DNA of 20,000 nucleotides from an uncultured virus (IMG/VR IMGVR_UViG_3300025018_003789) (Duplodnaviria; Heunggongvirae; Uroviricota; Caudoviricetes): IMG/VR virus record IMGVR_UViG_3300025018_003789. One strand, 5' to 3'. Shown one piece after another: positions 1 to 20,000 of this stretch; within the stretch, counting starts at the first letter, position 1, and each line of letters opens with the position of its first letter. Below the pieces are notes generated by a model. That model ran no database searches, was not told the DNA's origin, and was given only the letters and a program-made list of their open reading frames with translations. The translations under genes were made by a program, and so were the position numbers.

Positions 1-19
1 CACTCATTTTGATTTCCTT

Positions 20-730
20 TTATTCAAATATATTTTTACTAATTGTTTTCTTACGAGAAGATCTTCTTGTTTGTCCGTTCAACATCGGGACTAATACTTT
101 TTCATAATATTCTGGATTTTGTTCAATAAGGACATATCCTCTATCGTTCAGTTTTGCAGCCAAACCAATCATTCCAGAACCAGCAAATGGATCTAATACG
201 GTTCCGCCTTCAATGACGAAGTTTTTTATTAGTTCTTCACATTGATCTAGTGGACGAGGACAGGGATGTCCCTTTTCTATGGCATTTGTATTTAAAATGT
301 TCTTGTAGGTTGCGGCCACAAAATAGTTTACTGATCTTGTTTGACTTTCAGGAACAAGTGCTTTTGCTCCTTCTTTATATTTTATAACAATGGGATCATA
401 AGCCAAATTAATGGGTGTGGGTCTGAGTTGAACGAAGTTCTTAGCAGAAATGTAAATCGTGATATCCTCTCCAAACCAATCCCAAAAATAACGCATGTAC
501 TTATACGTTTGCCATACTGCAATAAATCCTCCAGGCTTGACTTTTCTGTAGGCTTTTTCATATATTGGTCCGAACCAATCCCAATAATCTTGTGGTGTTT
601 TATTTTTTTCTTTTCCATCATCATATAAAAATCCTATTCCGAAGGGTGGATCAGTGACTAACGCATCAATTGATTCATCTTCGATATCATCTAACATCGT
701 TTCACATGGTCCTAAAATGGTTTTCTTCAT
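20..730 (-). CDS. DNA methyltransferase, N6-adenine/N4-cytosine beta class
   Basis: Motif IV VTDPPF near the N-terminus, HPCPRP, and motif I VLDPFAGSG near the C-terminus (beta order). Start probably MKKTILG at 730; the ORF is open to 769. Confidence 0.9.
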   Translation of the reverse strand: MKKTILGPCETMLDDIEDESIDALVTDPPFGIGFLYDDGKEKNKTPQDYWDWFGPIYEKAYRKVKPGGFIAVWQTYKYMRYFWDWFGEDITIYISAKNFVQLRPTPINLAYDPIVIKYKEGAKALVPESQTRSVNYFVAATYKNILNTNAIEKGHPCPRPLDQCEELIKNFVIEGGTVLDPFAGSGMIGLAAKLNDRGYVLIEQNPEYYEKVLVPMLNGQTRRSSRKKTISKNIFE

Positions 731-781
731 CGGTTTCTCCCGTATAATCTTCAAGTAAATACGACACAAGAAAGGCCAAAT

Positions 782-1006
782 ATGGACTGGAATGATCTAA
801 ACGAAGAAGAAAAAAAACGCATGAAAAAATTCCTCCAAACCATCAGGAATCTTATTGCCGAAAAAATATCTGGTCGTTATCTATTAGAAACAGACAAAGA
901 GTATAATGACAGAATGGATGCAGAGTTCGAAAGGGATTTTAGCCACAAGTCTCCAGATTATTTTTTAAACCATCCAAATGAGGAGGAGAAAAAAGAAGAT
1001 TTATAG
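782..1006 (+). CDS. hypothetical protein (74 aa, highly charged)
   Basis: ORF divergent from the methyltransferase; no recognised motif. Confidence 0.6.
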   Translation: MDWNDLNEEEKKRMKKFLQTIRNLIAEKISGRYLLETDKEYNDRMDAEFERDFSHKSPDYFLNHPNEEEKKEDL

Positions 1007-1054
1007 AATAGATTTAAATAAGAATTAGAAACTTTCCATAAAGGGAGACATTAA

Positions 1055-1690
1055 ATGAAGAGAATATTTTTTATGACCACATTCCTTCTAGCAACTATAT
1101 TTTTTGTAGGATGTGGCGGTAATTACACTGGAATGTATGTTGCCTCAACTAACAAATCTTTTATTTCAAATATAAGAGATTCCGAATTTGACAGACTATC
1201 AAAAGAACTTATTCAAAATAGAGTTGCCTTTGAAGAAGATTTAGATAATTTCTACATAAGAACTCTATATCTGGCTGAAAAAGAAGGAAATTTAGATACT
1301 GATGGTATTATCTACTTAAACCAAAAAGAAGCAGAGTTAAGAGAGCAAATGGATGCTGTTGAAAAACAATCTATTGACAATATAGATGCATACATTAGAT
1401 CTTTTGATGAACAAATTGAGAAGAATGACAAATATATTGTTTCTATTCTCGACAGTGATAAGTTAATGGCAGAGAGAATAACTCAGTTGTCCATTCAATT
1501 AAATGAGAAGATCTCAGTTTTACAGGAAGATGCTGCGAAACGTAGAGAAATTCAATTTATGAGAGCACAAGCCAAGATTAGAGAGGCTGACAATGAATCT
1601 GCTAGAATTAAATTAGAAGAAGAGATGTTTTTTGCGGAGTTTGAAGAAGTAGAAACGCCAGAACCAGTTACACCCGAGGGAGGATTGTAA
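1055..1690 (+). CDS. putative lipoprotein with long coiled coil
   Basis: SD AAGGGAG upstream; MKR + hydrophobic stretch + lipobox FVG-C; E/K/Q-rich helical body. Confidence 0.7.
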   Translation: MKRIFFMTTFLLATIFFVGCGGNYTGMYVASTNKSFISNIRDSEFDRLSKELIQNRVAFEEDLDNFYIRTLYLAEKEGNLDTDGIIYLNQKEAELREQMDAVEKQSIDNIDAYIRSFDEQIEKNDKYIVSILDSDKLMAERITQLSIQLNEKISVLQEDAAKRREIQFMRAQAKIREADNESARIKLEEEMFFAEFEEVETPEPVTPEGGL

Positions 1691-1691
1691 A

Positions 1692-2042
1692 ATGGATAAA
1701 GAAGAACTTAATAAGTATATTGATAAGGTAAAGAGTACTGACATCGCTGAATTAAGCGAAGAAGAAAGAGTTTCTTTAATTGAAGAGGGACTTTCAAAAC
1801 TTCCAAAAAAGGAAGTTCAAGAGGCTCCTAAAAGATCTATGAGAGACATTGTAGATGAACAAGCAACCTTCGTAAGAATTAAAGGTGTGGATGTTCCTGC
1901 TCCAATCAGAGGGATTGCTGACAATGATTTAGAGTTGATTGACAATATGATAGAGACTCGAAAAGCAACTGAAGAAGCCACCTACAGTGCTATTGGGACT
2001 GTAGTCTCATTACTTGTTACGGCAGCAATGTTTGTTAAATAA
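1692..2042 (+). CDS. hypothetical protein with C-terminal hydrophobic (TM-like) helix
   Basis: GGAGG upstream, tightly coupled to the previous gene; ends AIGTVVSLLVTAAMFVK. Confidence 0.7.
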   Translation: MDKEELNKYIDKVKSTDIAELSEEERVSLIEEGLSKLPKKEVQEAPKRSMRDIVDEQATFVRIKGVDVPAPIRGIADNDLELIDNMIETRKATEEATYSAIGTVVSLLVTAAMFVK

Positions 2043-2073
2043 TATTAAATCGTAAGTAATTGGATGGAGAACG

Positions 2074-2103
2074 ACCCTTTCTTTTCGAGAGGGTTTTTCT
2101 TTT
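2074..2103 (+). terminator. intrinsic terminator
   Basis: Stem ACCCTTTC/GAGAGGGT (one G-U pair) followed by a T-rich tail, just after the 1055-2042 gene pair. Confidence 0.7.
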
Positions 2104-2151
2104 GTCGTTTAGAATTATATTACATGGTTTTTTATTTATGGAGTAATAAAG

Positions 2152-2649
2152 ATGAATCATGATGAATTGGTAAAAAGAGCCGAAAAATGGCTTAAAAACA
2201 GTAAAAAATGTGGCGTTGTCATGATTGAGTGGTATGGTGGCCCAAGGGAGACACCTGACGCCATTGGATGGTATGGTAGAGAAGAAGGTATTTTAATTGA
2301 ATGTAAGTCTTCTTATGAAGATTTTAAGGCAGATTCAAGGAAATACTTTAGAAAAACTCCTGGGAGGGGAATGGGAAAGTTTCGATATTATATGGCTCCT
2401 CCAGGAATTATACCTTTAGATGAATTGCCTCCTAAGTGGGGACTCTTAGAAGTTCACGAAAAGATGGTGAAGAATGTAAAGAAGGCTCAGGAATTTGAAT
2501 TAGGAATTGCTTCTCTTAAGAATGAAAGAAAGATAATGATTAATGCGTTAAGGGCTGTAATTTGTTCGACACAAAAAGATTTGTCTCAATTTAGAATTTG
2601 TAATGATCCTAATTATGAGGGAAAGAGAAGAAAAAAGAAAAGGAGATAA
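2152..2649 (+). CDS. PD-(D/E)XK nuclease-fold protein (MmcB-like phage family)
   Basis: E-T-P-D-A-I-G-W ... I-L-I-E-C-K-S-S-x-x-D-F-x-A-D ... F-R-Y-Y ... L-P-x-K-W-G-L-L pattern. Confidence 0.65.
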   Translation: MNHDELVKRAEKWLKNSKKCGVVMIEWYGGPRETPDAIGWYGREEGILIECKSSYEDFKADSRKYFRKTPGRGMGKFRYYMAPPGIIPLDELPPKWGLLEVHEKMVKNVKKAQEFELGIASLKNERKIMINALRAVICSTQKDLSQFRICNDPNYEGKRRKKKRR

Positions 2650-2652
2650 GAT

Positions 2653-2982
2653 ATGAATTATAGACAATGGCTAAATTCGATAAAAAAAGGCGCTCCTTGT
2701 TCAGTTAAAATTAATGGAAATGTAATTCTAAAGAAAACTATAGTTTCTAGAACTTCCCACTTTAGAAAAAGCACTGTTGGACTTTATAGAAAACATATAG
2801 AAGTAAATGGAATGTGGTTCGATGGTTATACTGGGATTTATTTGGACGGTAAAGGTAGGGAATTTCAAATAATTCCTCTAGTAGAAAATCAAAGGAAAAA
2901 AGACAAAGAATTGAAAATAATAAGTTATATTAAATCTCTTTTGAAAGGAAAGAAATATGAAAAAAATAGCAATGACAAGTAA
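2653..2982 (+). CDS. hypothetical basic protein
   Basis: AGGAG SD upstream; ORF of 109 aa. Confidence 0.6.
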   Translation: MNYRQWLNSIKKGAPCSVKINGNVILKKTIVSRTSHFRKSTVGLYRKHIEVNGMWFDGYTGIYLDGKGREFQIIPLVENQRKKDKELKIISYIKSLLKGKKYEKNSNDK

Positions 2983-3346
2983 TGAGATTAATTTAAGAGT
3001 TGCCGACATGAAGGAGTCTCCTAATACAGATCCTATTACCATTTCTACTGAAAACGGCGATTTTGAACTCTTTATAGATTCTTATAGAGACATGTATACT
3101 GTTGAGTGTAAAGATCCAGAAGGTAATTATTGGTCTTTGGATGATGTTTTTGGAACAACTGATATTTCTGAAGCTAGTCGTAGATTGAAAGAAGAGGCAG
3201 AGAGTCTATCTGTCAATCAAAAACTCAGTGGTAGTTGGAATTTAGAGGCTACCAGAGAAGAACTTGAGCGTTCAGAAGAAGAGAGAAAGAAGATTGTTAC
3301 AGATAACTATTCAGGGAATGAAACAGCGGACGATTTTCCATTCTAA
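2957..3346 (+). CDS. hypothetical acidic protein
   Basis: AAGGA upstream; 129 aa; overlaps the previous stop. Confidence 0.7.
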   Translation: MKKIAMTSNEINLRVADMKESPNTDPITISTENGDFELFIDSYRDMYTVECKDPEGNYWSLDDVFGTTDISEASRRLKEEAESLSVNQKLSGSWNLEATREELERSEEERKKIVTDNYSGNETADDFPF

Positions 3347-3358
3347 GGAAAAATATAA

Positions 3359-5248
3359 ATGAATTATTCAGAATCAGCAAATGGATTGGGTATAAACTTT
3401 AGAGTAGAAGTTGATCCTTTAGTTAAACCTGTCTTTGTCCCATTTGAATTTTTAAGCTATGATGATTTTGGAGAACCTATTTTTCCAAATAGTCATAAGG
3501 CCAAGATGGAAGATGAGATCTTTAAGAGAGAGGAGCAAGCCGCCGAAATAAGAAAAAAAAGAAAGGAACAACAAGAAAAAGAAAGGCTTGACCTCCAGAA
3601 AAAAGAAACTCCCCCGCCCCAAGATGAACAAATTGATATGTTTGGTGATTCTATAAAAGAGTCACCAACTTCACCATACACACCTGGTGGAAAGATAGCT
3701 AGTTCTAAAAAAGATAAGATTCCAGGTGGATTGGCAGATAAAAAGTCTCCTTCCGATTTCAATCAAAAGGATTTGAAAAGGGGAATTAAAGTTGAATTAG
3801 AGCACACTAGCGATAGAGACATTGCTCAGGAAATCGCAATGGATCACTTGACGGAAGATTCCAAGTATTATCAAAAACTTGAAAAGATGGAAAAACGTCA
3901 ATCCTCTCGTTATTGGTATAGAACTTCTTCTTTCAAGAAAAGGTTGTCTCAGTGTGTTGATATGTGTGAAAGTAAATTTGAAAATGAGAAAGATAATAAA
4001 ATAAGAGTAAAGGTAGAAAAGAAAGATTCAAAAGATAAAGATTTAGATAAAGAAATTGTAGTTATAGTCGAAGGACCAAAGTCTATTTCAGAAAACATCA
4101 TTACTGAAATGGAAGCAAAAGAATTGAAGGGTTGTCTAAATACAGTTCTTTCTAAAAATAATTTCTGGTATAAAATTTCTCAGAGAAGTTTCGATTTTGA
4201 AACACAGAAATCATGGGAAATAAATGATCCATTTAAAGACGATGAAGAGTATTATGTTTATCATGGATTTGCCGATACTGCTGATGCTTGGAACACCTTA
4301 AAAAAAGGTTTATCTGGTTCAGAAAAAGTTCCTAGAAAATATTCCTATGAATCTCAAAACAATCCGATGGGTCTTTTTGTTACTTTGAATAGAAAGACTG
4401 CTCAAGAATTTTCTTCTACTCATGGAGAGTCTGTGATATTTGAGTTGTTGGTTTCTGGTAAAGACTTAGAGTCTCCTGTTTGGCCAAGCGGTTCCTATAC
4501 TGTTCAGGGTCAAATGGCTGAATATTGGAAAGGCGATACCTTCGAAGAACAGATGCAAGATAGAGAAAATTCTAGAATGGAAAATGTAGAAAGACAGAAA
4601 AAGGAATTAGAAGAAAGAAAAATAGATCTAGAAAGAAGAATAGAGAGAGACAGGGCTTCCTTGGAAGAGTGGAATTCTATAGAGAACATTCCAGAAGAAA
4701 GTCTATCCAGTATAGAGAGGACAAAAGATTGGCTAAACAGTAGTGAAAAGGAACTCGCACATATAAACGCTTTATTGTCTAGCGATAGAATAGATCTAGC
4801 AAAGTCTCTTGTTGGTGGTGAGCAACAAGCTTTATTTGTTGGAGATATAGATCCTTCAGATGTGAAATCCGTTTGGGTTAGAGTTGAAAATAAAGAAAAG
4901 GGATATATGCTAACTACAGATCCTTTTGTTCAAATGTCTCCAGAAGATTTTATGAATAAATTTGAAGAAAAAACAAATGAAAGAACCAATGATTTAGAAT
5001 CTAAAGCGTTCTCTCCTAAAGAAGATTTCGATCCAGATATATTCTGGGAAAGAGTTCCAAAATATGTTCACAGAGATAAACAGCGTAGTATAAATGTTTT
5101 TTCTGAACATCCTGAATATTACAGAATGTACTTTTGGCCTAGACAAATACCTGCTGCAAAAGAATATTTTGAAAGAAATAGAAGCGTAGATAAGAATGCC
5201 TATTCGAACCATTGGTATAAATGGTCTAACGAGAATCAATATGTTTGA
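3359..5248 (+). CDS. multidomain protein: DUF5661-like module, small module, ADP-ribosyltransferase-like module
   Basis: IPGGLAD...GIKVELEHT...IAMDHLTED..YY..L (about 3710-3890) resembles DUF5661. YVYHG...GLFVT....A..F...VIFE...EQQALF (about 4250-4880) fits an ART-type fold. Modules are separated by WY[K/R]xS motifs. Confidence 0.65.
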   Translation: MNYSESANGLGINFRVEVDPLVKPVFVPFEFLSYDDFGEPIFPNSHKAKMEDEIFKREEQAAEIRKKRKEQQEKERLDLQKKETPPPQDEQIDMFGDSIKESPTSPYTPGGKIASSKKDKIPGGLADKKSPSDFNQKDLKRGIKVELEHTSDRDIAQEIAMDHLTEDSKYYQKLEKMEKRQSSRYWYRTSSFKKRLSQCVDMCESKFENEKDNKIRVKVEKKDSKDKDLDKEIVVIVEGPKSISENIITEMEAKELKGCLNTVLSKNNFWYKISQRSFDFETQKSWEINDPFKDDEEYYVYHGFADTADAWNTLKKGLSGSEKVPRKYSYESQNNPMGLFVTLNRKTAQEFSSTHGESVIFELLVSGKDLESPVWPSGSYTVQGQMAEYWKGDTFEEQMQDRENSRMENVERQKKELEERKIDLERRIERDRASLEEWNSIENIPEESLSSIERTKDWLNSSEKELAHINALLSSDRIDLAKSLVGGEQQALFVGDIDPSDVKSVWVRVENKEKGYMLTTDPFVQMSPEDFMNKFEEKTNERTNDLESKAFSPKEDFDPDIFWERVPKYVHRDKQRSINVFSEHPEYYRMYFWPRQIPAAKEYFERNRSVDKNAYSNHWYKWSNENQYV

Positions 5249-8200
5249 CTTCTTTCAAGGGAATTCCATCAAATCATCAAAAGATATTGAGGTTAAGTAT
5301 AGAGATACAGTAGATTCTTTTTTGTGGGAAGATGACGACAATGTTTATCTTGAGAGAATTTCTGTAAATGAACGTGGACAAGGAACTGGAACTCAATTCA
5401 TGAATGAGTTGATTGAGTATGCCAATCGTTCAAATAAAAATATAATATTAGAGCCTGATGAAGATTTGGGTGGAGACTTGGAACGTCTTAAAGAATTTTA
5501 CTCTAGATTTGGTTTTTCAGAAGATGGAGATAAAATGAGATATGATTTTAAAGAAGATGTATCTACGGCAAATGACAATAGTTGGTATAAGATTTCAAAT
5601 CTATCTAAAGTCTCTGGTGATGAAGGTTTGTCCTTTCTGTTGAATGAACCTAACTCCGATCCTAAACTTTTAGGCTATACAGGTAGAGAGAATTCTTCAG
5701 AGAGTAAAGATGGGACCGAAAAATATTTGGGTGAATTTGGATCGATCAGATATGTTTTAAGGGACAATGATGGAAATATCATAGCTTCTGCTCAAGGTGT
5801 TATTCCTCCTGATAGACCTGCTCAAATGTCAAACATTTATGTTCATCCATATCACAGAAGAAAGGGGTTGGCTGAGAAATTAGTCTCTATTTTTGAATCT
5901 GACAATGAAGGTGGGACCCATTCTCAACATATTAACGATGATATGCAATCCGTATTAGACAAAATGAATCAAGAGAAATCTGAAAAACAACCTTTAGTTT
6001 CAAATAAAAATGACTGGTACAAGATGTCTTCATTACCAGACGATCTATATTATGAAGATGGTGAAGAATATGGATTTGAGGCTGAAGAGTTATCTAAGAA
6101 ATATTTCAATACATTACGTTGAACAGAGTGTAAACTTGCAGTCTTAAATGAGAAAAGAGAAGTTGTTGCCGCCTTATTTACTGATGAAACAAATAGTGAA
6201 AGTTTTTCTTTTGATATTGTTGTTAGACCAGATTATCAAAACAGAGGCATTGGAAAAGAACTTGTAGAAGAGGCAATTAGCGAATTCAATTACCTAAAAG
6301 ATGTTTACGGTGATGATTACTATATAGATGTTCATGTTATAAATCCTGTAATGCGTGATATTCTTGAAAAGAACTATGGTTTTTCTGTAGATAAAGAATT
6401 TAACGAAGAAAATCTGACTATGCGTTATCAGAAAAACAAGAAAGGTGAAGTTAAGTTGGCCAAAACACTTGACAGAAACTTCAATTTGAAGAGTATTGTG
6501 AACAGAAAGGTAACGATTGCGATGTTTGATGGAAGTAAAGAATTTTGGAAAAAGGTGGCTTCTTCTGAAGAGAAGGATGCAGAAGGATCTGTATATAATC
6601 TAGACATTCAAATCGAATTACCGGAAACCTTACAAAAAATATTTTCTTGGTTTGAATCTGAGGGGTTGAGCGCACTCATTGTTGGTGGTGCTGTTCGTGA
6701 TAGGTTTATTGGTAAGGAACCAAAAGATATAGACATAGAGGTTCATGGAACAAACTATGAAAAACTATCAAAAACTCTTTCTCAGTTTGGAAGAGTCGAT
6801 GTGGTTGGCAAGTCTTTTGGTATCATTAAGATAACAGATTCAGAAGGTAATGATTACGACTTCTCCATTCCAAGAAGAGAATCTAAAACTGGTGTTGGTC
6901 ATCGTGGATTCAATGTTGAATTCGACGAAAGCATTACGCCAAAAGAAGCTGCTGCTCGTCGTGACTTCACCATAAATGCTCTTGCCTACGATCCAATAAA
7001 GAAACAAGTGCATGATTACTTTGGTGGTGTTGAAGATATAAAAAATAAAGTATTAAAAGCAACAAGTCCCGCTTTTGCAGAAGATCCCTTGAGAGTGTTG
7101 AGAGGAATGCAATTTGCTGGTAGATTTGGCTTTAGTCTTGATCCTGAAACTGCTGACATTAGTCGAGATTTAATGGAAGAGTATTCACATCTTGCCAGAG
7201 AAAGAGTGTCTGGTGAATGGATGAAGATGTTTACCAAGAGTAATCACCCAGGAAAGTCTTTAGAGTATCTTGTTGCAAGTGGATGGATAAATTTATATCC
7301 AGAGATTGATGCTTTTATAAACAATGATGTTCAAGAAGATCTTCTTCAAGAAATGAATTATGTCGAATATCCTCAACTGAAAGGTAAAGAGATAAAACAG
7401 GAACCAGAATGGCACCCTGAAGGTGGTGTTATGATTCATACAATTTATGTTCTTGAGGCTGCTGCTAAAATCGCAGATGAACAGGGATTATCTGGTGATG
7501 ATCGTGCTGTTATTTTGATGGCTGGGCTTTGCCACGATTTAGGGAAGGCAACTCACACTGCAATAGAAGATAAGAATGGTGTTCCTAGAGTGACTTCAAA
7601 GGGACATGAAGCTGCTAGTGTTCCTTTGTCTGAAAAATTCCTTCAGTCAATTGGAATAAAGAATGATCTTATTAAGAGAGTTCTTCCTTTGGTTGGAAAT
7701 CACATGCAGCACATATCCTATGATAGTGGTAGTAAGAAAGGTAATGTGAGACAAATAGCTGAACGTCTTTTTCCTGCCACAATAAAAGAACTTGAATTGA
7801 TGATACGTTCAGATATGGGTGGAAGACCACCTTTGCCTGGAGGTCTTCCTGAACTTGCTGAAAAAATGATCGAAGATGCAAAGGGCGAAGGAGTTTTCGA
7901 AGGCAAAGTTACAGATTTAATCATGGGTAGAGACATTATTGATCTAGTTCCTTCTGGACAAAGAATGCTCATCGGAGAAGCCTTGAAGTTAGTTCGTCAA
8001 AAACAACTAGAGGGAAGTGTGAAAGATTCCGAAGGCGCTCTGATTGTTGCTGAGAATTATATAAAAAGTAAACTTCTACTAATCAATGGATCGGACGTTA
8101 TGTCTGCAAGTGGACTGGGTGGAGGACCATACATTAAAGGCGTTTTGGATGCTGCATGGGAAGAGCAAAAGGGCGGGACTTTCTCTAATAGAGAAGGTGC

Positions 8201-8303
8201 TTTGGAGTGGTTGTCTCAACAATTCGATCCAAAAGAAGAATCTAAAGACGAAGAGAATTTAGATGAAAATGATCCTTGGTACAGAGTGAATAAAGGGGAT
8301 TAA
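5241..8303 (+). CDS. three GNAT acetyltransferase modules fused to a CCA-adding enzyme; one in-frame TGA at 6120-6122
   Basis: ORFs 5196-6122 and 6351-8303 share a frame and 6123-6350 has no stop. GNAT motif A occurs three times: ERGQGTGTQFM...L.EFYSRFGF, VHPYHRRKGLA, VRPDYQNRGIGKEL. Confidence 0.7.
6618..8303 (+). CDS. cca: class II tRNA nucleotidyltransferase (CCA-adding) with HD domain; C-terminal module of the 5241-8303 frame
   Basis: LIVGGAVRD, KDIDIE, RRDFTINA, EDPLRVLR, ARERV, HPEG...H, HDLGK, GHE motifs. Loop RRESKTGVGHRGF resembles the flexible loop of full CCA enzymes. Confidence 0.92.
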   Translation, partial: LPETLQKIFSWFESEGLSALIVGGAVRDRFIGKEPKDIDIEVHGTNYEKLSKTLSQFGRVDVVGKSFGIIKITDSEGNDYDFSIPRRESKTGVGHRGFNVEFDESITPKEAAARRDFTINALAYDPIKKQVHDYFGGVEDIKNKVLKATSPAFAEDPLRVLRGMQFAGRFGFSLDPETADISRDLMEEYSHLARERVSGEWMKMFTKSNHPGKSLEYLVASGWINLYPEIDAFINNDVQEDLLQEMNYVEYPQLKGKEIKQEPEWHPEGGVMIHTIYVLEAAAKIADEQGLSGDDRAVILMAGLCHDLGKATHTAIEDKNGVPRVTSKGHEAASVPLSEKFLQSIGIKNDLIKRVLPLVGNHMQHISYDSGSKKGNVRQIAERLFPATIKELELMIRSDMGGRPPLPGGLPELAEKMIEDAKGEGVFEGKVTDLIMGRDIIDLVPSGQRMLIGEALKLVRQKQLEGSVKDSEGALIVAENYIKSKLLLINGSDVMSASGLGGGPYIKGVLDAAWEEQKGGTFSNREGALEWLSQQFDPKEESKDEENLDENDPWYRVNKGD

Positions 8304-8331
8304 AAGCGTCCTTCCTTGTGGCCATAATACG

Positions 8332-8360
8332 TTGACATAAGGTCTTGTTAGGCGTATTTT
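8332..8360 (+). promoter_or_regulatory. sigma70-like promoter
   Basis: TTGACA, 17-nt spacer, TATTTT, in the intergenic gap upstream of 8388. Confidence 0.6.
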
Positions 8361-8387
8361 CTTAAAAAGTCCATTAGGAAAAATGAC

Positions 8388-9050
8388 ATGCCAGCCTGTA
8401 AACTAGAAACTATATACAAAAATTTCATAGACGAGGAAAGTCCTTGTCGAAATTTTATCACGCCTTTCAAACTTGATTCGTTTTACAACGCTCCTAACTC
8501 TCTTGTCGATGAAACTTCCAATTTAAAACCTAAAGGGCTTTGGTATGCTCAAGGTTCATCATGGTTTGATTGGTGTAAGTCTGAAAGTTTTTCCGACTTT
8601 AGTGATTGTCTTTATATTTATGAGATAATTCCAAATTATGAAAAAGTCCTTCGGATCTCTTCAGAAAATGAATTTGATTACTTTGAAGAAAAGTATTTGA
8701 AAAAAGATTATATTTTTTCAATGATGGATAAAATAGATTGGACATTGGTGTCAAAAGAATATTCTGGCATTGAAATAATTCCTTATCTTTGGCGAAAAAG
8801 ATATGATCATTTTTGGTATCATGGATGGGATATTTCATCTGGCTGCATTTGGAATGCAACTGGAATCAAAGAAGTTAAACTGATTTTCGAAAAATCAAAA
8901 AAACTCTGGTTAAATAGAGGAGATAAAAACGAACCAATTAATATTGGAGATGGAATTCCTGAATCAGAGTATGGTGAACTCCGTTACAAAATAAATGAAA
9001 TGAAAGAAAAAGAACACGGTCGAAGTAGACTCTTTAAGTACATGGCCTAA
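8388..9050 (+). CDS. Trp-rich phage hypothetical protein, possibly ART-related fold
   Basis: AGGA SD; KPKGLWYA...W..WC...IDW..V...YSGIEI.PY...WYHGWD..SGCIWN pattern. Function not established. Confidence 0.6.
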   Translation: MPACKLETIYKNFIDEESPCRNFITPFKLDSFYNAPNSLVDETSNLKPKGLWYAQGSSWFDWCKSESFSDFSDCLYIYEIIPNYEKVLRISSENEFDYFEEKYLKKDYIFSMMDKIDWTLVSKEYSGIEIIPYLWRKRYDHFWYHGWDISSGCIWNATGIKEVKLIFEKSKKLWLNRGDKNEPINIGDGIPESEYGELRYKINEMKEKEHGRSRLFKYMA

Positions 9051-9135
9051 TAGAATCAAGTAATATTTCACCGTATCTTGGGTGGAAATGGTATTAGAAT
9101 AATTGTACCAAAATATAAATTGAATGGATATATAT

Positions 9136-10842
9136 ATGGCTTCTTACATATTTGTAACTGGTGGTGTAGTTAGCGGTCTAGGTAAAGGAATCGCCGCAGC
9201 ATCCTTGGGTGCATTATTGTCCGACAAAGGCTATCGTGTTTCGTTACAAAAATTAGATCCGTATTTAAATATTGATGCAGGAACTATGAATCCCTATCAA
9301 CACGGGGAAGTTTTTGTGACTGAGGACGGTGCAGAAACCGATCTTGATCTAGGGCATTATGAAAGATTTTTAGATGAAAATACAAATATATTGTCAAATG
9401 TAACAACTGGACAAATTTATAAATCTGTTTTAGAGAGAGAAAGAGACGGTTCTTTCCAAGGAGATACAATACAAATTGTACCTCACGTTACAAAAGAAAT
9501 TCAAAACAAAATATTATCGCTTCAAAGCAAAACAGATGCAGATATTATTATCTGTGAAATCGGAGGGACTGTCGGAGATCTTGAGAGTGCTCCTTTCCTA
9601 GAAGCTATTCGTCAAATGCCAATGATTGTTGGTAAAGAAAACTGTTGCTACATTCACCTCACATACGTTCCCTTTCTCGCTCATTCAGGTGAGATAAAAA
9701 CAAAACCCACTCAGCATTCTGTTAGAGATCTTAGAAATCTAGGTATTTCCGCAGACATCATCATCTGTAGGACTGCCGCAGAAGTTATTTTGTCCGAAGA
9801 TATTAAAAACAAAATATCTATGTTCTGTGGCATAGAAGAAAAAAACGTAATTCAGGCAAAAGACTGTAAAACTATTTATGAAGTTCCTTTGAATTTGATA
9901 GGTTTAGATAAATCGGTTTTGGAAATATTGGGTTGGCCCAAAACAGCCAGTGTAAAAAGTGGGATATATTCTTCAATTCAAATAAGTCAATCTGGATGGA
10001 CTTGGACTGGCTATAAAATGTATTTTGATAAACCTCCTGAAAAAGAAGTTACAATTGGAATCGCTGGAAAATACGTTTCCTGTCAAGATGCTTACAAGTC
10101 AATTGACGAATCATTAGTTCATGCTGGAAAAAGATGTGATGTAAAAGTAAATGTTGTAAAAATAGATACAGAAAAAGATTCAGATTTACTTGGAAAAATA
10201 CACGATGGAGATTACTTTGGTTTAGATGGAATTATAGTTCCAGGAGGATTTGGTGGGAGAGGAGTTAAAGGTAAATTGACTATTGCAAGATCATGCATAA
10301 AAAATAATTTTCCTTATTTAGGAATTTGTTATGGTATGCATGTACTTGTTATTGAATTTGCAAAAATGGCCATAAAGGGATCTAGACACGGTGAAATAAA
10401 TACTGTTGAACTTGATTCCGAATGTAAATATCCGGTAATTTCACTCATGGAAAATCAAAAAAATGTATCTTTTGGCGGAACAATGAGATTGGGATCTTAT
10501 GATTGTGATTTGATCGAGGGCACACTAACGAAAGATCTTTATAATCGAAAAGACGAAGAAGATTCAAATGAAAGAAAAGAGATTGTAACAATAAGTGAAA
10601 GACATCGACATAGATACGAAGTGAATTCGGAATTTATTCCAAACTTAGAAGAAATTGGAGTAAAAATCTCTGGAATTAATAAGAAATCTGGACTTGTTGA
10701 AATTGTTGAATATCCTAAAAATGACTTTTGTATTGCATGTCAATTTCATCCAGAATTTAAATCTAGACCGATAAATCCTCATCCTTTATTTGTCGGCTTA
10801 GTAGAATCTGCTATAGCGAGAAAATATAAAAATGACTCATAA
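9136..10842 (+). CDS. pyrG: CTP synthase
   Basis: YIFVTGGVVSGLGKG, KLDPYLN.DAGTMNPYQHGEVFVT, KTKPTQHSV, PGGFG, GICYG (catalytic Cys), RHRHRYE, QFHPEF. Alternative start at 9124. Confidence 0.98.
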   Translation: MASYIFVTGGVVSGLGKGIAAASLGALLSDKGYRVSLQKLDPYLNIDAGTMNPYQHGEVFVTEDGAETDLDLGHYERFLDENTNILSNVTTGQIYKSVLERERDGSFQGDTIQIVPHVTKEIQNKILSLQSKTDADIIICEIGGTVGDLESAPFLEAIRQMPMIVGKENCCYIHLTYVPFLAHSGEIKTKPTQHSVRDLRNLGISADIIICRTAAEVILSEDIKNKISMFCGIEEKNVIQAKDCKTIYEVPLNLIGLDKSVLEILGWPKTASVKSGIYSSIQISQSGWTWTGYKMYFDKPPEKEVTIGIAGKYVSCQDAYKSIDESLVHAGKRCDVKVNVVKIDTEKDSDLLGKIHDGDYFGLDGIIVPGGFGGRGVKGKLTIARSCIKNNFPYLGICYGMHVLVIEFAKMAIKGSRHGEINTVELDSECKYPVISLMENQKNVSFGGTMRLGSYDCDLIEGTLTKDLYNRKDEEDSNERKEIVTISERHRHRYEVNSEFIPNLEEIGVKISGINKKSGLVEIVEYPKNDFCIACQFHPEFKSRPINPHPLFVGLVESAIARKYKNDS

Positions 10843-11388
10843 TTTAGATTTAGATGGTTTTTTTGAAAAGAAAAAAGAAATTGAAGATAAGGAAAACTCG
10901 GGTTCTTTTAGACATCACACTTTAAATGAATCCACCAAAGTTGATTGGTTGACTCCACCAGAAATAATTAAAGACTTAGGTCCATTCGATACAGATCCCT
11001 GCACTCCAATAGAAAGACCTTGGGACACTGCAAAAATACATTACAATATAACAAATAATGGACTTCTTCAGGAATGATCTGGAAGAGTTTGGATGAATCC
11101 ACCTTACGGTAATCGAACAAAACAGTGGATGAAGAAAATGGCTGAACATGATAATGGAATAGCCTTAATCTTCGCAAGAACCGAAACAAGAATATTTTTT
11201 CCTTACATTTGGGATTATGCTGATTCTATTTTTTTGTGAAGGGTCGTCTTAATTTCTATCACATAGATGGAACTAGAGGAGATGCCAATTCCGGTGCTCC
11301 TTCTGTTTTAATTGCATATGGTAAAGAAAATACAAAAAGACTAGAACAAATAAAATGTCTTGAGGGAAAGTTGGTTTATTTGAAATGA
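10832..11388 (+). pseudogene. phage DNA N6-adenine methyltransferase (Dam-like), with in-frame TGA at 11075 and a frameshift at T7 11229-11235
   Basis: DWLTPP...GPFDTDPC...GLLQE*SGRVWMNPPYG...ALIFARTET...DSIF, then in the shifted frame VKGRLNF...SGAPSVLIAYG to TGA 11386-11388. Confidence 0.85.
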
Positions 11389-11774
11389 TAACAAAACTTA
11401 GTAATAAAATTCAATCTGATATAAGAGAATTTCTAGACGATATGGATTTCAAAGATATTGTAAATTCTGCTATCTTAGAAGAAGTTGAAATTAGAGACCC
11501 TAGTGATCAAAGATTTGTAGATAAGATTGTAGATGCAATTGCAGATAAAGTTGTTGAATCTTTAGATGCAGAAACTATTGCTGATCATATTTCAGATGAA
11601 TTGAAAAAACATATTCTTCAGTATAATCCTACAATAGGGGTTGATGGAAATCTTGCTTGTAATTCTTGCTATAGAGAACATGGAAATTGGAAGACTTCGC
11701 AAGGTGGCCAATTAGAACATGCGAACCTGTGTAAAAATGGCGTAGCAATAATAGTGTTAGACGATCTAAATTAA
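11385..11774 (+). CDS. hypothetical protein with C-terminal CxxC...H...C putative Zn site
   Basis: ATGA-coupled to the methyltransferase stop; CNSC...HANLC. Confidence 0.65.
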   Translation: MITKLSNKIQSDIREFLDDMDFKDIVNSAILEEVEIRDPSDQRFVDKIVDAIADKVVESLDAETIADHISDELKKHILQYNPTIGVDGNLACNSCYREHGNWKTSQGGQLEHANLCKNGVAIIVLDDLN

Positions 11775-11863
11775 AGGAGACCAATAGAAATGGCTAAAAG
11801 ATCACCGTGAAATAATGGAGAATATGCAATTCTTCACGTAGCAATGTCTGAAATGGATGTTGG

Positions 11864-12116
11864 GGTGTTTTCAACAGTTGGCTGAAAATCTACAAAAAAC
11901 TATAAATAATTACAAAATTCGATAACCAAGAATCAGTAATAATAAAAGTTTTTTATAGAAAAATAGAAAGAAGATACCGTAAGTTCTACGGAAATTAAAG
12001 TCTGTGGAGAGAATGTAAGTCAAATAATATCAATTTATTAATATTATTTGCTATCTTGATGAAGCAGAAAGTGAACAGAGAATCTTTTGTAGATTTTTGT
12101 AAGTTTCACAGAACGG
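11864..12116 (+). mobile_element. non-autonomous IS607-like mini-element with TnpB omegaRNA-like scaffold and no ORF
   Basis: Left end CAGTTGGCTGAAAATCTACAAAAAACTA and right end TTTGTAGATTTTTGTAAGTTTCACAGAACGG match the ends of the 13594-14859 element. Left boundary uncertain by a few nt. Confidence 0.75.
11975..12116 (+). ncRNA. putative omegaRNA (reRNA) scaffold
   Basis: CCGTA-AGTTC-TACGG hairpin, TCTGTGGAGA...GTAAG, 10-bp stem CAAATAATAT/ATATTATTTG, TGAAGCAGAA; colinear with 14699-14859. Confidence 0.65.
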
Positions 12117-12635
12117 TTATGTTGATGGGGATTATGAAGGTACAATTCGTAATTTCGGAAAGAACATAGCAACTATCGCAGAAAAAATCAACAGAACACC
12201 AAGAGCTATTTGTGATAAAATGGCAGAGCGTTATTCAGAAAGAGAAATTAGATCTTTCGAGAATGTTTATGAAGGTGAAGAATCAGCATCAGAGCGTGTC
12301 TTCAGCACTCTTCATCGTTCTGTAGAGCACAAGTTGTATAAGTTGTATCAAAGTAGCGAAGATAAGAGTTTGAATCGTGCCTTTTCGAAGAGAATTGATT
12401 CTACTGTTTCTCCGATGAAAAACATTAATAGTTTCATCGAAAAGGAAGTTAACCGTAAGACCACAACTAAACTTCCAAAAGAAACTGTTTCTCAAATCAA
12501 GAGTTCGTGGGAAATTTCAAGAACACCAAAGATTTCTTCCGTAACTTCTCGTGTTTTAACTTCAGTTGCTCAACATTCAACCTCTCTAAGTGCATATAGA
12601 AAAAGATAAAATCTTTTTAAATTGCTATTGATGCG

Positions 12636-12669
12636 AAGGGAGCTATTTTATTATAGCTCCCTTTTGTTT
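12636..12669 (+). terminator. intrinsic terminator
   Basis: 11-bp perfect stem AAGGGAGCTAT/ATAGCTCCCTT followed by TTGTTT, just downstream of the 12609 stop. Confidence 0.8.
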
Positions 12670-12694
12670 AATTTGATGAATCGAGGTAAGGCAT

Positions 12695-13210
12695 TTGGAT
12701 AAAATCAAGTCTAATGGACAAAAAGAATTCAATAAAAAAAGATATGATAAACACAATTCTGAATCTAAAAGAAAATTCAAACTTCTTTCGGATCTATTAA
12801 GGACGGAATACCGAGACTGCGAAGAAAATTTCAAGTATGATGGGTTGTGGAAGCCTAAAGACAAATTCATAAAAATAGAATTTGAAGATAGAAGAGAAAA
12901 GAATTTTGATGGTCTGAGGGATGGAGATTATCCATACAGTAATGGATATAGTATTTTAGAGAGAAAACTTAAAGACGATAAAAATAAATCATCTCTTTTT
13001 GTTATTACAAAACAAGGCTGTGATACTGAATTTGGTTTCATTAACTTTGCCCTCGCTAGAAAATTATACAAAGAACATAAACTAGAATCTGAAGCCTTTC
13101 AAGCCAGAGATACAGACAAGCCTGAGAAAAGATTCTTATTTCCAATTGATTTATGCACTTTCATAAAAGTAAACTTCAAAACAGGAAAGATAGTTAAGAA
13201 TGGAAAGTAA
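12695..13210 (+). CDS. hypothetical protein, possible PD-(D/E)XK endonuclease fold
   Basis: TTG start after GAGGTAAGG; YDGLW....IKIEFEDR resembles a D...E-x-E nuclease core; weak. Confidence 0.5.
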   Translation: MDKIKSNGQKEFNKKRYDKHNSESKRKFKLLSDLLRTEYRDCEENFKYDGLWKPKDKFIKIEFEDRREKNFDGLRDGDYPYSNGYSILERKLKDDKNKSSLFVITKQGCDTEFGFINFALARKLYKEHKLESEAFQARDTDKPEKRFLFPIDLCTFIKVNFKTGKIVKNGK

Positions 13211-13511
13211 TGTTTTGGCCAAAACCCTTGACAAGGTTGAATTGCCGTTGCACTATTCCCCAGAGTTTGGACATTATACATATTATGAAAATGTCCTATA
13301 CTACTACAAGACAGGAAGAAAGTTGCCCAAAAAGGGAATTCGCTGTATGCGAGAAAACTGTCTTCCAAATAGAAAGAAAAAGGTTAAGAGAATTTCCGTC
13401 ATCTTCGATGGGGAAAATCTTCTTTTAATAGATTCTGAAGTAAAGAATACAAGACTGACACGTGGTAAGTTTCGGGGCTTGTCGCATGAGGAGGTTTTAA
13501 ATGGAGGTTGA
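13200..13511 (+). CDS. hypothetical basic protein
   Basis: 103-aa ORF overlapping both neighbours by 11 nt. Confidence 0.5.
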   Translation: MESNVLAKTLDKVELPLHYSPEFGHYTYYENVLYYYKTGRKLPKKGIRCMRENCLPNRKKKVKRISVIFDGENLLLIDSEVKNTRLTRGKFRGLSHEEVLNGG

Positions 13512-13686
13512 TTATGAACTTGAAGTCGTCCTATATGCTTGTGCATCCATCAATCTTAGATGTGAGTCTTTAGAATATGAATTCCATCTAGGGTAATGAC
13601 CGTTGACTAAAAATCTACAAAAAACTACAAAAAAGTGAAAAAATATGGAAGAAAAACAAAAGGTCAAAATCGTATAAGAATAAATT

Positions 13687-13821
13687 ATGAAAATAAAAGG
13701 TTACAAAGTTGAACTGAAACTCAACAATAAGCAAAGAACTATGCTCCTGCAACATGCAGGAGCAGCCAGATTCACTTATAATTGGGGACTTTCAAAACGA
13801 ATTGACCTAAGAATTTTGTGA
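13687..13821 (+). pseudogene. tnpB: tnpB N-terminal fragment (HTH_OrfB_IS605-like)
   Basis: MKIKGYKVELKLNNKQRTMLLQHAGAARFTYNWGL, a typical TnpB N-terminus; truncated after 44 codons. Confidence 0.85.
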
Positions 13822-13830
13822 ATAAATAAT

Positions 13831-14565
13831 ATGGGAAGACTTTGCAGTATGGAAAATAAAGTTTACATATATGGTCTAAAATGTCCCGAAAAAAGGATTA
13901 TTAGATATATTGGGAAAAGTAAGAAACCTAAATCAAGATATTCATCACATTTAAGTCACACAAAAGCAAAAAGGTATGATAATATTCATTTATACCGATG
14001 GATTGCGAAGCTTTTAAGAGATGACTTAAAACCCGAATTGATTATATTGGATAGTTGCAGTGATGAAGATTGGAAGAAAAAAGAAAAGGAATGGATTGCT
14101 AAAATAGGATTGAAAAATTTGCTTAATATGAATGAGGGTGGTATTGAACCACCAGATAATACGGGTTTTAAATGGACTGATGAACAAAAAGCGAATCATC
14201 CATCACATAAGAGAAAAGGCAAACCTCAATGGATCAATATTCCACATCCGATGACGGGAAAAATTGGGAAAGATAATCCTAATTATGGGCAAAAGCGTTC
14301 TAAAGAATTTTGTGAGTTAATGCGAAAACAAAGGTTAGAAAACAATGGAATGAAAGGCGTAAAGCTTTCAAAAGAGAGAGTCGAGCAGATAAAAAAACGT
14401 GTTAGAAAACCAGTAGCAATGATTGATGGTAATGGAAATATATTAAAAGAGTATAAATCACAAAAAGAAGCAACAATTGAATTGGGTTTAACTCAAGGTG
14501 CGGTGGCAAGAGTGTGTAGTGGAGAATATAAACAAACAAAAGGATATAAATTTAAATACTTATAA
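13831..14565 (+). CDS. GIY-YIG homing endonuclease with NUMOD3-like repeats and C-terminal NUMOD1-like HTH
   Basis: VYIYGL...RYIGKS.....RY..H...E..WI....LLN; NPNYGQKRSKE and NGMKGVKLSKE; KPVAMID..GNILKEYKS.KEA...LG......RVC.G..K...GYKFKY. Alternative start 13849. Confidence 0.9.
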   Translation: MGRLCSMENKVYIYGLKCPEKRIIRYIGKSKKPKSRYSSHLSHTKAKRYDNIHLYRWIAKLLRDDLKPELIILDSCSDEDWKKKEKEWIAKIGLKNLLNMNEGGIEPPDNTGFKWTDEQKANHPSHKRKGKPQWINIPHPMTGKIGKDNPNYGQKRSKEFCELMRKQRLENNGMKGVKLSKERVEQIKKRVRKPVAMIDGNGNILKEYKSQKEATIELGLTQGAVARVCSGEYKQTKGYKFKYL

Positions 14566-14566
14566 A

Positions 14567-14755
14567 AATTCCAGTAAGACCTGTTCTAATTGTGGTGCTA
14601 TTAAAAGAGATTTGAGTTTAGGTGATCGTCAATATAATTGTGAGGTGTGTGACTTTAGCATTGACAGGGACGAGAATGCAGCTATAGTCTTGATGAAAGC
14701 CGCAAGTTCTGCGGTGTTAGCCTGTGGAGATATTGTAAGCCCTCAAAGCGCTTAG
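14567..14755 (+). pseudogene. tnpB: tnpB C-terminal fragment (Zn ribbon + RuvC-III)
   Basis: SSKTCSNCG....LSL.DR.YNCEVC...IDRDENAA. Confidence 0.88.
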
Positions 14756-14859
14756 TGCGCTTTGCGGCTGTATCGTTGAAGCAGGAATTAGATTGAGAAT
14801 TTGGTGTTATCCGAAGGATTGAACTTCGTTACCAGATTTTTGTAGATTCTAAGGAACGG
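14699..14859 (+). ncRNA. putative omegaRNA (reRNA) scaffold overlapping the tnpB 3' end
   Basis: CCGCA-AGTTC-TGCGG hairpin, CCTGTGGAGA...GTAAG, stem CAAAGCGC/GCGCTTTG, TGAAGCAGGA, running to the right end. Confidence 0.65.
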
Positions 14860-15192
14860 TATGGCGTGCTAGAAGACATGTATGATAAATTAAGAGTTCG
14901 AGAAGACGTTGAAACACTGACCCTCTCTTTTCCAGAAAGATTTTTAAACATAACAGAGAGAAGAATTCTACTAAAAAAAATAAGTCATTTTTGTCCAAAT
15001 GTAAAAAAAGTAACAATTAAAACTCACTGCCCGATGGTAGTTCAGCAATGTCCAAATGGTTCAGTGTCGGTTTTCAATCAAGGTCCGAAAGATTCTGGAG
15101 ATATCCATAAAAGGCACTATCCCACAGAAGAACAACTTAATTATTTTGACGTAAAAAAACTAAATGTAATTTAAAAGAAAAGAGAAAGTCAA

Positions 15193-18100
15193 ATGGAACA
15201 GGTTACCGACAAAGTTTACCGCTGGGGTGATCACGATGAGACTGCTATTCAGCAAATCATGAAGTGTACTTATGATGGACGTGCTGTTGCAGGTGCATTG
15301 ATGGCTGATGGTCACATGGGCTATTCTATGCCTATCGGAGGCGTTGTAGGTTACAAGAACCTTGTATCTCCTTCTGGCGTTGGATTCGATATCGCATGTA
15401 TTGCTGAAGGGACAGAAATAACTACTGGTTCTGGAGAGATTATAAAGATTGAAGACATTACAAAAGACCATAAGGGTCTTACGATGAAACTGTCTGGTTC
15501 TCTTGTAGAAACCAATATTACCGGAATTAAAAGCAAAGAAGTTGAAGAGATTTTGGAAATAGAATTAGAAAATGGAGATGTTTTACGTTTGACAGAAGAC
15601 CATCTTCTCCTTACTCAAGAACATGGATGTGAGTCTTGGTGGGAGGCAGGGAAGTTATCAATAGGAGACAAAATAATTGTGTCCCCTTATAAAGGAGTGC
15701 AAGGGGCTTCTACAAAACACCCTGTTTTCATGAGGCTTCTTGGGTATCTGATGGGAGACGGCCACCTTCCATCAAATGGTTGTAGATCGTCCTTCTATTC
15801 TTCCATAGATGAAGATGCTGATTTAATTAAAAAAGACATAGAAATATATTCTGATTATATTCATCAACAATTCGAAATCCAAAAATCTCAATCTGCAAAT
15901 CCAGAATCTATCTCATCAATTGACCCCGTTAACGTTAGAATTTTCCGAAGAGACAGAAAAACTATTACCGGAAAAGATACAAGGGAAAATTGTGTTTATT
16001 TTTCATCGGAGTGGATCAGAAGGGAATTTGAACTTTATGGATGTCCTTCTGGAAAGAAAAATTTTGATATATCAAGACTTCATGAAGTCTTTTCTGATCT
16101 TTCATTAGTAGATAAGGCCAATTTTATTAATGGACTTTTGGGAGCAGAAGCAGGTTGCCCAAAAATTGGGAAAAATAATGTCTTCAATCCTTGGATTAAG
16201 ATGGGCGGTATAAATGGGAAAGATTTATTGGAATTTATTTCTTCTCTACTCGATGAATTTGGCTTTGAATCGCACATTACTCTTTCTACAGAAGAAGAGG
16301 ATGGGAAAGGGGCTACATATGTTCTCCAAATCGTTGGAGGAATGGACGAATTTGAAAGGTTTTACAGAACCTTTAAGTTTTTCTATTCTGGTTACAAGGA
16401 AATAGAAAAGGCAAAAGTTCTTTCTTATATTTGGAACAAAAAACAAATAATTAATAAGAAAATCGCCGCCAGAGAACTTTGCAGGGTTCTTAGATCGCAA
16501 GGTCATAAAGTTCATTTTTTACATGAAGAAGCCTCTCGAATTCTTGGGTACGAAGTCAATAAACGTTTTGCCCTTAGATCAATTTACGAAGATTGTGATT
16601 CTCCAAGAATCAGCACAGAACAGCCCGTTATCGATACTATTAATGAATGTGTTTTTGTCAAAATTGTATCAATAAATAAAATTAAAGAAAAAACTAAAGT
16701 CTATGACATTGGTATTGCTCACGAAGATCATAATTTTATTGCTAATGGAATTATTGTGCATAACTGCGGAAATAAAGCAGTTCGTTTAAATGTCAAAGGT
16801 AAAGACATCAAAAAAGACATCAAAAAAGACATTAAAAAAATTATGGATCAAGTCTTCAAGACCATTTCTTTTGGTGTTGGACGAAACAATAACGAAAAGG
16901 TTGAGCACTCTCTCTTTGAAGATGAAACATGGAAGTTGCCATGCATTAAAGAAATTGCTCGTGGTAAAAATCCTATTGCATTGAAAGATTTAGCCGCTAA
17001 CCAATTAGGAACTGTTGGCTCTGGGAATCACTACGTCGATTTATTTGTAGACGAAAATGATGATGTTTGGATTGGTGTCCACTTTGGTTCTCGTGGATTG
17101 GGTCACAAAACGGCAACATATTTTTTAAATAAAGCCGGAGGAAAAGATGATATAAATGCTTATCCCACTTTAATTGAGGCTGATAGTGAATTAGGCATCG
17201 ATTATATTGCTTGTATGAATTTGGCTGGACGATATGCATATGCTGGTAGAGACTGGGTTTGTGATCGTGTGGCTAAAATTCTTCATGCAAAAATTGTAGA
17301 AGAAATCCATAACCATCATAATTTTTGCATTCCTGCGACAGAAAAAATTCCAACTCCTTTGGGATGGAAAACAATTGATAAATTAGAAATAGGTGAAACA
17401 GTTTATGGCTTCGATAAAGATTTTGGTTTGTATGAAACAAAAATAAAAAACAAATGGAATAATGGAAAAAAAGAAATCTATACAATAGGAACCAAAAATA
17501 GAAAAATAAGATGTTCTGGTGATCATCCTATATTAGTTATAGAAATTCAAGAAAAACCACATCCAGAAAGAAAATGGCATAAAAAAAATACTGGAAATTA
17601 TTTATGGAAAAAAGCAAGTGAATTAAAAATTAAAGATATAGTTGTATGCGCTGAAAGTTACTATCCTAGTTCGGAGTTAAATGATTTTGGTTTACATAAA
17701 GCTAGACTTTTGGGAGCTTTTATTGGAGATGGTTGGGTTCGACAAGATCCCACTATAAGTGGATATTCTATTGGATTGGCTATTGGTGGTAAGGAAGAAA
17801 AGGTAACAGAAGAATACTTAAATATTCTTAAAAAAGTATTTCCTGAAGCCGATTGGAAAAATAATAAAAAGGTGCTTTTGGGCTAACGGCATCATGTAAA
17901 TTTATATATGAAAAGCTAAAAAAATGGAATATTCATCAAAAATCAAAAAAAAGAAGATTCCCAAGTTATGTTTTCAATTTAAGCCATGAAGAAAAAATAC
18001 ATTTTTTATCTGGATATGTTGATGCTGATGGGCACGTCCATAAGGAAGATGGCAAAAAAAATCATGGAAGAACTAAAATTTGCTCTACAAACAAATTGCT

Positions 18101-18941
18101 TGTAGAAGATTTGAGGGAACTGTGTATTGGAATCGGAATGTGTCCAACAAATATATCAAAACAGATTTGTAGTTCTAATTTTTTGGAAGAATATATTGCA
18201 TTTTCTTTTTACTTAAATCCAAATGATACATCGAAACTTATTTTACTGCATGAAGAAAAAAATAAAAATCAAAGAAATACAATTTGTGAAAGGTCAAGAC
18301 TACAATCTTCTAAAGTAGGATATTTGGAATTTCCTGATGGTTTTTTTGGACAATACATTTGCTCAATAGAAATCTCAGAAGATGAAGAAGATGTTTTTGA
18401 TATAGAAGTAGAAAACGACAATCATAATTTTATTTGTGAAGGAATTGTTGTTCATAATTGTTGGGAAGAAGAACATAACGGCGAAAAGTTATGGGTGGTT
18501 AGAAAAGGCGCAACTCCTGCATTTCCTGGGCAAAAAGGATTTGTTGGTGGATCTATGGGCGATGACTCAGTTATTCTTGAGGGTGTTGAACATGAAGATT
18601 CAGCCAAAGGTCTTTATTCTACTGTTCATGGCGCTGGACGTGTCCTTGGAAGAATGCAAGCGAAAGGTAAGTTTAAGGCAATAAAAGATGCTTCCAATCA
18701 AAAGACTGGTGAGTATGAATGTGTTCGTGAACCTCTTGTGAAAAAAGAGGACATGAAAAAATGGATCGAAGAAAAAGGAGTCGAACTTCGTGGCGCTGAT
18801 GTCGATGAGTCTCCTCAGTGTTACAAGAGATTGAATGAAGTTTTAGACTATCATTCTAATACGATCAAAATCCTTCATACCTTAACACCTATTGGAGTGG
18901 CAATGGCAGGAAATGAAGTCAGAGACCCATATAAAGACTAG
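15193..18941 (+). CDS. rtcB: RtcB RNA ligase (about 415-aa extein) with two inteins; 1-nt frameshift at A5 17866-17870 inside intein 2
   Basis: MADGHMGYSMPIGGV, GVGFDIA|CG, QLGTVGSGNHY, HFGSRGLG, HNHHNF|CW, VRKGATPA, GGSMG, STVHGAGR, DESPQCYK. Confidence 0.93.
15397..16764 (+). mobile_element. intein 1 in RtcB (456 aa) with LAGLIDADG endonuclease
   Basis: Starts CIAEGTEI; block B LRLTEDH; LLGYLMGDG and FINGLLGAEAG; ends VYDI...HNFIANGIIVHN/C. Confidence 0.93.
16801..16836 (+). repeat. 12-bp tandem repeat x3 (KDIK)
   Basis: AAAGACATCAAA AAAGACATCAAA AAAGACATTAAA. Confidence 0.85.
17326..18458 (+). mobile_element. intein 2 in RtcB (about 378 aa) with LAGLIDADG endonuclease, frameshifted
   Basis: Starts CIPATEKI; IRCSGDHP; LLGAFIGDG; after the shift FLSGYVDADG; ends VFDIEV...HNFICEGIVVHN/C. 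Span is 1133 nt, one short of a multiple of 3. Confidence 0.9.
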
Positions 18942-18964
18942 TAGATTGATCTTGGTCTAATTCC

Positions 18965-18993
18965 TTGACAATCAAATTCTGGTCTTGTAACTT
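18965..18993 (+). promoter_or_regulatory. sigma70-like promoter
   Basis: TTGACA, 17-nt spacer, TAACTT, intergenic after rtcB. Confidence 0.55.
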
Positions 18994-19016
18994 ACTAAAT
19001 CTTGATTCGATAGGAA

Positions 19017-19352
19017 TTGCTTATGTTTAAAAAATCAAATCCTTTAAATGGTGTTTTTACTATAAAAAATAAAATCAGTTTCATTCTGAGATGTTTGATT
19101 GCTATACTTTTAGTTGCTTCTATTGGATTCCTAACTTCTTGTAGAGACAAGCAGTCTGAATATCAGGTCATTGTGAAATATGAAGCAGAAAAAGTATTTT
19201 ACTTCACAAATTAAAAAGATGTCGATTATTTCATAAGAAGTAAAATATCAAACGACTTTGTGAAACAAAACAATTCTTTGACAGTAAGGAATTTAAATGT
19301 TTTACAAACCACGGTGATTGAACCTTTAGTATTAGAAAAGTTTGAGAACTAA
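19017..19352 (+). pseudogene. putative lipoprotein/membrane protein with in-frame TAA at 19212
   Basis: Hydrophobic LIAILLVASIGFLTS-C lipobox; the frame stays open 45 codons past the TAA to 19352. Confidence 0.45.
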
Positions 19353-19373
19353 ACCTCTTGATTGGAAAAGAAA

Positions 19374-19586
19374 ATGGATGATTTAATCAAAGCACTTCAA
19401 ATCTTTAGAAAATATGGAAATCCAGAATATCCAACTCATTGTGAGCATGATGTTTTGACTATTTGTGGAATTAACCCAGATGACGTTTCAGAAGAAGACA
19501 AAAAAGATCTGGAAGGATTAGGCTTCACGGTAGGTTCCCCTCACGGTTAACTTACATTTTATTCTTATAGATTTGGAAGTGCATGA
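19374..19586 (+). pseudogene. small phage hypothetical protein with in-frame TAA at 19548
   Basis: MDDLIKALQIFRKYGNPEYPTHCEHDVL...LGF...G*LTFYSYRFGSA; the tail ends in a TGA directly abutting the next ATG (19587). Confidence 0.55.
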
Positions 19587-20000
19587 ATGAAAAACGAACA
19601 GCTTGATCCCGGAACCTTTGGAAGTTCTAAAGCCGCAAAAGTCCTAGCAAGAATTCTATCAGAAAAACCAAAGGCTTTTCGGAAGAAAGTTTTGCGACTT
19701 TTAAATAGAGTGGATGAACTTATTTATTTTCTACTTTATTCAAATGGTGGAACAAAGGAAAGGGCCTTTTTTTTATCTCTCCTTAAGAGGGAAGTAGAAG
19801 AAAGGGCTGAAAAGATTTGTAAAGAAGAACCTGACTGCTTGTCTTATGTGAAAAATGTCATTCATACAAAAATGGTGGGTCATACGAAACTCTATCAGGA
19901 ACGAAGAAGAGAAGAAATCAAGAAGAAAAGAAAAGAAGACAGAGAAAGAGAAGAAATTAAAGAGAATGAAAATAAAAAAACATTAAATTCTGGCCAATAG
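19587..20000 (+). CDS. hypothetical protein with charged coiled-coil C-terminus
   Basis: 137-aa ORF ending with TAG at the window edge. Confidence 0.6.
   Translation: MKNEQLDPGTFGSSKAAKVLARILSEKPKAFRKKVLRLLNRVDELIYFLLYSNGGTKERAFFLSLLKREVEERAEKICKEEPDCLSYVKNVIHTKMVGHTKLYQERRREEIKKKRKEDREREEIKENENKKTLNSGQ

Follow-up and report, generated by a model that had tools for sequence, protein, structure and literature searches.

A GIY-YIG homing endonuclease gene (HEG) occupies the place of the central tnpB codons in an IS605-family transposon at positions 13594-14859 of the window, the 20,000-nt stretch of uncultured Caudoviricetes DNA that was analysed. On balance, the endonuclease probably belongs to a family of free-standing HEGs that have their niche, and probably also their target, in the part of tnpB that is conserved best, which would make it a parasite of the transposon and not a substitute for TnpB. 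TnpB is the ancestor of Cas12 and its gene is among the most abundant of prokaryotes, and its transposons, which in the IS200/IS605 family combine peel-and-paste transposition with RNA-guided cut-and-copy retention, are regarded as the lowest level of the parasitic hierarchy. If this reading holds, an HEG family residing at one fixed conserved position of tnpB would represent a second-order parasite, and RNA-guided and protein-guided homing nucleases would compete for the same vehicle.

Both termini of tnpB are retained around the endonuclease gene (Table 1). The upstream 44-aa frame matches positions 1-40 of the Pfam HTH_OrfB_IS605 profile (E = 5e-14), and the frame 14498-14755 matches positions 25-59 of the 60-position Cas12f1-like TNB Zn ribbon profile (3e-11) and retains the DRD motif of RuvC-III. 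The fragment limits were taken from an alignment with seven full-length viral TnpBs of 373-412 aa, in which the N fragment runs to residue ~41 and the C fragment begins at S317 (L019 numbering) within the motif SSKTCSNCG; tnpB homology is resumed at ~14570, 5 nt after the endonuclease stop codon ending at 14565. Codons ~42 to 316, approximately 275 in all, are absent from the window, where no Pfam match to the OrfB_IS605 core with RuvC-I and RuvC-II was found, and a complete TnpB nuclease cannot be encoded because this core is gone. The arrangement is thus a replacement and not a plain insertion, as an earlier note on this DNA had proposed.

Table 1 Features of the composite element and its surroundings in the window
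Feature	Positions	Strand	Basis
Miniature member of the element family without ORFs (LE, omegaRNA scaffold, RE)	~11864..12116	+	similarity, covariation
Host (phage) ORF, 5' part, small	13501..13593	+	frame continuity
IS605-family left end (LE)	13594..13686	+	similarity to mini copy; bridging contigs
tnpB N-terminal fragment	13687..13821	+	residues 1 to ~41, then 3 foreign codons and stop
Endonuclease cassette 5' edge with degenerate target-like remnant	13805..13848	+	homology to L099
GIY-YIG homing endonuclease gene (HEG)	13849..14565	+	Pfam and PDB profile matches
tnpB C-terminal fragment (Zn ribbon CxxC...CxxC, RuvC-III DRD, natural stop)	14567..14755	+	Pfam TNB
OmegaRNA-like scaffold and right end (RE)	14700..14859	+	fold, covariation, shared terminus
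Host ORF, 3' part	14860..15174	+	frame continuity

The outer parts of the element are shared with a mini copy of ~250 nt, overlooked in the earlier reading of the window, which has both the LE and the RE in common with the main element; the two left ends are 82% identical (13599-13642 against 11874-11917), with the outer LE boundary placed only within 13591-13599 (~8 nt). The RE terminus ...GAACGG at 14859 is also common to four related intact elements (L122, L123, L134 and L144). Joining 13593 to 14860 yields a single open frame of 136 codons, and the reconstituted empty site reads ...CATCTAGGG joined to TATGGCGTG...; judged from this frame continuity, the element probably splits a small host ORF of what is probably a large phage. 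The left boundary of the mini copy is likewise uncertain by ~8 nt, on which any splitting of a host ORF by this copy depends, and a homologue search with the two split ORFs, of the main element and the mini copy, gave one weak match and none. Within the 20-kb window no tnpA (Y1 transposase) was found, and the main element is a non-autonomous member of the IS605 family. A DNA search of the phage GenBank collection with the window gave only a weak 98-nt match, to the ISCaje3 tnpB of Campylobacter phages, and twelve IMG/VR loci matching an 18-mer of the LE had no similarity beyond it and were taken as chance matches. The same window also holds two inteins in RtcB.

The structured region at the 3' end of the element overlaps the end of tnpB and is putatively an omegaRNA. 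It folds well (z -3.0, with a second z value of -2.6 in the fold tests), and 35 consensus pairs are common to this scaffold and the copy at 11972-12117, of which 9 are compensatory and none is broken. The earlier claim that the ends and a structured guide-RNA region had been kept stands on the shared LE and RE, the fold and the compensatory pairs. A sub-threshold RAGATH-18 match at 14721-14787 has its counterpart at the same position behind the intact tnpB of L019. RNAalifold recovered only 11 pairs from 18 sequences of the omegaRNA family because the variable hairpins misalign. The core motif occurs in 47 viral loci, 27 of them with a full or near-full tnpB ahead; these loci were collected with a pattern derived from the window, so matching them back to it would be circular. 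Among the upstream ORFs of 14 omegaRNA loci without tnpB no nuclease was found at the junction, and two of these loci have distant HNH genes. The mini copy is multi-copy in X1, the sequencing run from which the window probably derives, where its part 11974-12116 has a depth of 107-153 against 16 around it and one contig continues with different sequence after 12116. With its ends and RNA scaffold but no genes, it resembles the miniature IS200/IS605 derivatives, presumably those called PATE/MITE-like, whereas the main element carries a gene and is not a simple deletion derivative.

The endonuclease ORF at 13831-14565 (244 aa) matches the Pfam GIY-YIG domain (PF01541, 6e-6), the NUMOD-like domain of I-HmuI (3e-9) and, weakly, NUMOD3. 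Profile searches of the PDB identify the I-TevI catalytic domain (1mk0/1ln0 residues 3-93, 1e-7) and the I-HmuI DNA-binding domain (1u3e residues 92-171, 2e-8). The ORF is intact, as had been noted before, although its likely start is the ATG at 13849, giving 238 aa instead of 244, because the relatives begin with MENKVYIYG. Residues G9, Y20, G22, R30, H34, N45 and E79 are invariant across 10 homologues, and we take them to include the catalytic Tyr, Tyr, Arg, His, Glu and Asn of I-TevI. The dN/dS ratios of 0.05-0.16 in 10 pairs mark strong purifying selection (dN 0.071 and dS 1.39 between the window and L099), and, judged by its sequence, the endonuclease appears to be functional. The family comprises 48 clusters at E<=1e-20, several members of which carry the automatic JGI name 'group I intron endonuclease'.

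That name, together with the IStrons, in which group I introns are joined to IS605 elements (PMC3984707), could suggest that the endonuclease is intron-borne, the cassette belonging to a group I intron. Such an origin is extremely improbable, since no Rfam group I intron match at E<=1 was found in the window and 12 related loci and the cassette, whose homology to L099 begins ~20-30 nt before the ATG, exceeds its ORF by only ~45 nt. What is shared with IStrons is that a selfish element of the homing type is combined with a transposon of the IS605 family (PMC3984707; bioRxiv 10.1101/2023.11.20.567912); in contrast to them, a ribozyme is lacking here and the endonuclease disrupts tnpB, whereas the intron of an IStron rescues the host gene.

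The junction of the HEG with tnpB recurs. Searches with the HEG gave 19 locus ids (L001-L006, L099-L108 and L110-L112), of which L112 is the same contig stretch as L001. Ten relatives from metagenome and MAG contigs have at least 59% identity, L106 being counted by its C-terminal half (68%), and the search for related examples at other sites, proposed earlier as a check, was thus rewarded: in all ten a tnpB C-terminal fragment (tnpB-C) follows on the same strand 1-8 nt past the HEG stop, beginning at TnpB residues 315-319 with the motif (S)SKTCxxCG. These are the codons of the first Zn-finger knuckle, the most conserved stretch of tnpB. In L001 the HEG abuts the same motif in inverted orientation, and protein P0043 is a second, diverged case of that arrangement. 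As a control, three truncated tnpB copies that lack the HEG and adjoin this omegaRNA family were compared; their breakpoints, at residues 343, 324 and 265, differ from that of the HEG-linked copies, and the mini copy in the window breaks later still.

While the right junction is constant, the left junctions vary among the loci. Upstream of the HEG lie a divergent tnpA (Pfam Y1_Tnp) in L099 and L100; a tnpA (Pfam Y1_Tnp) and an N-terminal tnpB fragment in L106, with an RHH-like small ORF before tnpA that was recognised by eye and has no Pfam match; the LE and the N-terminal tnpB fragment in the window; an RHH/Arc-like gene overlapping the HEG start in L102, L104 and L111, the last of which also has an ORF resembling TnpA by eye; a full tnpB in L105, which carries a duplicated tnpB-C; and a methylase fragment in L110. 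The N-terminal breakpoints are at residue ~41 in the window and ~47 in L106.

A target-like sequence, AAAACTTGTnnnnnTTGTGG, is found 25-45 nt before the HEG start in L099, L100, L101, L105 and L110, and ~345 nt before it in L103, where an extra ORF lies between; the window retains only ...TTGTGAATAA... at this place. The sequence agrees with the high-information positions of the consensus from 80 intact tnpB genes, which at the proposed target reads TATCCnTCnAGTAAAACnTGTTCnAATTGTGG. At none of the loci is an upstream tnpB joined directly to the cassette, the simple product that a first invasion would be expected to leave. The HEG is absent from the 80 best tnpB loci and the 47 omegaRNA loci of IMG/VR, so invasion is evidently rare there; an IMG/VR scan with the HEG alignment gave nothing beyond L001, and for the tnpB lineage of the window itself no allele lacking the HEG was found, and hence no occupied/empty pair.

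The contigs speak for the reality of the arrangement. In run X1 two contigs of equal depth cover 12089-13731 (16.2) and 13702-14860 (16.8), and the contig graph breaks at 12116-12118 and 14860-14861. Three junctions, host/LE, tnpB-N/HEG and HEG/tnpB-C, are crossed by contigs of runs X2, X3 and X4 without a single difference, the first being bridged in X1, X2 and X4 and the last in X2 and X3. Among the listed contig pieces none bridges the RE/host junction (14859/14860) and none of X1 covers positions beyond 14984, gaps which prove nothing. With the left junction and the two inner ones crossed in three runs besides X1, the element is no chimera of the assembly. Free-standing endonuclease genes abound in phage genomes, and the window also carries the two RtcB inteins, from which one might suppose that an unrelated phage endonuclease landed once in a dead tnpB, or that the contig is chimeric after all. 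Such an accident is highly improbable in view of junctions bridged without differences in X2, X3 and X4 as well as X1, ten relatives with the same junction and an HEG under purifying selection; the two outcomes that the earlier note had named as fatal to its idea, a chimeric assembly and a one-off decayed copy with an inactive nuclease, are accordingly not what was found, the nuclease being predicted active from the selection on its codons.

The histories of the HEG and of its flanks are discordant. The window and L099 are 82% identical at the nucleotide level across the HEG only (~-735 to +46 from its stop) and their flanks are unrelated, which, with the synonymous sites of the HEG saturated (dS 1.2-2.4), is weak evidence alone. 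L099 and L103 present the converse, with flanks 87-95% identical (dS 0.34) and HEGs at a dS of 1.16, and the grouping of L099, L100, L103 and L110 given by the flanks is rejected on the HEG data (p-AU 2e-5). L103 is a mosaic, in which an L101-like block that extends from the HTH codons across the junction to ~20 nt into tnpB-C lies inside an L099-like backbone. In the tree of 48-residue tnpB-C fragments the HEG-linked ones take several positions (5 changes); one clade uniting all 11 is nevertheless compatible with the AU test (p 0.62), the tree constrained in this way having even scored higher, and possibly the junction arose once, long ago, and the copies with the HEG have since co-diverged and recombined with one another.

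These data also bear on a different course of events, in which a single ancient replacement gave rise to a composite transposon, made up of IS605 ends, the GIY-YIG gene, the tnpB tail and the omegaRNA, that is spread as a unit by TnpA and is served by the endonuclease instead of TnpB. The unrejected monophyly and the purifying selection on the HEG would agree with it, as would the tnpA beside the HEG in L099 and L100 and that in L106 and L111; moreover, L099, L100, L103 and L110 share a 3' end of ~250 nt in otherwise unrelated flanks, which places HEG elements at different sites. We nevertheless consider this course unlikely, as a protein of fixed specificity cannot recognise the differing empty sites that are left or occupied, the HEG and flank histories conflict, the same junction is also seen inverted, and the left junctions, unlike the fixed right one, are not the same from locus to locus. 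For the same reason the suggestion of the earlier note that the nuclease has taken over TnpB's cutting of the empty donor site finds no support: the copies lie in unrelated flanks, all of which a fixed-specificity enzyme could not recognise, and only the tnpB junction is constant. Of its two alternatives, that the nuclease replaces the RNA-guided system or hitchhikes on it, the constant junction with the most conserved tnpB codons favours the latter and not the former.

In the preferred reading, homing of the HEG into tnpB, the endonuclease would be expressed from the transposon's own upstream signals, and its C-terminal NUMOD/helix-turn-helix domain would bind tnpB DNA around the KTCxxCG codons. 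The GIY-YIG domain, for which the conservation of the catalytic residues can be seen, would then cut nearby in HEG-less tnpB copies, and the break would be repaired from an HEG-bearing copy, so that the cassette and a short flank are copied into the cut tnpB, a step of which the mosaic copy and the discordant histories of HEG and flanks are the visible part. The cut may lie elsewhere than at the junction, because the free-standing HEGs of phages frequently cleave at sites hundreds of bases away from the gene itself (PMC2988022). Having lost TnpB, the invaded element would keep its LE, RE and omegaRNA; supplied in trans, TnpA could still move it and TnpB could still make use of its guide RNA. 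The HEG would thereby exploit a target that is multi-copy and horizontally mobile. Against this reading, it leaves the shared N-terminal breakpoints (window and L106) and the duplicated tnpB-C of L105 unaccounted for.

The tnpB tail downstream of the HEG might itself be alive, as a Zn-ribbon/RuvC-III peptide of 60-85 residues or as a fusion to the endonuclease, working with the endonuclease or the omegaRNA; it might be an added DNA/RNA-binding module or might inhibit intact TnpB. In all 6 of the examined loci that have enough sequence, and also in L110, the tnpB-C frame is uninterrupted up to its natural stop; a start codon overlapping that of the HEG stop occurs in L099 and L105 (ATGA), L106 (GTGA) and L110, and in-frame fusions exist in L100 (323 aa) and in the database proteins P0030 and P0046. 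On the other hand, in L104 and L111 the stretch just ahead of the frame contains stops but no start, the one start available in the window is a GTG within the HEG, 19 codons farther up, and the motifs themselves are incomplete in L104, which is without one Zn-knuckle residue and the DRD, and in P0030, which is without the first knuckle. The low dN/dS of tnpB-C (0.13-0.47 in 9 computable pairs) is also expected if the flanks diverged within intact tnpB before invasion, and we regard a living tail as distinctly unlikely. A programmed frameshift fusing the HEG to the tail was rejected, the frame relation differing among the loci. Somewhat more doubtful still is that endonuclease, tail and omegaRNA form a working three-part unit, in which the tail, translated in coupling or in fusion with the endonuclease, would connect the guide RNA or TnpB complexes with a protein-only nuclease; it would then be an RNA-assisted GIY-YIG nuclease, or an anti-TnpB weapon that cuts tnpB and poisons TnpB ribonucleoproteins.

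Among known systems, the homing reading finds its closest parallels in the T-even Seg proteins and I-TevI, with which the endonuclease shares its build of two parts, a catalytic GIY-YIG domain at the N-terminus that has the I-TevI residues and a NUMOD/HTH domain for DNA binding at the C-terminus, and a location outside any intron beside highly conserved coding sequence. The target-like sequence before its own start recalls the I-TevI operator that mimics the homing site, and the mosaic, co-conversion-like tracts in L103 have counterparts as well (both in PMC2988022). Unlike in those systems, the resident and presumed target gene is itself selfish and not a phage housekeeping gene, tnpB is destroyed where the host gene is otherwise left intact, and the HEG of the window is known from sequence alone. 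With IS200/IS605 TnpB elements the composite has in common the LE, the RE, the N- and C-terminal tnpB codons and the structured 3' RNA, and its relatives carry tnpA; it differs in the absence of tnpA from the window, in the missing RuvC-I/II core and in the protein-only nuclease gene that occupies the slot. In the best-matching openly accessible papers on GIY-YIG, TnpB, IS605 and homing endonucleases, the arrangement was not found described. Homing into tnpB would predict a natural enzyme that reads ~30 bp of conserved tnpB and might serve for inactivating or following tnpB elements, and with one enzyme and one consensus target the system would be simple to test. Finally, the RHH genes of L102, L104 and L111 and the RHH-like ORF of L106 (by eye) are reminiscent of IS605 loci with an Arc (RHH) repressor, unlike the window, which is without an RHH gene. 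A recent preprint (10.64898/2026.09.24.754181), in the available part of which an endonuclease inside tnpB is not described, notes in passing that Arc homologues also adjoin homing endonuclease genes, and insertion of an HEG into tnpB would account for some of these associations of a homing endonuclease with Arc and IS605.

The anatomy that an earlier note had read from 13594-14859, a TnpB transposon (here of the IS605 family) in which a GIY-YIG homing endonuclease gene (HEG) replaces the middle of tnpB, was borne out by Pfam domains and by an alignment of the tnpB fragments with seven full-length TnpBs of 373-412 aa from viral contigs. The N fragment aligns with TnpB residues 1 to ~41. The C fragment opens with the motif SSKTCSNCG, at residue 317 in the full-length viral reference L019, and includes the second Zn knuckle, the RuvC-III DRD and the natural stop; ~275 TnpB residues are absent, RuvC-I and RuvC-II among them. 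The HEG stop ends at 14565, tnpB homology is back ~5 nt further on, and the frame there contains the last 35 positions of the Pfam Zn-ribbon (TNB) domain. Since its relatives begin with MENKVYIYG, the HEG probably starts at the internal ATG listed in the table.

Fourteen sequencing runs labelled aquifer metagenome match the window, and contigs of four were compared. In X1, the probable source run, contigs 12089-13731 and 13702-14860 have equal depth (16.2 and 16.8). The contigs of runs X2, X3 and X4 each span at least one of the host/left-end, tnpB-N/HEG and HEG/tnpB-C junctions with no differences and together bridge all three, so the element is not the chimeric assembly that had been considered as a refutation; the right-end/host junction is spanned by none of the contig pieces listed for the four runs.

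A repeat search located a second copy of the element ends 1.7 kb upstream, the mini copy. The 3′ regions of the two copies have a common consensus fold of 35 pairs, nine of which are kept through two-sided changes and none broken, and both fold better than their own shuffles (z -3.0 and -2.6). A pattern from their common core, CTGTGGAGAnAnTGTAAG ... TGAAGCAG, was searched in IMG/VR and is present in 47 viral loci (L113-L159), in 27 of them directly 3′ of a full or near-full tnpB; judged from sequence, the core appears to be a widespread omegaRNA-type family. A subgroup of these loci terminates in ...AGAACGG as do both window copies, and the right ends were therefore set at 14859 and 12116. Rfam gave one sub-threshold match, to RAGATH-18, and nothing else; L019 has a similar match downstream of its intact tnpB. 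About 11 of the 47 loci, among those with enough upstream sequence, are mini elements without tnpB, and three have a tnpB truncated at positions other than the HEG junction. In X1, depth over the mini copy's 3′ part is 107-153x versus 16x for its neighbours, and one contig diverges from the window after 12116; that community thus contains multiple copies of the RNA/right-end module. Another X1 contig (record 7; 13.9 kb, depth 43) carries related sequence preceded by ...LNAAINLKNM codons, an intact-type TnpB end, and intact relatives thus coexist in the same sample.

Comparison of related loci suggests a homing endonuclease family with tnpB as its home and probable target. First, the junction is fixed. 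HEG searches gave 19 locus ids, L112 being the same contig stretch as L001. All ten relatives with at least 59% identity (L099-L106, L110 and L111; for L106 the C-terminal half is what counts) carry a same-strand fragment of the tnpB C-terminus that starts 1-8 nt past the HEG stop, at TnpB residues 315-319, which contradicts the suggestion of a one-off copy; the MAG contigs that carry L110 and L111 are of Woesearchaeota and Flavobacteriales, respectively. L106 is also a second example of the tnpB-N/HEG/tnpB-C sandwich that the earlier note had proposed to look for. Upstream of the HEG the loci differ from one another (table). No piece of tnpB lies near the seven distant HEG relatives (44% identity or less), and three HEG-less truncated tnpB copies by the same RNA family, taken as a control, break elsewhere, at residues 343, 324 and 265. 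In L001 high identity is confined to the DNA-binding half of the HEG, whose 5′ end adjoins the same tnpB motif on the opposite strand, and the database protein P0043 represents a second, diverged case of this inverted arrangement. Domain swapping seems frequent, judging from the sequences of the family, for which public data contain 48 or more clusters (90% identity). The N-terminal extension of P0043 is an antisense reading of the tnpB Zn-ribbon, as in L001, and another database protein, P0046, has 16 residues of window-type HEG, then an L001-type catalytic domain, fused to a tnpB tail.

Next, the consensus at the junction in 80 intact tnpB genes, TATCCnTCnAGTAAaACnTGtTCnAAtTGTGG, shows the highest conservation in the alignment, and in HEG-linked loci the retained tnpB sequence begins zero to two Ser codons ahead of the Lys codon. 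A second core copy, AAAACTTGTnnnnnTTGTGG, lies 25-45 nt 5′ of the HEG start in L099, L100, L101, L105 and L110 and ~345 nt upstream in L103, where an extra ORF intervenes; the upstream copy of the window is degenerate. I-TevI binds an operator similar to its own homing site and thereby represses its own expression (PMC2988022); by analogy the target-like upstream repeat may be an autorepression operator, or it may have been left as a scar by the first insertion. As both readings imply it, the KTCxxCG codons are likely the recognition sequence, though as a candidate.

Features of the window and of related loci.
Sequence	Position	Feature	Details
Window	13687-13821	tnpB-N	44-codon ORF; HTH_OrfB_IS605 (Pfam)
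Window	13831-14565	HEG ORF	GIY-YIG and I-HmuI-type NUMOD-like domains (Pfam)
Window	13849	Probable HEG start	ATG; 238 aa
Window	14699-14730	Match to X1 record 7	
Window	14721-14787	RAGATH-18 match	
Window	~11864-12116	Mini copy	Left end, first few tnpB codons, then directly 3′ structured region and right end; gene-free
Window	11844... / 12117/8-12609	Host ORF	Probably split by mini copy
Window	15175-18938	RtcB RNA ligase gene	Two intein interruptions, both with LAGLIDADG domains
L099, L100	upstream of HEG	Divergent tnpA	
L106	upstream of HEG	tnpA and tnpB-N	47-codon fragment
L102, L104, L111	HEG start	RHH gene	Overlaps HEG start
L105	upstream of HEG	Complete tnpB	All three RuvC motifs; Zn-ribbon region present twice
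L105	1356-3462	tnpB (369 aa), HEG cassette, second Zn-ribbon/RuvC-III segment with RNA region	Second segment ~60% identical to that of complete tnpB
L110	upstream of HEG	Methylase fragment	
L103	1-354	Target-like remnant and usual HEG 5′ leader	Then extra 103-aa ORF, family unassigned, at normal HEG start position; HEG after it
L111	2179-2253	Second Zn-ribbon-like match	End of 2.25-kb contig; ~800 nt downstream of first, after ORF rich in CxxC pairs; may be adjacent second element

Finally, the HEG and its flanks appear to have different histories. The catalytic residues common to I-TevI and the HEG are invariant in 10/10 homologues, the HEG C-terminal domain matches the one with which I-HmuI binds DNA, and HEG dN/dS is 0.05-0.16 in ten pairs. 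The window and L099 share ~82% nucleotide identity from ~20-30 nt before the HEG start to ~46 nt after its stop and none beyond; HEG synonymous sites are saturated, however, so the unrelated flanks could in principle reflect age. L099 and L103 are 87-95% identical in the 250-nt tnpB-C/RNA/right-end region (dS 0.34) with a HEG dS of 1.16, and the flank-derived grouping is rejected by the HEG alignment (p-AU 2e-5). L103 is a mosaic in which ~165 nt of L101-like sequence lies within an L099-like backbone; this block extends from the helix-turn-helix codons across the junction to include about the first 20 nt of tnpB-C, with the variant KTCCECG. The mosaic and the discordant histories are the trace expected of co-conversion during homing, although recombination among HEG-occupied copies would leave the same. 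In L101 and L103 (alignment A5, columns ~105-270) a variant helix-turn-helix, …DASNVSRVCNGVF…, accompanies KTCCECG in place of KTCSxCG, which could reflect linkage or the protein and site changing together.

Less probably, the shared breakpoint could go back to a single ancient junction carried in a composite transposon. The tree of 48-residue tnpB-C fragments with 81 intact ones requires five state changes and a single clade of all 11 HEG-linked fragments is not rejected (AU test, p 0.62), a test that is weak either way with a short fragment and an intact set picked by similarity to the window. No empty, HEG-free allele of the window's own tnpB lineage was found, none of the HEG loci found has an upstream tnpB simply joined to the HEG cassette, and homing into tnpB leaves unexplained why tnpB-N breaks at similar points in the window and in L106, and how the duplication arose in L105, where the HEG appears to ride along with TnpB not destroyed.

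That the tnpB tail is translated and functional seems unlikely. In favour of it, no stop interrupts the tail frame before the natural one in 6/6 examined loci with enough sequence, nor in L110, a start codon overlaps the HEG stop in L099, L105, L106 and L110, the tail is fused in frame to the HEG in L100 and the proteins P0030 and P0046, and tnpB-C dN/dS is 0.13-0.47 (nine computable pairs). Against function count the absence of a start codon in L104 and L111, the lost motif residues of the L104 tail and the lack of a convincing start codon in the window.

Both components are of known kinds, the endonuclease being a free-standing GIY-YIG enzyme of Seg/I-TevI-like type and the transposon a TnpB element of the IS605 family; the searchable literature yielded no description of an HEG within tnpB, and the nearest printed remark, in bioRxiv 10.64898/2026.09.24.754181, is that IS605-element Arc homologues also adjoin homing endonuclease genes.

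Joined at 13593|14860, the flanks read through in one frame for 136 codons. The insertion has therefore probably interrupted a small host gene, for which no homologue was found in a search. The surroundings look like those of a large phage: neighbouring genes encode a DNA methylase, a tRNA nucleotidyltransferase, CTP synthase and RtcB with two inteins, and a protein database records the window HEG from a 182 kb contig. With the two RtcB inteins and two transposon copies, the 20-kb window is dense in selfish elements.
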